DNA from: a virus | Taxonomy: Duplodnaviria; Caudoviricetes | Reading direction: 5' to 3' (one strand) | DNA length: 64,000 nt | IMG/VR virus record: IMGVR_UViG_2513237176_000002 | Part shown: positions 1-64,000 of the stretch, in pieces | Layout: the number at the start of each line of letters is the position of its first letter | How positions within the stretch are numbered: position 1 is the first letter of the stretch | Made by a program: the position numbers and the translations under genes | Notes under the pieces: model-generated | What the model saw: only the letters and a program-made list of their open reading frames with translations | Databases searched by the model: none | Told to the model about the DNA's origin: nothing

Positions 1-2
1 GC

Positions 3-233
3 ACCATCGAAGACCTCGTCGTCCTGACCGACGGCGCCGCCCGGATCGTCGATCCGTTTGGGCTGATGAACTGGAACGAGTTCGTTGAATCGCTGCGCGA
101 CCAAGGGCCAACGGAACTCCTCCGGAGAGTCCGCGAAGCCGAGGCCAAAGACCCCGACGGGCAGCGTTGGCCGCGCAACAAACGCAGCGACGACGCCACC
201 ATCCTGCACCTCAGCGACATTCCCCGCGGGTAA
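3..233 (+). CDS. PP2C-like phosphatase, C-terminal fragment (5' truncated by window)
   Basis: Frame 3 reads ...VVLTDGAARIVDPFG...WPRNKRSDDATIL, the LTDG and DDAT motifs of PP2C-type domains; TAA at 231-233. Confidence 0.75.
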   Translation, partial: TIEDLVVLTDGAARIVDPFGLMNWNEFVESLRDQGPTELLRRVREAEAKDPDGQRWPRNKRSDDATILHLSDIPRG

Positions 234-338
234 GGGCAGCGTTACCGCCGCTCACAATGCCCTGGTGCGGGATCCCTAGCAATCATGCGATCCTAGACTC
301 CGGGCTTGACACCGGGCCCGATGAGACCAGGGACCCGC

Positions 339-1178
339 ATGAACAACCCCGACCTGCAGCAGTGGCTCCTCGCACCCGACGGCATCGCCACCCGCCTCCG
401 TGCGCTGCGCGGCAACACCAGAGGAACGGTGATCGCCGAAGCGGCCGGCATGCGCACGTCGAAGCTGTCAAAGCTCGAACTCGCCCAGCAGGAACCGACC
501 GCCGACGACATTCGAGCCATCGTCGCGGCCGCCGGACAGCCAAAGCGGGTCGCCGACGAACTCGTGGCGAAGCTGGCCGAGAAGCCGCAGGTTCGCAGTT
601 CGGCGCGGGTGAGCCGGTTCGGGCAGGCCGCCAGCCAGCAACGCCTTAACGCGCTGCTCGCCAAGAGCAGCCACGTCAGGTTGTTCGACGCCACCTACCT
701 GCCCCGGCCGATGCAAATCCCTGAGTACGCGGCTGCCGTTCTTGAGGCTGCAGGCCGGCTACGGGGCATCACCGACAGCCCAACGCAGGCAGCTGCCGCA
801 CTCGCGGCCTCATCGCAGTACCTGTACGAACCCAGCCGCACATTCGAGATCGTCATCGCCGAACCGGCCCTGCAATGGGCGGTCCTTCCGGTGGCTGGCA
901 TGCGCATCCAACTGGAGCGGGTCCTCGACCTGGCGCGGCTGCCGAACGTCGACCTGCGAGTCCTGCCACTCCGCCAGCCCGGCATCGTTCCGCCGCCCTA
1001 CGGGTTCGGTCTCGTAGACGGCGCTGGCTACACCGACGGCCTTGAAGGGCTAGACGACCTCGCCGATGTGCGGCTTGCCGGTCACATCGAGGCGATGGGC
1101 CGCCTCGCAGAGGCATCGGCGGCTGGCAAGGAAGCCAGCAATCTGATCAGGGAAGCGCTCAGGAGGCTCGCGGCATGA
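339..1178 (+). CDS. XRE-family HTH regulator with DUF5753 (Scr1-type antitoxin-like) domain
   Basis: N-terminal HTH (IAEAAGMRTSKLSKLE); C-terminal PRPMQIPEYAAAV, IVIAEPAL, QLERVLDLARLPNVDLRVLP. Confidence 0.85.
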   Translation: MNNPDLQQWLLAPDGIATRLRALRGNTRGTVIAEAAGMRTSKLSKLELAQQEPTADDIRAIVAAAGQPKRVADELVAKLAEKPQVRSSARVSRFGQAASQQRLNALLAKSSHVRLFDATYLPRPMQIPEYAAAVLEAAGRLRGITDSPTQAAAALAASSQYLYEPSRTFEIVIAEPALQWAVLPVAGMRIQLERVLDLARLPNVDLRVLPLRQPGIVPPPYGFGLVDGAGYTDGLEGLDDLADVRLAGHIEAMGRLAEASAAGKEASNLIREALRRLAA

Positions 1179-1915
1179 CCTTCCGCAGAAACGAGGGCAG
1201 TGGACCGCCGATCGTGCTCATCGCGCAGATGGGTTGCGGCGCCGACATCTGGAAACCCCTGCTGCCGCACCTCGCCGGTCTTGAAGTCGTCACCTACGAC
1301 CGGCCCGGCACCGGTGACACACCGCCGCGGCCGGCACCGAACCCGGCACTGCCGCACAGCGTGTTCGCCGCCGAACTCGCCCAGCTCCTCGACGACCAGC
1401 ACGTGGCCGGTGCGGTCGTGCTGGTCGGGCACTCGTTCGGGGCACTCATTGCCCGCGCGTTCGTCGCCGCCCACCCGGACCGGGCGGCAGGGCTGGTCAT
1501 CGTCGACGGCAGCATCCCGCAGTTCCACCTACACCCCAGCGCCGACCCGAAACTCGACGGGGACGGCTCGGACGCCACCGAAATCGACGTGGTCACCGGC
1601 CAGGTTGAAATCCTGTCCGCACCAACCCCCGACGTGCCCGCGCTGGTTCTGACTCGCACCCACGGCCGGTGGGACGGCGAAAACCCGCCACCCCACCCCG
1701 CCGTCGAAGACCTGTGGCAGGTCAGCCAGCGCCTGCTCGCCCGCGACCTACGCTGCCCGCTGCTGGTCGCCGACAACTCCGGACACCAGATGCAACATGA
1801 AGCGCCCGAGCTCGTCGCCTACGCCATCCGGGCCGTCCACACCGCGGTACGGTCCGGAGGACCCGTGCGCGTCGACCCAGCGGCGGTAGCGGACGCCGGA
1901 GGTCAGCTCGACTAG
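1175..1915 (+). CDS. Alpha/beta-fold hydrolase
   Basis: YDRPGTG, GHSFG nucleophile elbow, SGH catalytic His; ATGA overlap with upstream gene. Confidence 0.9.
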   Translation: MTFRRNEGSGPPIVLIAQMGCGADIWKPLLPHLAGLEVVTYDRPGTGDTPPRPAPNPALPHSVFAAELAQLLDDQHVAGAVVLVGHSFGALIARAFVAAHPDRAAGLVIVDGSIPQFHLHPSADPKLDGDGSDATEIDVVTGQVEILSAPTPDVPALVLTRTHGRWDGENPPPHPAVEDLWQVSQRLLARDLRCPLLVADNSGHQMQHEAPELVAYAIRAVHTAVRSGGPVRVDPAAVADAGGQLD

Positions 1916-1957
1916 CGGCGGCCCGCACCCCACGCGGTGCGGCACGATCGGCTCCGG

Positions 1958-2356
1958 TCAGTCCTCGATCAGCAGCGTTTTCTGGCCGTTCTTCACGCTC
2001 GCATACCAATGCGGTTTGGACGTCATCACGTCAACGTCCATGTGCAGCGCCATCAGCGCCGCTGACGCCCGATCATGGGCGCCGGTCATCTGCTGCAACG
2101 CCACCAGCGAATCCCAGTCCTCCCCGTCGTCAACGATCAGGAACGTCGCCGGATGCTTCAGCAGCAGATCCAGGCGCTCCCGGTCGACCATCCCGGTCTG
2201 GTCGCCAGCCTGCACCAGGCACCACAGCGGGATCAGGACCGCGCCGCCCTCGTCGTCGATCTCGGCGAGGGTCTCACCCACCGCGAGGGAACCGCGCACC
2301 CACGACGTGACCGCGGTGGTGTCGAACACCAGGCAGACGTCACGCGGCTGGGTCAT
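1958..2356 (-). CDS. PIN-domain (VapC-like) protein, degenerate active site
   Basis: LVFDTTAV N-terminal motif, IPLWCLVQA, HDRASAALMA...VMT; 132 aa; coupled to small upstream gene. Confidence 0.65.
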   Translation of the reverse strand: MTQPRDVCLVFDTTAVTSWVRGSLAVGETLAEIDDEGGAVLIPLWCLVQAGDQTGMVDRERLDLLLKHPATFLIVDDGEDWDSLVALQQMTGAHDRASAALMALHMDVDVMTSKPHWYASVKNGQKTLLIED

Positions 2357-2532
2357 GCGGTCCGGGTGCGCAGGCTCGCCAGGAACGCGGCATTGCCGTC
2401 AGGGTCGCGATGGGCGGCCGCAGACTCGAGCCGTCGGCGCCGGGCGCGGGCTTTGCCCTCGTCGGTGACGGTCATGCCCATCCGCTCGAAAACCTCGTCC
2501 GAGCTGAGCTTCGAACTGGTGTCCTGTTCCAT
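2353..2532 (-). CDS. Putative antitoxin of the PIN protein (59 aa)
   Basis: Small charged ORF overlapping the PIN start (ATGA). Confidence 0.55.
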   Translation of the reverse strand: MEQDTSSKLSSDEVFERMGMTVTDEGKARARRRRLESAAAHRDPDGNAAFLASLRTRTA

Positions 2533-2580
2533 GGTCCCAGGGTAGACCGCATCCCTTGCCAAGCGGTATCGGCTGCCTGC

Positions 2581-2898
2581 CTACAACACCCCGAAGTGCA
2601 AGAACACGACGCAGTGCTCGTCCTCCCGCACCTCGTAGTAGGCGACGACAGGGCGCCCGTCGACGTGCACAGGCAGCCGATACAGGTCGAAGACCCTGGC
2701 GCGGACCCCGAACCAGTCTTCGAACGGACCCTCCTCGTTGAGGAACGGGTCGGTGTCGGCGTACGGGGCGTCCTGGCGGCTGTAGTGCCAGCGCTCGACT
2801 TCCGCAATTACCTCCGGGGGAGGCAGTGTGCAGTTCCTCCAGTCGCGCACCGCCTCCGGGAAGTTGTCCAGCCGCCATTTGTCGGGCCAGTCGGGCAT
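2581..2898 (-). CDS. Putative RelE/ParE-like toxin (105 aa)
   Basis: GAAGGAG RBS; C-terminal VVAYYEVREDEHCVVFLHFG resembles the RelE beta strands; directly downstream of Panacea gene. Confidence 0.5.
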   Translation of the reverse strand: MPDWPDKWRLDNFPEAVRDWRNCTLPPPEVIAEVERWHYSRQDAPYADTDPFLNEEGPFEDWFGVRARVFDLYRLPVHVDGRPVVAYYEVREDEHCVVFLHFGVL

Positions 2899-2918
2899 GC
2901 GTGCTCCTTCGGGCGGGA

Positions 2919-3365
2919 TCAGCCCCCGGTGTGCGCCTTCCGCCGGGCGGCGAAGTCCTCTGCTTCGCCCGCGGTGGGTGAGCTCTGGCGTTCGGCGGGG
3001 CGCCGGAACCAGTCGGTCAACCACGTCCACTCGATGCGGGGGTCATCGTCGTGGCGGCTAGCCAGCTGCCAGGCGCTGGAGATCTGCACCAGGGACAGCA
3101 GGTCGGCGTCGCTCATGTCGGCGTACCGGTGCAGGGTGTAGCCGATGAACCCGAGTTGCCGGTTATTCAGCGGCGCCTCGTCGGTGTCGACATCGACGTG
3201 CACCCCGGTCGGGGTGGCGAAGATCGGCTCGGCGAACAGTGGGGCGCCTGTGCCGGCAAGGTAGTGGCCTTGGCAGAAGAACAGCAGCAGCTGTTTGCGG
3301 GCTTCGGTCTGGTCAGGGCGTCGTGCGTCTATGGCTTTGATGACGGAGTTGGCGCTCGAAGTCAT
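2919..3365 (-). CDS. Panacea/DUF4065 (SocA/GepA-like) antitoxin
   Basis: KQLLLFFCQGHYLAGTGAPLFAEPIFATPTGV matches the LQKLLY.aqg..la..g.pLf.e.i.Aw..GPV pattern; alternative in-frame start at 3566 with GGAGG. Confidence 0.75.
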   Translation of the reverse strand: MTSSANSVIKAIDARRPDQTEARKQLLLFFCQGHYLAGTGAPLFAEPIFATPTGVHVDVDTDEAPLNNRQLGFIGYTLHRYADMSDADLLSLVQISSAWQLASRHDDDPRIEWTWLTDWFRRPAERQSSPTAGEAEDFAARRKAHTGG

Positions 3366-3607
3366 CGGTGCACGGTACTGCTCACGGTGAGATCGAATCG
3401 TTCCGCTTTGCAGGCCACCCACCCATTGGTCGTCTGGCTGATTGGGGGGTCGGTTGATCGTTGAGGTGGTCATCTGCGTGCCCCCGTTCGCGCCGCCGTC
3501 AACACGAAAGGTATCGATGTGATTACTCAGGGTGTGTCGGATCGAGGACTCGTGAGGGTGGGGCATGTTTCCTCCATCTGCAAATAGCGGGGTTGTGATC
3601 AGACGGT

Positions 3608-3946
3608 CTAATTGGCCTCGGTGCGGGTTCCGGCGCGTTGGGTGTTGAGCCACTTCTGATGTTCGAGTTCGGTTGCCAACTCTTCCGCCGTCGGGTCCGA
3701 CTGCTTGGGGCCAAGAACGCGCCATAGGTTGGTCGACGCGCTGACCTCCTCGACCTCGCCGCCGTAGTCGGCCGGCGTGACGGCCGCAATCACGCGAACG
3801 TTGCCGCGTTCATCGCGCTGGATCAGCCAGCCGGCAACCGGGTTGGCAGTCCAGGCTGGTTCGTTCGTCTGCTGGTCCTCGAAGACGTAGACCGCGCGCC
3901 ATCCGTGGGGTGCGGGCTTGAAGTCGATCGTGGTCCAGTCGGTCAT
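3608..3946 (-). CDS. Hypothetical protein (112 aa)
   Basis: GGAG RBS, GC3-biased codons. Confidence 0.7.
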   Translation of the reverse strand: MTDWTTIDFKPAPHGWRAVYVFEDQQTNEPAWTANPVAGWLIQRDERGNVRVIAAVTPADYGGEVEEVSASTNLWRVLGPKQSDPTAEELATELEHQKWLNTQRAGTRTEAN

Positions 3947-3996
3947 GTCGTACTCCGTTCATCCAAGGTCAAAGGCGCGTCGAGGGGATGCCAGTG

Positions 3997-4167
3997 AGGG
4001 GTCTCGCGTGTGCCCCGCTAAGGGGTCTCAGGGGTCTCGCGTTGAGACCCCTACCGCAACCTGGGGCCCTATACGTAACGATGAATTTGTTGTTTACCTG
4101 GGGAAACGCAAACGCGATCTTGAGGTTTTTTGGCTGAGGGGTCTCAAACCGAGACCCCTAGACCCCT
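3997..4167. repeat. Iteron cluster / putative replication origin
   Basis: AGGGGTCTC at 3997, 4021, 4030, 4137; inverted at 4044, 4151, and an 8-nt copy at 4160; AT-rich spacer ~4070-4130; immediately after helicase stop. Confidence 0.75.
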
Positions 4168-5573
4168 TAACGTGAAAAGTATTTGTGTCCGCTCTGGCCG
4201 CGGTACGCGATGCCTTCGACGCGGATCTCACCGGCGACCTCCAGTACGTCAACCGCCTGATCCATAAGAGAGCCGAGCGCCCCGAGCTTGCCCCGCAGCT
4301 TCGCACCCGAGACACCCTCGTTGCCCGCAACGCGGATGTAGCGCCGCACCCGGTCGACAGCCCGCCTCAGCCGCTCAGCCTCAACCCGCTCTTCGACGAC
4401 CAGCGTGCGTTGCGCTTCGGCTTCACCGGTACGCCGGTTTTGGTCGCGGCCAACCTCCTGCAGCGCCCGTTGACAACGGCCCCGCTGATCATCGGACTCG
4501 GCCATGACCGCGCCCGACAATTCCCAGTCCTCGTCGAGGATGCTGGTTCGCCCGTCGAGGATTGCCAGGGCTGCCGCGACCTTCTCGCGAGTGAGCAACG
4601 CGTGCCCGTCCAAGGCGTCGCCGTCACCGCGTCGGCGGGCCTTGCGGGCGGCGATGATGGTTTCGCGGGCGGCTTCGCAGATCGGCATGACCTTACGCTC
4701 GTTGCGCCCGTGCCCGGTGAACGGCAGCTCGGTCCAGTTCGGCGCCTGCCACACAACTGGGGTGGGCTCCTCCACATCGTCGTCCGGGGCGTCCGGGTCG
4801 TCGCAGGACAGCCACACGAACCGCTGCGGCGTGCCGCCGTCGATCTCGTCGTCGTTGAGTAGCACCCCAGACCGCTTTGGCTGAATGCCCGCCAGCAGGC
4901 ACAGCCGGTACGAATGCTCCGGCACCATGAGCCGTTTCGTCTCGTCCACGTAGAAGAACCCGAGTTGCTCACCCATGGCGGCCTGCCGCAGCTGCGGCAT
5001 GATGGTGGAGGATTGGCGGCCCTTGAGCGAGGCAAGGGTGTCGATCTCCTGAATGGTGACGATGGCGTTGGCGTTCACCATCTCGATCTCGCCTTTGACG
5101 TTGCGCATGAACATGTGGGCAATGCCCTCGCCGGAACCCAGCGGGTACACCGGGGCAACCCGCTGGTCGAGGTCCACGGCTTGCTTGGCGACTTTCTCCG
5201 AGGCGCCCTTGGCTGCTCCTGCCGCGCCGACGAGGCCGATGAACAGGTTCAGCGATGCTTCGGTGCCGACGATTGCTGGGAGTTGGATTCGAGGCGGGGT
5301 CGCAGCGACTACGTGTGCAAGAACGGCGCCCAAGGTGGCCCACGGTGCGACGAGTCGAGCGCGGGCGAACTGCTGGATATGGGTGAGGATCGGCCTGCTC
5401 TTCCAGAAGTGCTCGCGCACGTTGTCGATCCGGTCCGCCTCGGCGGCCGTGAGAACGCCGCGCATCACAGGAGCGGTGCGCTCGGGGGTGACCGGCACCG
5501 GTTCGTCGGCCGGAGGTGCGCTTTCGTTGAGAAGCTCGTTGTCCCAGTGGACTGCGGTGGGGTCGTAGGTCAC
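4167..5573 (-). CDS. DUF3987/YfjI-like P-loop replicative helicase
   Basis: LNLFIGLVGAAGAAKG Walker A, GSGEGI, IQEID Walker B, LAGIQP, GTPQRF; C-terminal wHTH-like end. Confidence 0.75.
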   Translation of the reverse strand: MTYDPTAVHWDNELLNESAPPADEPVPVTPERTAPVMRGVLTAAEADRIDNVREHFWKSRPILTHIQQFARARLVAPWATLGAVLAHVVAATPPRIQLPAIVGTEASLNLFIGLVGAAGAAKGASEKVAKQAVDLDQRVAPVYPLGSGEGIAHMFMRNVKGEIEMVNANAIVTIQEIDTLASLKGRQSSTIMPQLRQAAMGEQLGFFYVDETKRLMVPEHSYRLCLLAGIQPKRSGVLLNDDEIDGGTPQRFVWLSCDDPDAPDDDVEEPTPVVWQAPNWTELPFTGHGRNERKVMPICEAARETIIAARKARRRGDGDALDGHALLTREKVAAALAILDGRTSILDEDWELSGAVMAESDDQRGRCQRALQEVGRDQNRRTGEAEAQRTLVVEERVEAERLRRAVDRVRRYIRVAGNEGVSGAKLRGKLGALGSLMDQAVDVLEVAGEIRVEGIAYRGQSGHKYFSR

Positions 5574-5926
5574 GCGGCCACCTGCGCAGGTGGGGTGTCG
5601 CGACCCCGGAAGTCGCCGGGCCGTGGAAGTCGTGCAGCGGCATCAGCCTCCGCACGCTCGGCGGCTTGGTCGTACCAGCGGCCCAGCGTGAACACCTTCG
5701 GCGGAGGCCAGGTTGCGTTCTCTTCGTCCACGCGCGCCCGATAGCCGGCGTGGAAGCCGCCGGCCTCTGTGATGCCGAGTTCGTACCCCGACTGGAAGGC
5801 GGCGTGGATCAGCCACGCGGCTTGCGCGCGATCGAAGCTGTCCTGGGTCCGAAGCGCCTGGGCGACGCGGTCGGCGTCGGGTTCTGGCGGAGACTCCCGC
5901 TGCGGGGTGCCATCAGTTACCGTCAT
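5570..5926 (-). CDS. Hypothetical protein (118 aa)
   Basis: AGGAG RBS; GTGA overlap with helicase. Confidence 0.7.
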   Translation of the reverse strand: MTVTDGTPQRESPPEPDADRVAQALRTQDSFDRAQAAWLIHAAFQSGYELGITEAGGFHAGYRARVDEENATWPPPKVFTLGRWYDQAAERAEADAAARLPRPGDFRGRDTPPAQVAA

Positions 5927-5990
5927 GGAGACTCCTGCGTACGAGTTAGTGCGCGTCGAGGGCCGTGGTGATTGAGCACCGCGGCCCTTG

Positions 5991-6299
5991 TCATTTCTGG
6001 GGTTCGGCTGGCGCAGGGGCAGGCCAGGTGATCGAAAACCCCATTGCGCGGGCTTCGTCGGCCCACTGCAGAAGCCGGAGCAGGTAGGGCCGCATGTTGC
6101 GGGGGCCGGGCCGATTGTTCTCCCAGTTGCTCATCGAGCCGTCCGTGACGCCGAACTCGGCGGCGGCTTGTTCTTGAGTGAGTCCCTGGCTGCGGCGTAG
6201 CAGCTTGCGGATCGCAGGCGGCGGAAGAAGTTCGGCAGGGTCTTCCGCCGGTGGAGGGCTGATGTTTGCGCTGGTGCGCGTATTGGTGGTGATGGTCAT
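5991..6299 (-). CDS. XRE/Cro-like HTH regulator
   Basis: LRRSQGLTQEQAAAEFGVTDGSMSNWE. Confidence 0.9.
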   Translation of the reverse strand: MTITTNTRTSANISPPPAEDPAELLPPPAIRKLLRRSQGLTQEQAAAEFGVTDGSMSNWENNRPGPRNMRPYLLRLLQWADEARAMGFSITWPAPAPAEPQK

Positions 6300-6494
6300 G
6301 GACACGAGACTACATCCCTGACGCGGGATTCTCTAGGTATCCCTCGCCAGGCGTGTTACTGTTCCACCTATGCCCACGACGGTTGCCGCTCTGCGCCCCG
6401 ACACCCTCCCCACCCCCGCCAGCACCACCACAGCGGAGGCGGAAGGGTGGATGGAGCGCGCCCAGCCGGCGGTTGCCGGGCCGGCGGTGACGGC

Positions 6495-7526
6495 ATGAAC
6501 AGCCGCCAGCACCTCGCCGAAGACCTCGAACGCCTCAAGAAGCGCACCCAGCAAGTCGGCTGGGTCGCCTGGTTCGTCGCGATCTTCGTCATGATCTACG
6601 GGACGCCGATCGTCTACGGGCTCGCCACCGCCCACGGCATCCCCGCCGGGGTCGCCTGGATGCTGTCCCTCGCCGCCGACGGCGCCCTCGTCGTCGGCCT
6701 CATCGCCACACCCGTCCTCGCCCAGCTCGGCGTCAAAGCCGGATGGGTAGGCACCCTGCGCTGGGTGTCCGGCGGCATCACCTGGGCACTGCAAACCGCG
6801 TCCAGCTGGATCGCCGTGAACGGCCCCGACTGGGTTGGTGTCGGCGTTCACACCGCCGGGCCGGCGCTCCTGTTCTTCGTCGTCGAAGCCGCCAGCTACT
6901 TCCAGCGGAAGGTCTCGACGGCGATCGAGACGAAAGCCCGCGCGCTTGCGGCAGCGGAACAGTCCGACGCCGACCGGCGCACTCACCTCGCCGAAACCGA
7001 AGGAGCCCTGCGGGCCCGCACCGCGGAGCTAACCGCCGCACGTGCCGAGATTGAATCGCTTGCTGAACGGCTTACGGCAATCGGCCAGCACGCTGACAGC
7101 ACCAAGACCGAACTGGCCCTCACCGGTCAGCGGTACGAGAACGAGATCGCGTCGCTGCGGCAAGCTCTCACCGACCAGCGGAACACCCTTACCGCCGAGC
7201 ACGACGAGACAGTGCGTCGGCTCCGGGAGAAGCACCGGGAAGCCCTCACCGCCGCCCGCGCGGAAACCAAGACGGTAAGCCTTACCGCCTACCGCAACCG
7301 GGCCGCCGGCGGAACCCGATCCGCAGCCACCGGTAAGGCCGAGCTGAGCGACGAAGACGCAGTTCAGATGATGCTTACCGCCCACGCCGACCCGAACCAT
7401 GAGTGGTCGAAGAACGCGGTCCGCACCCTGACCGGTGTGGGCCTCAACAGGGCGCCGAAGCTCATCGGCCTTTGGCTTACCGCTGCCACCGAGAAGGCGA
7501 CCGGCAGTAAGGCGGTCGGTGAGTGA
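6495..7526 (+). CDS. Spd-like spread protein (4 TM + coiled coil + C-terminal HTH-like), DUF2637-like
   Basis: Four hydrophobic segments ending in VHTAGPALLFFVVEA, long coiled coil, SKNAVRTLTGVGLNRAPKL; first large gene of the operon containing FtsK/TraB. Confidence 0.7.
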   Translation: MNSRQHLAEDLERLKKRTQQVGWVAWFVAIFVMIYGTPIVYGLATAHGIPAGVAWMLSLAADGALVVGLIATPVLAQLGVKAGWVGTLRWVSGGITWALQTASSWIAVNGPDWVGVGVHTAGPALLFFVVEAASYFQRKVSTAIETKARALAAAEQSDADRRTHLAETEGALRARTAELTAARAEIESLAERLTAIGQHADSTKTELALTGQRYENEIASLRQALTDQRNTLTAEHDETVRRLREKHREALTAARAETKTVSLTAYRNRAAGGTRSAATGKAELSDEDAVQMMLTAHADPNHEWSKNAVRTLTGVGLNRAPKLIGLWLTAATEKATGSKAVGE

Positions 7527-7608
7527 GCCGCCGCCAACCGGTACGCCCCTACCGCAGCCACACCGGTGAGCCGAACGGCCGCCGTCCGACTCTCATCGAG
7601 GAGACCTC

Positions 7609-7713
7609 ATGACCTTCGTTCTGGCGTTCGCCGGCACCGTGCTCGCCGCGCTGGCCGTCATCGCCTACGACCTGTACGCCACCCGCAACCCGCTGACTGG
7701 AGACCCGCGATGA
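7609..7713 (+). CDS. Small membrane peptide (34 aa)
   Basis: GAGGAG RBS; MTFVLAFAGTVLAALAVIAYDLY...; ATGA overlap with next gene. Confidence 0.55.
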   Translation: MTFVLAFAGTVLAALAVIAYDLYATRNPLTGDPR

Positions 7714-7904
7714 CGACCATGCCGCGTGAGGTCGCGATGCGCCGGCCCGCGAACGCTCCCGCCCAGCGCAGCAACGTGATCGAGGGCCGGTTCACGGTCC
7801 GCCGTAGCCCTGCCGCGCAGGCCCTGCGGTTCTTGTTTTACCTGGTCACCGCGTTCCTGCTCGCCGGGCTGCTCCTGTCCCTCGGCACCCAAAACCTGCT
7901 CTGA
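7710..7904 (+). CDS. Small membrane protein (64 aa)
   Basis: C-terminal hydrophobic helix; coupled start. Confidence 0.6.
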   Translation: MTTMPREVAMRRPANAPAQRSNVIEGRFTVRRSPAAQALRFLFYLVTAFLLAGLLLSLGTQNLL

Positions 7905-7932
7905 CCAGCCCAAACTATTGAAGGAGACCGCC

Positions 7933-8499
7933 GTGACCGACGCTGCCACCGCCTACGGGCCCGCGCCGCGGGTGCGTCCCACGGGTGCGCCGTCGCGCCC
8001 GGCGGACCCCCGCCCGCACCTGCGGGCTGTGCCGAACCCGGACACTCTGCAACCTGAAACTGCAACGGAGGAGAACACCCCCTCCGGACACGTTTCCGCA
8101 GGCCAGATCGTTTCGGATGACGCGAATCCGGGTGCCGGGCCGTTGCAGATTGCAGGCTGGCGGGCCGCTGTAGCCCGCTCCCGCGACTACTGGACGCCGC
8201 CCGCGATTCACACCGACCAGCCGGCCTCGATGGCGGAACTGGCCGCCTACGCCCGCACCGCGCCGTGGACCGCCCAAACCAGCGGGCCGCTGCGCACCGC
8301 CGGCGTCATCTACGGATACGGCGTCGCCGTGCCGTACACGTACACCACCCGCTACCGCGAATGGGTCGCCCAGCGACCCGGCCGCCTCCTGCTCCACCTC
8401 GGCGGCATCAAACTCGCCGCCATGACCGGCCCCGGCATCTGGCTGGTCGACCACCTCATCTACCCGGCCGCGCACCTCGTCGGCCAGATCCTCCTCTAG
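7933..8499 (+). CDS. Transfer-region membrane-associated hypothetical protein
   Basis: AAGGAG RBS before GTG; GC3 bias. Confidence 0.7.
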   Translation: MTDAATAYGPAPRVRPTGAPSRPADPRPHLRAVPNPDTLQPETATEENTPSGHVSAGQIVSDDANPGAGPLQIAGWRAAVARSRDYWTPPAIHTDQPASMAELAAYARTAPWTAQTSGPLRTAGVIYGYGVAVPYTYTTRYREWVAQRPGRLLLHLGGIKLAAMTGPGIWLVDHLIYPAAHLVGQILL

Positions 8500-8515
8500 A
8501 AAGGACCCCTCGATC

Positions 8516-9016
8516 ATGGCCGGACGTAATCTCGTCGCCGAACGCGAAGGCGTACAGAAAGCCCAGCAGATCTCCATCTACATCCTCGGCTGGGCGGCCC
8601 AGGCCCTCGGCATCGTCGCCGGCGCCTACGCCGCGAACGCGTGGCCGGGCGGCGCCATCCGCTGGGTGTTCAACCTGATGCCCGGTGACTGGCTGATCCC
8701 GCTCACCCTGTTCATCGGGTTCATCGTGTGGGCCATCGACATCATCAACGACCTCACCCCGAACCAGGCAGCCGTGACCTTCGGGTTCATGGCCCCGATC
8801 CTCGCCCAGGGCACCGACAGCACCCTCGCCCTGCGGGTCCGGGACTGGTCGGATGCGCTGCAGGCCGGTGTCGGCGGGCAGATCGCCCCGTGGGTCGGCA
8901 ACGTCGGCGCGGGCTGGCTGTCGGTGGCGCTCATGGCAACCGCCGTCATCATCGGCAAGCGGGTCCTGCAGAAGCAGGCGTCCGCTGCTGGCCGCGGTGG
9001 TGGGGGTGGCCGCTGA
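8516..9016 (+). CDS. Multi-TM membrane protein of the transfer region
   Basis: 3-4 hydrophobic segments; AAGGA RBS. Confidence 0.75.
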   Translation: MAGRNLVAEREGVQKAQQISIYILGWAAQALGIVAGAYAANAWPGGAIRWVFNLMPGDWLIPLTLFIGFIVWAIDIINDLTPNQAAVTFGFMAPILAQGTDSTLALRVRDWSDALQAGVGGQIAPWVGNVGAGWLSVALMATAVIIGKRVLQKQASAAGRGGGGGR

Positions 9017-10683
9017 TGTGGCTCGTCTCCGGCCTGGTGTTCCTAGCGAACCCGCTTATCGGCGCGGTGCTGCTGATGTCGGCGGCGATCACCACGAACA
9101 TTCGTGCCACGAAGGTCGACGCCGAGTACGCGAAACGCGGTGAACTGCCCCCGACGGCCCGCCTGGTCGACGCCTGGCTGAACCGGCAGAAAGCCGCCGG
9201 GAAGGCACCGGAATCGGCGAAGGTGCGCCCGTACGGGTCGCTGGCGTACGCCCGGCAGCGGTGGCTGGCGATGTGGGAAGACCTGGGGGAGAAGCACCGC
9301 GAGCAGCGCGCCGCCCACAAGAAGCAGCTTGCGGAGGCGAAGAAGAACGGCACCCCGCCGCCGAGCAAGCCGTCGTTGACGGAACAACTGGGCGGTTGGA
9401 AGTGGTCGATTCCCGGTCTGACCCGCCGGGACGAGCCCGGCAGTCCGCCGCCTTCCGCCGCGAGCGCTGACCCGGAGCCGGCTGTCGCCGACGGGCCGGT
9501 CAGCACCTGCGACGAATGCGGCGTCCAGCTGCCCGACGGTGGCTGGAAACACCCGCCCGGCTCGACCTGCCCGAAAGCCGCAAAACCGTCTGGCTCCTCC
9601 GACAGCAACACTGCCGCTCCGGCCGCGCCGGAGGATCCGCTGCTGCGGTTCCTGTCGGATGCGCAGGAAGCGGCACGCCGCAACCCGATGCCCTTCGACC
9701 GGTGCCCGCGCTGCGGCACGACTGCCACGATCACCCCGTCGGGCTGGTGCGAAAAGTGCACCATGCAGGTCCCGCACGGCATGTGCGAGCACTGCCAGGG
9801 CGTGGTCCGCCTCGACGGCACAGTGTGGCGGCACGGCGCCCACTGGCCGTGCCGGCACACCCGTCCCGCGGCCGGCGACACCATTGCCTGCACCAACTGC
9901 CGCACCCGGATCCCGGTGCACCCGGCGATCGCTGACATGGGGGCGTCAGTGCGATGCCAGCACTGTGGCGCCCAGGTCGCCGCCCGCCCACCCAGGCCCG
10001 CCTCTGCCCTGCAGCGCTGTCCTCGGTGCAGCAAATGCGACGGCCCGACCGTCCCGTCGATGAACCAGCTGCGCGGCGGCTTCTGCCCGCGCTGCGACAC
10101 CACCGATCTGCCGGCCGGCAGTGAACGTCACGGCAAATGCGACCGCTGTGGGCTGCCCGGCCGGCTTGTCGTCGCCCGCAAACGCAGCACGGAACTGCTC
10201 CACGACGCCAACGGGTCAACGATTTGCCCCTACGAGACGCCGCAGCTACGCGAACTGCGCCGCACCGATCCGGGCACGGCCCGCATCTACGACGAGATCG
10301 TCGCCAAGCACCTTCGCAACACCCCGGCCGTCGACACGCAGCAGACGGCCAAGACGCCCGTACCAGCCCGAGAAGAGGGAGCATCCATGCCCGAGCATTC
10401 CGGTGAAGTCACCGGCATCCCGTCCGCCGTCCACTACCTGCAGCAGATGGCCGCCGCGCACCGGCAGCACGCCGACAACGAGGCGATGATCGCCACCCTC
10501 GCGGGTTTCCACGTCGGTGCCACCGACCTGGCGCTGGTGCAGCAGGCCATTGCCGCCAGCAACAACGCGGCGGACCTGTACGCCGACGCCGCCACGACGA
10601 TCGACGACGGTAACGCCGCGGTTCGGCAGGGCTACGCGTCCGCGCCGGACGCCGCCGACAAGCACGCCCAGATGGCGGAGTGA
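9016..10683 (+). CDS. Membrane-anchored multi-zinc-ribbon protein with C-terminal ~98-aa helical domain
   Basis: TGATG overlap; N-terminal TM; about six Cys/His clusters; internal RBS+ATG at 10387. Confidence 0.7.
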   Translation: MWLVSGLVFLANPLIGAVLLMSAAITTNIRATKVDAEYAKRGELPPTARLVDAWLNRQKAAGKAPESAKVRPYGSLAYARQRWLAMWEDLGEKHREQRAAHKKQLAEAKKNGTPPPSKPSLTEQLGGWKWSIPGLTRRDEPGSPPPSAASADPEPAVADGPVSTCDECGVQLPDGGWKHPPGSTCPKAAKPSGSSDSNTAAPAAPEDPLLRFLSDAQEAARRNPMPFDRCPRCGTTATITPSGWCEKCTMQVPHGMCEHCQGVVRLDGTVWRHGAHWPCRHTRPAAGDTIACTNCRTRIPVHPAIADMGASVRCQHCGAQVAARPPRPASALQRCPRCSKCDGPTVPSMNQLRGGFCPRCDTTDLPAGSERHGKCDRCGLPGRLVVARKRSTELLHDANGSTICPYETPQLRELRRTDPGTARIYDEIVAKHLRNTPAVDTQQTAKTPVPAREEGASMPEHSGEVTGIPSAVHYLQQMAAAHRQHADNEAMIATLAGFHVGATDLALVQQAIAASNNAADLYADAATTIDDGNAAVRQGYASAPDAADKHAQMAE

Positions 10684-11027
10684 ACGCCGTGACCGAGGAG
10701 AACACCGTGACCGTTCAGCAGTCCGCTGCGGGCGCCCGGCCCGCCAGTGAGATCACCGGGATCCGCTCTGCGGTGACCCGCATGGAGCAGATCGCCGCGC
10801 AGCATCAGACGCTCGGCTCTGGCGAAGGGTTCATCGGTTCCCTGAGCCGCATGGAGGTCGGCGACGACCACCAGCAGAAGGTCCGGGACGCGCAGGAAGC
10901 GTCCGGTGCCGCCGGCGCCGCCTGGGCGGAGGCGGCGGCACAGATTGCCGCGCACAACCTGCCCCTGCACGAGGCGTACCTGAACAACCCGAACGCGGCG
11001 AACAAGCACGCCAACACCAACGAGTAA
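10680..11027 (+). CDS. Small helical protein paralogous to the C-terminal domain of the upstream gene
   Basis: SEITGIRSAV...EVG...AYLNNPNAANKHA aligns with GEVTGIPSAV...HVG...GYASAPDAADKHA. Confidence 0.75.
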   Translation: MNAVTEENTVTVQQSAAGARPASEITGIRSAVTRMEQIAAQHQTLGSGEGFIGSLSRMEVGDDHQQKVRDAQEASGAAGAAWAEAAAQIAAHNLPLHEAYLNNPNAANKHANTNE

Positions 11028-11085
11028 CCAGGTTGGCCCCGCCCACCATGGGCGGGGCCCCGAGATCTGAGGAACGGAGGCAGCG

Positions 11086-13176
11086 ATGCCGACCCAGCAG
11101 AAACCGCAGCAGCCGGCCCGGCAGGCTGCCCCGCTCACCACCCGCGAGAAGATCGAACGTGCCCGGCTGCACGCGCAGACGGCACGCCGCCACGCGCAGA
11201 CCGCGCACAGGTACACGGCCGGGGTGCAGAAGCAGGTCGCCCCGTTTGCCGGCATGGGCCTGCTCGTGCTCGCCGCGACGGCCCTGCACGCGGCGAAGGA
11301 CGCCACCGCCGCCGACGCGGAGATCCTCGGCGGCACGGCCGCCGCCTGTGTGGTCATCGCCGTGGTCGCCGCACACCAGATGCGCCGGCGCCTCGACGAC
11401 CGCAAGAGCCTGCACCGCGGCCTGGCGTTCGTCACCACCTGCGGGGTGTGGCTGATCACTACCACCGCCATCGGCGTGTCCTGGAACGCGGTCGGGTTGC
11501 TCGCCGCCATTGGCACCGCTCTTTCCCTGCACTACCTGCGCAAGGTGCGGATTCCCAACCGCGGCCCGGTGATGCCTGCCCCGCTGCCGGACCCGCTGAA
11601 GCCCGGCGTCAACCGGTACGTGGCCCGCTGGGACGAATACATCGGTTGCCCCGGCGGACAACTGCCCGGCTCGAAATTGGAGTCGCCGGAGCAGGTGAAA
11701 GCCGGGTGGCGGTTCGCGCTGCGGCTGGTCCCCGGCAAGCAGTCCATCGCCGCGCTCATGTCGGCGATGGTGCTGATCCGCGGCGGCCTCGGCCTGACCG
11801 TCGAGCAGGACGTCATCGCCGAACGCCACCCTGTTCTTGAGGAACCCGCCGTCCAGCTGACCGTGGTCACGAAGCCGCAGGTCCGCGACGACCAGGAATG
11901 GCCGGGCCCGCAGACGTTCCGGGACGGCTACGTCGACATGGGCCCGTTCATCGACGGTGAGGGCCACGCCCGGTGGAAGGTGTACACCAAGGACCGCATG
12001 GTCGGCGGTTACATCCAGGGCGGTGCCGGCGCCGGTAAGTCCCGCCTCATCGAGTCGATCGTGATGCCTATCGCCGACTCGCAGACCCATCCGACGGTGG
12101 TGTGGTACGGCGACGGGCAGGGTGGTTCGTCGTCGCCGACACTGATGCGCTGCGCCGATTTCTCGGCACGCACCCACGAGCAGATCAAGCAGATGTTTGC
12201 GTGCGCCATGTTGATCGTCGAGCTGCGCCAGGACGAAAACAGCGTGGAGGACGACCCGGACGAGGACGGCGAGTACGACGACACGATCGGGTTCGAACCC
12301 ACCGCTGACCGACCTGGACTGCTACTCATCCTGGATGAGTGCCACAAACCCATGTCGAAGATCGAGAACGCTGAAGACTGGGTGGTCATCCAGTACATGG
12401 CGATGACCGTGGCCCGCGAAGGACAGAAGGTTGGTGTCCAAGCGATCCTCGCGTCCCAGGAGTCCACGCTCGGCGCGTTCGGTGGGGCCGGCAACAACGC
12501 GGAGATGCTGCGTTCCAACCTGCTCATGGGCAACGGTGTGATGATGCGGTCGAAGGACGCGAACGCCCGCCAGGTGTTCAAGGTCGACGACGATCCGTCG
12601 CAGTTCCCGGTGATGCCCGGCTACGCCCTGCTCATCGACCCAGAGGAAGGTGCCCGCACCGCCCCGTTCCGGGCCTACTTCCTCACCGACCGGCTCCGCA
12701 AAGAATGGCCGTCGAAGATCCGATGGCGGTCGCTGCCCGACGGCGACGCCAATACCGCCGGGATGGCCTATCTGATGCGGCACCAGCTCGCGGAGATGGC
12801 GAAGGAGGAAACCCGCCGCCGGATCAAAGAGCGCCGGGAAGGCCGCGGCATGACCAACCCCCTCGACCGGATCTTCGCGGCGGCGAAGGGTGGCGACGGC
12901 GCCGAACAGGTCACGCCGATCGAGGCGGAGCAGGTGGCGTCATTCCCGGTATGGAACCCGGTCACCGAGCAGGTCCAGGCGCGGCAGATGCATGACAGTC
13001 ACCGCAAGGTGCTGGACGCGCTGAAGGTTGGCATCTGCTCGCCGAAGCCGATCGCGGAAGCCACCGGCATTGGGCAGCGGCAGGTCCACAACCTGCTGGA
13101 CGAGTTGATGGACGAGTTCGGCCGGGTGGAACGTGACGGGCACGGCAAGTACCGGCTGGTGTCCACCGATGCGTGA
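11086..13176 (+). CDS. traB: FtsK/SpoIIIE-family DNA translocase, TraB-like
   Basis: N-terminal TMs, Walker A GGAGAGKS, Walker B LLILDE, AREGQKVG..ILASQ, C-terminal wHTH. Confidence 0.8.
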   Translation: MPTQQKPQQPARQAAPLTTREKIERARLHAQTARRHAQTAHRYTAGVQKQVAPFAGMGLLVLAATALHAAKDATAADAEILGGTAAACVVIAVVAAHQMRRRLDDRKSLHRGLAFVTTCGVWLITTTAIGVSWNAVGLLAAIGTALSLHYLRKVRIPNRGPVMPAPLPDPLKPGVNRYVARWDEYIGCPGGQLPGSKLESPEQVKAGWRFALRLVPGKQSIAALMSAMVLIRGGLGLTVEQDVIAERHPVLEEPAVQLTVVTKPQVRDDQEWPGPQTFRDGYVDMGPFIDGEGHARWKVYTKDRMVGGYIQGGAGAGKSRLIESIVMPIADSQTHPTVVWYGDGQGGSSSPTLMRCADFSARTHEQIKQMFACAMLIVELRQDENSVEDDPDEDGEYDDTIGFEPTADRPGLLLILDECHKPMSKIENAEDWVVIQYMAMTVAREGQKVGVQAILASQESTLGAFGGAGNNAEMLRSNLLMGNGVMMRSKDANARQVFKVDDDPSQFPVMPGYALLIDPEEGARTAPFRAYFLTDRLRKEWPSKIRWRSLPDGDANTAGMAYLMRHQLAEMAKEETRRRIKERREGRGMTNPLDRIFAAAKGGDGAEQVTPIEAEQVASFPVWNPVTEQVQARQMHDSHRKVLDALKVGICSPKPIAEATGIGQRQVHNLLDELMDEFGRVERDGHGKYRLVSTDA

Positions 13177-13177
13177 G

Positions 13178-13429
13178 CTAGTCCTTGATCTCGCGGGCCA
13201 AGTAGACGATCCCGGACCGTTCGGGTTCCTCGGTGGAGATCTCGTACTGGTACACGTCGACAAGCATGAGGATGCGGCAGTTCCGTTTCTCGAAGAAGCC
13301 CACCTTGCGATCAATGAACTTGTCCCACACCTCGACTCGCACACCTGGCCGCGGTTCGAACGGCAGCTTGATGCTGTCGAGCAGCACCTTCTGGTGGTTG
13401 TCGGCGTCGATGAACTTCACCGTGACCAT
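13178..13429 (-). CDS. Hypothetical protein (83 aa), lower GC
   Basis: Fills the gap between traB and the hydrolase; globular composition. Confidence 0.6.
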   Translation of the reverse strand: MVTVKFIDADNHQKVLLDSIKLPFEPRPGVRVEVWDKFIDRKVGFFEKRNCRILMLVDVYQYEISTEEPERSGIVYLAREIKD

Positions 13430-13488
13430 GCGCGCAGTGTAAGCACACTTGCACGCTGCGGCGAACCTGAAGGGGTGAGCGCGCAGTG

Positions 13489-14301
13489 ATGGGGAAGTCG
13501 CATGCTCTGTCCGGCGCCGTCGGTTGGCTCGCCGGCAGCGCCGCGCTGACCGTAGCCGGGGTGTCCCTCGACCCGGCCACCGTGCTGTTCGGTGCCGCGA
13601 TCTCCACCGGGTTCGCCCTCGCGCCGGACGTTGACCATCCGCAGTCCACGATCGCGCACACCCTCGGCTGGGCCACCCGCGGTCTCGCCACCGGAGTCAG
13701 CCGCAGCGCCGCCGCCCTGCGCACCGCGTCCTGCGCGCACTGCTCCACCGTCCCCGACCGGGGCGGGCACCGGGCTGTCACGCACACTGCTGCCGGTGCC
13801 GCGTTCGCCGGCTTGGTCGCCGCGAACCTGTGCCTGTGGGTCGGCCGGGGTGCCGCCCTGTGGGTCATCGCGATCGCCGTGTGGCTGGCCGCCCACTCCG
13901 CGCTGTCGTCGAGGACGCGGGCGCGGATCGGTGACATGATCCTGCCCGGCCGGTTCCGGCGTCTCGGCAAAGGAGCCCACCGCCTCGCCGCCGCTGTCGG
14001 GGCGGTGATGGTGGCCGGGCTGGTCGCCGCGATGGCGAACAGCGCGCTTCCCGCTGACGGCCTGTGGTGGATCGGCCTCGCCGTGTTCTGGGGCTGGCTC
14101 GCCCATATCCTCGGCGACGGCCTCACGTTCTCGGCAGTCCCGCTGTGGTGGCCGATCCCGATCCGGGGCTGCCGGTGGACGAACGTCGGCACCCCGAGGT
14201 GGATGCGATTCCGCACCGGCTCCCGCACCGAAACCGGTGTGGTGTGGCTGATGCTGCTCATCGGTGCCGGCTCGATCGCACTGCTCGGGAGCGCCTGGTG
14301 A
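13489..14301 (+). CDS. YdjM-like membrane-bound metal-dependent hydrolase
   Basis: MGKSH, PDVDHPQSTI, HRAVTHT, AHILGDGLT motifs. Confidence 0.9.
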   Translation: MGKSHALSGAVGWLAGSAALTVAGVSLDPATVLFGAAISTGFALAPDVDHPQSTIAHTLGWATRGLATGVSRSAAALRTASCAHCSTVPDRGGHRAVTHTAAGAAFAGLVAANLCLWVGRGAALWVIAIAVWLAAHSALSSRTRARIGDMILPGRFRRLGKGAHRLAAAVGAVMVAGLVAAMANSALPADGLWWIGLAVFWGWLAHILGDGLTFSAVPLWWPIPIRGCRWTNVGTPRWMRFRTGSRTETGVVWLMLLIGAGSIALLGSAW

Positions 14302-14585
14302 CCCGGACGCCCGATGACCATCCGGCCTGGTGCCTACGTGACGAGGTCGACGCGATCCTGCCCCGGCACCGTTCGGCGATTGTGCGGGTCGGCAGTGCCC
14401 GGCCCGGTGTGCTGTCCGATCGGGTTCAGGTCACCGTCCGGTTGACCGCGACCGCTCACGGCCCGGCCTGGGTGTCCGTGAACTGCGCCCACATGACCGG
14501 GGTGACCGTGGATATCAGCCTCGCCGATGCGGCGGCGCTGAGGGACGGACTGACTCGGCTTCTCCAGGCCGCCGAGCACAAGTAG
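14298..14585 (+). CDS. Small hypothetical protein (HPAWC...HRS), AICE-type
   Basis: GTGA overlap; HPxWC...HxS motif. Confidence 0.6.
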   Translation: MTRTPDDHPAWCLRDEVDAILPRHRSAIVRVGSARPGVLSDRVQVTVRLTATAHGPAWVSVNCAHMTGVTVDISLADAAALRDGLTRLLQAAEHK

Positions 14586-14614
14586 CTGTATGACTGATCG
14601 GTGAGGGCGGTCAG

Positions 14615-14971
14615 ATGAAAACCCTTTTCAATGTCATGTTTCGTCATGGGAGGTCTGGCCGCAGCATCACCCGCTATATCAGTCCAGGTGAGTTGCCGGA
14701 AGCGGGTGAGCGAGTCGAACTGAAGGACTCGGCAAATGACCCCTGTGTGATCGCTGGGGTGGTGGCGGCTCGCCATTGGTTCGTCAATATCGGCGTTGAT
14801 AACACGGCGGAAGTTGTGGTGCTGGTTGACGTCGATATTGACGAACGCAAAGAGAGCCCCACCTCGTGGCCGCCTAGTAAGGCGGTGACACGAGGTGGGG
14901 CTCTTGTGCGTCGGGTGGCGGCAAATGTGACTTCGCCAGGGCATGCCACCCGACACGATCTTGGAGAGTAG
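14615..14971 (+). CDS. Hypothetical protein, lower GC
   Basis: ORF converging on the holin. Confidence 0.5.
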   Translation: MKTLFNVMFRHGRSGRSITRYISPGELPEAGERVELKDSANDPCVIAGVVAARHWFVNIGVDNTAEVVVLVDVDIDERKESPTSWPPSKAVTRGGALVRRVAANVTSPGHATRHDLGE

Positions 14972-14981
14972 GACAGGCGCG

Positions 14982-15344
14982 CTACCTGACGGTGGCGCGG
15001 CGGTCCTTCACGCCGGAGTTGATCGCGGCGCGTTGCACGGCGGTGTCGCGGAGCAAGCCGAAGTAGACCGCGACGGCGATGCCGAAGTTCACGGCGATGC
15101 CGTAGCCGACCTGCCACGCGTCGAACGACTCCCCGGTCTGGGTGGCGCCGAGCGCGGCCTCGAGGAACGCCTTCACCGCGGACAACGCCAGGAGGACGAG
15201 GCCTTTGGTGAACGCCGACCAGGACGACTTCATGAGCAGGCCGGCGAGCAGCGGCAGGATCACCGTCAGCGCGAGGGAAAGCAGCCCGGCGGGGGAGGCC
15301 TCGAACAGGTAGGTGGGCAGGGTGGGGAAGACGATCGAGTCCAT
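14982..15344 (-). CDS. Putative holin
   Basis: 3 TM, ILPLLAGLLMKSSW...KGLVLLALS pattern of actinophage holins, basic C-terminus, AGGAG RBS. Confidence 0.7.
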   Translation of the reverse strand: MDSIVFPTLPTYLFEASPAGLLSLALTVILPLLAGLLMKSSWSAFTKGLVLLALSAVKAFLEAALGATQTGESFDAWQVGYGIAVNFGIAVAVYFGLLRDTAVQRAAINSGVKDRRATVR

Positions 15345-15372
15345 GGGTGTCTCCTGCGGGGTGAGGGTGTGC

Positions 15373-15394
15373 GGAACTACAGGCCTGTAGTTCC
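15373..15394. promoter_or_regulatory. Perfect 22-bp palindrome
   Basis: GGAACTACAGG|CCTGTAGTTCC between divergent genes. Confidence 0.6.
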
Positions 15395-15439
15395 TGGTCA
15401 GGGGGTGCGCCCGCAGGGTGGCGGGCTTAGCGTCGATGG

Positions 15440-15646
15440 ATGGCCGAGCGGATCATCGGGGCGATGCGGACAGCCGACGGCTACTGGCGGGTTGAGGTCG
15501 TCAAAGAGGGCCGCGGTCAGTGGTTCCGGGTGTGGCACGGCGCGACCGTGGTCCATGACAGAGCCGGGATCAGCACGGTGCAGCGGATCCTGGGCGACAC
15601 TTTCGACACGCTCCAGCCTGTGGAGATCGAGTCCGGCGCGGCCTGA
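15440..15646 (+). CDS. Hypothetical protein (68 aa)
   Basis: Globular beta-rich composition. Confidence 0.6.
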   Translation: MAERIIGAMRTADGYWRVEVVKEGRGQWFRVWHGATVVHDRAGISTVQRILGDTFDTLQPVEIESGAA

Positions 15647-15857
15647 CCGCATGCCTCTGGGCGAGCATCGAAACGGGCCGCCTAGCAGCCACGTTGATCA
15701 ATTCGCCGTGAGATAATCAAGGGGCACAAAAGGCGAGCCCGGACGCGGAGCTACCAACTCCGGCCGGGCTCTTGATCGCCGCTAGGAGGCGACCCACGAT
15801 GCACCCTATTCTGCCATGCCCTGAGAACGTCTGTGCGATCAACGGGCAGGTGTTCGC

Positions 15858-16676
15858 ATGAAGGTAATCCGCGTCATGCCCGACGAGGGATGGGTGCCGG
15901 TCGCCAATGCCGCCGCCCGAGACCACCGTCTGAGTTGGCGCGCGCGGGGCCTGCTGCTTGAACTGCTCTCGTACCCCGACGGCTGGGAGACCAGTGTTGA
16001 CAAGCTGGTAGCGCAGGCACGCCGCGAAGGATCGGCCAGTGAAGGCCGACTCGCCATGCGTACCGCCATGAAAGAACTCGCCGACCTCGGATACGTCACC
16101 TACCGGCGCGGCCACGACGAGCACGGCAGGTGGACGACGGAGATGGTCGTCAGCGATGTACCCGGCAGCCCCGAAGCCTCGGACCGACGTACCAAAAACC
16201 GGAACGTCGGAATTCCGGAACCTCGGCTGCCCGGAACGTCGGAGAACCAGACGTCGGAGGATTGGTCCGTTACTAATAAGACGTACACGGACACGGTCAC
16301 GAATACGGATCTTCAAAGAGGTTCCAACGAACATTCCACGTCGCTCGCTTCGCTCGCTGCCGCCGCTGACGCGGCGACGCGAATGAACGACCAGAAGCCG
16401 ACGTTGGACGAGACGTATGCACTCGTCGACCGCATGCCGAAAGAGGTGCTGGCGAAAGCTTTGCTCGACCTCGAACGCCGCCGGGCAAGGATCTACCGAG
16501 AGGCGCGACGAGGAGCGATCGGCCAGTTCAAGCGGGAAAGTCCCGGAGTCTTCCGGGAAGGAAACTCATATGCGCGAGTCGACAACCTCAGCTACAAGTA
16601 CGCCGTGCAGCACTACTTCCCGGACCTGCCGACGTGGATGGAGAAACCGCTCGGCTTGTTGCCGGTGAGGGGTTGA
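15858..16676 (+). CDS. Phage-type wHTH replication initiator-like protein
   Basis: VANAAARDHRLSWRARGLLLELLSYPDGW...MKELADLGYV; internal iteron-like repeats. Confidence 0.7.
   Translation: MKVIRVMPDEGWVPVANAAARDHRLSWRARGLLLELLSYPDGWETSVDKLVAQARREGSASEGRLAMRTAMKELADLGYVTYRRGHDEHGRWTTEMVVSDVPGSPEASDRRTKNRNVGIPEPRLPGTSENQTSEDWSVTNKTYTDTVTNTDLQRGSNEHSTSLASLAAAADAATRMNDQKPTLDETYALVDRMPKEVLAKALLDLERRRARIYREARRGAIGQFKRESPGVFREGNSYARVDNLSYKYAVQHYFPDLPTWMEKPLGLLPVRG
16199..16259 (+). repeat. Four iteron-like repeats, 16-bp period
   Basis: CCGGAACGTCGGA 16199, CCGGAACCTCGG 16215, CCGGAACGTCGGA 16231, CCAGACGTCGGA 16247. Confidence 0.7.
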
Positions 16677-16710
16677 AGTTCAAAGGGGCACCGACGGCTA
16701 ACCTGCGGTC

Positions 16711-16950
16711 ATGAGCGTGGAGCGCATCGCCCTCGAACGGCTCGGCCCCGTCACCTGGGATCGGTGTTGGCGGCGCGGCACGGCGGAGATCCGGCTCGGC
16801 CAGGCCGAGGATGGGCGCTGGGTGGCCTGGCATTCGGAGAAACCGGAGGCCCGACTGTACGGGGACCCGCGCAGCGCGTGCGAGCTGATCGACGGCTGGA
16901 TGCTGCGCGGCGAACCATGGACTGAGGTGGCCGCTACCGTCGAAGCGTGA
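16711..16950 (+). CDS. Hypothetical protein (79 aa)
   Basis: GTGA overlap with next gene. Confidence 0.6.
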   Translation: MSVERIALERLGPVTWDRCWRRGTAEIRLGQAEDGRWVAWHSEKPEARLYGDPRSACELIDGWMLRGEPWTEVAATVEA

Positions 16951-17168
16951 ACAGCCCGCAGGTCACCGTGTCGCCGGCGCACAACCGGGGGCAGCCCAGC
17001 ATGCGCGGCGTCACCACCGGGCTGATCGCGGACGCGTACTGGCTCGGCGAGAACGTTGCAGACGAGTACGGGCTCCGCCGGCACGAGCTCCTAGTCGCGC
17101 TGTGGTTTGAGGCTTCGCAGGGCCAGCAGCGGTTCCGGCAGAATGAGCCCCGGCTATGGCCGATGTAG
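16947..17168 (+). CDS. DUF433-like small protein
   Basis: VTVSP...GQPSMRGV...GENVADEYGL...VALWFE resembles DUF433. Confidence 0.5.
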   Translation: MNSPQVTVSPAHNRGQPSMRGVTTGLIADAYWLGENVADEYGLRRHELLVALWFEASQGQQRFRQNEPRLWPM

Positions 17169-17690
17169 CCAGGCGCGGATAAGAACTCTCACGTCCGCGG
17201 CCCGATCCTTGGCAAATACCCAGAACGGAACCGGCTCGAATCTTTCCTGGCCCGACGTTTCGATCCAGTGCATGCCTGGGATGCGGCGTAGTCGCCGCCG
17301 CGCCTTGGTGAGAAGTTGCACGGTCACCACGGCCGTTGCGAAGTACGCAATCAGGGTTAGCCCTGCAAGGAAGATGCTCCAGGCGGAGTCTTCCGTGATC
17401 CCGGTGGTCAATAGCACTGCGGCCAGCGCAACGAGGGTCGTGGACGCCAGGGCAGCCGAGATGCGGAGTTCTTTGTGCGTCAAGTGCCGGTCGGGAATAC
17501 GCCCGACGTAGACCGTGAACAGAGTCGTACAGGCCATGGCGATCAGCCATGTGATCGCGACCGGAGTCCGTGGCACCAGGCCCAGCATCACAGCCCCGCT
17601 TACGATGACGGCGGTGGCGATGAGGTTGGCGGCGACGTTGATGCTGACGTCTCTGGGGAGACGCGACCGTGTCGAGTCTGTGAATCCCAT
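17154..17690 (-). CDS. 4-TM membrane protein (moron)
   Basis: Four hydrophobic segments, lower GC. Confidence 0.6.
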   Translation of the reverse strand: MGFTDSTRSRLPRDVSINVAANLIATAVIVSGAVMLGLVPRTPVAITWLIAMACTTLFTVYVGRIPDRHLTHKELRISAALASTTLVALAAVLLTTGITEDSAWSIFLAGLTLIAYFATAVVTVQLLTKARRRLRRIPGMHWIETSGQERFEPVPFWVFAKDRAADVRVLIRAWLHRP

Positions 17691-17742
17691 GTCTGCGATG
17701 GTGGGGTGCCACCGCAAGGCGGATCCCTCGATCGTGGCTGGC

Positions 17743-17943
17743 TCAGCTGCCGTCTTGCCCCGGCCGCCGTTCTTTGATCCACCTTTCGACGTCTGCAGCC
17801 AGCCACACTTTGCCCTGGCCGAGCTCGGCGACGGGCGCGGGGAACTTCGGGTGGCTGGTGAGGGCGTAGACGCGCTGCCGGCTGATGTTGCCGAGTCGGG
17901 CGCGGATCTCGTGGGCGCCCATCAGCTTGAGCCTAGATGTCAT
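17743..17943 (-). CDS. AlpA-family DNA-binding protein
   Basis: LMGAHEIRARLGNISRQRVY...FPAP...GKVWLAADVERW; TATGCT -10 just upstream (leaderless). Confidence 0.85.
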   Translation of the reverse strand: MTSRLKLMGAHEIRARLGNISRQRVYALTSHPKFPAPVAELGQGKVWLAADVERWIKERRPGQDGS

Positions 17944-18127
17944 GAGACCAGCATAGGCATCAGTCAAGAGACATGGCGGTTGCCGATCCGAACCCACGGC
18001 TGGCGCCCATCCCCGAAGGCACATTCTCGCGGGAAGCTGGGTTGACGGACCGCATCTCTTCCAACCGAGCTGCTGACCAAACACACTAGCTGGTGTGGCA
18101 GGCCTGCCGAGCGGGGAAGGTGCAGAG

Positions 18128-18352
18128 ATGAGCGACGTCTTCCGACTGTGCGTTGAAACCACTGACGGAGCCTCAACAAACATTGACAAGGTGCCAGCAA
18201 CAGCCGTGATGGAAACGATGAATCGCTACGTCAACCGGCTGGGAGACGGTTTGTCGTTCATCGCCGCAGCTGGTCCCGTGTCATGGACCTGGGACGAGAT
18301 TCACGCCATCCGCCTGGTGCGGGGCAGCTACACCGTCGAGGAGTATCCGTAA
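18128..18352 (+). CDS. Hypothetical protein (74 aa)
   Basis: GAAGG RBS; followed by hairpins. Confidence 0.55.
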   Translation: MSDVFRLCVETTDGASTNIDKVPATAVMETMNRYVNRLGDGLSFIAAAGPVSWTWDEIHAIRLVRGSYTVEEYP

Positions 18353-18460
18353 GGTGGCCGACCCGCTTCGGTCGGAGTGGCAACTTAAACTTCGCCGCGG
18401 CGCGGTACGGTGACCATTCAACACGTGGGGGAAGCTGGACCGAGCTTCCCCGGCCAAACC

Positions 18461-18844
18461 TCATTCTGCGTTCGCCCTGCCGTTCGATGACCCCACCTCG
18501 TCGGTGCGGACCATCTCCATCAGCGTCTCCCGCGACACATGCGGCGACAGCACCGCCGCCCGCCAGCGCCGCATCAAACCCATCAGCTCAGCGAGGCTGG
18601 TCCTCAGATCGGCCATCTCCTCCCGTGCCTGCCGGGCCTCCTCGCGGGCCTCCTTCGCCTCCTTAGTCACCTCCTTGACCCGCTCCTGCAGCGGCTCCAC
18701 CAGGGTGAGCGCCGTATCAGTGAGCACATCTGCAGCCTCGGCCCGGATTTTGCGGCGCTGGAACACCGATCCGACCAGTGCCCCGAGCCCGCCGATGCCG
18801 CCGAGCACACCGATGACCGCCGTGACGATCTGCGTGGCGTCCAC
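18461..18844 (-). CDS. Lysis-region TM + coiled-coil protein
   Basis: N-terminal TM, heptad coil; downstream of endolysin. Confidence 0.75.
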   Translation of the reverse strand: MDATQIVTAVIGVLGGIGGLGALVGSVFQRRKIRAEAADVLTDTALTLVEPLQERVKEVTKEAKEAREEARQAREEMADLRTSLAELMGLMRRWRAAVLSPHVSRETLMEMVRTDEVGSSNGRANAE

Positions 18845-18846
18845 GG

Positions 18847-19317
18847 CTACTTCTCCTCGGCGAGCAACGTCACCTCAGCGGTGGTACCGGTACGGGCCGC
18901 TTTGGTGGCCCGGCCGATGTCCCGGACGATCTGCGCCACCCGCGCCCACGACGCGACCGCGATGGCGCCGATGAAGCTTCCGGCGGTGATGGCCTGTGAC
19001 CCGGACACGGTGACGAGGGCGATCGTGTACATGGTGGTGGCGGCGGCGAGGACGAATACCCCGATCGACTCCAGCTTGAGGCTGGCGTACAGGGTGCCCG
19101 GCCAGAACACCCCGGTAAGACCGACAACGCCGCCGATCAGCAGCTCGTACGTCCAGATCTGCTGCACCACCGGATGCAGCGCGGACGCCACCGAACGCGG
19201 CGACAACTGCATGGTGAGGAGCGTGACCCCGGCCAGCGCGGCAGCAGCGAGGGTCATCACCTCGAACGGGTGCCGGCCGGTCACCACCTGAATTGGGCGC
19301 AGGAACCGGTTCGGCAT
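18847..19317 (-). CDS. Lysis-region 4-TM protein (holin-like)
   Basis: HPFE start and four TMs; coupled to endolysin. Confidence 0.7.
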   Translation of the reverse strand: MPNRFLRPIQVVTGRHPFEVMTLAAAALAGVTLLTMQLSPRSVASALHPVVQQIWTYELLIGGVVGLTGVFWPGTLYASLKLESIGVFVLAAATTMYTIALVTVSGSQAITAGSFIGAIAVASWARVAQIVRDIGRATKAARTGTTAEVTLLAEEK

Positions 19318-20351
19318 CAGGCGGCGAGCATCTCGCGCAGCGCCCCGGTGACCGCGGACTGCAGTTCGTCGGCGCTGATGTCGTCCCGGTCGGCGGGCAG
19401 CATCCCGATCACTGCGGCGGCAACCGTCGGCGCGAGAGCCGCCGCGAGCGCCTTCTCGTCCACGAAGTCGAGCTTCGCGACCGCGGCGATCCCTGCCTGC
19501 GCGTTGCCGGCGTAGCCGCGGGCCGCGATCGTCGCGTTGTAGATGTTCGCGATGTATGACTCCGCCGACCAGTGGGTGTTCGGTGAGTTGTCCGGGTTCT
19601 TCGACCCGGCCGGGGCGCCGAGCACGCCGTCGGTGCGGAACACGGCGGCGGCGAGTGCGGCTTTGACGTCGGTGTCCTTGAGCAGCGTCAGGAACTCGTC
19701 CTTGGTCATGGTGTCATCCTCCTGTTGCTGCGGGGCGATGGATTGCTGCCATTCGACGTACGTCCAGCCCATGTCGATCGTCAGGGCCTTCCACATGTGC
19801 GGGAAGGAACCGACGATGGCGCGGCGGAACGAGTCGTGCCGGTGCCAGGTGTGCGTGGTGTCGCCGCTGGTCTCGTCGTCGTCGCGGTACTCGTTGTAGC
19901 CCTCGATGACACGGTCGTTGTCGATCTGCCCGAGGGTGTACGCGTAGACGTCGTCCGGGCGCAGATCGTCCGGGTCCCGCATCGCAGTGATCAGGCGCTT
20001 GGTGTACAGCGAGATCGTGCGGTAGTCGCCGCGCTGGGCGTCGCGGAACGTCCAGTCGTGTGCCGAGGTGAAGTTCTTCCACCACGGTCCTGTCCGGTCG
20101 GGTGCCCGCCGGATCGAATGGTCGGTACGACTATCGCCGAGCCCGTGATCCGGAAGCCGCGAGCCGTACGAGTGGTAGCCCGGCTTCAGGGCCAGCGTGC
20201 CGCCGTTCTCCGACTTCTCCGGCTCCAGCGCCTCGCGCATGCAGACCAGCCACCACAGGGCGTCCGTCATCCGCTGCGGGTTCGGGTTGGGCCGGGGGAG
20301 TGTGAAGTCCGGCGGAGCGCCGCGGGAGTGTGTGCGCGGGTGCATGACCAT
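19317..20351 (-). CDS. Endolysin, M15/LAS-type Zn peptidase-like
   Basis: GYH...SAHD...HTWHRHDS metal ligands; position after tail genes. Confidence 0.7.
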   Translation of the reverse strand: MVMHPRTHSRGAPPDFTLPRPNPNPQRMTDALWWLVCMREALEPEKSENGGTLALKPGYHSYGSRLPDHGLGDSRTDHSIRRAPDRTGPWWKNFTSAHDWTFRDAQRGDYRTISLYTKRLITAMRDPDDLRPDDVYAYTLGQIDNDRVIEGYNEYRDDDETSGDTTHTWHRHDSFRRAIVGSFPHMWKALTIDMGWTYVEWQQSIAPQQQEDDTMTKDEFLTLLKDTDVKAALAAAVFRTDGVLGAPAGSKNPDNSPNTHWSAESYIANIYNATIAARGYAGNAQAGIAAVAKLDFVDEKALAAALAPTVAAAVIGMLPADRDDISADELQSAVTGALREMLAA

Positions 20352-20542
20352 CAGGCCGCCTCCATCCGCTCCACCCGCCGGGCGGTGTCGATGACTGCGT
20401 CGGCGGTGTCGGCGTGCCACTGGTCGTGGATGCTGCGCCCCTTGTCGGGGATCGCGGTGCCGCAGATGACGCACGGGTAGAACGCGGTGTCGGTGGGCAG
20501 CGGGCGCGGGCCGATGCCGATGAAGTCGCCGCCGCTACTCAC
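20351..20542 (-). CDS. Small Zn-finger protein (63 aa)
   Basis: CVIC...HDQWH; GTG start overlapping upstream stop. Confidence 0.6.
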   Translation of the reverse strand: MSSGGDFIGIGPRPLPTDTAFYPCVICGTAIPDKGRSIHDQWHADTADAVIDTARRVERMEAA

Positions 20543-20711
20543 GGTGCTCTTCGAACCCGTTGAAGGCGGGCTGGGCGGCCTGGGCGAGCGCGGTGAGCCG
20601 GTCGATTTCGCGTTGCTGCATGGCGATGATCGCCGCCTGCTCGGCCAGTTTAAATTCGATGGGATAGTCCTGCTGGATCTGGCCCAGGAGGACTGCGGGG
20701 TCAAGCTGCAT
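20535..20711 (-). CDS. Small coiled-coil protein (58 aa)
   Basis: AGGAG RBS; MQLDPAVLLGQIQQDYP... Confidence 0.6.
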   Translation of the reverse strand: MQLDPAVLLGQIQQDYPIEFKLAEQAAIIAMQQREIDRLTALAQAAQPAFNGFEEHRE

Positions 20712-20720
20712 GCGGGTCTC

Positions 20721-21164
20721 CTAGCTCGACAGCAGTTCGATGAACAAAAATCCGGGGGCGGCTGCGGAGCCGCGGACCTGATGGTTCGCGGAGCCCGAGT
20801 TGCGTTGCGAGGTCAGGGCGAACGTCTTCGACCCGGACGCAACGGCCGTGTATTCCGCGTGGATGCGGCAGGTGAAGCCGACACCGGAGTTCGACAGGAT
20901 CGCGTACTGGCCGATGTTGAGCTGGGTGCCGCTCACGCCGTCTTCGCGGATCCGCAGTTGGTTCGTTTCATTCACCGGGAAGGTGCCGGTACTGATCGAC
21001 AGGCGGACGTCAGCGACAATCGCGTACGTCCAGCCGGCGACCAGCACCCCAGCGACGGTGAGAACCGACGTTTCGGCGGTGAACGTGGCACTGTCGGCGG
21101 TGAGTTTCGCAGTGTTAACGCGGCGCGCAAGTAGGGCCGCCGAGAGGACTTGGCCGGCTGGCAT
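20721..21164 (-). CDS. Minor tail protein
   Basis: AGQVLSAALL N-terminus, beta-rich; AGGAGG RBS. Confidence 0.7.
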   Translation of the reverse strand: MPAGQVLSAALLARRVNTAKLTADSATFTAETSVLTVAGVLVAGWTYAIVADVRLSISTGTFPVNETNQLRIREDGVSGTQLNIGQYAILSNSGVGFTCRIHAEYTAVASGSKTFALTSQRNSGSANHQVRGSAAAPGFLFIELLSS

Positions 21165-21172
21165 GCCACCTC

Positions 21173-24019
21173 CTACAGGGCCACATATGCCGGGTCGGCG
21201 AGCGATACTCGCGCCCCGCCCACATGGGGTTTGTTGACATTGTTTTTGGACCTGACCGCACCGGTGACGGTTTGCAGGTAGGGTCCAGTGCCGGTCGGGG
21301 CGGACATGCCGGCTGCGGGGACACCGATGACTTCACCGTCGATGTCCAGGTCGTAGCCGCCCGCGGTCGCCCATGTCTCCATCCGGCTCACCGTTTTGAT
21401 GACGAACGTGGTGGCCGAGGCGTTCAGTGCCGCGTTGAGGGTGCTCGACAGTGAGTCCAGCAGCGAACCAGGGTCGTCGACGACCGCGACCCGCCACGGC
21501 TCAGCTGGATCCGTGTCCACCGAGGCAGCCCACGACCGTGGCGCGAGGGTCTCGGATCCGCCGACGATAACCTGGTCGATGGTGTCGACCCCGGCGATCG
21601 TCGGCTGGTTGAGGCGCTGAATGCGGGAACCGGGCCGGCACAGCAGCCAGTCGTCGATCAGGTCGGGGTTGGCGGCCAGGTCAATGCTGGCGGCCGGATA
21701 GGTGGCGCCTTGCGCGTCCGCGGTCAGGTGGACGCGCCAGCGGGCGTGATCGCCGAGCTGGGTGTCCGACAGCAGATCCAGCGTGGCCTTGCCGGGGATG
21801 GTGCCGCGCCGCTGCCGGTAAGTGGTGTCCGCTCCCCAGGTCGCCGACGACCCACCGGTCCGCTCAACCGTCCAGTAGTTCGGGGCCCGCGAGTTGAGGA
21901 CTGGCACCAGCACTTGGGCGGGGTCGGTGCCCGCGGACCGGGCGTACGTGCCGAGGTCGATCACCATTGTCGGGTCCGGGTTGTAGCGGGCCGCCCGCGG
22001 CACCATCGTGTACCCGAACGCGTCTTCGTGCAGGATGGCCCCGGACTCGGCCTCTGCCGCCGCCTTGACCAAGTCCACGAAAGTGCCAGGCTGCTGAGTG
22101 TTGAGCTGGGTGATGCCGTCTGCCGGGGGAGTGGCGGTCACCTCGAACGGCACCCGTTCCTCAGCGGACAGCCGCCCAGCCCGCTTGTGGGCGGGTTCGC
22201 CCCACCAGCCGCGGTCCGCACGGTACTGGCCGTACTCGTCGACCTTGAACGGCAGCCCCGAACTGTCCGTGTTGCGCACCAGCAGGTGACCCATGATGAA
22301 CTTCAGGCCCGCCTGGTTGGTGGAGGCGGTGACGTTCGCCCGGTCCGGGTTCAAGGAGATCGGCCCGAGTACGGAGCCGAGGGTGCCGGCAACCGTGCCG
22401 CTGCCCCACGTGTTCGCATTGAGCAGGATGTCGACGTCGATGTTGCCGCCGTCTTGGACCATGACGACGTCGATGAACATCCAGCCGACGAAGTTGTGGT
22501 TCGCGACGGCGACGGTGGTGTTGGTGCCGGCCTGCGTGTTGTAGGCGCGGACGATGTGGCCGGGCGTGTTGGTGGAGATCAACGCCCACCGGTCCCAGGT
22601 GCCGGTCGTTGACCATTCCAGCAGCCGGATTTCGCTGGTTGCTGGTAGGACGGCTTGGGTGAACTGGTTGACGGAGACGGTGACCGTCCACGCATTAGAG
22701 GTGACGAGGTTGGTGACCGACCCGGCCAGGCGGGCACCGGCTGCCAGGGACACCAGGTTTTTGGTGCCGTAGTTCGCCAGTTCGGCGTCGTCGGGAACAC
22801 CGGTGCTGGCATCGAACACGACGGGGCCGGTGGGCAGCAGCGGTGGTTGCCCTTCCAGGGCGGACGCGGCCTGCGTGGACCGTTCAGCGTCTTCGAGCGG
22901 CCAGTAGGCAACCGGCTCCACCGCGCCTTTCTGCAGGGCGCGGCGCAGCGGTGACCACTCGGGTGCGTCCTTGCCTTCCAACCGGGTGCCGACCCCGCCC
23001 AGTTCGATCTGGGCGACGCTGTGCGCCGAGCCGTCAGCAAGCGGCAGGAAGGTGGTGCGGACGTCGGCGATGTAGCCTTCGAACCGCGAGTATTTGGGCT
23101 GCTCCACCCGGAAGTTGTCGACGGTGAACACGTACGGCAGCGCGTTCGTGGTTGACGCGAAAATCCAGGCCTGGAAGCCCAGGTAGTCCTGCCGCCCGGT
23201 CTGCACGGTCACCGTGTAGTCGATCGGCCAGTCGGAAGGTTCGGTGCCGGATGCCGCCCAGGCGCGCATCCGTACCCGTTCGCCGACGACGAGGAGCCGC
23301 AGCCGGATCATCTGCCCGGCCGCGTAGGTGAGGCCCGGCTGGCTCGCGGCAGCCAGATCCGACGTGTTGTGCCGCAGCCGTAGCCCGATGGTGCCGCCGG
23401 TGCCGAAGTCGAGGGCCGCCCACAGGTTGGTGTTCGCGGCGGTGCCCCGGAAGTAGATGCCGGCGCCGACCGCGTTGCCGACCGGAATGGCGGGAACCGC
23501 GACGTCGATGGTGGCGTCGATGTCGCGGTGCGGCACCACCGCCCGCGCCCGGCGGATCACGTCTTTCGCGGTGAACGTGATCTGCCCTTGGGTGCCGTTG
23601 GTGCTCATCGCGGCGGGGCTCGAATACGACCACATTGTCGGCCCGACGTCGGCGGGTCCGATTGAGTTGGTTTGCGGGGTGCCGGTGAACGTGTGCAACA
23701 CGATCGGACCCGGCTTGGTGCGCACTTCCAGTTTGAACGGGGTGCCGGCGTCCACGTACGGCCACCACTGCGAGCCGGGATGCAGCGCGGTCAGCTGGCC
23801 GTCGTCGTTGAGCAGGTGCACGGTTGCGGACGCCGACCGGCTGCTGGACCCGCCGACGATCACACCCCACTGGATGGTGATCGGTGTCGGGAGCAGCCGG
23901 TCGGACAGGTCCGTCCACGTCCACGTGTCCGGGTCGGCGGTCAGGTCGGCACCGAACGCCGCGCTGGCGGTTATTTCCAGGTCGGCGCTGCCGGGGAACT
24001 CGCCGGTCGGGGATGTCAC
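21173..24019 (-). CDS. Large minor tail / tail-tip protein with LamG-like domain
   Basis: After tape measure; AAFGADLTADP..WTWTDLS, PVAYWPLED motifs. Confidence 0.85.
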   Translation of the reverse strand: MTSPTGEFPGSADLEITASAAFGADLTADPDTWTWTDLSDRLLPTPITIQWGVIVGGSSSRSASATVHLLNDDGQLTALHPGSQWWPYVDAGTPFKLEVRTKPGPIVLHTFTGTPQTNSIGPADVGPTMWSYSSPAAMSTNGTQGQITFTAKDVIRRARAVVPHRDIDATIDVAVPAIPVGNAVGAGIYFRGTAANTNLWAALDFGTGGTIGLRLRHNTSDLAAASQPGLTYAAGQMIRLRLLVVGERVRMRAWAASGTEPSDWPIDYTVTVQTGRQDYLGFQAWIFASTTNALPYVFTVDNFRVEQPKYSRFEGYIADVRTTFLPLADGSAHSVAQIELGGVGTRLEGKDAPEWSPLRRALQKGAVEPVAYWPLEDAERSTQAASALEGQPPLLPTGPVVFDASTGVPDDAELANYGTKNLVSLAAGARLAGSVTNLVTSNAWTVTVSVNQFTQAVLPATSEIRLLEWSTTGTWDRWALISTNTPGHIVRAYNTQAGTNTTVAVANHNFVGWMFIDVVMVQDGGNIDVDILLNANTWGSGTVAGTLGSVLGPISLNPDRANVTASTNQAGLKFIMGHLLVRNTDSSGLPFKVDEYGQYRADRGWWGEPAHKRAGRLSAEERVPFEVTATPPADGITQLNTQQPGTFVDLVKAAAEAESGAILHEDAFGYTMVPRAARYNPDPTMVIDLGTYARSAGTDPAQVLVPVLNSRAPNYWTVERTGGSSATWGADTTYRQRRGTIPGKATLDLLSDTQLGDHARWRVHLTADAQGATYPAASIDLAANPDLIDDWLLCRPGSRIQRLNQPTIAGVDTIDQVIVGGSETLAPRSWAASVDTDPAEPWRVAVVDDPGSLLDSLSSTLNAALNASATTFVIKTVSRMETWATAGGYDLDIDGEVIGVPAAGMSAPTGTGPYLQTVTGAVRSKNNVNKPHVGGARVSLADPAYVAL

Positions 24020-24524
24020 CAGCCCGCCCCCTTACTGCCAGGAGCCGGAGACTGATCCATGAAATAGGTCCAGAGCAGCGGATCGGCGCTCTGGCCCACC
24101 CCCGTTGGTCCGTTCCGGCACGCCATGACCCACCGGCTGCAATTCGAGCCAGAGGCTACGAACATCAGGCTTTAACAGTGGGCGTCTTCATGACGCAGTA
24201 GTGACTCCTTTAGATCCCAGCTGCACGCATGGATTCCCCTCGAATGCCGCAATGACCTGCACGTTTTCCTGTGCTGCCCCATGTCCCGCCAGCTGCTCAG
24301 AAGACCACGTCTCGCTATCCGCGACGGAGCGGAGTACCTCTCTGGCAGGGCCAAGAAAGGGCGGTTATGCGCGAGAGGTCCACCAGGCGGCTGTACAACT
24401 ATGTCCAGGTCGGGGCGGCACCCGAGCGACTACTCGCCTGTCAGCGCTGGAGACGAGAAGCGCTCCAGCCTCACCCTCCAGGCAGGAGGGCCCTCCAGGC
24501 AGGAGGACTACACGAGGAGGCGCG

Positions 24525-24725
24525 ATGCGGAAGCACCGCACCGGCCCTGCGAAACACCGAAAGCGCGAGGCTGCGCGACGCCAACGGAAGACGGCGCCGC
24601 AAACGACCCCTCAAGGCAATCGGTGGCGTCTCAACACTGAGGCGTCGGTCGTGGTGATGAGGTTCGCCACGGCGATGGTGCGGATGTTCCACACCATCAA
24701 CGGAGAGGGTCCCGCCGGCTACTAA
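24525..24725 (+). CDS. Small basic protein (66 aa) in an insertion within the tail operon
   Basis: GAGGAGG RBS; Arg/Lys-rich N-terminus. Confidence 0.5.
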   Translation: MRKHRTGPAKHRKREAARRQRKTAPQTTPQGNRWRLNTEASVVVMRFATAMVRMFHTINGEGPAGY

Positions 24726-24849
24726 CAACCGGCGAGACCCCGTTGAGGCGGGGCGCCCGAAAGCTTCGCGGGCGGAAGGGCGCTCCGTTCCTCCTCACCA
24801 TCGCATGCTCCCAGCGATGTCAGGCGGTCAGAACTGAAAGCCGAGGGGG

Positions 24850-27800
24850 TTAGCTACCGAACGCCAACTGCGGGTCACCCCGATACGAGAACTTGATCAG
24901 GTTGCGGAAGGCGTCCAGGACTTGATCCCCGGTGGCCCCCGACACCCAGCGGGCCTCGAGAGTGCGGGAATCCGCCACCGCGAGGCTGCGGGTGATCGCC
25001 GCATCCGCGTCGAACCCGAGCCCCATCGCCGCGTCATCAATCTGCGGCAACGCGGACGCGGCCAGACGTTCGGCTGCCGCCTGCACCAGGCCGGCGTCGG
25101 CGTCGATTCCCAGGGCAAGGCCCTCCGGTACACCGCGGCCCAGCTTCGCTGCCTCTTTCGACGGCGAGTTGATGCCGAGTGCCGCTTGGATGGCGTTGGT
25201 GACATAGTTCTGCGCGAAGTTCGCCACCCGGTTCCACAGCCACGACGACAGTTCGGCGATGCCGTTCCACAGGCCGCGGACCACGTTGCGGCCGGCGGAC
25301 ACTAGCCACGAGCTGGCGTTCGACACCGCCCCGGTGACCTGGCTGCGGAGCTGTCCGGCCCTCGAGCGCAGGTCGCCGAGCCGGTTGGAGATCCCCGACA
25401 TGAGCCCGCCGACCGCGTTGCGGCCGGTGCCGGCCAGCCACGACCCGGCGCCCGCGACAGCGTTCGTGACGGTCGTCTTCAGCTGCTCGGCTCGGCTGCG
25501 CAGCGACCCCAGCAGATTGGAGATCCCGTTCAGGAAGCCGCGCACCACGTCGGCGCCGATGCTGGCGAACACGGTGCTCGGGGACTTGATCCCGAACAGG
25601 TTCTTGACCGCGCTGATAACGCCGTTGAACGCCGCCTTCACCACGGCCTTGACGATCGGGCCTTGCGCGACGATCCCGGCGAGGAAACCGGTGACGATCC
25701 CCGCCGCGATGTCCGCGCCGAGGCTTTCGGACTCGTCGGACGAGAACGCGGACCGGATCTGCTCATACAGGCCAGTGATCTTGTTGCCGAGTTCGATGCC
25801 CTCCGAGATCGCCGCCTGCACCTTGCCGATGAAGTCTTGGATCTTCTGCTGGTTCTGCGGGTTCGCCAGGTAGTCGGCGACCTTCTGCAAGCCGATCCGG
25901 AACTTCTCCAGCGGGGACTCGCCGGGGTTTGTCGCCTGCGACCCGGTGATGATCTCGAAGATGGAGCCGATGATCGAAGCGACCGTGTTACCGATCGCGA
26001 AGATCTCCCGCAAAGCCTGGCTAGCCCGCTCGAAGAAGTCCTCAAGGCCGCCGGACCGTTCGCCCTGCTCCACCCAATCCGAGAACCGGGTAACGATCTC
26101 GGCCAGGCCCTCGCCGAGCTCCTTCAGGAACGGCGCCGACGCCTTCGCTAGCCGCCCGAACGCCGGAACCAGCTTGTTCGCGACCGCGTCGAGCAGCGGC
26201 TCCAGGCCTTGCCGGAAACCCTCCGCCGCGGCCTGGATGTTGTCCATGAACTCGGTCGTGGACAGCTGCGAGCCGAGATCCTTGAAGAAGCCGTTGAACG
26301 TGTCCGCGTACGCGCCGAGCGTCGTCTTCAGCCGCGGGATCCAGGCGTTCCCGAGGTTCGTGACCGTGCGGTCCAAGCCCTGGAACAGGCGCTGCTGCAC
26401 GTCCAGCCGCAGATCGTCGAACGCGGGCTTCAACGCCTTGATCGCGTTGACGAACTTCTGCGCGGCCGGTGCCAGCTTGGTGACCTCCTTCGCCACCCCG
26501 CCGCCGCCCGAGGCGACCTTCTGCTGCGACTGGGCAAGAGAATCCTGCGCCGACTTCAGGCCATCGGTTGCGGACTTGACGCCGTCGAGGGCCGCTTTGA
26601 CCCCGTCCTGCGCCGACGCGAGGGAGTCCTGGGCGTCGATGACCCCGAGCTGGGCGTCCCGGACACCCTTGAGAGCTTCTTCCTGATCTCGGTAGGCGTC
26701 CTGAACCTCGTCGGACCCCTCCACGCCTTTCCGGTTCGCTTCGTCGGTGGCCTCACCGAGATCCCCAGCAGTGTCCTTCGCCTCTTCGAGCGCCAACTGG
26801 GCGCGCTGATAGGCGAGCTCAGCGCGCTGAATGTCCGGCAGATTGCCGGTCACCCTGGCGGCCTCGAGCTCCCGCAGGGCGTCAGTAACGCCGAGCGCGG
26901 CCTCCTTCTCCGACAGTTGCGCGCCCCGCAACGCCCGGTTGAGGTCTTCGATGTTCTCCGCCGCGTCCTTACGCGCCTGGTTGATGGCCTTCTGCGCGTC
27001 GGTGACCCGCTTCTGCGCCTCCACCACCCGCAGCTGCGCCTCGGCATAGTTGCGTTCCGCCGCAGCCAGCGACCGCTCGGAGGCCTCGACCTGCCGATTT
27101 GCGGCGGCGATACCCCGCCGGGCGGCCTCCACCTGCCGGGCTGCTGCGGCGATCTGCCGGGCCTGGTTGACCGCACCCCCGCCGCCTCCACCGCCCCCAC
27201 CGGTGTCCTTGAACGCCTCCCCGATGCCCTTGAACCCCAGCCCGAGAGTGCCGATCACCGCACCGACACCGGCCAGCGCACCGGGAATCGCCGCAGCAGC
27301 ACCCGCCACCGCCGTGATAGCCGGCACCGCAGCCACAGCCGCGGCGGACAGCGCGGCCATCGCCGCGACAGCGCCAGCGACCAGCCCGACGATGATTCCG
27401 ACGGGCCCGGACGCTGATGACAGCGCGCCGGACAGGCTGCTGCCGAGCTGCACGGCCTGACCGGCACCCCGCGAGATCGCGTCACCGAGGCCGTTGAACG
27501 CGCCCTTCAGCGCAGACACGCCGGGGATGGCGCCGGACAACATCCGGCCAATACCCGACAGCGCCCGCGACGGCTTGTCCGTGTCAACGTCAACTTCGAC
27601 GTCCACGTGAACATCGGCGCCCTGACCGGCGCGCGCCGCCGCGGCACGGACCTGCTCCGGTAGCCGGGACGTGTCCGCATCCACCGGCACGCTCGCCTTG
27701 ACGCCCTGCACCGCCGAGGACACGGCGGCCCGTAGCCTCTGCCCAAGTCCCTGGACGCCGTTTGTGTCGGCAGTGACCGGGACCTGTACCGGCCCGGACT

Positions 27801-27942
27801 GGGTGATGGCGTCCCGGATCGCGCGGGCCGGGTCAAGGTCCCGGAACGCGGCCTCGACCTTGTCTTTTAGGTCTTTGGCGAGCCGCCGCGCATCGGCGAT
27901 GATCTCGACGCTGACTTCGCCGCTGGACACCGGGGAGGTCAT
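24850..27942 (-). CDS. Tape measure protein
   Basis: 1030 aa, Ala-rich helical, GIKSPS/GINSPS motifs; follows tail chaperones. Confidence 0.95.
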   Translation of the reverse strand: MTSPVSSGEVSVEIIADARRLAKDLKDKVEAAFRDLDPARAIRDAITQSGPVQVPVTADTNGVQGLGQRLRAAVSSAVQGVKASVPVDADTSRLPEQVRAAAARAGQGADVHVDVEVDVDTDKPSRALSGIGRMLSGAIPGVSALKGAFNGLGDAISRGAGQAVQLGSSLSGALSSASGPVGIIVGLVAGAVAAMAALSAAAVAAVPAITAVAGAAAAIPGALAGVGAVIGTLGLGFKGIGEAFKDTGGGGGGGGGAVNQARQIAAAARQVEAARRGIAAANRQVEASERSLAAAERNYAEAQLRVVEAQKRVTDAQKAINQARKDAAENIEDLNRALRGAQLSEKEAALGVTDALRELEAARVTGNLPDIQRAELAYQRAQLALEEAKDTAGDLGEATDEANRKGVEGSDEVQDAYRDQEEALKGVRDAQLGVIDAQDSLASAQDGVKAALDGVKSATDGLKSAQDSLAQSQQKVASGGGGVAKEVTKLAPAAQKFVNAIKALKPAFDDLRLDVQQRLFQGLDRTVTNLGNAWIPRLKTTLGAYADTFNGFFKDLGSQLSTTEFMDNIQAAAEGFRQGLEPLLDAVANKLVPAFGRLAKASAPFLKELGEGLAEIVTRFSDWVEQGERSGGLEDFFERASQALREIFAIGNTVASIIGSIFEIITGSQATNPGESPLEKFRIGLQKVADYLANPQNQQKIQDFIGKVQAAISEGIELGNKITGLYEQIRSAFSSDESESLGADIAAGIVTGFLAGIVAQGPIVKAVVKAAFNGVISAVKNLFGIKSPSTVFASIGADVVRGFLNGISNLLGSLRSRAEQLKTTVTNAVAGAGSWLAGTGRNAVGGLMSGISNRLGDLRSRAGQLRSQVTGAVSNASSWLVSAGRNVVRGLWNGIAELSSWLWNRVANFAQNYVTNAIQAALGINSPSKEAAKLGRGVPEGLALGIDADAGLVQAAAERLAASALPQIDDAAMGLGFDADAAITRSLAVADSRTLEARWVSGATGDQVLDAFRNLIKFSYRGDPQLAFGS

Positions 27943-27959
27943 GACACCCCCGGCCCGAC

Positions 27960-28376
27960 TCAGGTCGTGGTGTCACCCGGCGGGATCAGCCCAAGATTCC
28001 GCAGCCGTTGTGCCACGTCCGCACCGACCGGTTTCTGCTTCGGCGTGCGCTGCTGCTGCGGCAGTTCGACCGGCTTCGGCTTAGCTCCCTTGCCACCCGA
28101 CCGCTGCCAGTTCGCGCCGGCAAGCTGGTGGTCGATGCGCCGCAGCAGGAACTCGGTGACCCCCCACGCACCCATCGGCCCCCGCATTTTGCGGTGCAGT
28201 GCCGACTCCGGTGGCAGCGATTTGATCCGGACTAGGAGTTCCCGCGGGGAGTAGCGGCCTTCCTGGCGGGGACCGTAGAGCGCGTCCGCGAGCCGGATTT
28301 GGTAGTAGCGGTGGAGGTCCGCTTCGATGGCCTCCCCGTGCTCTTCGAGGAGCCGGCGGAGGCCGAGGCTTCCCCC
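27960..28376 (-). CDS. Tail assembly chaperone, -1 frameshift extension (gpGT-like)
   Basis: LLEEHGEAIEADLHRYY; entered through GGGGGAA slippery site. Confidence 0.8.
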   Translation of the reverse strand, partial: GGSLGLRRLLEEHGEAIEADLHRYYQIRLADALYGPRQEGRYSPRELLVRIKSLPPESALHRKMRGPMGAWGVTEFLLRRIDHQLAGANWQRSGGKGAKPKPVELPQQQRTPKQKPVGADVAQRLRNLGLIPPGDTTT

Positions 28377-28738
28377 TCGTCGGAACCCGAGTGGCTTTTC
28401 CACTGGTCGATCAGATCGAGGAGGACATTCAGCGGACGCTTCACCTTGATGAAGTCGGCGCCCTGACCGGCCCGGCCTTCGTCGAGGAGTTTCGCGAACA
28501 GGGCGGACACGTGCTCCTTGAGGACCGCGATGTCGGCTTCGGTCGCGTCGTCGCTGATGTTCGCAAACTTGCTGCCGAAGCTGAGCACATCGATGTGGGT
28601 GTCGAAGTCCAGCAGGTGAATGTTCGGCAGCATCCACCAGCGGTCCGCCCACCGGAACCAGAACTCCGGATTCTGCTCGGTGTGGACCTTCTGCAGGTCA
28701 TAGCCCTGGCCGGGCGGCGGGGCGAACTCGGCGGTCAC
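28232..28738 (-). CDS. Tail assembly chaperone (gpG-like)
   Basis: Position; W..HSG..GE then Ser/Thr-rich tail. Confidence 0.8.
   Translation of the reverse strand: MTAEFAPPPGQGYDLQKVHTEQNPEFWFRWADRWWMLPNIHLLDFDTHIDVLSFGSKFANISDDATEADIAVLKEHVSALFAKLLDEGRAGQGADFIKVKRPLNVLLDLIDQWKSHSGSDEGEASASAGSSKSTGRPSKRTSTATTKSGSRTRSTVPARKAATPRGNS
28370..28376 (-). other. Programmed -1 frameshift site GGGGGAA
   Basis: GAG GGG GAA (E-G-E) shifts to G-G-S-L-G-L in the overlapping frame. Confidence 0.8.
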
Positions 28739-28902
28739 TCGGCCGCCCCCTGCCCGGAACCAGGCGCAGTCGGGGCGGACTCGGGGATCAGGCCGAGCCG
28801 CTGCAGGCGGGTTTCGACGGGAACGGTGTCGCCCTTGGCCGGCTGCTGTTGCGCCTGTCCGGCAGGGGCGACGCGGGCGGCGCGGGCACGCTTGCCGGTC
28901 AT
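28735..28902 (-). CDS. Small protein (55 aa)
   Basis: GGGAGG RBS, overlaps at both ends; RLQRLGLIP motif. Confidence 0.55.
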   Translation of the reverse strand: MTGKRARAARVAPAGQAQQQPAKGDTVPVETRLQRLGLIPESAPTAPGSGQGAAE

Positions 28903-29240
28903 GCGGGCCTCCCGTTGCCGAGGGCCCGGTGCTCGCCGGTGTGAGCACGCCCGGCCTCCGCGGCAGACGGTGTGGGCTGCCAGCCAGGCACGTTCGCCCT
29001 CGGATCCGGCAGGTCAGGGTTGCCCCACGTTGTCATCGGCGGCTGGTTGCGGCGCTCGGGTGCCAGCTGTCGTGGCGGGATGCCCACCTGCAGCGCATCC
29101 GCTGCGACGATCAGCGACACCATCACTTTGCCGCCATCACCGGGATCGGCGACATACGCGGCGATGTCGAGGGGACGACCGTCGACGACGGCACGATAGC
29201 CGCCGTCGCCGGGCCGGTAGGCGATCTCAACACTGGTCAT
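28899..29240 (-). CDS. Hypothetical protein (113 aa)
   Basis: AAGGAG RBS. Confidence 0.7.
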   Translation of the reverse strand: MTSVEIAYRPGDGGYRAVVDGRPLDIAAYVADPGDGGKVMVSLIVAADALQVGIPPRQLAPERRNQPPMTTWGNPDLPDPRANVPGWQPTPSAAEAGRAHTGEHRALGNGRPA

Positions 29241-29325
29241 GCGGGGACTCCTTCTGCGGGTATGCGGGTTGCGGGAAAGGGGACGTCGCCGGCCCCCGCA
29301 TCGGACCGGCGACGTCGATCATGGG

Positions 29326-29892
29326 TTAGGCGGCGAGGGAGCTGTCCAGCAGATAGCGGTAGGCGACGTTGCCGTTGGCGTCCGGGAACGCCTTGATCGT
29401 CCAGCCGTAGACGGTCACCTCAGTCGACGACCAGACGACGTCACCGCGCTCCGACACCTGACCGAGCGGCACGACGATGCGCTGCGCTTTGCCAGCGTCG
29501 GAGATGCCGTGCAGGATCCACGTCCGCACATCCTTGACCGGCGGCTTCTCGGCGATGGACACACCGTATGCGGTCTGCGTGATGGTGGAACCGGCGTACT
29601 GGATGCCCAGCGTCGTCAGGTTCGTTTCCATCGCGGCGAACGCGAACGTCTTCACGAACTCGCCGGGGATCGACGCGGCGAGCGCGTTGCCCTGCCACAT
29701 GAAGATGTCCGTCGAGTCCTGCGACGTGGCATCAGTGAGGCCTTCGTCGGTGAGCGCGCCGACCTCTTTGTAGACCGCCGAGTTGATCGCGGTGGTCGGG
29801 TCGGTCGGCAGGACCGGGTTCGTCACTCCGAACCCGGAGACCGCGACGAGCCCGTTCTGATAGGCGCGGATCTTGGTGACGTCGACCGCCAT
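29326..29892 (-). CDS. Major tail protein
   Basis: EVGALTDEGL...IFMWQG...AMETN...YGWTIKAFPD. Confidence 0.9.
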   Translation of the reverse strand: MAVDVTKIRAYQNGLVAVSGFGVTNPVLPTDPTTAINSAVYKEVGALTDEGLTDATSQDSTDIFMWQGNALAASIPGEFVKTFAFAAMETNLTTLGIQYAGSTITQTAYGVSIAEKPPVKDVRTWILHGISDAGKAQRIVVPLGQVSERGDVVWSSTEVTVYGWTIKAFPDANGNVAYRYLLDSSLAA

Positions 29893-29959
29893 GGGTCATC
29901 TCCTTGCATGGTGAAGGCCCGGCGGTCGCCGGGAAGGGGCGAAGCGGAAGGAAGGGGGA

Positions 29960-30301
29960 TCAGATGCCAGGGACGCGAATGACCTGGAACTTCACGTCCG
30001 CGTTGTCACCAGAGATCTGCAGCGTGTCGGAGTAGTTCGCCAGCTCGTACGGGCCGAGCACCTTCGCCGTGTTCGCCGGCAGCGCGACCGTGCGGGTCGC
30101 CGCGGCAAGACCGTCGACGGTGGCAGTCGGCGTGATGGTCACGTTCCGCGGCGTCGACACGTTTGCGTTCGTGGCGATCACGATCACGGACTTGCCGTCC
30201 GAGGCGACACTGTTGCCGTTCGCCACATCCGCCGCGGTGCCCGCCGGGAGGGCGGTACCAGCCTTCGACGATTCGACGATGGTGAGCGGCGTGCGAGCCA
30301 T
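29960..30301 (-). CDS. Small virion structural protein
   Basis: Beta-rich, GGAGG RBS, between terminator and tail tube genes. Confidence 0.65.
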   Translation of the reverse strand: MARTPLTIVESSKAGTALPAGTAADVANGNSVASDGKSVIVIATNANVSTPRNVTITPTATVDGLAAATRTVALPANTAKVLGPYELANYSDTLQISGDNADVKFQVIRVPGI

Positions 30302-30361
30302 GAGCTACCTCCGGGCATGACGAAAGCCCGGCGGGGCACGCCGGGTAGGGATGAGCAGGTT

Positions 30362-30796
30362 TCAGATGACGCCGTGCAGGATCACGCGGTAAGCCGCGCC
30401 GCGGCGAGCAACCGTCGCCGAAATCGCCGACCGGTTACTGCCGCCGGAGTCACGGAACGGCAGCCAGCACGGGGCCGCCACGGTCTCCACACCGGTCACG
30501 AAGATGCCGTTGGTGAACGTGTGGTGCGGAAGGTGGAAGCGCATCAGCGTGCGGATCTGCTCGCCCAGCGCCCGGCAGTTGTCGGCGACGGCACCGTAAA
30601 TGTCAATGTCGAGGAGCGCCGTGTCCAAGGTGAGCTGGGTGTCACCTTCGTCAGCGGCCCGCTGTACGTGAATCAGCGGGGCTTCGAACTGCCAGTTCCG
30701 GGGGAGGGTGGGGTCCATCCACACCTTGTTGGTACTGCCGATCTGGTCTTGGAGCCAGTGCCCGATGAGTATTTCAGCGTCGGCGTAGTCAGGCAT
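30362..30796 (-). CDS. Tail terminator
   Basis: P.IHVQR...LDTALLDIDIYG; position. Confidence 0.8.
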   Translation of the reverse strand: MPDYADAEILIGHWLQDQIGSTNKVWMDPTLPRNWQFEAPLIHVQRAADEGDTQLTLDTALLDIDIYGAVADNCRALGEQIRTLMRFHLPHHTFTNGIFVTGVETVAAPCWLPFRDSGGSNRSAISATVARRGAAYRVILHGVI

Positions 30797-31188
30797 CAGC
30801 GACCCGCCGCCCGCAGCGCTCGCCGCATGATGTGCAAGGCGGGCGTGCCGGGATGGTTGACCCGTTTCACTGGGTGCCGTGCGCCCGGCCAGTGAAGGGC
30901 TTGCGCGTTCTTCGGTTCGATGACGTGCGGCTGGGTGCCGTGCTCCAGGATCAGCGCCTTCGGGTCGTCATTGACGACTTGCACGGCAGCCATACCCCTG
31001 ATGCGGGTGCGCTCGGTGCGGAAGGCCCGGCCGTAGTCGCCGCTGACCTTATGAGGCTCGTAAATCTCGAGCGCCAGATCGATGACCCGGTCGGCGCGGC
31101 GCTCCAGTTCACGGTAGATCGAATTCGAGCGGCCGGCCTCACGGATACCACGGGTGTTCGGCCGGAACGTAACGCGGACACTGCCCAC
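30796..31188 (-). CDS. HK97 gp10-like neck protein
   Basis: ILEHGTQPHVIEPKNAQALHW...VNHPGT. Confidence 0.8.
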   Translation of the reverse strand: MGSVRVTFRPNTRGIREAGRSNSIYRELERRADRVIDLALEIYEPHKVSGDYGRAFRTERTRIRGMAAVQVVNDDPKALILEHGTQPHVIEPKNAQALHWPGARHPVKRVNHPGTPALHIMRRALRAAGR

Positions 31189-31251
31189 TTCGCACCCCCG
31201 GTTCCAAGTTGCGAAGACGGTGTGAAGCAGAATGTGAAGCTTGGCGCGCAG

Positions 31252-32007
31252 CTACCAGTAGCGGGGGTCGTCGTAACGCGGGTCGGCGGTCGGGAAACTC
31301 CAGGTGGGCGCAACAATTTCGATACCGTAGTCCGAGGTGCCCCCGGCGGCATTGTTGGCATCGGCGAGATCACCGAGCATGGCGTCAGCCCGGCGTTCCA
31401 TGTCGTTGGCCCGCTGCAGCGACGCGGCGTCGTTGGGCCAGCTGCGTTCCACCCAGGCGGCGGCCAGCAGTGCAGCGACGGCGCGGGCCAGGTCGTGCAT
31501 GCTGTCGCGCATCGGTGAGACGCGGGCAGCAACCCAAGCGACCGCGTCAACGATCAGCGCGTCCACGGCCACCCCTGACGGTGTGGTGGTGTGGTCGAAC
31601 GTGAACTGGTAGATGTCCTGGCTGTTCACCACTGACGTGAGTGACCGTGCGAGGGTGCGGTGGGGCACGTATGTGGCGACCCGTGTCCGGGACGGTGTCC
31701 ACTCCGGGCCGCCTGCAGCCGGCGACGGAACCACCCAGATCTCGATGTCTTCGGCACCGACACCTGTGCCCATCACTTGCCAGGACAGCACCCACCTGCG
31801 GGGTTGATCAAACACCACCGGATCAGCGGTGAGTCGCCGGGTCGGTTCGCCAGTGTCCGGGTCGGCGCCGAGCGGGCCTGGAGTGACTGGCACGCCGCTG
31901 CTGGTGCCGTCGGGCCGGTGCACCGTCAGCGTCCCCGTCGTGTCCACCCCGGCGGGGGTGACATCGAGGTACGGCTGGTCGACGTCACCGACGGACAGAT
32001 CCGACAC
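31252..32007 (-). CDS. Head-to-tail adaptor with N-terminal Ig-like domain
   Basis: N-terminal TLTVHRPDG beta domain; helical C-terminal adaptor-like part. Confidence 0.6.
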   Translation of the reverse strand: MSDLSVGDVDQPYLDVTPAGVDTTGTLTVHRPDGTSSGVPVTPGPLGADPDTGEPTRRLTADPVVFDQPRRWVLSWQVMGTGVGAEDIEIWVVPSPAAGGPEWTPSRTRVATYVPHRTLARSLTSVVNSQDIYQFTFDHTTTPSGVAVDALIVDAVAWVAARVSPMRDSMHDLARAVAALLAAAWVERSWPNDAASLQRANDMERRADAMLGDLADANNAAGGTSDYGIEIVAPTWSFPTADPRYDDPRYW

Positions 32008-32020
32008 CTGGTCACCTCTT

Positions 32021-35000
32021 TCAGGTGCGGTGGGTGAGCCCACCAGAGAGACGGGACCTGTTACTGCCCGAGCGGTACCGGCCGGGGGTGACGAACACCC
32101 CGGTCCGCACGAGCGGTGTCGGAATACTCGCGACCGCCATAACCGTGGCCGGGCTGACCGTCCGGTCCGCCTGACCGATCACCGTGGGGCTCGCGATCGC
32201 CGCGACACCCGCCACCGTGGTCAGAGTGACGACCGTTTCGGTACGCACCGACGGCGCCGGGATTGCCGCCGCAGCCTGCACCGTTGCCGGCGAAACCGTG
32301 GTGGTTGAGCCCGCCGACACGGCCGGGGTGGGGATCGCGGTGGATGCGATAACTGTTGCCGGTGTGCGGGTGGCGATCGAGGTGGCCTGCACTGCTGGTG
32401 CCGGGATTGCCGTGACCGCACCCACTGTGGCGGGGGAGCGGGTGGCGCTCGTCCCGGCCTGAACAGTGGGTGCGGGGATCGCGGCAACCGCAGCGACGGT
32501 CGCGGGTGACCGGGTGACACTCGAGGTGACCTGCACCGTCGGGCTGGGGATGGCCGCGACCGCGGCAACCGTGCTCGGGCTGCGGCTGGCCGACGACGAT
32601 GCGATGACCGTGGGCGTCGGGATCGACGCGACGGCCTGCACGGTGCCGGGCGTGACGTCGTCGTACCAGTCCACCGGGGTCGGCTGAACCAACCCGGACA
32701 TGAGCGTGCTGGGTGGCGCGCCCATGTCGACCAGCATGTTGATCGTGGCCTGCTGCAGCACCAGTGAGGTGTTGTCGCTGCCGACCTGCCAGGTATTCGC
32801 CGAGTCCAGCGCCAGCGCGTAGTTGACCGTGCCCGCCGAGAACACGAGCGCCCCGCTGCCGCCGGGGTAGACCGACAACCTGTGTGTTGCCGTGCCCGCC
32901 TGGTCGTAGACATCGCCGGCGTCCACCAGCAACTGCCCGAACGCCACCGAGTAGGTGACGTCCGAAAGGTATCTGGCGCGGGGGTGGGCGGGTGCCATGT
33001 AGTTCGCGGCGGTGGTGCTCACTCCGAGCGGTCCCCAGCAGTTCCACTCGAAACCGAGCACCTCAGCGGGCGACGACCATGACCCGCTGGACAGTTCGGC
33101 CACCGACGTGTGACGCCAGAACGGCTGTGCCGTGTACCCGCCAGCGACGGGTGCGACCAGGCTTTTGAAGTTTGGCCCGTTCACGCAGAAGATCGACCCG
33201 AGCAGCGTGTTCTCCGGGGCGTTGCCGCCCTTGCCGGTGCCGTCCGGGTCACGCCACGCGCCAGTCCACTCCGGGCGGGTGCTGCCACGTCCCTGGATGG
33301 TCGACTTCTGGCACTCCTGCACGCGCGGGCGGCCCTGGCTGTCCGGCACTGAGCCGACGGTCCGCCAGAACACGTCATTGCCGCTGGAGAAAAACAGCGA
33401 CACCCCGGCGTCGCGGGCGGCTTCCCACCCGGAGCGCATCTTGTCGCTCCAGTACTCGTTGTGGCCAACCGCAACCGCCACCGATACGCCGCCGTGTGTG
33501 CTGCCGTTACCGCGCAGGTGCAGGCCGGTCGGGTCTGCGCTGGCGTCGATGCAGCCGTAGTACTTGAGGTCGTGCCCGTTCCGCTCCAAAAACCTGATCA
33601 TCGGGTACTCGGCGGTGAACAGGTTCGACCATTTGACCTGCCCGTAGCTGCGGCCGGCGTCGGCGGCGCCCCTGTTGACCATGGGGCGGTTCCAGCTGAC
33701 GAACCGCGCGCAGTCCGAGTTGTACTGGTCGACGAGCGTGCCCGTGTACAGCGAGTTGCCGCCGTACTGGCCGCTGCCGAGTCCGCCCCACGCGTTGTAG
33801 GCCAGCCACGTTGAGTCGCTGGGCATCAGCATCAGGTCGGCCTGGCGGGCGTCGTCCCGGACGATGCACATCACGTGCGATGCGCCACCACCCGTGCGGG
33901 CCAGCCGCAGGATGTAGATTCCGCTCGGCGCCCAGGCCGGTGGCGTCCACGTGAGCGTGGTCGCCCAGCCCGAGCAGTCCGCTGAGATGAGCGTCGTGGA
34001 CGGGTCCGCGTTGGCCGGGGCCGGCTGTGTCTTGCTCGCGGCGAGCTGCCCCGACGTGGGGGTGATGGTGCCGTAGCTTCGTGCGCCGTCGCCGCCGTAC
34101 CAGCCGAGCCTGAAAATCTCGCCCGACCAGTCGGCACTCACCGAGCCGATTTTGAACTGGGCGGTCTCGGTCTTGTCGATGCTCAGGCCGTCGCAGAAAC
34201 CCTGCAAATCCGGGTGCCCACCTAGGTTCGGCGACACCAGATCCCAGGTGGCGCGCGGCGTGCCCGTAAGCAGGTTCTCCGCCGCCACGATCGTCGGCCC
34301 GTACGCGACCGTGACCGTTGCTGTCGTCGAGCCGCCGTGCGTCGCCGACACCGTGGCCCGGACTGTCGCCACGCCTGATCCCGCAGGCGCGGTGTACAGG
34401 GGCATCGCGGTGTTGGCGTTCGCGAGCGACCCGGCCCCGGAGATGACCTCCCACGACCAGCCCGAAATCGACTGCCCGCCCGGCGGGGTAGCCGGCACGT
34501 CGAGCAGCACCGACTGTCCTGCGATCACTGGACGCGCCAGGCCGTTGCTGACGGTCGGCGGGACACCACCCACGGCAGGAGCCGGGATGCTGGCGACCGC
34601 CGTGACAGTGGCGGGGGAGACCAGGCCGGAGCCGGACGTCGAGAACGCAACCGGAGCCGACCACGCCGACCAGTTGCCCGCCGCGTCTCGCGCCCGAACC
34701 CGCGCCGAGTAGCCGGACGACGCGGTCAGGCCGGTCACCGACTGGCTGGTGCTCGCAGTCGTGAACGTGCGGACGTTCCCAGCCACAGGGGCCGGGATAG
34801 ACGCGACCGCAGCAACCGTTGCTGGGGTGCGCGAGGCGCTGGCCCCGACGGTCGGCGCCGGAATCGACACCGTGGCCGCCACCGTGCCAGGTGAACGCGA
34901 GGCGTTGCCAGAGGTGGACACCGTCGGCGTGGGGATGCTCGCGGTGGCCGCCACCGTTGCCGGGGCCACCGCCGCAGTGAACGTCACCGTGGAGCTGTAC

Positions 35001-35119
35001 GCCGACCAGTTCCCGGCCGCATCCCTGGCTCGCACCCGCACCGTGTAGGAGCCGCCCGGCGTGAGTCCGGTGACCGGCGTGCTCGTGACGTTGCCGACGG
35101 GAACGGTCCAGGTCGCCAC
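32021..35119 (-). CDS. FN3 + N,N-dimethylformamidase-beta-like (DUF6605) + repeat protein
   Basis: VRARDAAGNWS x2; IFRLGWYGGDGAR, TWLAYNAWGG, EYPMIRFLERNG, GHNEYWS; many SPATVAAVAxIPAP repeats. Confidence 0.75.
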   Translation of the reverse strand: MATWTVPVGNVTSTPVTGLTPGGSYTVRVRARDAAGNWSAYSSTVTFTAAVAPATVAATASIPTPTVSTSGNASRSPGTVAATVSIPAPTVGASASRTPATVAAVASIPAPVAGNVRTFTTASTSQSVTGLTASSGYSARVRARDAAGNWSAWSAPVAFSTSGSGLVSPATVTAVASIPAPAVGGVPPTVSNGLARPVIAGQSVLLDVPATPPGGQSISGWSWEVISGAGSLANANTAMPLYTAPAGSGVATVRATVSATHGGSTTATVTVAYGPTIVAAENLLTGTPRATWDLVSPNLGGHPDLQGFCDGLSIDKTETAQFKIGSVSADWSGEIFRLGWYGGDGARSYGTITPTSGQLAASKTQPAPANADPSTTLISADCSGWATTLTWTPPAWAPSGIYILRLARTGGGASHVMCIVRDDARQADLMLMPSDSTWLAYNAWGGLGSGQYGGNSLYTGTLVDQYNSDCARFVSWNRPMVNRGAADAGRSYGQVKWSNLFTAEYPMIRFLERNGHDLKYYGCIDASADPTGLHLRGNGSTHGGVSVAVAVGHNEYWSDKMRSGWEAARDAGVSLFFSSGNDVFWRTVGSVPDSQGRPRVQECQKSTIQGRGSTRPEWTGAWRDPDGTGKGGNAPENTLLGSIFCVNGPNFKSLVAPVAGGYTAQPFWRHTSVAELSSGSWSSPAEVLGFEWNCWGPLGVSTTAANYMAPAHPRARYLSDVTYSVAFGQLLVDAGDVYDQAGTATHRLSVYPGGSGALVFSAGTVNYALALDSANTWQVGSDNTSLVLQQATINMLVDMGAPPSTLMSGLVQPTPVDWYDDVTPGTVQAVASIPTPTVIASSSASRSPSTVAAVAAIPSPTVQVTSSVTRSPATVAAVAAIPAPTVQAGTSATRSPATVGAVTAIPAPAVQATSIATRTPATVIASTAIPTPAVSAGSTTTVSPATVQAAAAIPAPSVRTETVVTLTTVAGVAAIASPTVIGQADRTVSPATVMAVASIPTPLVRTGVFVTPGRYRSGSNRSRLSGGLTHRT

Positions 35120-35128
35120 GCCGCCCCC

Positions 35129-35878
35129 TTAGGGTCCGGTGACCTCAACCTCGTAGCCGGTCACCCCGACCGCATCCGTCGACGCCGTCCACGACACCGT
35201 GGCGGTGGTCGCACCGATCGCTGTCACCTGCAACCCGGTCGGGACCGTCGGCGCGGTCGTGTCGCCGGCTGGAACGGTGATTGACCAGACCGCCCACTCA
35301 CGCGAGGAGCTCGCCCCGTACGTGCCCGCCGGAGTCAGCGACGTCGAGCCGTACGCGTCGACGTAGGCGACCGACACGTACGCGCCGTCAGTGACCGTGT
35401 CACCCGGCACCGTCGCGTCGTAGTCCTCCACGGAGGGTGTCGTCCACGTCGAGTTGTAGGCGGGGGTGGGATCGTTTGCGGCGACCACACCGGAGATCGC
35501 GGCGAACACCGACTGGCCGACCGTGATCCCCGACAGGGTGGGCGCAGTGTTCGTGCCGGCCGCCGACGTGCCCACGCCCCACGCGGAACCAGCCGGGAAC
35601 TCGTACACCAACCAGGCCAGTGGGTAGTTGCCGTTCGACCGAGTCACCACCACCGACGACTCACCAGCCGTCGCCGTCTTCGTGGCGACGCTGAGCTCAG
35701 TGTTGTTGACCGGCTGCAGACGTTCCGTCCACGCGCCCGGCCACGACTGGACGATCGGGCCACCCGACACCACAACCAGGAGACCGCCTGCCGCAGCGGG
35801 CGTGAAGTTGATCGTCGCGTCGTTGACGCCAGGGGTGCGATTCGCGATGCCCACCGTCCGGTTGATCCATTCGGGCAT
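35129..35878 (-). CDS. Virion protein with C-terminal half-FN3 domain
   Basis: DTTAPTVPTGL...SWTASTDAVGVTGYEV. Confidence 0.7.
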   Translation of the reverse strand: MPEWINRTVGIANRTPGVNDATINFTPAAAGGLLVVVSGGPIVQSWPGAWTERLQPVNNTELSVATKTATAGESSVVVTRSNGNYPLAWLVYEFPAGSAWGVGTSAAGTNTAPTLSGITVGQSVFAAISGVVAANDPTPAYNSTWTTPSVEDYDATVPGDTVTDGAYVSVAYVDAYGSTSLTPAGTYGASSSREWAVWSITVPAGDTTAPTVPTGLQVTAIGATTATVSWTASTDAVGVTGYEVEVTGP

Positions 35879-35881
35879 CGG

Positions 35882-36364
35882 CTAGGGCGTCCAGTCGACC
35901 GTGGCCACGCCCGACGCACTCCAAGCGATCCCGAAAGTCCCCGCCGACGTCGATGCGGCCGTGATGAAGTCGACCAGCAGGATCAGGGCGTCAGCGGTCG
36001 GGGACGTCAGCGCATCCGCGTAGATCACGGCGGCCATCGCGTTCGACAGGGTGGTCCCAGAAACGCTGACATCGTTCATGTCCCACATCATCGTGCCCGC
36101 AGGCGAGATGGTGAGGGTGGGCGCCGTGCTCGTGCCACCCGCAGCAGCGGCGGACAGCAGTACCCCGCCGGCCGCCCAGCCCGTGCCGGACACCTCGTTC
36201 GCGGACAGGTTCGCCCACGACGTGTTGGTGTCGAAGGCCGGTGTGCTGGCATCAGACAGCAGCGCGATCTTGTGGGTGGCCAGGGTGAGGTCCAAGCCGA
36301 CGTTGGTGGCGTCGAACTCGTCGACCATGTTCTGGGTGAACCACCCGGATGCGGTGATCGCCAC
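35882..36364 (-). CDS. Virion structural protein (160 aa)
   Basis: KIALL...NEVSGTGWAAGG...GTFGIAW. Confidence 0.7.
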   Translation of the reverse strand: MAITASGWFTQNMVDEFDATNVGLDLTLATHKIALLSDASTPAFDTNTSWANLSANEVSGTGWAAGGVLLSAAAAGGTSTAPTLTISPAGTMMWDMNDVSVSGTTLSNAMAAVIYADALTSPTADALILLVDFITAASTSAGTFGIAWSASGVATVDWTP

Positions 36365-36366
36365 GG

Positions 36367-36735
36367 TCAGGCCCCCTGTCCAGCAATGAACATGGCGCCG
36401 CCGCGCTGCCGCCGATGCGCCTTCCGAGCTGAGATGAGCGCGTCCGTCGCGGCCTGGTAGGCGGCGAGGGTGCCATCGCCGGGGTCACCGAGGTAAGCGG
36501 CCTGCGCGGCGATGTACTGCTCACTGGCGTCCGCGATGCGCTGGCTCATGTAGTCCGACACGCGCTTCGAGTCGTCCCCGTTCGGCCCCGCCGGCGGGTT
36601 CTCCGCAACCAGCGCGGTTACCGCCTCGTGCTTGTACGGGAAGTGTTCGTCGGGGTCGGCAAGCCGCCCGGCGCGAATCAGCGCCTGGGCTTGGACCACC
36701 GCATCCTGATAGGACTGCGGGTTATTGCCGGTCAT
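36367..36735 (-). CDS. Hypothetical protein (122 aa)
   Basis: GAGGAG RBS. Confidence 0.7.
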   Translation of the reverse strand: MTGNNPQSYQDAVVQAQALIRAGRLADPDEHFPYKHEAVTALVAENPPAGPNGDDSKRVSDYMSQRIADASEQYIAAQAAYLGDPGDGTLAAYQAATDALISARKAHRRQRGGAMFIAGQGA

Positions 36736-36955
36736 TGGTTCTCCTCACCCGGACGGCGCGGACAGTGGCGGGCCGAACCGTCGCATCAACGCGGTCGCCC
36801 TTGGCGTGTTCAGTGGTGGTGGTCCCGGCCTCGTCGGTGGTGGCCTTCCACGGCACCCCGGTCTCCGGATGCTGGCGGCCTTCCCGGACGGTCGAGCCGG
36901 ACCGGCGGGAGATAATCCCGATGCCCAACAGCCGGTCACGGTACGGATTCGACAC
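36722..36955 (-). CDS. Hypothetical protein (77 aa)
   Basis: AAGGGGG before GTG. Confidence 0.55.
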   Translation of the reverse strand: MSNPYRDRLLGIGIISRRSGSTVREGRQHPETGVPWKATTDEAGTTTTEHAKGDRVDATVRPATVRAVRVRRTNDRQ

Positions 36956-37011
36956 GGCAACCCCCTTGGTGGCAGTCCCTACACTCGGAAACCCGACCGG
37001 AGGGCAGCGCG

Positions 37012-37650
37012 TTGGCGGACAAGCTGCAGAAAGCGCGGGCACAACGGCCCGCAATCACCGTTCACATGGCACCGCCCGAGCCCGCGGGGGAACGGTCCCG
37101 CTGGGTGGAATGGCTGAGCCTCACCATCGCCGTCGCCGCCATGGCAGTCGCCGGCATGACCTACCTCGATCAGCGGGACGTCAACTCGATCACCGAGGCA
37201 CGCAACGAACGCCGGTACGCAGACCGGGTTGCGTGGTGGACGGAGGGCAGCTCGACTATCCTCCACGGCCCCAACGAGACCGTGCTGATGCTGCAGAACC
37301 GCACACCCACCCCCGTACGCGGGGTGGTCATCGAAATTTCCCTGATCACTGCAGGTGAGTCCGGCGTCAAACCCACATCGGAGCGAAGCGGGATATCCGG
37401 ACCGGACGTGCCGCCCTGCAAAATCTTGCGGGTTCCTCTCCGAACTCGCGGCGACGACACCTTCTTCATCCCGAGGGCGGTGCACTTCGTTGACAGCGAG
37501 GGCCGCGGCTGGCGCAGAGACGACAACGGCGCGCTGTCCGCCGAAGACCCTCCTGACGCCTCGTTCACGGCGGATGGCCCCGTCTTCACAAAAATCTGGG
37601 GATTCGTCGCTGCGGGAGAGTCACCCGCCGAGGACTGCACGGACGCTTGA
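37012..37650 (+). CDS. Single-TM moron protein
   Basis: Opposite strand inside head operon; one TM segment; start uncertain. Confidence 0.6.
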   Translation: MADKLQKARAQRPAITVHMAPPEPAGERSRWVEWLSLTIAVAAMAVAGMTYLDQRDVNSITEARNERRYADRVAWWTEGSSTILHGPNETVLMLQNRTPTPVRGVVIEISLITAGESGVKPTSERSGISGPDVPPCKILRVPLRTRGDDTFFIPRAVHFVDSEGRGWRRDDNGALSAEDPPDASFTADGPVFTKIWGFVAAGESPAEDCTDA

Positions 37651-37691
37651 GGCGCGGGCCGGCCACCCGTCCCAGAGACCGGCCCGCGGGT

Positions 37692-38252
37692 TCAGGATTT
37701 CTGCTGCTCGGCCAGCTTGATCAGGTCGGCCTTGTCCACGGACTGAACGTCCTCGTACCGGCTCCCGCGAGAGACCAGGTACTCGACCCACACCGCCTGG
37801 GACGCCCGGCCATCCGGGGCCTTGCCGCCGAGCTCGGCCAGCTTCGCCTTGGCGGCGGCCCGCTTGGCGTCCACCTCGCTGGCGTTCGACGCTTCCCGCG
37901 GCGACTCTGCGGCCTTGTCGATGCCACTCTCGGCGCGAACCGCAGAAGCCACCTCGGCCGACACGTCAGAGGCAGGCGTGCCCGGCTCCTGGGCCGGCTT
38001 GCCCTGAAGGCTCTCCGTCGTCACCGAGTCCAGGCCGCGGGCCGGGTCCTGCGGCACGGACGCGTTCGGGGCGATCGGCTCCTCACCCGGCTCCGCCACA
38101 AACCCGCCCTCGAGCAGGAACTCCAGCCGCTTCGGGTCCACGCCGTCGGGCAGGAACGCACCCTTGTACAGCAGGTGCGTGGCGGTGACTCCGCTGTGAT
38201 CGGTGACCGGCACGTGCGCGCACTCGGCGATCACCTGGTAGCGGGCGCCCAT
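37692..38252 (-). CDS. Post-capsid protein with C-terminal Rho-N/HeH-like motif
   Basis: P..RASQAVWVEYLV...KADLI; TGATG overlap. Confidence 0.7.
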   Translation of the reverse strand: MGARYQVIAECAHVPVTDHSGVTATHLLYKGAFLPDGVDPKRLEFLLEGGFVAEPGEEPIAPNASVPQDPARGLDSVTTESLQGKPAQEPGTPASDVSAEVASAVRAESGIDKAAESPREASNASEVDAKRAAAKAKLAELGGKAPDGRASQAVWVEYLVSRGSRYEDVQSVDKADLIKLAEQQKS

Positions 38253-39193
38253 CAGGCGGTCCCGGTGCCGGTCAGCTTCACACCGGCGAGCGGGTCGGTG
38301 ATGACCGGGACGGTGATGCGCCGGCCCCACATGTGCCACACGTCGCGTTCGGGCACCCGACGGGTCTGGACCTGGATGCCGTTCTCGGCGGTCGCGTAGC
38401 CGGGGTCGAGGTTCGCCTCATCGGCCATACCGCCGATCGCGCGGGAGTCGAACACCCACACGTCGTCGGTGCCGCCGGGCATGTTCGCGATCGGCGTGGT
38501 GAGCACCTTCAGGCCGGCGATCCGGTCGATGACACCGCCGTACACCGGGTTGTCGGTCGTCTCCCGCTTCCGCAGCGTGGCGATCTTGTCGTCGGACGCC
38601 AGGTACGCGTACTTCGCGTCGGTGATCAGGATCGTGTCTGCCCGGTAGCCCATCTCCCGGCCGGCGACCCGCGCCTTGCCCTTCTCGACGTCGAGGAGCA
38701 TCTTCGGCGTGGTGCCGGTCCAGTCCGACGCCGTCAGGGTGTCGGTGACCGCCGACGCGAACGCGGCAATCGCCAGCCGGTCGATCTTCTGGGTGACGGT
38801 GTTCGACAGCACCCGCAGCGCCCAGTCGACGGCGTTGCCCATCGGGATCGACCGCTTGATGCGCTCGTCGGTGAGCTCGGTCGCCTGACCCCACTTCGAC
38901 ACGGCGGCGAGGGCGGCCGTGCCGGACTGCGGCAGCGCCCGCGGGTACTCGCTGCCCGGACCGACTGCGGTGACGCTGCGGTTGGTGAACAGCGGCTGGT
39001 CGTTGATCTCGTACTGGACGGCGCCGCCGCTGGTACGGAACCGGGCCGGCAGCAGCTCGTCGGCGATGAACCCGATGTCATCGAGCGCCTTCAGGCGGCG
39101 CTCGATCAGTGCCGGGTTGGCGAGTAGCCGGTTGATGGTGAGCAGGTCACCCGACAGAGTTGCCGGGGCCGGCGGATAGGTCTGGAGAGGCAT
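38252..39193 (-). CDS. Major capsid protein (HK97 fold)
   Basis: 313 aa; VGPGSEYP, KWG, R..VPVITDP; position. Confidence 0.9.
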   Translation of the reverse strand: MPLQTYPPAPATLSGDLLTINRLLANPALIERRLKALDDIGFIADELLPARFRTSGGAVQYEINDQPLFTNRSVTAVGPGSEYPRALPQSGTAALAAVSKWGQATELTDERIKRSIPMGNAVDWALRVLSNTVTQKIDRLAIAAFASAVTDTLTASDWTGTTPKMLLDVEKGKARVAGREMGYRADTILITDAKYAYLASDDKIATLRKRETTDNPVYGGVIDRIAGLKVLTTPIANMPGGTDDVWVFDSRAIGGMADEANLDPGYATAENGIQVQTRRVPERDVWHMWGRRITVPVITDPLAGVKLTGTGTA

Positions 39194-39306
39194 CAGCCTG
39201 TCCCCTTTCGCCCTGCGTTGGGCATGAAAAACCCCGCACGCAGGGCGCCGGGGAAAGGTCTGGTGAGGTGGTGCTATTCAGTTGTGCCGGGCGGTCGGGA
39301 TGCTGG

Positions 39307-39666
39307 TCAGCACTCCATCCAGGTGACCAGGGCGCCGTCTGCGGCGGTGGTCATGGCGATGCCGATGTTGCCGAGCCCGGCCGCCGCCGAGGCGACGGTG
39401 CCGTTCGCGGCGGCGTTCACCCGCGCGGCGGCGGTGATCGCACCGGACGCGACGGAGATGTGGACCTGGCCGCGGCCGTGGTAGGTGACGTTCGTGCCGG
39501 ATCCGGCGTCGTGGGCGGCGGTGCCGACGACTGCGTTCGAGTCGGCGGCGGCGTGCGCGACGGTGCCGTTCCCGGACACCATCAGCTGCCGGCCGCCGGT
39601 GACGGCTCCTGAGGTGACGCCGGTGATCGCGTCACCGGGCATGTACAGCGGGGCGTAGTCAGCCAT
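39307..39666 (-). CDS. Capsid decoration/cement protein (DUF2190-like)
   Basis: VVGTAAHDA..G..V, ASGAITAA..V, IGIAMTTA. Confidence 0.8.
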   Translation of the reverse strand: MADYAPLYMPGDAITGVTSGAVTGGRQLMVSGNGTVAHAAADSNAVVGTAAHDAGSGTNVTYHGRGQVHISVASGAITAAARVNAAANGTVASAAAGLGNIGIAMTTAADGALVTWMEC

Positions 39667-41543
39667 CAGGCACCTGCCTTCTCGCCGAACAGGCGGGCGT
39701 ACTCGGCGTCGTCGAATGACGCGCCACCGGTCGGTTCCGGGCCGCCGGCCGTGCCGGACGCGGCGACCGGAACAGCGGTGCCGGGGGCGATGGACGCGAG
39801 AACGCGGGTGATCGCGCCGGGCGCCTCGTCGTAGTCGGTTTCCCACTGCGCCTTGTCAGCGGGCTTGATCTTGCCGTCCTTGACCGCAGCGTCGATCACA
39901 CTGGCCTTGACGGTGGCAGCCTGCTCGGCCTTCGCCGAGGCGAGCTCGTCCGACATCGTCTTCACCTGGGACGCCAGAACCTGGACTTCCTTGGCGAGCT
40001 CCGTCTTCTCCTGTTCGGCCTTCTGCGCCTTCTCGGTAGCGGCAGCCGACGCGGCAACCATCTCCGGCGTCGGTTCGGGGGTGATGTTCTCGGCCTCGGT
40101 CAGCCGCGCCGCGTACGCCGTGAGCACGGCATCCTGGTCGGCGTCGTCGGACAGGCCGAGCCGCGAGCGGTGTGCGCTCAGATCGGTGGTGGACACAGGG
40201 TCCTCCTCCTTCGGTTCGGGGTTAACGTGCTCCGGCTCGGCGGCCGGGAGAATGGGCGCCGGATCGTCCGGCGAGGGAGCGGCGGGCTCGGATGCTTTGA
40301 CCTTCTGGTTCGGCGTGTGCCCGAAGTGCTCGCGGTACCAGTCGGAGGCGATCCGTTTCGCTTTGCCGGGGTTCCCGACGTGCTTGGCGATCAGCCGGTA
40401 CAGGGTGGTCCACGGATGCTTCGCGCCCGCCCACCGCTTCAGGCCTTCACCCAGCCAGTACCGCTTCAACTGGTCGTCGTCACCGGCCGCTGCGGCGACG
40501 GGCTCGCTGTCGAGGTCGTCGGGTTCGCTGATCAGCGGGATGTCGACGCGTTCGCCGGCGAACGCCAGCCGCAGCCGGTCGAACCGGACCGGGCCGACCT
40601 TCTCTGCCAGCTTCCCGACCTGGGTCAGGTCGCTGGTGTAGGCGGCTGTCATGTGGGCGTGCCACGGCCGGTGCTGTTCGGGCATCGGCACCGACCACAG
40701 CGCCTCGGACACGAGGGTGTGGACGGCGTCGAGGAGGTCACCGGACAGGCCCCATACGAGGCAGGTGTCCCGGTCGGGTTCCGCATTGCCGGGGTTGAAC
40801 ACGTTGACCGAGAACAGGTCGGCGCCGATGACGGGCAGCCCGTTCGCGGCGGTGGATACCGCGTCGATGACGTCCTGCTGGCCCTGCACACCGAGGTCGG
40901 CGGCCTCACCGAGGTAGGCGAGGGTGACGTGCAAGGCGTCAGCGGGTTCGCCGCCGTTGACGGCGATCCGTTCGGCGTCCTCAGCGGTGGGGATCAGGGC
41001 GACCATCGCGCCCGTGTGCTCGACGGCCTCGGCGGCGAGGATCGTGACCTGCACATGCTCCGCGCCGTCCGGAACCACAGCATCGGCGGCGGCAACACCG
41101 AGCATCGCAGGTAGGTCGTTGAGCCGGCGGATCGTCTTCACCGCGGGCGGGGTGACGCCGAGCAGTGCCACGGCGGTCAGGACGAACTTGTGCTTGTGGC
41201 CGCTTCCGCAGGTGTGGTTGTAGTTGCCCTCGATCGACCGGGACGGGTAGGCGGCGGCCTGCACAGAATGCAGCCACGGCAGGGTCACCTGGTCGCCGAC
41301 GAGGGTGTGGCCGCCGTCGGTGAGGCGAAGGTTCTCGAAGTAGCCCATCGCCGGTTCGCCGTCGAAACGCTTGTCGATGTGGCCGAGCTTGATGACAGGC
41401 TTCTCGACAGCGGGGCAGGACTGTGCTTCGACGGCGGCGGCCAGATCTTCAGGTGTCGGGTTCCACGACCCGGACATGGTGGCCCAGTTGCCGGTCTTGA
41501 CCAGTTCAACGCCTTCACGGCGGGCGAGTTCGATATCAGGCAT
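39666..41543 (-). CDS. Mu gpI-like head maturation protease/scaffold with inserted 2H phosphoesterase
   Basis: IKLGH, EPAMG, YPSRSIE, LTAVALLGVTPPAV protease; HVT/HMT motifs; scaffold IDAAVKDGKI.PA; internal AAGGAGGAGG+GTG at 40196. Confidence 0.85.
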   Translation of the reverse strand: MPDIELARREGVELVKTGNWATMSGSWNPTPEDLAAAVEAQSCPAVEKPVIKLGHIDKRFDGEPAMGYFENLRLTDGGHTLVGDQVTLPWLHSVQAAAYPSRSIEGNYNHTCGSGHKHKFVLTAVALLGVTPPAVKTIRRLNDLPAMLGVAAADAVVPDGAEHVQVTILAAEAVEHTGAMVALIPTAEDAERIAVNGGEPADALHVTLAYLGEAADLGVQGQQDVIDAVSTAANGLPVIGADLFSVNVFNPGNAEPDRDTCLVWGLSGDLLDAVHTLVSEALWSVPMPEQHRPWHAHMTAAYTSDLTQVGKLAEKVGPVRFDRLRLAFAGERVDIPLISEPDDLDSEPVAAAAGDDDQLKRYWLGEGLKRWAGAKHPWTTLYRLIAKHVGNPGKAKRIASDWYREHFGHTPNQKVKASEPAAPSPDDPAPILPAAEPEHVNPEPKEEDPVSTTDLSAHRSRLGLSDDADQDAVLTAYAARLTEAENITPEPTPEMVAASAAATEKAQKAEQEKTELAKEVQVLASQVKTMSDELASAKAEQAATVKASVIDAAVKDGKIKPADKAQWETDYDEAPGAITRVLASIAPGTAVPVAASGTAGGPEPTGGASFDDAEYARLFGEKAGA

Positions 41544-41554
41544 CGCTCACCGCC

Positions 41555-41833
41555 TCAGACCCGTTCCGGCCAGTGCCACGTGCCACCCGGCCAATTGCCG
41601 GGCCCGGCCTCGTTGTTCGCGCCGCCACCCTCGCCGGTGTAGTAGCAGTCCTGGTTGAGGAAAACACCCGTCGGGTTCATCACGAACAGATCGACCGTTG
41701 TGTCGTTCTTGACGGCGGTGATGACCGCCGCGCGGCACTCCGACTTGAACGCCTGGGTCCCATCCGGGCGGACAGGGCTGCCGTGGGAAACGTAGTGCAC
41801 AATGCGGCCGACGCTGGGCTTCTGGAACTCCAC
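41555..41833 (-). CDS. Conserved phage hypothetical protein
   Basis: PSVGRIVHY...RAAVIT...GTWHWPERV; AAAGGAGG RBS. Confidence 0.8.
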   Translation of the reverse strand: MEFQKPSVGRIVHYVSHGSPVRPDGTQAFKSECRAAVITAVKNDTTVDLFVMNPTGVFLNQDCYYTGEGGGANNEAGPGNWPGGTWHWPERV

Positions 41834-41873
41834 ACCGGCCTCCTTTCGGAAGTCGGGTCGTGGTGTACCGGCT

Positions 41874-41955
41874 AAAGTCGGCGTGAAGTGGAAGCACGCC
41901 CGCTGAACCACAGGGCGGGAGGTCCGGTTCGAGTCCGCCTCCGCGTGCGGCTTTC
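41874..41955 (+). ncRNA. tRNA-like cloverleaf (non-canonical or pseudo-tRNA)
   Basis: AAAGTCG/CGGCTTT acceptor, GTG-AAGTGGAAG-CAC D arm, CCCGC/GCGGG stem, GGTTCGAGTCC T loop. Confidence 0.45.
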
Positions 41956-42004
41956 TAGGAGTGGTGTAACCCGGTCGGCTTGCCGCAGCGCTGGCCGGGG
42001 CTTC

Positions 42005-44098
42005 TCACCACACGGGTTGCACAAAGCCTCTGCAACGGCCTCGTCCGTCGCAGGCGCGGAACGAACCGCCGCCCGGATAGTCGACAAGCGCATCCCGCAA
42101 GGTCACGTACGACTGCTTGCTCACTTCCCGGCAGGGGCTGCAGGTCGCTCGGTCCAGGGTTTCGTTCGAGCGGTAGGACCGGGCTGGATGTTCTTCAAGG
42201 ACAGCCAGGCGGCCAGCAAACTGGCCGGCCGATAGCAGCGAGCCGATGTTGTCGCCGACCAGCCCATTCACCGACGTACCGAGCTCGGTGAGGTGCCGTT
42301 CAACTTCGTCCCGTACCTCCTGCGGGCCGACGCCGGCGAGCTGCAGCCCGGTTCGGGCGGCTCCGGACGCGTACCCGGCGGCGATGATCCGGGCAACCGC
42401 GTCCGCGTGCTGAACGACGCGGTCCGCGCCGGGCTGGTCCGGTGCGGTGATGTCGGTGCCCTGCGCGGCGGCTTCCGCCACCACCCCTGCGGCGGCGTCC
42501 GCGGCGAGGTCGGTGCCCGACTTGCGCAGCGGCACCGCAAGCGCGGCGACCACACCTGCTGAAACCTGCAGTTGGCCGAGCAGCGCCAGGTCCCCGACGT
42601 CGACAGCCGCACGCGCCTGATCGGCCAGCTCGGCAACCATCGGTGCGGCGAGTTTCGGCCAGCGCCGCAACAGGCGAGCCTTGACCGCATCCCACTGCTG
42701 CTGGATGCGGGCCGCCGCGTCTTCGTCGTCACCGAACAGGGACGGCTGGTTCTGCTTCCGCCGACGCGGCGACCGGGGCCGGGCCGCAGCAGCAACCTTG
42801 CCGACGTCGGATTCCAGCTCAGGATTGTCGTCCTTCGGCAGGTCCACACCCGGCGCCGTGGCCTTCGGTTTCGCCATGCCCTCGCGTTCCGGGAGCCGCC
42901 ACTCGCGGCGGATCCACGCCTCAAGGGCAGGGTCCGCCGCGAGCCCCCCGGAGGCAAGCAGCATCTGCAGCGCTTCGGCCGTGACTTCCCGGCGGGAGCC
43001 GACGCCGGACACCACGATGCGGGGGACGGGTTCGTCTTCGCCCCAATTCCAGTCGACGATCCGCGCGGCGATCTGCCGGGTGGCGACGTCGGCAACGAAC
43101 TCGGCCTCAGCTTCGAGGGCGAGGAGCAGGGCGTCGACGAACACACTGGCGGTGGCGCGGGAGCCGTGCGGGGTTTCGCCGAGCTCGAACGCGTTCATCA
43201 ACGCCGACGCGGCGCACTGCTGATCGAGCCAGCGCAGGAACTCCTGCGTAGGTGGCAGGCTGCCGGTGATCCCGAGGATTTTCATGACGAAGCCGGGCGG
43301 GGTCGCAGCACCGGCGGAGATGCCGGCGCGGGCGGCCTGCGCAACTTCGGCGGCCTCACCCATCTGCGCCTGCGTCGGGTTCGTGCCGGGCAGCGCTTCG
43401 AGGACGGGGACGCCGGCGGACCAGCGGACGTTGGCGACGGCGAACGCCCGCCGAACCTCCTCCTTGATCAGCCACGAAGCATATGAAGGACGAAGGAGGG
43501 ACGTGCCCGCCCAGTTCGAGCCCTCACGCTCACGCGCGTACCAGGCCAGGTTATTCGCCGGCATCTGCGGCGTGTGCAGGTTCGCCAGGCCGTCCTGGGT
43601 GGCGCCGGTCAGCAGGCCGGTTTTCCCGTCGGTGTGGATGTGGGAGATCGTCCACTGCGGGCGCTCCCACAACCCGGCCAGCCGCGCCGTACCGTCCGAC
43701 ACGTCGGCTTCGAGTTCGAACGCGGAGAACCCGAACGGCACCATGCGGAACACCGACCGCAAGTGGTCACCCCACGACACCCCGCGCAAACGGGCAGGAC
43801 CGGGCGTCTCGTCCCGGCCCTTGATAGGCAGGCCGAGGCCGTCAGCGACCGCCGCGACCACCGGGGGGCGGCAGCCCGCCGGGTCCAGCTGCCACTGGGC
43901 GCGCAGCAGGTTCAGAATCCATCCCTGCTGAATGCTGGACAGCTTCGGGTCGCGGCGCATCTTCGAATACACCGGGATGCTCAGCGGGAACGTCAGATCC
44001 GGGACGTGCTCGAGAACGTCCAGGTACAGCGACGCGTAGCTGTCGTTGCCGAGGCGGTACGGGTCGACGTAGCCACGCGTGCTGGTCGGGGCGGTCAC
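42005..44098 (-). CDS. Portal (DUF935/Mu gp29-like) fused to MuF-like domain
   Basis: FGFSAFE, GTSLLRP.Y..W..K, GSRA, NWG; C-terminal CSPC...CDGRGRCRG. Confidence 0.85.
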   Translation of the reverse strand: MTAPTSTRGYVDPYRLGNDSYASLYLDVLEHVPDLTFPLSIPVYSKMRRDPKLSSIQQGWILNLLRAQWQLDPAGCRPPVVAAVADGLGLPIKGRDETPGPARLRGVSWGDHLRSVFRMVPFGFSAFELEADVSDGTARLAGLWERPQWTISHIHTDGKTGLLTGATQDGLANLHTPQMPANNLAWYAREREGSNWAGTSLLRPSYASWLIKEEVRRAFAVANVRWSAGVPVLEALPGTNPTQAQMGEAAEVAQAARAGISAGAATPPGFVMKILGITGSLPPTQEFLRWLDQQCAASALMNAFELGETPHGSRATASVFVDALLLALEAEAEFVADVATRQIAARIVDWNWGEDEPVPRIVVSGVGSRREVTAEALQMLLASGGLAADPALEAWIRREWRLPEREGMAKPKATAPGVDLPKDDNPELESDVGKVAAAARPRSPRRRKQNQPSLFGDDEDAAARIQQQWDAVKARLLRRWPKLAAPMVAELADQARAAVDVGDLALLGQLQVSAGVVAALAVPLRKSGTDLAADAAAGVVAEAAAQGTDITAPDQPGADRVVQHADAVARIIAAGYASGAARTGLQLAGVGPQEVRDEVERHLTELGTSVNGLVGDNIGSLLSAGQFAGRLAVLEEHPARSYRSNETLDRATCSPCREVSKQSYVTLRDALVDYPGGGSFRACDGRGRCRGFVQPVW

Positions 44099-44114
44099 GG
44101 GACCACCACCTCAA

Positions 44115-45404
44115 TCACATCGCCGCGCTCATCAGATCAACTTCACCGGGCGCTTGCACGCGGCGGGGGTACTGGATGCCGTTCGGCCGGCGCCACGCGC
44201 CCTCAGTCGTCCGCACGATGTACCTCAGCGCATCCACGCTGTGATCCGCATCCTTGATCGGGGCATCCACGCCCTGCTTGGCGAGCTTCGGATCCCACGA
44301 ATACGACGGCAACTCGTCCAGCAGCGCCTTACACGAACGGTGCACCCGCAACTTGCCGGCCGCCATCACCGACGACACCGTGCGGATCCCATCGAGCACC
44401 GCGTTGTCGGCCGGTGTGGGGGAGATGCCGTCGCGCTGCAACTGCTGCATGAACGAAGCCGCCGACGGGTCCACAACCACCGACTCGGGCTGCACACCGC
44501 ACCCGGCAAGCCAGGTACGCAGCCGCAGCGAATACTCCGCGTCGGTCAACTGGCGCAAGGTCAGCTTCGCGTCGTACCGGAACTCCGACGCCACGTACAG
44601 GGTTTGCGAGGCGTCCATGCCGACCAGCAGCGCCGAGAACGCGTTCGACGTGCCGTAGTCGATACCGACACCGAGCCACCGCCAGATCGGCGGGACCTCG
44701 TCGATGACGTACCGGTCGGCGTCCCACATGTCGTAGATGGCGCCTTCGGCCATGCACCACTCGCCGAGCACGAACCGCCGGTAGAAGACTCCGACGTTCT
44801 CGGCTTTGATCGCCGCCACGTACTCCGGGGTGAGGGCCGGGTTGTCGTCGAGGGTGAAGTGGAAGTGCGCCAGGTCCAGTTCGCCGGCGCGGAGGATGAA
44901 GTTCTTCCGCAGCCAGTGGCCGGGCCCGTCCGGGTTCGTCGTCAGCAAAGCTTTCGCACCTGGCACCGACAGGCGGGCCAGCATCTGCGAGAAGAAGCCC
45001 TCCGGCACCAGGGTCGCCTCATCAAGCAACGCCAGGCAGGCCGTGAGGCCACGCAGCCGACCCTCCGCGCGGGCATCCGACGCACCGATCAGATGCACGG
45101 TGCGGCCGAGGATGGTTGCGGTGGGCGCGCCGCGGGTGTGATGCACGTGGTCGGCGATCGGCCCGAACAGCGCCGGGTCCTGCATCGGTTCGAGAATGTT
45201 GCGTTCGATCGTCTGCAGCGTGCGCCCGCAAATCAGCACCAGCCCTGTCTGCGGCGCCCGCGACAGGTGGATCAGGAACGCCACCAGCGACCCGATGGTC
45301 TTCCCGCTGCGCACCGCACCCGACCACAGGGTCACGCGGGCATCAAACGACGCGGCGATCGACAGCACCTGCTTGCGGGACATCGGCAGGTGGTCGAGAT
45401 TCAC
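44115..45404 (-). CDS. terL: Terminase large subunit
   Basis: GAVRSGKT, LLDEA, TTNP, GIDYG, VDPSA, DHSVDALRY. Confidence 0.95.
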   Translation of the reverse strand: MNLDHLPMSRKQVLSIAASFDARVTLWSGAVRSGKTIGSLVAFLIHLSRAPQTGLVLICGRTLQTIERNILEPMQDPALFGPIADHVHHTRGAPTATILGRTVHLIGASDARAEGRLRGLTACLALLDEATLVPEGFFSQMLARLSVPGAKALLTTNPDGPGHWLRKNFILRAGELDLAHFHFTLDDNPALTPEYVAAIKAENVGVFYRRFVLGEWCMAEGAIYDMWDADRYVIDEVPPIWRWLGVGIDYGTSNAFSALLVGMDASQTLYVASEFRYDAKLTLRQLTDAEYSLRLRTWLAGCGVQPESVVVDPSAASFMQQLQRDGISPTPADNAVLDGIRTVSSVMAAGKLRVHRSCKALLDELPSYSWDPKLAKQGVDAPIKDADHSVDALRYIVRTTEGAWRRPNGIQYPRRVQAPGEVDLMSAAM

Positions 45405-45898
45405 TGGCTCGCTTCCCGCGCGGCCTGCCCGATCGCCTCCGCCAGATCACCCAGCATCGAGCGGGCGCCCTCGTCGCCGCGGTCGGCGTCCAACTTCTCA
45501 AGTTCAGCGTGCCGCTGCAGGCTGATACCGATCGCCACGTACGCCTCTTTCGCCTCCTTCAGCGGAGGCAGGTCAAGGGTGACGAGTTCGGGGCCGTCGC
45601 TGCCGCGCTCGTAGTACGTGTACTTCGACCAGGCGCGTTCCCGGAAACGGGCCACGTCGTCGAGCAGGTCAGAAGCGATCTGCGCCCGCCGGGAGCGGTT
45701 GTCCGCTACGACCGCACGGGTGGCGTTTTCGGTCTGTGTCCGGGAGAACGCGTCCTTGATGCCGGCTTCGTTGGCGAGTTTGCCGACGGTGGGGGCGCTT
45801 ACGCCGTGGTCTCGGCCGATCTGGGCGCGGCTCTTGGTGCCGGCTTTGATGTCGGCGAGGATCGCGGCGCGTTTATCGTCGGGGATGCGGGGCGGCAC
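45401..45898 (-). CDS. terS: Terminase small subunit (HTH)
   Basis: N-terminal HTH; GTGA overlap with terL. Confidence 0.8.
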   Translation of the reverse strand: MPPRIPDDKRAAILADIKAGTKSRAQIGRDHGVSAPTVGKLANEAGIKDAFSRTQTENATRAVVADNRSRRAQIASDLLDDVARFRERAWSKYTYYERGSDGPELVTLDLPPLKEAKEAYVAIGISLQRHAELEKLDADRGDEGARSMLGDLAEAIGQAAREASQ

Positions 45899-46019
45899 AC
45901 ATTCACCCCGCATATCTACGCAGTGTTACTGGCGGATGGTGTCGGCCCGAGGATCTCGGCTCTTCGGTGACTGTGTGTTGCTGGGGTGGCCCGCAGGTTG
46001 GGGTCTGCGGGCCACGTTC

Positions 46020-46304
46020 TCAGCGGCCGGCCTCGTCCTCGACAGGTTCGGTCGGCACGTCGGAGCCGTCGGCGTCACCGACCTGCGCGTCGGCGTCCGC
46101 AACAGCCTGCTTCAGCTCGTCGAACACGGTCTGCGCGTCCGGGGTCAGGTTGCCCTGAGCGGCGGCGAGCTGGTCGAGCTTGGCGTTGACGTCGTCCCGG
46201 AAGTCGACGAACGCGTTCTTCAGTTCGGTGAGCTGCTCTGCGGCGGTAGCCATGGTGTCCTCCAGGTTGGTGATGCCGAGGTATCGGCGAATCCGGGTGC
46301 GCAT
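46020..46304 (-). CDS. Small acidic coiled-coil protein
   Basis: GGGAGG RBS; second start at MATAAEQL. Confidence 0.7.
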   Translation of the reverse strand: MRTRIRRYLGITNLEDTMATAAEQLTELKNAFVDFRDDVNAKLDQLAAAQGNLTPDAQTVFDELKQAVADADAQVGDADGSDVPTEPVEDEAGR

Positions 46305-46313
46305 GCGGCCTCC

Positions 46314-46517
46314 CTATGCGGGGCCGGTGTGGTCGGTGACGAGCCGGCAGATCAGGGCGCGCAGGTCCCGCGACAGTGACAGCGGAGCCCAGTGAGAATT
46401 CCCGTTGATCACAAGATGTCCGCGGTCGCACACGTCGGCGCCGCGCAGCAGGTACGCGTCGGCGAGCCAGTCCAGGCTGAACGGCATCTCGTCCGGGTCA
46501 GCCGGGATCACCGTCAC
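46314..46517 (-). CDS. Hypothetical protein (67 aa)
   Basis: GTG start overlapping upstream gene. Confidence 0.5.
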   Translation of the reverse strand: MTVIPADPDEMPFSLDWLADAYLLRGADVCDRGHLVINGNSHWAPLSLSRDLRALICRLVTDHTGPA

Positions 46518-46740
46518 CTCGCTGCTGCAGGAGTTGTTCGATGCGGTCGAGGCGGTCACAGACGTTGTGGTCGTCTCCGGCTTCGGCGGCCTCTGCGGCA
46601 CCCCAGGATGTCCAGGCTTGGGTGGCGAGGCTGAGCAGGATCACGAAGAGGACACTGTCGGACCACCACAGCAGTGCGGGGATCGCAAGTAGGACGCAGG
46701 CGGCGGTGGCGCTGCGGTGGATCCACACTCGGCGGCGCAT
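46498..46740 (-). CDS. Small 2-TM protein
   Basis: LLWWSDSVLFVILLSL. Confidence 0.65.
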   Translation of the reverse strand: MRRRVWIHRSATAACVLLAIPALLWWSDSVLFVILLSLATQAWTSWGAAEAAEAGDDHNVCDRLDRIEQLLQQRGDGDPG

Positions 46741-46765
46741 CCCGGCTCCGTTCCCCGGACATGCG

Positions 46766-46800
46766 AAAAGCCCGCCGAACCGGGAAGGCTCTGGCGGGCT
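46766..46800 (-). terminator. Intrinsic terminator at early/late boundary
   Basis: AGCCCGCC...GGCGGGCT TTT on minus strand. Confidence 0.7.
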
Positions 46801-46856
46801 GTGAAGACAGTGGTGCTGGCTGTATGCATACCAGCCGGGACAGGTCGCGGCAAGTT

Positions 46857-47270
46857 TCAGCCCGGCGTGTTTTGCCTGCGCCGCATGGTTGCTGCTGCGG
46901 CGAGGACTTGCCCGGCGAGGTAGGTGCGTTCCCGGCCGCGCATCTTGAACCGGGGTAGCAGGGGTTCGCCGGGCTGTTCGGGGTGGTCGAGGCACGCCCA
47001 GTTCCGGATGCGTTGCACGGGCACGTTGATGAGCTCGGCGGCCTGGGCGGTGGTGAGTTCCCGGTCCGGGTCGACGATGTCCGGCTTGTCGAGCATCCAG
47101 TCTTCGCCGAACGCCGCGGCGGTCGCGTCGAGTTCGTCACAGGCGTCCACGTCGAGGGCGCGGAGCCGTGCCCTGTACATGCCGGCGACGCGGCGGGCGC
47201 GGTCGAGGGCGGTGTCGGCGGGGTTGGGCCACCGGCCGCGGCGTGGCTGGTTGTTGTAGGCCGGGTTCAT
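46857..47270 (-). CDS. HTH DNA-binding protein
   Basis: LTTAQAAELINVPVQRIRNW. Confidence 0.7.
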   Translation of the reverse strand: MNPAYNNQPRRGRWPNPADTALDRARRVAGMYRARLRALDVDACDELDATAAAFGEDWMLDKPDIVDPDRELTTAQAAELINVPVQRIRNWACLDHPEQPGEPLLPRFKMRGRERTYLAGQVLAAAATMRRRQNTPG

Positions 47271-48103
47271 GCAGCCACCTGCACCAGCTGGTCGCTGTCT
47301 TGGCCGGGCCACATCAAGTGCTGCTGGTAGTGCTCGTAGTCGGCGTACGGGCGGACGGCGCCGCAAGCCTCGCAGTGGACGTCCATGGGGTCGCCGTCGT
47401 GGGTGGGTTCGGACCGCCATAGGGGTCCGGGGAGGTCGCGGACGGGCCGGGCGTCGCAGGCCCAGCATTCGCCGGGCACGTAGAAGGTTCGGGTGGTGCG
47501 GCCCAGGGTGGCTCGCGCCCGGCTGTGGAGGCGCTGCAGGTGCTGCACGGCCTCCCACCCGTACCTGTCGGCGGGTTCGTCTTCGATGCCGGCCGGGTGG
47601 ACGACGGTGGCTGCCAGCCGGGACAGGTGCCGTAGCCGTGGGGCGATGAGGTTGATGGCGCGTTGCAGGGCGGCGCCGCCGCGCAGGCGTGGCTGGGGGA
47701 GCGGGTGGCTGCGGGTGGTGGCCCATGCGGGTTGGGGGAGGAGCATGCCGTGGTTGAGGGCGTGCGCAGCCCGTAGTTCGCCTTCCCAGGTGGTGGCTGC
47801 GTGCACGATCTCGGCCTGCAGTGCTTCGACGTGGCCGGCGAGCAGCATCGGGCTTTCGTGGCCGCCGCCGGAGGTGTGTTCGCTGGGTGCCTGTGACAGG
47901 GACGCTTCGTGCAACTGGGCGAGGTCCACGTAGTCGTAGACGAGGCCGCGGATGTCGCGGTGCGCCCGGTCGAGGCAGGCGGTGCAGAACGGGTCGCTGG
48001 TTTCGGCGGCGAGCCGGGTGGCGGGGTTCCAGCCGGGGCAGCGGGCCAGGCTGTGGCAGAAGCCGGCGGTCGGCGTGTCAGCCGACGTCACGGTGTCGTT
48101 CAT
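47267..48103 (-). CDS. Zn-binding putative late-gene regulator
   Basis: C..C clusters at both ends; position before packaging genes. Confidence 0.6.
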   Translation of the reverse strand: MNDTVTSADTPTAGFCHSLARCPGWNPATRLAAETSDPFCTACLDRAHRDIRGLVYDYVDLAQLHEASLSQAPSEHTSGGGHESPMLLAGHVEALQAEIVHAATTWEGELRAAHALNHGMLLPQPAWATTRSHPLPQPRLRGGAALQRAINLIAPRLRHLSRLAATVVHPAGIEDEPADRYGWEAVQHLQRLHSRARATLGRTTRTFYVPGECWACDARPVRDLPGPLWRSEPTHDGDPMDVHCEACGAVRPYADYEHYQQHLMWPGQDSDQLVQVAA

Positions 48104-48293
48104 GCGGGTGATCCATTCCGGTCGCTGGTTCAGGTACCGTGCCGGGTGGATCACGTGGTGGTCATCTTCGGGAATGCACGGCACCGGACTTGCCCTCCGG
48201 TGCCGTTTCCGTCTCAGGGCCAGACGTCAGCCCATGGGTCGTCGAAGTCGGCGGGGGTTCGGCGCCAGCTGGCGGGCCAGGGTCGGCAGACCA

Positions 48294-48482
48294 TCAGAAC
48301 CGGAACTCCCCGGCCTCGACACCGGCGGCGAAGGCCCGCCACTCCTCCTCGGTGAACGCGAGCGGCGCCACGTCGGGATTCTTCGAGTCGCGGAGGAGGA
48401 TCCGGTCGCCGTCGCGGGCCACCTCAACGCAGGTGCTGGTTCCGCAGCGGGATGACTTGAGCCAGGGAAGATCTGGGGTCAC
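48294..48482 (-). CDS. DUF397 protein
   Basis: WLKSSRCGTSTCVEVA...RDSKNP...W.AF..GV..GEF. Confidence 0.92.
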   Translation of the reverse strand: MTPDLPWLKSSRCGTSTCVEVARDGDRILLRDSKNPDVAPLAFTEEEWRAFAAGVEAGEFRF

Positions 48483-48564
48483 GGCGAGAGTGTGACACGA
48501 GAATCTGCCAGGTGGCAGGTTGCGACGCCCGAAGGGTGAGCGCGAGGGCGCCCGGGGGTGGACA

Positions 48565-49170
48565 TCACCTTGAGCGGTCCATGGCTTCCGGCGGCGCGGG
48601 CGTCCCGCTAACGATACCGATCGGCAGCATGTCGGCACGGCTGAGCGATTCCGGGCCGATCACCATGTCGTCGCGCCACTTCCCGGCCTGCCGGATCGCT
48701 TTCACGCAGTGGGCGGTGCCGGCGCTGGTCGGATCCCACACCACGAAGTCGTCCGCGGCGTCGGTCATGAACAGATTCCGGTGAAAGTTGATGTGCAGCC
48801 CGTCGACCTTCAGCGCGGTGGTGCCGAGGATCTGCTCCGCCACATACGTCACCTTCCACGCCTGCCCGACTATCTCCCCCGCCTCGGCGAGCCGGTCCCG
48901 TTCGAGCAGCGAATTCCGGCCCCAGTAGTGCCGCAGGTAAGACTTCGACGGGATCACGCACCACAGCCGCACACCTTGCCGCAGTGCCACACGCGCCAGG
49001 AGCTCATCGAAGCCCTCGGCCATGCCCGACATCACGACCAGCCGGGAACCGTGCTCCAGGACCCGCTGAGCGACCCTCTCGGTGCACAGGTGCATCGCCT
49101 CCACCTGCAGGCCACGCGGGGCGGTGCGGAGGCTGCGGGAACCAGTGCCAGCCAGCACGAAGTCGCTCAC
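48565..49170 (-). CDS. SLOG-superfamily (YspA-like) protein
   Basis: GTGSR, SGMAEGFD, RN..M, WD..SAGTAHCV. Confidence 0.8.
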   Translation of the reverse strand: MSDFVLAGTGSRSLRTAPRGLQVEAMHLCTERVAQRVLEHGSRLVVMSGMAEGFDELLARVALRQGVRLWCVIPSKSYLRHYWGRNSLLERDRLAEAGEIVGQAWKVTYVAEQILGTTALKVDGLHINFHRNLFMTDAADDFVVWDPTSAGTAHCVKAIRQAGKWRDDMVIGPESLSRADMLPIGIVSGTPAPPEAMDRSR

Positions 49171-49397
49171 GCGGCGGCTCCTCGCTGCATCCGGCGTAGG
49201 ACGGGCGCGAGTTCGCCCCACGCAACATCGGACAGGTACGGCACGCCAGAACACGCGCACGGCCCCGGTGGTGTTCGTGCAGCCTTGCAGGCGGCCACAC
49301 CGGTGCAGGGATGCCACTCGAACAGGTCGCCAGCCTCGTCACCGCCCGCACGGACCAGGGCCTTCGCGATTTCGATACGCAGTTGCTCGACGGTCAC
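49167..49397 (-). CDS. Hypothetical protein
   Basis: GTGA-coupled early gene. Confidence 0.55.
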   Translation of the reverse strand: MTVEQLRIEIAKALVRAGGDEAGDLFEWHPCTGVAACKAARTPPGPCACSGVPYLSDVAWGELAPVLRRMQRGAAA

Positions 49398-49585
49398 GGC
49401 TGTTCCTGGATGCGGTCGCCGTCCTCGGTGTAGCCACACGCCTCGCACCAGGCAGGCAGGCCGTCGCGGCGCTGGACGAGACGGTGCGGGCCAGGGCACT
49501 CCTCGGCGAGGGCGTCGGCCAGGTTGTCACGGGCCTCGGCGAACATGGCTCGGGCGGCGGCGATGTTCTCGTGGTCGGCGGTCAC
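49394..49585 (-). CDS. Small Zn-finger protein
   Basis: CPGPH...WCEACG. Confidence 0.6.
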   Translation of the reverse strand: MTADHENIAAARAMFAEARDNLADALAEECPGPHRLVQRRDGLPAWCEACGYTEDGDRIQEQP

Positions 49586-49812
49586 CGGATTAACCCCTCA
49601 GCGGCATTCATGGCTTGGCGCAGCGACTGGTACAGCGAGCACCCACAGTTCGTGCATGCGCCGAGGGTGCCTTCGAACAGAACGCGATTACCGGGGTCGA
49701 TGCAGATGGGTCGCACGATCACGGCGTCGTGCCGGTCGGCGGGGCAGCCGCAAGCGCAGGCGCCCCATGTGAGGCGCTTGGGCGGGCTGTTCTGATGGTT
49801 GTTGGCTTGCAT
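49582..49812 (-). CDS. Small Cys-rich protein
   Basis: CACGC...H...CTNCGC; GAAGGA RBS. Confidence 0.6.
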   Translation of the reverse strand: MQANNHQNSPPKRLTWGACACGCPADRHDAVIVRPICIDPGNRVLFEGTLGACTNCGCSLYQSLRQAMNAAEGLIR

Positions 49813-49897
49813 GTGGCGTTCCTTCCGAGGTTGTGGTGCAGGATGGGCGGCAGGGCAGCGGAGCGTTACCGGCGTTCCGCTGCCCGCCAACGTCAGG

Positions 49898-50689
49898 TCA
49901 ACCAGTGGCGATGAACAACTGCGGCAGTTCGGCGAGATCCGCACGAACGTCGCCGTGCCGTTTGCGGCGGGCGGCCTCAGCTTCGACCTCAACCTGCAAC
50001 TGGGCTTCGGCCTCGGCCAGCGGCGTTGTGGGCAACGTCGTCAGCGCCTTCTCCAACGCATCCTCAAGAAGGGGCACCGCCTCACCGGCCGGAATCCGGC
50101 GTGCCGCCGCACGAGCTGCCGCCATCGCCGCAGCCCGGCCGGTCAGCCCGGTACGAGAGTCGCGGCGATCGGCGGGGGCCTGCACCAAGTGGGCCCGACC
50201 ATGGACGTCGATGTCCCGGCGCACCTCTTCGAGTCGCTGGCGTACCAGCGTGACCATCTGCGCCTCGTGGCTCATCGCCACGCGCACCGGGATGCCGGCA
50301 ACGGTGCGGAGGAACTCCGCCTTCATCGGCTCCCAGCCGGTCAACGTGCCCGCCGCACCTTCACGGACCTTCGCGTCCAGCCAGGCCGAAGCCGCGTCGG
50401 TGTCGATCCACCGCGGGAACGTCGGGTCGAGGTCGACCAACGCCCGGTACAGCACCTTGCCGGCCTGCCAGACCACGTGAAGGTGCTGCTGGTCGGTGCC
50501 GCACTTGTCGGGATGGTAGTTGACCCAGCCCCACGGGGTGCCGTTGAGGTGACCGGAGTCGCTGATCAGGTCACGGCTGGGGAGCTGCTTAAACACTGCC
50601 TGTGTCACCTGACGGCCGTCGATCGTCAGAGTGCTCAGCTCCACGGTGGCAGTGTGAATCTCCGCGTTGTGGACGTTCAGCACGGACAT
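49898..50689 (-). CDS. Hypothetical phage protein (263 aa)
   Basis: TGATG overlap with dnaB; RQVTQAVFKQL, PWGWVNYH. Confidence 0.75.
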   Translation of the reverse strand: MSVLNVHNAEIHTATVELSTLTIDGRQVTQAVFKQLPSRDLISDSGHLNGTPWGWVNYHPDKCGTDQQHLHVVWQAGKVLYRALVDLDPTFPRWIDTDAASAWLDAKVREGAAGTLTGWEPMKAEFLRTVAGIPVRVAMSHEAQMVTLVRQRLEEVRRDIDVHGRAHLVQAPADRRDSRTGLTGRAAAMAAARAAARRIPAGEAVPLLEDALEKALTTLPTTPLAEAEAQLQVEVEAEAARRKRHGDVRADLAELPQLFIATG

Positions 50690-52074
50690 CAGAAACCCTG
50701 GTCCGGGCCGGTGAAGTCAGCGAACCGGGACAGGTGCAACTGGGCTGCCACAGTCACCGTGTCCGTCGGGCCGTTGCGGTGCTTCGCCACGATGAAGTCG
50801 GCTTCACCAGCGCGTTCGTGTTCCTTGTCGTAGTAGTCCTCGCGGTGCAGCAGGATCACGATGTCGGCTTCCTGCTCGATTTCGCCCGAATCCCTCATGT
50901 CCGACAGCTGCGGCCGCTTGTCGGTGCGGGACTCCGGTCCGCGGTTGAGCTGCGCCGGAACCACCATCGTCGCTTCGAGTTCCTGGCCGAGGGTTTTCAA
51001 GTCGGCGGCGTTCCGGCCGACCTCGAGGTCCCGGCGGTCGTGTTTCTGCGTGGACCGCATCCGCTGCAGGTAGTCGACGAACACCACGCCGAGGGATCCG
51101 GCCTGCTGCCGGAAGCGGCGGGCGGCGGTGCGGATGTCGTTGACGGTGTTCGACTGGTCGTCGATCAGCAGTGGCCAGCCGGCGACTTCCTTGGATGCCC
51201 GCTTGGCTTTGTCCAGCTGGTCCGGGGTCATTCGGCCTGACGTGAACGCGGACAGGTCGATGCCGCCGACAGCGGACAGCAGCCGCCAGGTGAGTTCGCG
51301 CCGGGACATCTCCAGGCTGAACACGAGGGCGGGGTTGCCACGGCGGGCGGCGGCGATCGCGAACCCGAGCCCTGCCGTCGATTTGCCCATGCCGGGGCGG
51401 CCGGCGGGGATGACGAGCTGGCCGGGCAGGAACCCGCCGATCAGGTCGTCGAGGACTCCGAGGCCGGTGGACATGCCGCGGCGGACTTCACCGTTCATCA
51501 GTTTCTCCAGGTGGTCGAGTTCGGCGTCGTGGAAGTCGGCGTAGCGCTGCAGGTTGCCGGGTTTCTGCGAGACGGTTGCCTCATGGATTTCGGCCTGCGC
51601 GACGTCGATGACTTCGTCGACGGGCTTGGACAGCGTCTGCGAGGTGTGCACGATGCGCAGGCCGGCTTCGCGAACGCGGCGCCGTTTCGCCCAGTCAGCG
51701 ACGATCCGGGCGTGGTAGCGGGGGCTGCCGGTCGTGGTGGGGATCTTCTCGGTGAGGGTGTGCAGGTAGGGCACCCCGCCGACATGTTCGAGTTCGTCGT
51801 CTTCGTCGAGTTGCCGAGCGACGAGGGTGGGGTCGCTGGGGGTGTTGTCGGCCCACATGAGGATCAGGGTGTGGAACAGGGTGATGTGCCGCGGGTCGGC
51901 GAAGTCGCGGGCGGCAACGTGGTCAACCACCTCGTCGATGGCCTTGGCGGAGGTCATCATCATGCCGAGGACGGCCTGTTCGGCGGCGGCATCGGACATG
52001 GGGTGCTTTGACCAGTCGACATCCTCGACGGCATGTAGATGACGGCCGGGGGAGGCTTGAGCGGGGATGGTCAT
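50689..52074 (-). CDS. dnaB: Replicative DNA helicase
   Basis: AEQAVLG, GRPGMGKS, FSLEMS, VDYLQ, QLNR, SGEIEQEAD, KHRNGP. Confidence 0.97.
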   Translation of the reverse strand: MTIPAQASPGRHLHAVEDVDWSKHPMSDAAAEQAVLGMMMTSAKAIDEVVDHVAARDFADPRHITLFHTLILMWADNTPSDPTLVARQLDEDDELEHVGGVPYLHTLTEKIPTTTGSPRYHARIVADWAKRRRVREAGLRIVHTSQTLSKPVDEVIDVAQAEIHEATVSQKPGNLQRYADFHDAELDHLEKLMNGEVRRGMSTGLGVLDDLIGGFLPGQLVIPAGRPGMGKSTAGLGFAIAAARRGNPALVFSLEMSRRELTWRLLSAVGGIDLSAFTSGRMTPDQLDKAKRASKEVAGWPLLIDDQSNTVNDIRTAARRFRQQAGSLGVVFVDYLQRMRSTQKHDRRDLEVGRNAADLKTLGQELEATMVVPAQLNRGPESRTDKRPQLSDMRDSGEIEQEADIVILLHREDYYDKEHERAGEADFIVAKHRNGPTDTVTVAAQLHLSRFADFTGPDQGF

Positions 52075-53096
52075 GCTGCAGAGTCCGCCTTTCGCGAGAT
52101 AAGCCCTTCCGACCGGCATGGGCCGCAGGTGGAGGCAGGGAAGCGGGGGTGACGTTCGCAGCGCTCGCCGACGGGAATGGCCTTGGCGCCTGCGGATGGC
52201 TCGCGGTTCATGCCGTTCGCAAAGCGTCCGCCCTGCCCGTTGGTCTGGCCGTACCTGGACAGGCGGCGATTGGCCTCCATGATCCAGTTTTGGAAGGTGC
52301 GGTACCAGTCGCGTTTCGTGGCGTTCTTGCCGGGTTTGGACAGCCAGTGGTTCATGAACTTCCGAACCTCTTCATCGAGGTTGACGTTCGGGTAGTCCTT
52401 GGATGCCCACTCCCGTCCTCGTCGGCATTCCTCCGTCTGGTCCCAGTCTTCGCGGAGTCGGGTGCCGTTTTCTGGCCGCGGCTTCGCTGCGGCGGGCGCT
52501 TGCGCCGGGGTATGCGGGTTGTGGGTTGGGGGATCTACTACTAAAGCTTTAGTAACCACAACCCCGTCCGGAGGCGATGCCGCACCGGATAGCCTATTTT
52601 CCTGCGGAAACAGCCCGTCGTCAATGTCGTCACAGGATGCGGCGCCCTCCGGTCCGGATAGGCTATCGCCATCCCTATCGCCGACAGCTAGACCATCAGT
52701 CGGGAGATCAAGTCGCCGGAATTCGCCAGCCAGCCACTGCCGAAGAAGCTCGGACTCAACCTCACTGGCGGCGCGCAGGATAACCGGGCGCCGCTTGATG
52801 TTGCCGTACCCGCCGTCCCATCGGACGAACGATCGGACCAGCAGCTCCTCGGTGTCAGTGTCGAACGCAATGAACCGATGCTCCTGGAGTTCGTTCAGGG
52901 CTTCGACAACCTCAGCAGTGGTCGCGCCATGGGTCCGTGTAGACCAGCGCTTGGCGTTCAGCGACAAGACGCCGGCCGCGCTGATGTCTGGCTGGGAGGT
53001 CAGTAGCAGGTACATATGCTGGGCCTGCCGGGACAGGTTGCGGAAGCCTTCGTTGCGCCAGATGGCGGTCGAGATGTTCGCGTAGTTGCGGGTCAT
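52071..53096 (-). CDS. Phage replication initiator
   Basis: IWRNEGFRNLS..AQ.MYL.L; C-terminal F.NHW...DW.RTF.NW; upstream of dnaB. Confidence 0.8.
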   Translation of the reverse strand: MTRNYANISTAIWRNEGFRNLSRQAQHMYLLLTSQPDISAAGVLSLNAKRWSTRTHGATTAEVVEALNELQEHRFIAFDTDTEELLVRSFVRWDGGYGNIKRRPVILRAASEVESELLRQWLAGEFRRLDLPTDGLAVGDRDGDSLSGPEGAASCDDIDDGLFPQENRLSGAASPPDGVVVTKALVVDPPTHNPHTPAQAPAAAKPRPENGTRLREDWDQTEECRRGREWASKDYPNVNLDEEVRKFMNHWLSKPGKNATKRDWYRTFQNWIMEANRRLSRYGQTNGQGGRFANGMNREPSAGAKAIPVGERCERHPRFPASTCGPCRSEGLISRKADSAA

Positions 53097-53382
53097 CAAT
53101 CCGCCGCCAATAAGGTGATGGCTGGCTCGGCATCGCCGCGCCGGGCGATTGATGCGGCGGTTTTGCCCGTTGTGCCGTAGACTTCAGCCTTAAGCTTCAA
53201 CATGGCAGGTTCCTTCCGGTCGCTGCGGAACGAATCTTGCAAGCGCGGTCATGGTGTTCCAGCACCTGGCCGCGCGTCTTTTTATTCTAGTCCAGGCGTT
53301 CGATTCCACGGCCTTCCCGCGCCTCCTTTCGGGATTGATCCCGAGCATTTTTTATGCGCTGTGGCGGACTAAAAACAGTGCG

Positions 53383-53556
53383 TTACTGATCGGCAAATTG
53401 AGGCAATTTCCGGAGCCCTCGGAACGGCCGGACAACCTCACTGCCGTCCGCCCGACGGATCCACACGTTCCGCGGACCGCCACCCGGACCCCAGCCGCAG
53501 ATCACCACCACGGGCTCGCCGCGTTCCAGGTAGGTGCGGCCGGCGATCCCGCTCAC
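53383..53556 (-). CDS. Small hypothetical protein (57 aa)
   Basis: RTYLERGEPV...GPRNV.IRRADG..VVRPFRGLR; coupled start. Confidence 0.6.
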   Translation of the reverse strand: MSGIAGRTYLERGEPVVVICGWGPGGGPRNVWIRRADGSEVVRPFRGLRKLPQFADQ

Positions 53557-53930
53557 GACGTCGCCCCGTCCAGCGCCCGCCGCGCCGTGTCGGCGATCGA
53601 ATCCATTCCGATCACCAGGTCAGCGCGCGGCCCCGCGAACTCGGCGATCACCTCAAGTGCCGTCCGCAGCCGGTCAATGCCGCCATTCGGCGCCTGATAC
53701 CGGCTGTCGACCACAGCGGTCTTCCCGGCCGCGGTGAGCCGGGCCCGCACGCTGTGCTCCACGATGCCGTTCGTCAGCACCACCAGCCCGGCCTGCTCCA
53801 GGGAGCGGAGCGCCGGGCCGGCGCTGGACGGGAACGTCCACCACTGCTCGCCAACCCGGTACCGGGCGGCGAGGACGTCGAGGATCAGGTACTGGGTGGG
53901 CGGCAGTCGGTCCACGTCGATCCCGCTCAC
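53553..53930 (-). CDS. Hypothetical (wHTH-like) early protein
   Basis: GTGA-coupled. Confidence 0.65.
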   Translation of the reverse strand: MSGIDVDRLPPTQYLILDVLAARYRVGEQWWTFPSSAGPALRSLEQAGLVVLTNGIVEHSVRARLTAAGKTAVVDSRYQAPNGGIDRLRTALEVIAEFAGPRADLVIGMDSIADTARRALDGATS

Positions 53931-54253
53931 GAGTCGTCCCCGCTCAGCTCGACCTGTCCGGACTCCTTCGCGGCCCGCCAGGCGAGCGCCGTTGCCACCG
54001 CCGTGTCGTGCGCCTGGTCGAACGGCCGGGCCAGGACGCTGTTGGCGTGCCGCGCGCAGCCGCAGGTCCCGTACGGCGGATAGCTCTCGAACTCGACGCC
54101 CCGCTTCGCAGCTTCGATCGACAGTTCAGACGATCTGCCGCCCCAGTGGCAGCGGCCCTCCAAGCAGTCGCCGCAGGTGTCGTCGAACCACTCGGCGAGG
54201 GCGTCGCCTTCGTCATCGGTGAGGTCCGGCCAGTACGGATGCTTGCCGCTCAC
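53927..54253 (-). CDS. Cys-rich early protein
   Basis: CGDC..GRCH...CGCARH. Confidence 0.6.
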   Translation of the reverse strand: MSGKHPYWPDLTDDEGDALAEWFDDTCGDCLEGRCHWGGRSSELSIEAAKRGVEFESYPPYGTCGCARHANSVLARPFDQAHDTAVATALAWRAAKESGQVELSGDDS

Positions 54254-54633
54254 TCCGCCCACCACCGCAGGCTGGTCAGTTCGCCGGCCCCGTCGCCGTC
54301 GTTGAGCAGGTTGCTGTGCCGCTGCACTGCATCTGCGGCGGCTTCGCGTTCCTCGGTGGTCATGTTGCGGGTCAGCCACCGCCAGTCGCCGTGTAGCCAG
54401 ACGGAGTGCATGGCGCCGTCGTATGGGTCCGGGCCGAGCTCGCCAGCCCGTGCTTGGGCAACTACCTGGGCGTGGTGCTCTCGGGCGATGCTGAGTCCGT
54501 CGGCGATGCCGCGTTCACGGACCGCGCTGATGACGTCGTGGTCGCGCCACAAGGTGTCGGCGCGACTCCGGTGTTCGCGCTCGGCAGCAGTCACGCCCCT
54601 CACTAGCGCCCGCCACGGGAACTCGGCCATCAC
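54250..54633 (-). CDS. Hypothetical early protein
   Basis: Coupled; W.WLTRNMTTEERE. Confidence 0.6.
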   Translation of the reverse strand: MMAEFPWRALVRGVTAAEREHRSRADTLWRDHDVISAVRERGIADGLSIAREHHAQVVAQARAGELGPDPYDGAMHSVWLHGDWRWLTRNMTTEEREAAADAVQRHSNLLNDGDGAGELTSLRWWAE

Positions 54634-55022
54634 GCCACCGCCCTGCTCGGTGTCCGGAAGTCGCCGGCCCGGTACCGGTCGTCGATGTCGGCCGGGTTGA
54701 TGCCCAACCGGTCCAGAACCTTGACCAGCCACTCGGTCGGCTCGCCGTTGAGGGCGCCGCCGTCGTAGCTGAGATCCCACAGCACGGTGGTCTGGTCGCC
54801 GCCCGCGTACGACAGGGCGACTGCGGCGGAGAGGGACGCGTCGCCGATGAGCGCCAGGTAGCCGAGGTCGGCGCCGCCCTGCCCGGCCTGGTCCCGGAAC
54901 GCGGCATGCGCGGCGAAGGCCTGGGCGGCGTAGTGCCGGATCCAATCGGCGCGGTCAGCGTCACGGGTGCCAGGGGTGGGTGCGAGTTCGGTGGCCCGGT
55001 TGAGCCGGTCGATGGGGGTCAT
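54630..55022 (-). CDS. Hypothetical early protein
   Basis: GAGGAG RBS. Confidence 0.65.
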   Translation of the reverse strand: MTPIDRLNRATELAPTPGTRDADRADWIRHYAAQAFAAHAAFRDQAGQGGADLGYLALIGDASLSAAVALSYAGGDQTTVLWDLSYDGGALNGEPTEWLVKVLDRLGINPADIDDRYRAGDFRTPSRAVA

Positions 55023-55081
55023 GAAAGCTCCTCGTCTCGTGCAGGGGGTGAACGGCTGGGCCGCGGCGTGGTCTCGCGGCT

Positions 55082-55321
55082 TCACGTGAGCAGCCCGGCG
55101 CGGAAAGCGTTCGCGACAGCGTGTGCACGGTCGCGGGCGCCGAGTTTGCGCATGATCCGCTTTACGTGCGTTCTGACGGTCTCCGAACCGATGTACAGGT
55201 GCCGGCCGATCTCAATGTTGGTGCTCCCGGCGGCAACCAGTCGAAGTACCTGAACCTCTCGGGCGGTGAGCGGGCCGTGCAAAACGCTCGGTGCCGGATA
55301 GAAGTCGGTCCCGTAGCTCAC
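55082..55321 (-). CDS. Stand-alone LuxR-family HTH
   Basis: LTAREVQVLRLVAAG.TN.EIG..L.I...TVRTH. Confidence 0.9.
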   Translation of the reverse strand: MSYGTDFYPAPSVLHGPLTAREVQVLRLVAAGSTNIEIGRHLYIGSETVRTHVKRIMRKLGARDRAHAVANAFRAGLLT

Positions 55322-55659
55322 GCGTCCACCGCCAGCCGGACGCACTCCCGGCACTGGTGCTCGTGGCCCGGCGAGCCCTTCTCGAACGGCAGTGCGCAGG
55401 GCGTCGTACCGCAGCACCAGGTGCCGCACGCTCGGGCGTCGAGGTGTGCACCGTCGTCCACCTCGCAGGCGCAGGCGATGCACTGGTTCAGCACCGCTGG
55501 CCGGGTGCCTTCCTCATGTCCCTCGTCGCCAGGGAAGGCCACCTGCCGCAGGTAGCGGTGACCGGGCGCGATGACTCGTGTGTCACCGTCATTGGCCCGC
55601 CACTGGCAGCTGAAGCAGTAGTGCGGCTTGCGGGCGGTGCGAGCGACTGTCGTGCTCAC
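55318..55659 (-). CDS. Cys-rich early protein
   Basis: TARKPHYCFSC...I.PG..Y...CIAC. Confidence 0.65.
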   Translation of the reverse strand: MSTTVARTARKPHYCFSCQWRANDGDTRVIAPGHRYLRQVAFPGDEGHEEGTRPAVLNQCIACACEVDDGAHLDARACGTWCCGTTPCALPFEKGSPGHEHQCRECVRLAVDA

Positions 55660-55970
55660 GAGGTCACCGCCTCGGCGACGGAGAGCGGCACAATCCCGAG
55701 CTGCGCAAGGTAGTCCAGCGTCTCGGCCGCACTCATGCCGATCTCGTCGCGGCGGGCGTCACTGTTGCGCGCGGTGAAGTCGGCATCGGTCGAGTCGTGC
55801 CCGATCGTCACCGACATGTCCGCGGCCTCGGCCAGCCACGAGTGGACGGTGTAGCCGCGCGGGTTGCCAGGGAGCGGGAACTGGCGGACGGTGTGCTGCA
55901 CACCGTCCTGGCGGCGAGCCCAGCGCATCGCCGCGCCGGCCTCGCGCCATCCGGGGAAGATGCGCATCAT
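55656..55970 (-). CDS. Hypothetical early protein
   Basis: Coupled ORF chain. Confidence 0.6.
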   Translation of the reverse strand: MMRIFPGWREAGAAMRWARRQDGVQHTVRQFPLPGNPRGYTVHSWLAEAADMSVTIGHDSTDADFTARNSDARRDEIGMSAAETLDYLAQLGIVPLSVAEAVTS

Positions 55971-56197
55971 GCCACCGCCGGGTCGTCGTACTGCGCGTCC
56001 TGCCAGTCACCGGCGTAACCGTTCGCACCCCACCGGTCCATGCGTTCAGCGACAGCGTTCCAGCCGGCCTCCTCGATGCCGGGGTTGAAGTGGTCGCCGC
56101 ACACGTTAGGCACGCATTTGGTGCAGCCAGCGGCGGCGGCTTGGTCCAGGGCGGCCCGGACGAGTGTGTCGTGGACGGTCTGGGCTGTCAGCATCAC
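55967..56197 (-). CDS. Hypothetical early protein
   Basis: Coupled ORF chain. Confidence 0.6.
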   Translation of the reverse strand: MMLTAQTVHDTLVRAALDQAAAAGCTKCVPNVCGDHFNPGIEEAGWNAVAERMDRWGANGYAGDWQDAQYDDPAVA

Positions 56198-56517
56198 GCC
56201 ACCGCCGCGAACGGTCCGAGGTCAACGTGGTAGTCACCGAGCACCGTCACCCGTGGGCAGCCGGGGATGCGCGGCTCGTCGTACGCCACGACCAGTTCGA
56301 TGTCCTCGCGCCGGTTCTGCAGGACGGTGACGATGACGCCCGTCCCGTACCGGTACGCCTGCGGGTACTGCTGGCCGACGTGCCGGATCCGCACACCGGG
56401 CGCGAACTCGCGGACGCTGTCCACGGGCTGCCAGCCGCATTCGGCGTAGGCGGCGAGCCGCCGCTGGATCTCGGCGTGGTCATCGTCGGTCAGGGTGTCG
56501 AGCGTGATCGCGGTCAT
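56194..56517 (-). CDS. Hypothetical early protein
   Basis: GGAGG RBS; coupled. Confidence 0.6.
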   Translation of the reverse strand: MTAITLDTLTDDDHAEIQRRLAAYAECGWQPVDSVREFAPGVRIRHVGQQYPQAYRYGTGVIVTVLQNRREDIELVVAYDEPRIPGCPRVTVLGDYHVDLGPFAAVA

Positions 56518-56927
56518 CGGGTGGCCTCCGCCGCGCTCAAAGTACAGATGTGCGACAGGGCGATGCACGACCCTTCACCCTCAACCCACACGACAGCGGT
56601 GTGCCCGCTCAGCAGCTCGGCCGGCGTCCGCGTGCGAGACACCTTGCCCTCGCCCTGCCGGACGCCGGTCCAGTAGCGGACGGGCGTACCGACCGGCACC
56701 GCGTCGTTGAAGTGGCCGACACGGATCCGCTCGCGGTCGTTCTTGATGACCTGCTCGGCCATCTCGTCCGTCATCCCGGCTTCTTGGAGAGTCGCGCACG
56801 GCCAGCCCACGTTTTCTTCCGGGAACTCGGCGTCGTCCGGGGTGCAGTGCAGGCAGATGAAGCCGCCGAAGATGAGTTCGTCCCAGTCGTGCAGGGCCAG
56901 CAGGGCCGGGCTGATAGCGATGGTCAT
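56514..56927 (-). CDS. Hypothetical early protein
   Basis: FN..VPVGTPVRYW...TRTPA..LSGHTAVVWV. Confidence 0.7.
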   Translation of the reverse strand: MTIAISPALLALHDWDELIFGGFICLHCTPDDAEFPEENVGWPCATLQEAGMTDEMAEQVIKNDRERIRVGHFNDAVPVGTPVRYWTGVRQGEGKVSRTRTPAELLSGHTAVVWVEGEGSCIALSHICTLSAAEATR

Positions 56928-57118
56928 CGGGCCACCTCCGTGGCGGTCAGGTATTCGGTGATGGCGTCACGTAGCAACGCGAGATCGGCGTTGGTTTCAA
57001 GGGTGATGACCTTGTATTTGTCGTCTGTCCGATACGAGATAACGGCGTCGTTGGCACCGGTCACGGCCCGGCGGATACGCCACGGTCCGACGGTGACGAA
57101 CGCGGAGTCGGTCATCAC
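56924..57118 (-). CDS. Hypothetical early protein
   Basis: Coupled ORF chain. Confidence 0.6.
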   Translation of the reverse strand: MMTDSAFVTVGPWRIRRAVTGANDAVISYRTDDKYKVITLETNADLALLRDAITEYLTATEVAR

Positions 57119-57435
57119 GCCACCGCCGTCCGCTGCTCGTGCGCAGCAGCTACGTTGAGCAGCAGCCGGGCGAACTCCCGCAACTGCGCCGGGCTAACCT
57201 CGCGTTTGACGAAGCCGCGCGCCAGGTCGTCGTCACCGAAATGCGCGCTGATCGTGAGCGGGCTGTGGTCGTCTTCGTGGTCGCACGGCCCGGCGTTGAG
57301 GGCGAACCCCCAGCCGATCGCCCAGTGCACGAATTCGGGGAGCGGCTGCTCATCCTCGCCGTACTCGCGGATGATCTCCGGGTCGCTGTGGGCGGGCTTC
57401 AACGTCCACGGCGGGGGCCAGGTCGTGTCGGTCAT
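57115..57435 (-). CDS. Hypothetical early protein
   Basis: Coupled ORF chain. Confidence 0.6.
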   Translation of the reverse strand: MTDTTWPPPWTLKPAHSDPEIIREYGEDEQPLPEFVHWAIGWGFALNAGPCDHEDDHSPLTISAHFGDDDLARGFVKREVSPAQLREFARLLLNVAAAHEQRTAVA

Positions 57436-57632
57436 CAGAACGGCTCCTCTCCGTTGCTGCGCAGTTCGTCGGAACGCCGCGCCGCCAGGTATTCGGCGTA
57501 CTGCCAGGCGGGTACGCCGTTGTCGTGCAGGACGCGCATGGCGGTGGTGATGTCGTGGTCCTGACGCGCTTCAGCAGCGGAGGTGTCGCCATCCCGCAGG
57601 GAAGGGCCGGGGTCGAGCGCGTCGAAGTTCAT
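57435..57632 (-). CDS. Hypothetical early protein
   Basis: AAGGAGGAG RBS. Confidence 0.6.
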   Translation of the reverse strand: MNFDALDPGPSLRDGDTSAAEARQDHDITTAMRVLHDNGVPAWQYAEYLAARRSDELRSNGEEPF

Positions 57633-57877
57633 CGGGTCTCCTCCTTCAGTGCGGCGTGGAGTGCATTGCGGGCCACGGCCTCGTCGTACGGGTCGTCGGC
57701 GGACTCGATGGCGCGCACGGCAGCCTCGATGCGACGCAGACGCTCCACCTCGGCGAGCAGGGCAGGGACGTCGCCGGCGCTGGCGTGCGCTGAGCAGCAA
57801 GGGAAGGCGTGCGGATGATCGTGGGACGCGAGGTATCCGTCGTGGCGGGTGCGGACGGCGTCCAGGTCAAGAATCAT
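57629..57877 (-). CDS. Hypothetical early protein
   Basis: DVPALLAEVERLR motif. Confidence 0.65.
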   Translation of the reverse strand: MILDLDAVRTRHDGYLASHDHPHAFPCCSAHASAGDVPALLAEVERLRRIEAAVRAIESADDPYDEAVARNALHAALKEETR

Positions 57878-58110
57878 CGGTTGTCCCGCTCGATCTCCTC
57901 GTCGGTCCACTCCCGGACCCGGACCTGCGTGTCCTGGCCGCCGTGTACCGGGTGGCCCGGTCCGAACGCGCACCAGACGCTCTCGTCGTCGCTGAGCCGG
58001 TGGTGGTAGCCGCACCGGGGGTCGGCGATCAGACCGGCGTCACTGGCGCGCTTGGCGGGCTCGAACGGGTGGGCGGGGATCGTGACGATGGCGGGAAGGT
58101 TGATGGTCAT
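57874..58110 (-). CDS. Hypothetical early protein
   Basis: Coupled ORF chain. Confidence 0.6.
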   Translation of the reverse strand: MTINLPAIVTIPAHPFEPAKRASDAGLIADPRCGYHHRLSDDESVWCAFGPGHPVHGGQDTQVRVREWTDEEIERDNR

Positions 58111-58313
58111 CAGCTCTCGTCCTCCTCAACCCACACGTCCACGAGCGTGAAGACGTACTCGGTGAGCGCATCGGCTTGCTGGTCGCGCGACATGGCGCGC
58201 CATTCACCCCACGTGTAGCCGAGCTCGTCGGCGCCGTTGCGGCTGTTGAACTGGGCGTCGCGGCTGCTGGAGTAGCCAACCTTCACCGGATCACTGTCAG
58301 CGTGTTTGGGCAC
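58110..58313 (-). CDS. Small acidic early protein (67 aa)
   Basis: GAGGAGG RBS before GTG. Confidence 0.7.
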   Translation of the reverse strand: MPKHADSDPVKVGYSSSRDAQFNSRNGADELGYTWGEWRAMSRDQQADALTEYVFTLVDVWVEEDES

Positions 58314-58338
58314 TTGGCCTCCTCGGTTCGGGGATTGG

Positions 58339-58410
58339 ATGCCACACCAGTGTGGCCTACACTGTGTGGCATGACAAGTCAGCTGTTCGTGCCACCGGGT
58401 GTAGGCCACC
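58339..58410. promoter_or_regulatory. Operator-like imperfect palindrome in a divergent promoter
   Basis: ATGCCACAC...GTGTGGCAT (58339-58372) plus related GCCAC/GTGTAGGC copies. Confidence 0.5.
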
Positions 58411-58433
58411 TCCGTGTCTGTCAGAATTTGTCC

Positions 58434-58670
58434 GTGACGGACAAACAATTGGCCGACGCGCTGCGCTCCTTTAAGCGCGCCGAAAGCGTCCTCGACGAGC
58501 GGCGGCAGGAGTTGTTCAAGGCGATCGGCCGCGCCATCGTTGAGAACGGCGAGCGGCAGGCTGCCGTCGTTGAGCAGACCGGCTACACCCGTGAGCACGT
58601 CCGGCGCATCTGCGCGGCCTATGTCCGGTGGAAGTCGGGCGAAACCACGACCCTGAAGATTGCGCGGTAG
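58434..58670 (+). CDS. Small HTH protein
   Basis: RQAAVVEQTGYTREHVRRI; CAGAAT -10 just upstream. Confidence 0.75.
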   Translation: MTDKQLADALRSFKRAESVLDERRQELFKAIGRAIVENGERQAAVVEQTGYTREHVRRICAAYVRWKSGETTTLKIAR

Positions 58671-58673
58671 TCG

Positions 58674-59234
58674 ATGTCCGACGGAGATCTGCTCCCCACT
58701 GCGGTTTATCGGCTGTTCTCGACCGAAGGTGGGTTGCTCTATGTGGGCATGGGCGACGGCTTCACGCGCATCAAGGCCCATCTCCGCAAGAAGCCCTGGC
58801 GTGCCGAGATCGACCCCACGCGCACCCAGGTTGAATGGTTCGGTACGCGCGCCGAAGCGGCCCGGCAAGAAACCCAAGCCATCCGCACAGAAGCGCCCAG
58901 GTACAACATCGCTGGCACCTCTCGTGCCCACGCACTGGGCCACACCGCGTATCGACGCAAACATGGCGGCGTTGAGCCGAAACCATTCAAGACGCGGCAC
59001 TTCGTGGGAGCGGGTGAGATCGGCGACCGACTCGGCGTCTCCCGCCAGCGTGTCCAGCAACTGATCGCCAAACCCGACTTCCCCGCGCCCTACGACGAAA
59101 TCCAAATGGGCAAGGTCTGGCGCATCGCCGACATCGAAGCCTGGATCCGAGAGCATCGGCCCGCGCTCGCCGACAGTGAGCCTGCGCCCACCGCTACGCC
59201 CACCCGCAAAGGACCGCGCAAGCCGCCGAGCTGA
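58674..59234 (+). CDS. GIY-YIG nuclease fused to AlpA-like HTH
   Basis: AVYRLF....LLYVG...R...H...E..AI..E.PRYN; VGAGEIGDRLGVSRQRV...FPAP...GKVW. Confidence 0.85.
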   Translation: MSDGDLLPTAVYRLFSTEGGLLYVGMGDGFTRIKAHLRKKPWRAEIDPTRTQVEWFGTRAEAARQETQAIRTEAPRYNIAGTSRAHALGHTAYRRKHGGVEPKPFKTRHFVGAGEIGDRLGVSRQRVQQLIAKPDFPAPYDEIQMGKVWRIADIEAWIREHRPALADSEPAPTATPTRKGPRKPPS

Positions 59235-59236
59235 CC

Positions 59237-59587
59237 TCACCGCTCACCGTCCGGCAGCTCACCAGCGCCCGAACACGGCGTCTCGGACCGTTCCACCCCG
59301 TCCACCGTGCGCACCCACGCCCCGTGCGCCACGATTCGGCCGTCCTCGGTCGCGATGTCACCACCGCACACCGGGCACACGCCATGCAGTCCTGCCAGCA
59401 GTGCCACACAGCGGCCGTGGGCCTCGGCAGGCGGGTCGGCCGGCTGAATCACCGGCACAAACCCGTCCTGGCCTTTGCCCGGCGTCAACGGCCAGCCGCA
59501 CAGCATCAGCCGCGCACCAGCCCGGCGCACACACCACACGTCGCCGCGGGCACCCGGCACCGCCCACTCGAAACCGTCCGGCAGCAT
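59237..59587 (-). CDS. Cys/His-rich early protein
   Basis: CPVCG...H...CSG. Confidence 0.6.
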   Translation of the reverse strand: MLPDGFEWAVPGARGDVWCVRRAGARLMLCGWPLTPGKGQDGFVPVIQPADPPAEAHGRCVALLAGLHGVCPVCGGDIATEDGRIVAHGAWVRTVDGVERSETPCSGAGELPDGER

Positions 59588-60018
59588 CAGGCAGCCACCC
59601 CAACCAGAGCGGGCACCAGCACCAGATCACAGCCGACCGCAGCCGCCCAGTCCGCGAGCGCCCGCAGCCCCGGCTGATGCCGGCGCCGCTCCCACAGCGA
59701 CAGCTGCGGCTGGGTGAACCCGGCCGCCTCAGCGACCTCCGCCTGCGACAGCCTGCGGCGCTGCCGGACCGCCGTGAGCGCCCCCACCGGGTCCACATCC
59801 AGGATCGGCAGGCCGGAATGCGGGTGCACGGCCACCACGCTGCGCAGCCCGCCCGCCCACCCCAACAGGCTGTCCATGCCCGGCGCGTACACCCCGGCCT
59901 CCCACTGGAGCAGCAGCTGGGTGCGCACACCGATCCGGCCGGCCAGCACCCTGCGGTCGATACCGGCAGCCCGGCGCAGATCGGTCAGCTGCTCCGTGAC
60001 CGGGTGGGCGTGACTCAC
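59587..60018 (-). CDS. Double XRE-HTH protein
   Basis: Two LSQ.EVA...G.....L..WE-type motifs. Confidence 0.8.
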   Translation of the reverse strand: MSHAHPVTEQLTDLRRAAGIDRRVLAGRIGVRTQLLLQWEAGVYAPGMDSLLGWAGGLRSVVAVHPHSGLPILDVDPVGALTAVRQRRRLSQAEVAEAAGFTQPQLSLWERRRHQPGLRALADWAAAVGCDLVLVPALVGVAA

Positions 60019-60260
60019 CGATCCGTTCCGTCCACCGGATCCAGCACGACCAAGGCGCGCGGCGTGTTCTCCGCCCGGCGAATCCAACCCATCTCGCTCA
60101 ACCGGCCCACCTGGTACGAGACCGCCGACACCGACAGGCCCGTCGCTTCGGAGATGTCACGGAACGTCGGCGAGAACCCGTTCGCCGTGGCGTACGAGCG
60201 GATCGCCTCGAGGACGCGGCGCTGTGTCTTGGTGAGCAGTGATGCGACGGCGGCGGTCAT
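60015..60260 (-). CDS. LexA DNA-binding-domain-only protein
   Basis: LTKTQRRVLEAI......GFSPTFRDI....G....V...L...GWI.R....PRAL. Confidence 0.85.
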   Translation of the reverse strand: MTAAVASLLTKTQRRVLEAIRSYATANGFSPTFRDISEATGLSVSAVSYQVGRLSEMGWIRRAENTPRALVVLDPVDGTDR

Positions 60261-60315
60261 GCCACCTCCTCAGAGTCAGGGTCGGAGACCAGATGCACGG
60301 CAGGGTCGGGGCTGG

Positions 60316-60867
60316 TCATGCGACCCTCCGGTGGGTTGCGCGCCGAGCCCGAGCAGCCATGCGCGCTGGCATTTCACCGCGGGCCATTCGCTGAGCAGCC
60401 AAATAGTTGACGCCGAGTCCATTGCTCAGCCGCGAGATCGGAATCCGCCTGGCGCGGGCCGCCTGGAACACCGCGACCAGTTCCGCATCCGTCAAATCGA
60501 CGCGGTCACCAGCAAGAACCCGCTCCACCACGACCTCGTCCAGGTCGTCACCCGGAGCGACGGGCTCCATGCTGTCGACAACCACAGCCAGGATCTCCGC
60601 AGCGGTCGCCCCCGCAAGCCAGCTGCGGTGCCGCAGCCGCTTCAACGTGCTGACGTTCACCCTCGCCGCGGCCGCGATGTCGTCCAGCGTCATCCCAGCG
60701 GCCTGAAGGCGAGCGACGTGCTCGCGGACCAGTTGCGGGTCTGCCTTCGGTAGCCAGCTTCCGTCCGCGATAGCAGCCCGGCGCCGACGGTCGTAGACAC
60801 GCCACACCTGCTGGCAGCCGGCGCATCCGGCAACGCCAGGAGTTTCGTGTCGGGAACAGGCCGTCAT
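60316..60867 (-). CDS. HTH protein with N-terminal Zn motif
   Basis: CAGC; VREHV..L.AAGM...IA; DEVVVER. Confidence 0.7.
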   Translation of the reverse strand: MTACSRHETPGVAGCAGCQQVWRVYDRRRRAAIADGSWLPKADPQLVREHVARLQAAGMTLDDIAAAARVNVSTLKRLRHRSWLAGATAAEILAVVVDSMEPVAPGDDLDEVVVERVLAGDRVDLTDAELVAVFQAARARRIPISRLSNGLGVNYLAAQRMARGEMPARMAARARRATHRRVA

Positions 60868-61553
60868 GCCGCCGCCCCCGTAGCCCTGCGGAAGGCACTG
60901 AACCCCTTCGGCCGTGCCCGCGGGTCGTCAAGGTCGCCGTCGTCGTCCCAGCAGATCGGCGGGGCGTAGCCGAGCGTGCGCGCGTGCACTTGTGCTTTCT
61001 CTGACGGGCCGGGCCGGCACTCCAGCTCTCGGTACAAGCGGCAGATGGCTTCGTGATGGCGGTAGGCAATGCGGTCTTGATACCGGTACCGCCACTTACA
61101 CACCTGCTGCAGGTTCGTGTCTAGCCGGCCGGCGACCGCCGCAGCACTCCACCCGATCGCCATCAACGCCTGCAGTCGCCGTGACACCCCCAGCGAACTG
61201 ACACGCGTAGCTGCGGACGGCGCGGCGACAACAGCGAGTAAGGCGTGCGCGGTTGCCGCCTGAGCGGAAGCTTGCCGGCCACTGACAACCAGATCGACGG
61301 CATTGCGGCTGACGCGGGCGGCGCGGGCGATGTCTCGGCGGCTGAGCCCCGCGTCGAGCAGCGTCTGCAGGTGCCGCCGGATAGGTGTGGCGTCAACGAT
61401 CCCTTGCCAGGTGCCGTAGGCGACCTGCCGAGTCCGGGCGCGCTTCTGGGTGGCCGCCACCTCCCGGCAGCCTTCGCAGCCCGCAACGTAGCGGGTGTGC
61501 CGGCGGCAGATCGTACGAAGCTTCACGGGCTTCGAGGCGAGAGTGCTGGTCAC
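60864..61553 (-). CDS. HTH protein with N-terminal Zn motif
   Basis: VDATPIRRHL; RRLQALMAIGWS; PP..WDDD..DDP. Confidence 0.75.
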   Translation of the reverse strand: MTSTLASKPVKLRTICRRHTRYVAGCEGCREVAATQKRARTRQVAYGTWQGIVDATPIRRHLQTLLDAGLSRRDIARAARVSRNAVDLVVSGRQASAQAATAHALLAVVAAPSAATRVSSLGVSRRLQALMAIGWSAAAVAGRLDTNLQQVCKWRYRYQDRIAYRHHEAICRLYRELECRPGPSEKAQVHARTLGYAPPICWDDDGDLDDPRARPKGFSAFRRATGAAA

Positions 61554-61747
61554 GCGGCCACCTCCGTGCCGGTTCCACGCCGCCAGTAGTTAGGCGAGTC
61601 AGGGCACAGCTGGCAGCGCAGCAGGCTCCCCGGCTCCGGGCAAGGCCGGTCAGGAACACCAGCCGCACCCTTGCCCTCGCACTTACTCGGCACATCCGCC
61701 GGTGCCTCGGGAGCACGCACAGGGAGCGGGGTCACGGTGGCGGTCAC
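61550..61747 (-). CDS. Small Cys-containing protein
   Basis: CQLCPDSPNYW. Confidence 0.6.
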   Translation of the reverse strand: MTATVTPLPVRAPEAPADVPSKCEGKGAAGVPDRPCPEPGSLLRCQLCPDSPNYWRRGTGTEVAA

Positions 61748-62106
61748 GCTGCCGCTCCAACCTCGTCAAGGAGGAAAGGCTTCACGTCCTGCACCCGCGC
61801 CCGCGGCTTCTTCGGCCCGAGCAGCCGGGTGTACTGGATGCCCTGCCCCCGCCCACCTTTTGCGGCGAGAACCGGAATGGCGCCGACCATCGCCGACACC
61901 TCGACGAGACGGTCCCATTCGGCCGGGCCGAGCGCCCCGGCGGTGGACTTGCATTGGATGAACAGCAACTGGCCGGGCTTGATGGCGATCAGGTCGACTT
62001 TGGCGTCGCCTTTCGACCCGGCGGCCCGGATGACGATGTAGCCGTTGTCGGCGAGGTCGTCACGGCACGCCCACTCGAACCGGCGGCCAGCGGCGTAGTG
62101 GCTCAC
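61744..62106 (-). CDS. Hjc-type Holliday junction resolvase (PD-(D/E)xK)
   Basis: G.RFE....L..NGY.V.RAAGSKG..DLIAIK....FIQCK. Confidence 0.85.
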   Translation of the reverse strand: MSHYAAGRRFEWACRDDLADNGYIVIRAAGSKGDAKVDLIAIKPGQLLFIQCKSTAGALGPAEWDRLVEVSAMVGAIPVLAAKGGRGQGIQYTRLLGPKKPRARVQDVKPFLLDEVGAAA

Positions 62107-62261
62107 CGAGCACCGTCCCGCTCGTAGTCCGCGTCGTGGTCGCCGTACGCGTCCCGCAGGTCATCCGGGGTCGCCGCCGCAGGCAGGTCGAACGCGCCGT
62201 TCAGGAACGCCACCTCGGCTGCGGCATCCCGCTCGTCGAAGTCGGTGGTCAGATCGCTCAC
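62103..62261 (-). CDS. Small acidic protein
   Basis: GGAGG RBS; coupled. Confidence 0.5.
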   Translation of the reverse strand: MSDLTTDFDERDAAAEVAFLNGAFDLPAAATPDDLRDAYGDHDADYERDGAR

Positions 62262-62470
62262 GACTGCACCTCCGCCGAGAACTCCGAGGTCAGCTTCCAC
62301 ACGTGCCCGGACGCCTCGTTGATGCCGTCCGCGATCAGGTGGGCACCGGCCAGCGCCGACTCCTCGTCCACGGCGGGGATCGTGAAGAGGAACATGCGCC
62401 GGGACTGCCCGGCTGCCATGACGAACGCGACCCGCCACTCGGCGAGAGCCACTGTCTGCAGGGTGCTCAC
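62258..62470 (-). CDS. Hypothetical early protein
   Basis: Coupled ORF chain. Confidence 0.55.
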   Translation of the reverse strand: MSTLQTVALAEWRVAFVMAAGQSRRMFLFTIPAVDEESALAGAHLIADGINEASGHVWKLTSEFSAEVQS

Positions 62471-62721
62471 GACGGCACAACCGTGGCGTCCCAGCCGATC
62501 GGCTGGCGCTGGGGCGGCAGGGCTTCGATCGCACGGACCAGGTCACGGGCGGCCAGCGCCAGCTGCTCACCCGCGTACTCGGCCGCCGCGTCAGCGTGCC
62601 GTTCCTCGTCCCGGTAGTAGTGGCTTGCGGAGATCGAGTCCAGGGCGGCGGACTCCACGCGTTGGCGGGCGCGTGATGCCGCCATCTCAAGGTCGAACAG
62701 GTCAGTGGTCGTGGTCATCAC
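62467..62721 (-). CDS. Hypothetical early protein
   Basis: GAGGAGG RBS; coupled. Confidence 0.6.
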   Translation of the reverse strand: MMTTTTDLFDLEMAASRARQRVESAALDSISASHYYRDEERHADAAAEYAGEQLALAARDLVRAIEALPPQRQPIGWDATVVPS

Positions 62722-63200
62722 GCCTCCTCGGCGGTGGTCTGGTTGGTGGGGGTCACGTCTCCGGCGTCGGTCAGCAGCGACCACACGCCGCGGTACAGCA
62801 CCGGCACAGAGGTGGGGTCTTCGTGGCTGTGGAGCATCCAGCCGCGCCAGTACGCGGCAGCAGGCATCGCATGGAGCGCCCCCGAATGGCAGCCGCGGCA
62901 GGCGTGCAGCAGGTTTGACAGGACGTGATGCCGGGCGGCTGCCGCACCGTGCCGGCCACCCATGCCCGTCGTGATCCGGTGACTCGGGTCCACGGCCCGG
63001 CCATCGCAGCCCGGAGCCTGGATTTCGCACACGCCACAGGAACGCTGCTTGAGAGCGGCGCGCACCCGCGCCGGGACTCCCGGCGGCTGGCGCTTCGGCT
63101 TCGCCGTCTGCCGGGTGTGCTTCGGTGCCAGCGACGAGGTGCGGGCCAGCGGAGTCCCTGACCGCAGGGGAGTGCGGCGGGCGATCGCGGTGCGCTTCAC
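62718..63200 (-). CDS. HNH-family nuclease
   Basis: RS.G.CE...C...SHR...SNLLHACRGCH. Confidence 0.8.
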   Translation of the reverse strand: MKRTAIARRTPLRSGTPLARTSSLAPKHTRQTAKPKRQPPGVPARVRAALKQRSCGVCEIQAPGCDGRAVDPSHRITTGMGGRHGAAAARHHVLSNLLHACRGCHSGALHAMPAAAYWRGWMLHSHEDPTSVPVLYRGVWSLLTDAGDVTPTNQTTAEEA

Positions 63201-63571
63201 GACACGCCCGCCAGCGAGAAGGCGCTCTGCACCGATTTACCGAGAGCCATCACGATCATGGACTGGTCGCGGAGCGTCCGCAGGTAGTCCTCGGCGGCCT
63301 TCCGGTTCGCCTCCGCCAGATCAAACGTGCGCTCCAGGACGGCGGCCTGCTCAGCAACCCACGCATCCCGCTCCGCCGTCGTGTAGCCGCCGCGGGTCAC
63401 CTTCGGGCAGTCGTCGGACAGCAGCGCCTTCCGCCGGGCCGACTCGAACGCGTGCTTGGCGTCCACCTCGGCATCGCGGGCCGCGCGAAGACTCGACTGG
63501 GCCAGCGTCAGATCGTTGACGAGCCTTCGCAGCTTCGCCTCGATCTGAGCAGGCGTCAGGTCGTCGCTCAT
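63197..63571 (-). CDS. Coiled-coil recombination-region protein
   Basis: TPAQIEAKLR...TTAERDA. Confidence 0.7.
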   Translation of the reverse strand: MSDDLTPAQIEAKLRRLVNDLTLAQSSLRAARDAEVDAKHAFESARRKALLSDDCPKVTRGGYTTAERDAWVAEQAAVLERTFDLAEANRKAAEDYLRTLRDQSMIVMALGKSVQSAFSLAGVS

Positions 63572-63999
63572 GCGACCTCCCCAGCCTTGACCGCGTCAAG
63601 GAATCGGGTGAGCTCCAGCCCGTCGGCGACGGTAGACGGCTTGCCCAGGTGCGCGACGACATGCTGCTCAAGCTGCTCGGCGTTCCAGCCGTTCTCGCCG
63701 GCCACGCCCTGGATCTGCGCCCACACCTCGTCGGGGTCGGGGATCACCTCGGCGTCCACCACCTCGTCCACGGGCGGCTGCTCCGGTTCGGGCTGCGGTT
63801 TGGGCGGGGGAGTTGGCTCGGGTTTCGGCGCGAACTCGGCGGCCTTCGCGTTCAGCGCGGCCTTCACCTCGTCGGTGAGCGCCTCGTCGTCCTTGGCGTC
63901 TTTCCACAGTGCCCGCACCTGCTCAACGTTCTTGGTGTCGTCGGCCATCGCGATGTACTCGTCCGCCGTGAACTTGCGTCGGGTCGACTCAACCTTGGC
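63568..63999 (-). CDS. C-terminal part of a larger early protein (possibly a recombinase; truncated by window)
   Basis: Frame is open to the window edge; Pro-rich linker and VVDAEVI; function not visible. Confidence 0.55.
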   Translation of the reverse strand, partial: AKVESTRRKFTADEYIAMADDTKNVEQVRALWKDAKDDEALTDEVKAALNAKAAEFAPKPEPTPPPKPQPEPEQPPVDEVVDAEVIPDPDEVWAQIQGVAGENGWNAEQLEQHVVAHLGKPSTVADGLELTRFLDAVKAGEVA

Positions 64000-64000
64000 G

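Follow-up and report, generated by a model that had tools for sequence, protein, structure and literature searches.

Two neighbouring ~100-aa modules, encoded directly upstream of an FtsK-type ATPase gene in the window (the whole stretch of 64,000 nucleotides analysed, viral record IMGVR_UViG_2513237176_000002; all features below lie on its + strand), are members of an uncharacterised and previously undescribed acidic helical-hairpin domain of ~95 aa. We propose, with a probability of about 0.5, that this module is a cytoplasmic docking or assembly partner of one clade of actinomycete conjugative translocases of the TraB/TcpA/FtsK type. The domain is seen in three forms: as the C-terminus of a membrane-anchored protein, as a free copy and as an N-terminal header. 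Among database members it was C-terminal in 131, free in 24, N-terminal in 11 and internal in none, i.e. it occurs at protein ends only.

The paralogy of the two copies, claimed in a preliminary description of this DNA, is borne out by BLASTP: copy A (98 aa, 10387–10680) and copy B (115 aa, 10680–11024) align without gaps with 34 identities in 92 positions (37%; 53% positives; E 2e-10 with compositional adjustment), and the motifs reported for them (E[VI]TGI.SAV, a central VG turn and Y...P.AA.KHA) were found in the two modules. Copy A, which has Tyr in place of the Trp conserved in the family, forms the final 98 aa (10387–10683) of ORF 9016–10683; as a correction to the earlier account, a 555-aa protein thus also contains this module, in frame, as its C-terminal domain. 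Taken from its internal start it is acidic, with a pI of 4.7. Copy B (ORF 10680–11027) is a free duplicate present in the sub-lineage of the window; its 115 aa are counted from GTG 10680, and sequence together with homologue lengths indicates that it may instead begin at GTG 10689 or GTG 10707, the latter preceded by GAGGAG. Searches of Pfam, NCBIfam and PHROG gave no match to copy B, and alignment of 22 homologues showed its C-terminus (NK.ANTNE) to be invariant.

Both copies are rich in Ala (21–27%) and lie in a region of 70% GC, and their similarity could be read as a by-product of Ala-rich, high-GC coding, the small ORF being no real gene. We give this almost no chance of being correct, and consider it refuted by the E-value obtained despite compositional adjustment, by synteny kept in at least 18 loci and by the 381 database clusters matched at E ≤ 1e-10 (542 at E ≤ 1e-3), which retain conserved motifs other than Ala; the GC3 of 0.89 also speaks against it. 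With copy B alone as query, phmmer retrieves the C-termini of the long orthologues encoded at two metagenome loci (E 5.8e-10 and 1.3e-6), and a family profile run against the 8.77-Mb host genome matched exactly copies A and B and no others, which likewise argues that the relationship is not an artefact of composition.

The family motif is EVTG...AQEAS..AAAW...EAY...PxAGxK. In agreement with the helical hairpins suggested in the preliminary description, the AF2 model of copy B (pLDDT 78.8) predicts a kinked helix 1 (residues 28–46 and 49–57), a long helix 2 (62–92) and two short C-terminal helices. The conserved residues of helix 2 (A71, S75, A78, W82 and A85) are spaced 4-3-4-3 and therefore lie on a single helical face. 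The predicted fold is that of a generic helical hairpin; such a fold is compatible with many functions.

The 555-aa protein (9016–10683) starts with its one transmembrane (TM) helix (aa 1–27), followed by a conserved basic juxtamembrane region, a variable, Cys-rich zinc-ribbon middle (9 CxxC motifs, weak matches to zinc-ribbon Pfam families) and copy A at the C-terminus, and orthologues with identical architecture are present in loci L001 and L002. The single N-terminal TM helix and adjoining basic stretch, the CxxC motifs and the lack of a signal peptide on the free forms of the module suggest a topology in which zinc-ribbon body and module most likely face the cytoplasm.

The internal ribosome-binding site and ATG 10387 reported earlier are indeed present: a Shine-Dalgarno (SD)-like sequence with in-frame ATG, GAGAAGAGGGAG (10370–10389), lies six codons 5' of the EVTG motif, with RBS-like GAGGGAG preceding the ATG. 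The anti-SD duplex energy at this start is −9.6 kcal/mol and is −8.9 kcal/mol or lower at the equivalent site in 13/13 orthologous genes, compared with a background in which 0.5% of the remaining 12-codon windows of these ORFs reach such energy. All 13 tethered genes have an internal SD and in-frame ATG or GTG before the domain despite differing encoded residues, and 86 of 131 database members have a Met no more than 12 aa ahead of the motif. Since the strong SD and start are kept in all 13 genes, the domain is probably produced both tethered and free, and this conserved start most likely also gives rise to copy A as a separate product; since no stop codon intervenes between body and module in any of the 13, the tethered form is conserved too. 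Internal starts that yield a separate C-terminal polypeptide are known from nested in-frame genes, e.g. phage lambda C/Nu3 and CheA-L/CheA-S, which like the window gene have an internal SD and in-frame start alongside a full-length protein; those genes are non-homologous, and the signal in the window is a prediction from sequence conservation in 13/13 genes.

The modules lie within an operon of membrane proteins, as had been claimed. A 359-aa membrane and coiled-coil protein with TM segments (6447–7526; phrog_25954, E 4e-12; orthologue in L001) heads the + strand block. The conserved order is then a 193-aa protein (7918–8499; homologues similarly placed in 12 loci), a 166-aa multi-pass membrane protein with TM segments (8516–9016; homologues in place in 10 loci), the tethered module and the ATPase, downstream of which both the window (13486–14301; PF04307, E 2.8e-18) and L001 encode a YdjM-family membrane-bound metal-dependent hydrolase. 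Between the copy B stop and the ATPase SD lies a GC-rich hairpin without a U-tract (11028–11070, core stem 11035–11059; MFE −37.1 kcal/mol, z −4.2), and a hairpin follows the module gene in 13/13 loci (the window, L001, L002 and 10 single-module loci), with differing stem sequences.

The FtsK-family ATPase described directly downstream (11086–13176, 696 aa) does have an FtsK fold, with N-terminal membrane helices, a single P-loop motor of FtsK/TcpA type (Walker A GGAGAGKS) and a C-terminal winged helix (wHTH). Its AF2 model matched TcpA (6o1w, E 7e-15) and FtsK (2iut/2ius, ~1e-13) in Foldseek, ranking both above EccC, and its Atlas neighbours bear FtsK_SpoIIIE and MarR/IclR. This combination of one motor, membrane helices and wHTH resembles TraB and not EccC, and the modelled protein looks like a one-motor TraB/TcpA-like translocase rather than a multi-domain EccC. 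Co-occurrence of the module with this clade proved strict in a neighbourhood survey: in a family sample of 401 genomes, where related genomes are not independent, the module, as the end of a membrane-anchored protein, was encoded directly upstream of the ATPase in 18/18 testable loci of the window clade (E ≤ 1e-100). The module was undetected at the next-nearest ATPase clades (three loci, E 1e-53 to 1e-79) and at classical TraB loci, so the domain is no general feature of TraB systems; an Amycolatopsis plasmid with an ATPase of only 27% identity also has it. The tandem pair itself is real in the window but is a minority layout, most related loci having a single tethered copy.

As an N-terminal header the domain is joined to variable proteins, some of which carry ADP-ribosyltransferase (ART) domains (PF03496 in three header-bearing proteins); two header paralogues are 77% identical in the header and ~29% in the cargo. 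Header-bearing proteins share a contig with the ATPase operon in 3/3 cases (G307:C10, G075:C167 and G384:C2), a co-residence observed on three replicons, and one protein of this type is encoded immediately 3' of a bona fide FtsK gene. No clear candidate emerged when an immunity gene for the header-bearing proteins was sought. ArdC-N has been proposed as a header for delivery via conjugation systems (Iyer et al. 2017, PMC5512222). The module is like the headers of polymorphic toxins and polyvalent proteins in being an N-terminal domain with variable cargo, including ARTs, on conjugative elements; known header systems use T4SS, T6SS, T7SS or phage-head routes, whereas the module sits with a TraB-type translocase. 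We know of no header proposed for TraB-type dsDNA translocases. The position of the domain at the head of variable cargo fits an address on proteins that an FtsK-type machine handles.

This logic would resemble that of WXG100/LXG domains with EccC, and the preliminary description had suggested a likeness to EsxA/EsxB. The modules would then be very divergent WXG100/Esx-like substrates and form a secreted heterodimer that the ATPase exports or that regulates it, in a hybrid of TraB and type VII systems. Shared with EsxA–EsxB (PF06013) and EccC/EssC are the size of ~100 aa, the predicted antiparallel hairpin, the tandem paralogues and an FtsK-superfamily neighbour, whose profile has EccC as its best PDB sequence match (4nh0, E 1.2e-4; HerA also matched); the C-terminal tail of the free copy is invariant, the domain heads ART proteins as WXG/LXG domains head T7SS toxins, and some of the weak fold matches are to Esx chains (4i0x, Z 8.3; 3fav, 2vrz, 4j7k). 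However, the family has no W-x-G at the turn, its conserved Trp lying ~21 residues into helix 2, and no YxxxD/E; 23 members had no match at E ≤ 10 in Pfam including WXG100; hhalign gave a probability of 1.7% against genuine WXG100 proteins, compared with 60–98% for control WXG100 subgroups from the same genomes; and a profile search of PDB at E ≤ 10 returned no Esx chain. The Foldseek matches to Esx chains had E > 1, and ROP, ESCRT-III and designed hairpins match the fold equally well. The adjoining enzyme is a single-motor wHTH ATPase, the operon has no EccB/D/E or mycosin genes and no other T7SS core gene, the true T7SS loci of the host lie elsewhere in the genome, and the module is usually present as one copy that is membrane-tethered. 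No relationship between the family and WXG100 is detectable and we think Esx-like substrates improbable; of the suggested machine joining ESX-like and TraB components, the hairpin paralogues and FtsK-clade partner are supported, but the Esx kinship is not.

Streptomyces TraB operons likewise encode a membrane-anchored, FtsK-like translocase with a wHTH, and Spd-like membrane proteins upstream, although the window ATPase differs in falling beyond Pfam PF01580, which was undetected, and in being 24–27% identical to plasmid relatives. Tethered-plus-free expression, duplication and header use are features for which we found no description in the TraB-plasmid literature. TraA of pSN22-type plasmids has no detectable similarity to the module, and traA of pSN22 affects pock formation and is not known to affect transfer. 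The pSVH1 operon has the order spdB3-spd79-spdB2-orf108-traB, in which the 108-aa Orf108 self-interacts and co-sediments with peptidoglycan, and under laboratory conditions neither transfer nor pock formation required it; in pSN22-type plasmids, traA immediately precedes traB (PMC4447253). The earlier statement that classical TraB systems have no such pair therefore holds in that these are single genes, but a gene does occupy the position upstream of traB. With Spd-like proteins also upstream in the window operon, the module might, as an Orf108 counterpart, anchor the Spd/TraB translocon in the cell envelope and hold its DNA channel at the wall of the septum; the likeness to Orf108 is one of size and position, and the idea is doubtful given that TraA is dissimilar, that the module is acidic, without signal peptide and fused behind zinc ribbons of cytoplasmic type, and that the headed ART proteins are left unexplained. 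It also seems unlikely that the module acts stoichiometrically as an inhibitor or chaperone, a safeguard of the Kor kind made in excess to keep the toxic translocase inactive before mating. The kil-override known from TraB plasmids acts at the level of transcription, via TraR, and neither the membrane-tethered form nor the N-terminal copies on variable cargo would be explained. In favour of such a safeguard are the strict adjacency to the ATPase, the lethality of unregulated traB in Streptomyces (PMC4447253), and the internal SD/ATG, extra free copy and attenuator-like hairpin (13/13 loci), which favour an excess of module over ATPase.

If the module is a docking or assembly partner, as we prefer, the tethered copy would mark a membrane site beside the translocase, and free copies would pair with it or with each other, building helical bundles through the Ala/Ser/Trp face of helix 2. 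This assembly would dock onto or scaffold the ATPase complex, and heterodimer formation and binding to the ATPase are likewise parts of the proposal. The hairpin 3' of the module gene may ensure that more module than toxic ATPase is made, and N-terminal copies of the domain on variable, partly ART-bearing proteins would be an address bringing them to the translocase. Should orf108 be equivalent to the module, the role of the module may be a subtle one.

The products of two overlapping ORFs in the window, a 555-aa membrane-anchored protein (9016–10683) and a 115-aa protein (10680–11027), share a helical-hairpin domain of about 95 residues, here called the module, which ends the longer protein (copy A, the tethered form) and makes up the shorter one (copy B, the free form). 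The last 98 residues of the 555-aa protein align with the 115-aa protein without gaps at 37% identity over 92 residues, with an E-value of 2e-10 after compositional adjustment, and this indicates that the paralogy proposed in the preliminary description is real and no effect of composition in the high-GC actinomycete DNA of the window. Used as a phmmer query, copy B retrieved the C-termini of orthologous long proteins on two metagenome contigs (E = 5.8e-10 and 1.3e-6), and a module profile searched against the 8.77-Mb host genome found copies A and B only. The start of copy B is ambiguous (window 10680–10710), with GTG codons at 10680, overlapping the upstream stop (GTGA), at 10689, the start used in the database record, and at 10707, which lies behind GAGGAG and would give a 106-aa product near homologue lengths. 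Tandem tethered and free copies occur in the window, in the close relatives on metagenome contigs L001 and L002 and also in the 3.5-Mb genome G021, where their sequences are very different; the remaining loci have one tethered copy. G021 has the ATPase gene twice, with a single in-frame TAA in both copies. One of them lies near G021:C1:2620944; the other (L095, G021:C1:1599800–1605665) follows a very divergent pair of tethered and free modules, which shows that tandem pairs occur outside the lineage of the window as well.

The pair belongs to a plus-strand block (6447–14301) inside a tailed prophage. A polymerase/primase gene (4170–5573) and an HTH gene lie on one side of this block, and a holin gene (14982–15344), an initiator gene (15858–16676) and an excisionase-like gene on the other. 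The ranges 17743–18189 and 21176–52119 form part of the tailed-prophage surroundings, and further along are genes for a tape measure, a major head protein, a protease fused to an RNA-ligase-like region, a portal, a large terminase and DnaB. L002 keeps lysis-type genes, including one of endolysin type, beside the same block. The location of this copy of the module within a tailed prophage bears on the question of phage-conjugation hybrids.

The preliminary description called the two copies WXG100-like and compared them with EsxA and EsxB. The fold class agrees with this, as the AF2 model is a helix-turn-helix hairpin of about 100 residues with hairpin-type matches spanning residues 22–109, and several Esx proteins are among its best fold matches. 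These matches are mixed, however, including ROP, ESCRT-III, designed bundles and SMC coiled coils, and all of them fall at Foldseek E > 0.6 or VIA Z 8–9, a range common for helical models. EsxEF (4i0x, Z 8.3) is tied with dozens of unrelated hairpins and Esx chains reach Foldseek E-values of 1.4 at best; with Esx tied to unrelated folds in this way, we take the Foldseek (PDB) and VIA-wide matches as evidence in neither direction. The sequence comparisons speak against kinship. At the turn between the helices there is no W-x-G, the module having (M/G)xV(G/S/D) at this point and a conserved Trp about 21 residues into helix 2. The YxxxD/E export motif is also absent, the invariant Tyr being followed by xxxP, with an acidic residue at +5 in copy A only and none in copy B or the N-terminal type. 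PF06013 matched none of 23 module members even at E ≤ 10, and a PDB-sequence profile search with the module returned no Esx chain at E ≤ 10. When a 46-sequence module alignment was compared by hhalign with 30 WXG100 sequences collected from the host genome and related genomes, the probability was 1.7% (E = 0.03, 33 columns), against the 60–98% at which WXG100 subgroups recover each other. The host's own WXG100 genes score normally, at 39–59 bits. The module thus has a fold class that fits WXG100 but no detectable kinship with that family, membership of which is not supported, and a tempting ESX annotation is hereby corrected.

Nor is the pair linked to a multi-domain EccC/EssC ATPase or to other core genes of type VII secretion: its neighbour is a 696-aa single-motor protein with a winged-helix unit, and no type VII secretion families were found in the window operon. 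The host does encode canonical WXG100 pairs (G000:C1:316017–316601 and 1465225–1465846). The latter lies a few kb upstream of a gene for a 1334-aa EccC-type protein (matches at 1471711–1473831; region 1465225–1473831), and the EccC-type genes of the host, encoding 1280–1484 aa, are like the WXG100 pairs located elsewhere than the window operon. This host locus is an ordinary type VII system that has no relation to the pair in the window.

The module instead defines a family of its own. A first search with copy B gave 22 relatives with an invariant C-terminal NK.ANTNE, and an exhaustive search with a profile from a broader alignment of 33 domain sequences gave 542 cluster representatives at E ≤ 1e-3 (381 at E ≤ 1e-10). 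In 166 retrieved proteins the module is always terminal, lying at the extreme C-terminus in 131 (median length 313 aa), standing free in 24 and heading the protein in 11, with no internal case. Free-standing members and those of ADP-ribosyltransferase type lie, where looked up, on contigs too short to show their gene neighbourhood. Conservation is seen in E-V-T-G-(I/L) at the N-terminus, V-G at the central turn, AQEAS..AAAW within helix 2 and a terminal EAY...P.AG.K; the family Trp has been lost from copy A of the window, which has Tyr or Phe at this position. Modules are acidic (pI 4.7–5.7) and have neither signal peptide nor transmembrane segment. The AF2 model (pLDDT 78.8) is an antiparallel hairpin with helices at 28–46 and 49–57 (28–57 being kinked), 62–92, 94–102 and 106–111.

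Scans of Pfam, NCBIfam and PHROG returned no match to the module, and an Atlas feature search gave nothing usable, its structure rows being generic helical proteins obtained with a poor model. The module was found in 12 of 401 genomes of the host's family, and the idea of a wide taxonomic spread was dropped as it was absent from all 397 genomes sampled across the class outside that family. Searches with the ATPase and module by tblastn and blastn against 50,697 phage records gave no match, nor did tblastn of copy B against plasmids, the one plasmid example having surfaced by profile only. On a Saccharothrix plasmid (CP091383.1), a related ATPase gene is preceded by one for a protein (L086:4137–5456) that ends in an Ala-rich helical stretch; by eye this resembles the module, but the module profile does not detect it, and it may represent a more distant family branch.

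In L001 and L002 the order is a 187-aa protein, a 165-aa protein, a tethered protein of about 370 aa, a free module and an ATPase of about 690 aa, followed in one of them by YdjM. Ten further loci have the two conserved upstream genes p193 and tm166, then a 245–722-aa protein ending in the module, with an orthologue of the ATPase directly downstream. We searched the same genomes with an ATPase profile and rescanned the upstream regions with a broader module profile. Where the ATPase scored E ≤ 1e-100, a module gene lay immediately upstream in all 18 testable loci, one further locus being at a contig edge; no module was found upstream in three loci with weaker ATPases (E 1e-53 to 1e-79) or in four classical TraB-like loci. 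On an Amycolatopsis plasmid whose ATPase is only 27% identical, the upstream protein also ends in the module (E = 4e-10). The module gene is strictly adjacent to one clade of ATPases, and an accessory domain without Pfam, NCBIfam or PHROG entry is hence defined that is strictly coupled to a single translocase clade.

The ATPase itself (11086–13176) is a divergent FtsK-type translocase. It has no match to PF01580 (FtsK_SpoIIIE) at E ≤ 0.1 and is absent from the 16 matches to this family in the host genome (E ≤ 0.01), and a PDB search with the single sequence found nothing. A profile of 12 orthologues matched Thermomonospora EccC (4nh0; E = 1.2e-4) over the Walker A–B region, followed by HerA proteins. 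With the AF2 model (pLDDT 72), EccC/EssC and HerA rank in Foldseek behind the coupling protein TcpA of pCW3 (6o1w; E = 7e-15) and the FtsK motors 2iut, 2ius and 6t8o (about 1e-13). An alignment by hhalign with the genuine FtsK of L030, a locus in genome G075, covered membrane helices only (probability 8.6%), and the FtsK assignment therefore rests on the fold and the PDB profile matches. The protein has an N-terminal membrane anchor of long hydrophobic helices (aa 51–146) and a C-terminal winged-helix-like unit (helix-helix-helix-strand-strand, 637–691; wHTH-type profile match at 625–677), and the language-model (Atlas) comparison places it next to FtsK_SpoIIIE proteins of actinomycetes that carry MarR/IclR HTH domains. 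Remote relatives at 24–27% identity are found on plasmids of Pseudonocardia, Amycolatopsis, Saccharothrix, Streptomyces and Nocardiopsis. With its single motor the protein has the TraB architecture and differs from the multi-domain EccC.

Among known DNA-transfer systems TraB-type conjugation counts as the simplest, consisting of one FtsK-like ATPase and poorly understood Spd membrane proteins, and to our knowledge its accessory proteins have no assigned mechanism. A small gene directly upstream of traB is not new. Two small Streptomyces plasmids have an annotated traA (173–183 aa) in this position, and in pSVH1 the operon reads spdB3-spd79-spdB2-orf108-traB (PMC4447253). Both orf108 and the traA of pSN22-type plasmids are like the module gene in position and size. 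The pSN22-type TraA is unlike the module in sequence, scoring about 5 bits with the module profile (no similarity) and 0.1% probability by hhalign, a comparison that covers TraA only. Orf108 (108 aa) interacts with itself and binds peptidoglycan, which according to the authors of that study would require export by an unknown route, and a stop codon in orf108 left transfer and pock formation unchanged (PMC4447253).

The module genes are further distinguished by the way in which their expression appears to be arranged. The preliminary description had pointed to an internal RBS and ATG at 10387; copy A is indeed preceded by this ATG, in frame, and by the RBS-like GAGGGAG, and a strong Shine-Dalgarno sequence (AAGGAG, GGAGGA or GAAGGAG elsewhere) precedes an in-frame ATG or GTG by 5–9 nt in 13 of 13 tethered genes examined, a count drawn from related loci and so not one of independent events, although the nucleotide contexts differ. 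The internal start codon lies 3–10 codons before the EVTG motif, and the encoded residues vary (EGDD, GGT, KESD, KEIR, QEDI). All 13 signals have an anti-Shine-Dalgarno duplex energy of -8.9 kcal/mol or lower. Only 0.5% of the remaining 12-codon windows of these ORFs hold such a signal, and 86 of 131 database members have a Met no more than 12 residues before the motif. With no stop codon between body and module in any of the 13 genes, the simplest reading is that tethered and free forms would both be made.

A GC-rich hairpin directly follows the last module gene, before the Shine-Dalgarno of the ATPase gene, at 13 of 13 loci (window 11028–11070, L001, L002, L023–L029, L031, L034 and L035). 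Its stem of 11–16 bp differs in sequence between loci and is followed by no U-tract; in the window (11035–11059) the minimum free energy is -37.1 kcal/mol (z = -4.2). The hairpin may act as an intra-operon attenuator or as a stabiliser of RNA ends that keeps the module in excess over the ATPase. Tethered form, internal-start form, duplicated free form and downstream hairpin together make an unusual design for expression of the module.

The module has a second life at the N-terminus of other proteins. Header-type genes, in which the module is followed by unrelated regions of 270–660 aa, occur together with the ATPase operon on three replicons (G307:C10, G075:C167 and G384:C2), and the retrieved members include 11 proteins with the module at the N-terminus. 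Two paralogues on one replicon are 77% identical over the 91 aa of the header and about 29% identical in the cargo. PF03496 ADP-ribosyltransferase domains end a 592-aa protein of L037, a locus on G307:C10, and the database members P0084 and P0138. On G307:C10, three tandem genes and one distant gene start with the module (L037:6732–11338 and L036:6664–8316, both on the minus strand), and two of its header genes end in ADP-ribosyltransferase-like domains with R-S-E type motifs. In G075:C167 (L030:5558–9835, plus strand) a complete 807-aa FtsK (4TM, alpha, motor, gamma) is directly followed by a 587-aa header protein whose cargo resembles that of a 663-aa protein in L037 and has no PDB or Pfam relative.

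Among the neighbours of the header proteins is an SNF2 helicase (L037:12529–15570, minus strand) that is split by an intein with Hint and LAGLIDADG homing endonuclease domains. Further neighbours, beside it on this plasmid-like contig, are DUF5999, DUF1643 and a zeta toxin. Two of the ADP-ribosyltransferase-type genes are followed by small ORFs (94 and 100 aa); they are unrelated to each other and match no family, leaving the idea that they are immunity genes unsupported, and no convincing immunity gene was found beside these header proteins. With a constant N-terminal domain and variable C-terminal cargo that includes toxin-type enzymes, the header proteins have the architecture of an address domain joined to variable cargo. 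This matches the headers proposed for effectors that conjugative elements and phages deliver with their DNA (PMC5512222).

We conclude that the module is an accessory domain, not described before, that belongs to a divergent transfer system of the TraB type. As far as our searches of literature and databases show, the family, its tethered, free and duplicated expression and its use as a header are new. A transmembrane helix with a basic stretch, zinc ribbons and the lack of signal peptides suggest that the module would lie in the cytoplasm, where copies may pair through the Ala/Ser/Trp face of helix 2 and may dock to the translocase, the header form serving as an address. We propose, with a probability of about one in five, that the module is a protein address for a TraB-type dsDNA machine, by which tagged proteins, ADP-ribosyltransferases among them, would be recruited to the translocase and handed on to the recipient hypha, either along with the DNA or before it; that tagged proteins reach recipients at all is the most speculative step.

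Experimental follow-up is made worthwhile by the expression design and the second life of the module as a header, and the family offers testable handles on the assembly of the translocon and on the handling of protein as well as DNA. If the proposal is true, the single-ATPase conjugation of actinomycetes, here found in a prophage too, would gain a branch for protein delivery whose origin is independent of the WXG100-EccC logic on which type VII secretion works.

Follow-up and report, generated by a model that had tools for sequence, protein, structure and literature searches.

A LigT-like 2H phosphoesterase domain between the protease and scaffold halves of a head-assembly polyprotein from an Actinoplanes prophage

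Organization of the polyprotein gene

The window, by which we mean the whole 64,000-nucleotide stretch of the IMG/VR virus record IMGVR_UViG_2513237176_000002 (Duplodnaviria; Caudoviricetes), belongs to a prophage hosted by Actinoplanes. It contains a canonical head module, comprising terminase, portal, a gene for a polyprotein, a decoration-like gene and the major head protein. The following features were delimited in the polyprotein gene:

39666..41543 (stop codon included), minus strand: whole gene of the protease, 2H, Trp-rich and scaffold polyprotein (625 aa), from the ORF list and translation
41154..41543, minus strand: N-terminal prohead protease (aa 1-130), from a phrog_3894 match and fold matches
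41085..41096, minus strand: G-V-A-A-[A/S] island between protease and 2H domain (aa 150-153), putative cleavage site, from conservation in a disordered linker
40524..41018, minus strand: 2H phosphoesterase domain (aa 176-340), from AlphaFold, Foldseek, VIA and homologues
40923..40931, minus strand: catalytic H-x-T motif 1 (H205-V-T207), His and Thr invariant in alignments A1, A2 and A3
40647..40655, minus strand: catalytic H-x-T motif 2 (H297-M-T299), His invariant and Thr in at least 90% of sequences
40488..40499, minus strand: V-A-A-A island C-terminal to the 2H domain (aa 349-352), putative cleavage site, from conservation in a disordered linker
40305..40496, minus strand: basic Trp-rich helical domain (aa 350-413), from phrog_6439 and a helical model
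40233..40247, minus strand: P-A-A-E-P island in the linker leading to the scaffold (aa 433-437), invariant in 35/35 sequences
40194..40211, minus strand: internal Shine-Dalgarno sequence (AAGGAGGAGGA) and in-frame GTG (40196) of the predicted nested scaffold, from sequence and conservation
39666..40196, minus strand: scaffold domain and nested scaffold ORF (aa 450-625), from Pfam Mu-like_Pro, a long helix and BFVD

The first-pass annotation, made from the sequence alone, had described this gene as modular, which the ORF, its translation, the PHROGs and Pfam matches of the separate parts and the AlphaFold model all bear out. The full model shows four folded modules arranged like beads on a string (protease, aa 1-130; 2H, aa 176-340; Trp-rich, aa 350-413; scaffold, aa 450-625), connected by disordered linkers at aa 130-175, 341-349 and 414-452. 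The 2H fold, the intact catalytic motifs and this domain architecture are established, and the polyprotein is a head-assembly protein that carries an intact LigT-like 2H phosphoesterase between its protease and scaffold halves. More than 100 full-length homologues were found. Compared as a whole with solved structures, the polyprotein gave no useful match in a plain sequence search, and the whole-protein profile A2 did no better.

The protease region matches the head maturation protease family phrog_3894 of PHROGs (aa 4-170, E 2.6e-72), and H55, D57, S103, H116 and H118 are invariant in an alignment of 35 sequences. The best non-2H fold matches of the whole-protein model, both with middling Z scores, are VZV assemblin 1vzv (Z 7.1, rmsd 3.1 Å, 110 residues aligned) and T4 gp21 5jbl (Z 6.7, rmsd 4.3 Å, 111 residues aligned). 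The initial description of the protease as Mu gpI-like needs correcting in one respect: Pfam leaves the N-terminal protease unrecognized, the Mu gpI half of the Mu-like_Pro model giving no match. It is the scaffold half of that model (PF10123, profile positions 146-311) that matches, on aa 442-611 (37.8 bits, cut-off 25.2, E 2e-9). BFVD matches of the scaffold domain include scaffolding and 'prohead scaffold and peptidase' proteins, and the long helix in the AlphaFold model contains a coiled coil at aa 493-555.

The putative ribosome-binding site and GTG noted for the scaffold at 40196 are present in the sequence. AAGGAGGAGGA lies upstream of this codon, and an in-frame start codon (GTG, ATG or TTG) with an AGGAGG-type Shine-Dalgarno sequence is kept here and at 10 related loci. 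At the protein level, the columns around the predicted start are E447 (35/35 sequences), D448 (34/35) and V450 (33/35, the others L or M), with residue 449 variable, and this E-E-D-x-V pattern fits selection acting on the DNA. The internal Shine-Dalgarno sequence is much stronger than the one at the full-length ATG, a weak GAGG. Protease-scaffold genes with a nested scaffold are found in phage Mu (gpI/gpZ) and lambda (C/Nu3). The Actinoplanes prophage gene resembles both in its N-terminal protease, its C-terminal scaffold and its predicted, conserved in-frame internal start with a strong Shine-Dalgarno sequence, whereas it differs from them in about 300 extra cargo residues (2H and Trp-rich domains) and in an N-terminal half that lacks a Mu-like_Pro match.

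The basic Trp-rich module between the 2H domain and the scaffold was likewise confirmed (aa 350-413, computed pI 9.9, four Trp). It matches phrog_6439 over aa 351-417 (E 1e-10), is helical, with a block-mean pLDDT of about 83-88 over most of its length, and is present in about half of the polyprotein homologues. Pfam did not recognize this domain, and the protein atlas returned no known fold or function for it, with weak HTH-like structural similarity only (TM about 0.4); in the atlas, the domain co-occurs with viral 'putative RNA ligase' proteins.

Short islands stand out within the linkers. After the protease, G149 is invariant, V150 is shared by at least 90% of sequences, and long variants have the island at the same position; in the island after the 2H domain, at least 90% of sequences have V349 and all have A351, while the surrounding linker is variable. 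V-A-A-[A/S] islands also occur in the portal-MuF linker, both in the prophage itself and in seven related ones. These conserved islands at module borders are likely cleavage sites, although VAA-like strings arise easily in Ala-rich proteins of high-GC genomes, so it is conservation that carries this reading. An A-A-E / A-A-A-E-V string before the 2H core was also considered as a cleavage site and dropped; it precedes the same 2H clade in unrelated fusions as well, and may belong to the 2H domain itself, for instance as an N-terminal lid of the kind seen in PDE-9.

Fold and family placement of the 2H domain

Both 2H catalytic motifs lie where they had been placed by eye (LHVTL at aa 204-208 and AHMTA at aa 296-300), and H205, T207 and H297 are invariant across 33-58 diverse sequences in the three alignments. 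The first H-x-T motif aligns with LHLTL of LigT and the second with PHITL, and the flanking residues align too. The domain, for which 1703 representative homologues were retrieved, is modelled with a pLDDT of 91 as a bilobed alpha+beta 2H fold and is the best-conserved part of the polyprotein's middle region. Foldseek with this model found LigT 5ldm at E 7e-8. In the VIA comparison, which gave 69 chains at Z 8 or more, the domain was matched to drCPDase (5h7e; Z 15.2, rmsd 3.5 Å, 156 residues aligned), LigT (5ldi; Z 14.4, rmsd 3.0 Å, 150 residues aligned), Usb1 (Z 13.6, identity 10-11%), PDE-9 (9q2y, Doherty et al. 2025; Z 11.2-11.9) and T4/FBB1 Acb1 (7t26; Z 10.9), with Acb1 ranking under the LigT, Usb1 and VP3 folds. 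The likeness to LigT/ThpR and 2',3'-cyclic phosphodiesterases (5ldm, 5h7e, 1iuh, 1vdx) thus amounts to Z 14-15 and an rmsd of 3.0-3.5 Å over 150-156 residues, but identity in the structural alignments is 15-18%, and those enzymes are free-standing whereas the Actinoplanes domain is embedded in a polyprotein.

Sequence profiles place the domain similarly. PHROGs assigns aa 156-338 to a 2H 'RNA ligase' family (E 2e-31), and Pfam 2_5_RNA_ligase2 (PF13563) matches aa 201-316 at E 7e-6 with 26.5 bits, under the cut-off of 27, which some homologues pass (P0024 at 33.7 bits). Against the polyprotein, PF02834 scored 14.1 bits, under its cut-off of 23.3, and the ThpR equivalog model TIGR02258 scored 22 bits, far under its cut-off of 65.7. 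The Pfam Acb1 model (PF23474) gave no match to the polyprotein at E up to 1, and a profile search of solved structures picked up LigT, whereas Acb1 chains were absent from its hits even at E up to 10. The first-pass proposal of an Acb1-like 2H phosphoesterase, which was to be checked with AlphaFold and Foldseek against Acb1 and LigT, therefore stands as regards the 2H fold and falls as regards Acb1 specifically: LigT and CPDase are nearer (Z 15 versus 11), so that 'LigT/CPDase-like' describes the domain better than 'Acb1-like'. With T4/FBB1 Acb1 and the phage 2H phosphodiesterases of Doherty et al., it shares the superfamily, the predicted catalytic chemistry and its phage origin, whereas Acb1 is small, free-standing and recognized by its own Pfam model. 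The specificity of 2H enzymes cannot be read from the fold (Doherty et al. 2025), and two structural groups of phage 2H enzymes were inactive on 18 tested messengers in the same study, so a messenger substrate should not be assumed.

The family placement bears on what the enzyme may do. LigT/ThpR and CPDases are the closest solved structures and sequence profiles, and first-strand motifs such as LHxTLxYLGE match LigT, as would be expected if the domain performed LigT/ThpR-type RNA-end healing, starting repair by opening the 2',3'-cyclic phosphate ends that anticodon nucleases of the host, or other RNases that need no metal, leave on tRNA or mRNA. We rate this as rather unlikely. The prophage and its surroundings yielded no RNA ligase or RtcB, and such matches as the genome has lie megabases away; 2H domains of the polyvalent type are never associated with RNA ligases according to Iyer et al. 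(PMC5512222); the ThpR equivalog score falls far short; and conversion of a 2',3'-cyclic phosphate (>p) into a 2'-phosphate is not enough to make an end ligatable.

Head carriers of the 2H clade and virion evidence

The survey of homologous proteases with and without the insert, suggested along with the initial description, gave a clear pattern, the 2H domain being kept in 109/116 proteases of a Micromonosporaceae-phage clade and absent from 16/16 sampled relatives from other actinobacterial families. Seven homologues nested within the clade have lost the domain, which is therefore dispensable for assembly. Inserts of 0-450 aa are tolerated between protease and scaffold among the homologues, some of which carry other cargo in the same place, such as an Alt-type ADP-ribosyltransferase; Pfam searches on the 100-450-aa extra inserts of longer homologues returned nothing except this ADP-ribosyltransferase in two. 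Both the seven losses and the tolerance of the gap could be taken to mean that the 2H domain is a decayed or purely structural spacer with no enzymatic role, but both catalytic His residues and the first Thr are invariant across diverse fusion contexts and no part of the middle region is better conserved, and we regard such a spacer as extremely improbable.

Fusion contexts were counted among 58 other representatives of the 2H clade. Head carriers comprised MuF (11), ClpP-type prohead proteases (5) and Mu-like_Pro protease-scaffolds (5), and the effector domains found beside the 2H domain were ART (9), Zeta toxin (2) and Nudix (1), with GNAT also present, all of them typical of injected effectors. 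In the cultured phages Abt2graduatex2 and EMoore, the 2H domain is encoded between portal and capsid. As in polyvalent and MuF-type systems, the Actinoplanes polyprotein has an effector fused to a head-interior protein and a late head-gene location, and its effector domain recurs on other head carriers. The co-occurrence with toxin-like ART and Zeta domains, together with the strong structural match to Usb1, would suit an offensive RNase of Usb1 type, delivered with the DNA to trim or cleave host RNAs during takeover, an option raised by Iyer et al. 2017 (PMC5512222) because 2H fusions parallel those of PBECR RNases to MuF. It appears very unlikely to us: the identity to Usb1 of 10-11% indicates no specific similarity, and such an RNase would expose the host of a temperate phage to a toxin at each infection, even those leading to lysogeny.

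That head-packaged 2H domains degrade immune nucleotides was already predicted by Iyer et al. in 2017 (PMC5512222) and 2022 (PMC9503650), who described 2H domains on MuF and portal proteins and a peptidase fusion for Nudix only, and protease fusions of 2H are listed by Doherty et al. 2025. Our literature search for the protease-2H-scaffold architecture or a virion-packaged Acb1 returned these general predictions and the passing mention of protease fusions only. The idea of a head-packaged 2H domain is thus not new, and the protease-scaffold carrier is a variant of the 2017 prediction. It shares with the polyvalent and MuF effectors of Iyer et al. the 2H clade, the late head genes and the proposed logic of packaging and injection (acting on immune nucleotides or RNA). 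What sets the Actinoplanes protein apart from the MuF and portal fusions is its carrier, a prohead protease and a scaffold that enclose the cargo, together with a predicted nested scaffold gene and conserved V-A-A-[A/S] islands on either side of each module. A further parallel is T4 Alt and the T4 internal proteins, which are loaded by way of the scaffold core, cleaved by gp21, retained in the head and injected (summarized in PMC5512222). Homologues of the polyprotein gene encode an Alt-type ADP-ribosyltransferase at the same site, whereas the T4 cargo proteins are products of separate genes with a short targeting peptide and the Actinoplanes cargo is covalently built into the chain of protease and scaffold.

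Virion data are available for a distant member of the clade. Mass spectrometry of purified virions of Gordonia phage GMA2 (Dyson et al. 2015, PMC4524720) identified Orf10, an 883-aa head-module protein annotated as 'putative structural protein', and one of the Orf10 peptides spans the second HxT motif (PMC4524720 Table S5). Its 2H domain aligns with that of the Actinoplanes prophage in hhalign at 98.7% probability (E 3e-16, 29% identity) and has a sub-threshold Pfam Acb1 match (E 8e-4). In contrast to the Actinoplanes protein, Orf10 carries the 2H domain at the C-terminus of a different, uncharacterized carrier, in which Pfam recognized neither a protease nor a scaffold. The presence of a same-clade 2H domain in GMA2 virions supports packaging.

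A possible role as virion cargo

The splicing of the 2H domain between the protease and scaffold halves means that the enzyme is probably packed into virions, and the loading into the head proposed in the first-pass annotation is favoured by the comparative evidence and the GMA2 mass spectrometry. We give somewhat better than even chances to the reading that the polyprotein carries an active LigT-like 2H enzyme as cargo that is packed, freed and ejected, and then acts on a defence-linked phosphodiester. Cleavage, head retention, ejection, the substrate and the benefit to the phage are what we infer here, in the following form. Initiation at the internal GTG would supply free scaffold in large excess over the polyprotein, and by co-assembly of the polyprotein's scaffold domain with this free form, a few tens of full-length polyproteins would enter the procapsid. 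Within the disordered linkers, the V-A-A-[A/S] islands would then be cut by the N-terminal protease, freeing the 2H domain of about 20 kDa and the basic domain of about 7 kDa. Being folded and globular, the 2H domain could not leave the shell, would stay with the DNA and would enter the next host at ejection. Its target there would be a defence-related phosphodiester or 2',3'-cyclic phosphate, which it would hydrolyse; a nucleotide second messenger is the likeliest candidate, with the ends of cleaved RNA as the alternative.

Some points speak against the cargo reading. The 2H domain is nearer to housekeeping LigT/CPDase than to Acb1, the GMA2 carrier differs in architecture at 29% identity between the domains, the lysogen lacks a CD-NTase (none was found in a SMODS search of its genome) and the domain is lost in seven nested homologues.

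The enzyme might instead act late in the producing cell, while still joined to a polyprotein that is free or being assembled, and degrade nucleotide signals raised when host sensors perceive head assembly, the fusion placing and timing it with the trigger. In T1-like phages, a protease-scaffold fusion determines activation of Type I CBASS, and the scaffold domain alone gives CBASS-dependent toxicity (10.1101/2023.05.21.541620). CD-NTase genes are present in 19/121 genomes of the host family, and the polyprotein gene, judging from its position in the head module, is expressed with the late head genes. Such late action has a real though minor chance of being the explanation, for the weak full-length Shine-Dalgarno sequence implies a low copy number for a cytoplasmic enzyme, MuF, another fusion partner of this 2H clade, is not known to act as a trigger, and a same-clade 2H domain is physically present in GMA2 virions. 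Late action and action after injection are not mutually exclusive. A more speculative idea, which we think quite unlikely to hold, is that a 2H domain built into the class of proteins that cue CBASS acts in cis at the assembly site and destroys the cyclic-nucleotide signal at the place and moment of its synthesis, and that the region between protease and scaffold, bounded by V-A-A-[A/S] islands, is a general and exchangeable cargo cassette by which these phages bring 2H domains, ADP-ribosyltransferases and uncharacterized 400-aa modules into the capsid.

The case of the Actinoplanes polyprotein joins two observations, that CBASS is triggered by head-assembly proteins and that CBASS signals are destroyed by 2H enzymes. 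To our knowledge, no 2H enzyme has yet been shown to work as a virion-delivered counter-defence, and cultured relatives, namely the Gordonia phages GMA2 and EMoore and the Streptomyces phage Abt2graduatex2, allow testing. The protease-scaffold sandwich offers a natural layout for loading capsids with defined enzymes, its elements being a nested scaffold start that would set the stoichiometry and short conserved linker motifs. If the 2H enzyme is indeed loaded, released and delivered as cargo, these phages would possess a counter-defence that is present at DNA entry, ahead of any phage gene expression.

Polyprotein gene and head module

This large prophage has a standard head module. A small-terminase-like gene comes first; the large terminase, a portal whose C-terminus is MuF-like and a 118-aa ORF lead up to the polyprotein gene, and after it come a decoration-like gene and the genes for the major head protein and a connector. 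The coordinates and motifs assigned to the polyprotein by the first-pass annotation were all correct, as judged by translation, family matches and the structural model.

Minus-strand features of the head module
39660-39668 (-): overlap (TGATG) between the polyprotein stop codon and the start ATG of the following gene, which is decoration-like (phrog_673, labelled scaffolding)
39666-41543 (-): protease-2H-Trp-rich-scaffold polyprotein gene, 625 aa (ORF list, translation)
40305-40496 (-): basic Trp-rich helical domain, phrog_6439, pI 9.9
41555-41911 (-): 118-aa ORF, phrog_2293, between the portal and protease genes, ending 11 bases upstream of the protease ATG
42005-44098 (-): portal, 697 aa, with a long C-terminal extension; phrog_113 on aa 31-500 only

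The TGATG overlap suggests translational coupling of the polyprotein and decoration-like genes. PHROGs families covered the polyprotein as head maturation protease (aa 4-170, E 2.6e-72), 2H 'RNA ligase' (aa 156-338, E 2e-31), a family without assigned function (aa 351-417) and head protease/scaffold (aa 432-608). In Pfam, 2_5_RNA_ligase2 matched aa 201-316 at E 7e-6, half a bit below its cut-off, and the Mu-like_Pro match was confined to aa 442-611, where it covered the scaffold half of the profile. The whole-protein AlphaFold model, built with an alignment of 35 collinear homologues, resembles beads on a string.

Segments of the AlphaFold model of the polyprotein
aa 1-129: beta-rich domain
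aa 130-175: disordered stretch
aa 176-340: 2H domain
aa 341-349: short disordered linker
aa 350-413: helical domain
aa 414-452: disordered stretch
after aa 452: helical scaffold with a 60-residue coiled coil
aa 591-610: disordered stretch, then terminal helix

Fold and family of the 2H domain

The first-pass annotation had described a 2H phosphoesterase with an Acb1-like fold. The 2H fold was upheld: the domain modelled alone reached a pLDDT of 91, and Foldseek against solved structures returned E. coli LigT first (E 7e-8), with archaeal and Thermus LigT-like proteins. A specific likeness to Acb1 was not supported, as Acb1 was retrieved at E 5e-5 and the VIA-align Z-scores were higher for Deinococcus CPDase (15.2), TT0787 (15.1), LigT (14.4), Usb1 (13.6), rotavirus VP3 PDE (12.9) and phage PDE-9 (11.9) than for Acb1 (10.9). 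The Pfam Acb1 model had no match on the polyprotein, and the family profile of the domain, searched against the PDB sequence set, matched LigT with both motifs in the alignment and found no Acb1 chain. The NCBIfam ThpR equivalog scored 22 bits, below its cut-off of 65.7. The domain belongs to a separate phage clade that lies closest to LigT/CPDase and outside the Acb1 family.

H205, T207 and H297 do not vary in any of three independent alignments, and T299 hardly varies; the domain is therefore a real 2H enzyme, and presumably an active one. In phage 2H enzymes, fold does not reveal substrate range, and there are groups that act on none of the 18 messengers assayed (Doherty et al. 2025).

Putative nested scaffold start and linker islands

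The scaffold had been proposed to have its own ribosome-binding site and start, and a putative start site of this kind is conserved in related loci. The in-frame GTG at 40196 has AAGGAGGAGGA just upstream, while the full-length ATG is preceded by GAGG alone. Ten related loci, two of which belong to another family, have an in-frame start codon (GTG, ATG or TTG) 6-9 codons before the conserved RSRLGL (or RQALGL) motif, and a Shine-Dalgarno-like purine run lies 7-11 bases upstream of that codon (AGGAGG or AAGGAGG in 7/10). Within the otherwise variable acidic linker, E447 is kept in 35/35 proteins, D448 in 34/35 and V450 in 33/35 (L and M in the other two), the residue between being variable, a pattern consistent with DNA-level selection for GGAGGA-N-GTG. 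Given this conserved start, the scaffold is probably made in excess, with protease and cargo on a minority of chains.

The Trp-rich domain, for which no known fold or function was found, might bind nucleic acid. Some homologues (P0021, P0037, P0043, P0064, P0069) carry a Cys-containing version (LREYWVHGKGAAKIRWGEKNDFYRCV...) in its place; both versions are phage-specific and tend to follow the 2H domain.

The disordered linkers hold short conserved islands.

Conserved linker islands of the polyprotein
After protease: G-V-A-A-[A/S]
After 2H domain: V-A-A-A
After Trp-rich domain: V-x-A-[A/S]
Before scaffold: P-A-A-E-P
Start of scaffold helix: V-A-A-S
Near C-terminus: V-P-V-x-A-S

Conservation is the one basis on which we propose these islands as candidate protease recognition sites, and such matches arise easily by chance in alanine-rich sequence. 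In longer variants the same motif also marks the borders of the extra modules, and this prophage and seven relatives have x-V-A-A-A-A at a corresponding position in their portal-MuF linkers (here K-V-A-A-A-A, portal aa 439-442), which suggests that the portal fusion may be cut by the same protease. The C-terminal end of the portal is Cys-rich and MuF-like by eye. The string A-A-A-E-V before the 2H core was set aside as a candidate cleavage site; being conserved across unrelated fusion contexts, it more likely belongs to the 2H domain.

Carriers, virion evidence and possible roles

Over 100 Micromonosporaceae proteins, taken from genomes and metagenomes, have the common order protease, 2H, optional Trp-rich domain and scaffold, with extra inserts of 0-450 aa on either side of the 2H domain. 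In two homologues an ADP-ribosyltransferase of the Alt/VIP2 type separates the protease from the 2H domain (P0030 aa 277-396, P0035 aa 249-374). The extra 380-450 aa modules before or after the 2H domain in P0011, P0013, P0032, P0044, P0056 and P0097, for which Pfam gave no match with E of 0.01 or less, are probably further cargo enzymes. Several short proteins (P0153, P0174, P0180, P0199, P0207, P0245) combine a same-clade 2H domain with a C-terminal ART-like R...STS...E domain.

A survey of homologous proteases, as the first-pass annotation had suggested, found forms with and without the insert. The protease-domain tree splits into two clades (99% SH-aLRT). In one, 109/116 members carry the 2H domain, and the seven polyprotein homologues that lack it are nested inside and therefore represent losses. 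In the second (n=19), 16 come from other actinobacterial families and lack it, and the other three, from the protein search, have it. The 2H domain is absent from the protease-scaffold relatives of Rhodococcus, Gordonia, Streptosporangium, Actinomadura and other genera.

On the comparative side, the case for packaging rests mainly on repeated fusion to head-internal carriers of different kinds. The domain alone has 1703 representative homologues, mostly within long proteins; in a sample of 58, partners were MuF (11), ADP-ribosyltransferases (9), ClpP-type prohead proteases (5) and Mu-like_Pro protease-scaffolds (5), besides Zeta toxin, Nudix and GNAT. In the cultured phages Abt2graduatex2 and EMoore, same-clade domains lie in large proteins between portal and capsid. 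Gordonia phage GMA2 Orf10 (L039 7981-10632, 883 aa) has a 2H domain of this clade at its C-terminal end (hhalign against the family profile: probability 98.7%, E 3e-16, 29% identity, family-specific motifs in common). Mass spectrometry of purified virions identified Orf10 with 29.4% coverage (Dyson et al. 2015, PMC4524720, Table S5). One published peptide maps to aa 825-846, across the second HxT motif; at least one cultured actinophage therefore has a domain of this clade in its virions, on a carrier that differs from the window polyprotein. Orf10 is annotated just as 'putative structural protein'; no Pfam family matches its first 740 residues, and its 2H domain has sub-threshold matches to Pfam Acb1 (E 8e-4) and 2_5_RNA_ligase2.

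As to function, CD-NTases occur in 19/121 sampled host-family genomes (one of them G065, an unpublished genome), and none was found in the lysogen genome. The alternative of a self-contained RNA-repair role is weakened, as a search of the genome found no RNA ligase or RtcB near the prophage, in line with Iyer et al. 2017 (PMC5512222). A live alternative is that the domain would act late and in cis, because in T1-like phages a protease-scaffold fusion governs Type I CBASS activation (Richmond-Buccola et al., 10.1101/2023.05.21.541620).

2H domains on MuF or portal proteins were already predicted to be packaged and injected, degrading immune nucleotides or acting as RNases (Iyer et al. 2017, PMC5512222; 2022, PMC9503650), and proteases are among the listed fusion partners of phage 2H enzymes (Doherty et al. 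2025). NCBI already names the polyprotein homologues, as 'phage protease' or as '2'-5' RNA ligase family protein'. The presence of a 2H domain within the protease-scaffold polyprotein is confirmed, and its first-pass interpretation as counter-defence cargo of the prohead is partly supported. The window case adds a 2H domain sandwiched between protease and scaffold, a conserved nested scaffold start, a linker motif common to the polyprotein and the portal-MuF protein, a pattern of 2H gain and loss across the protease tree and a link to published virion proteomics.
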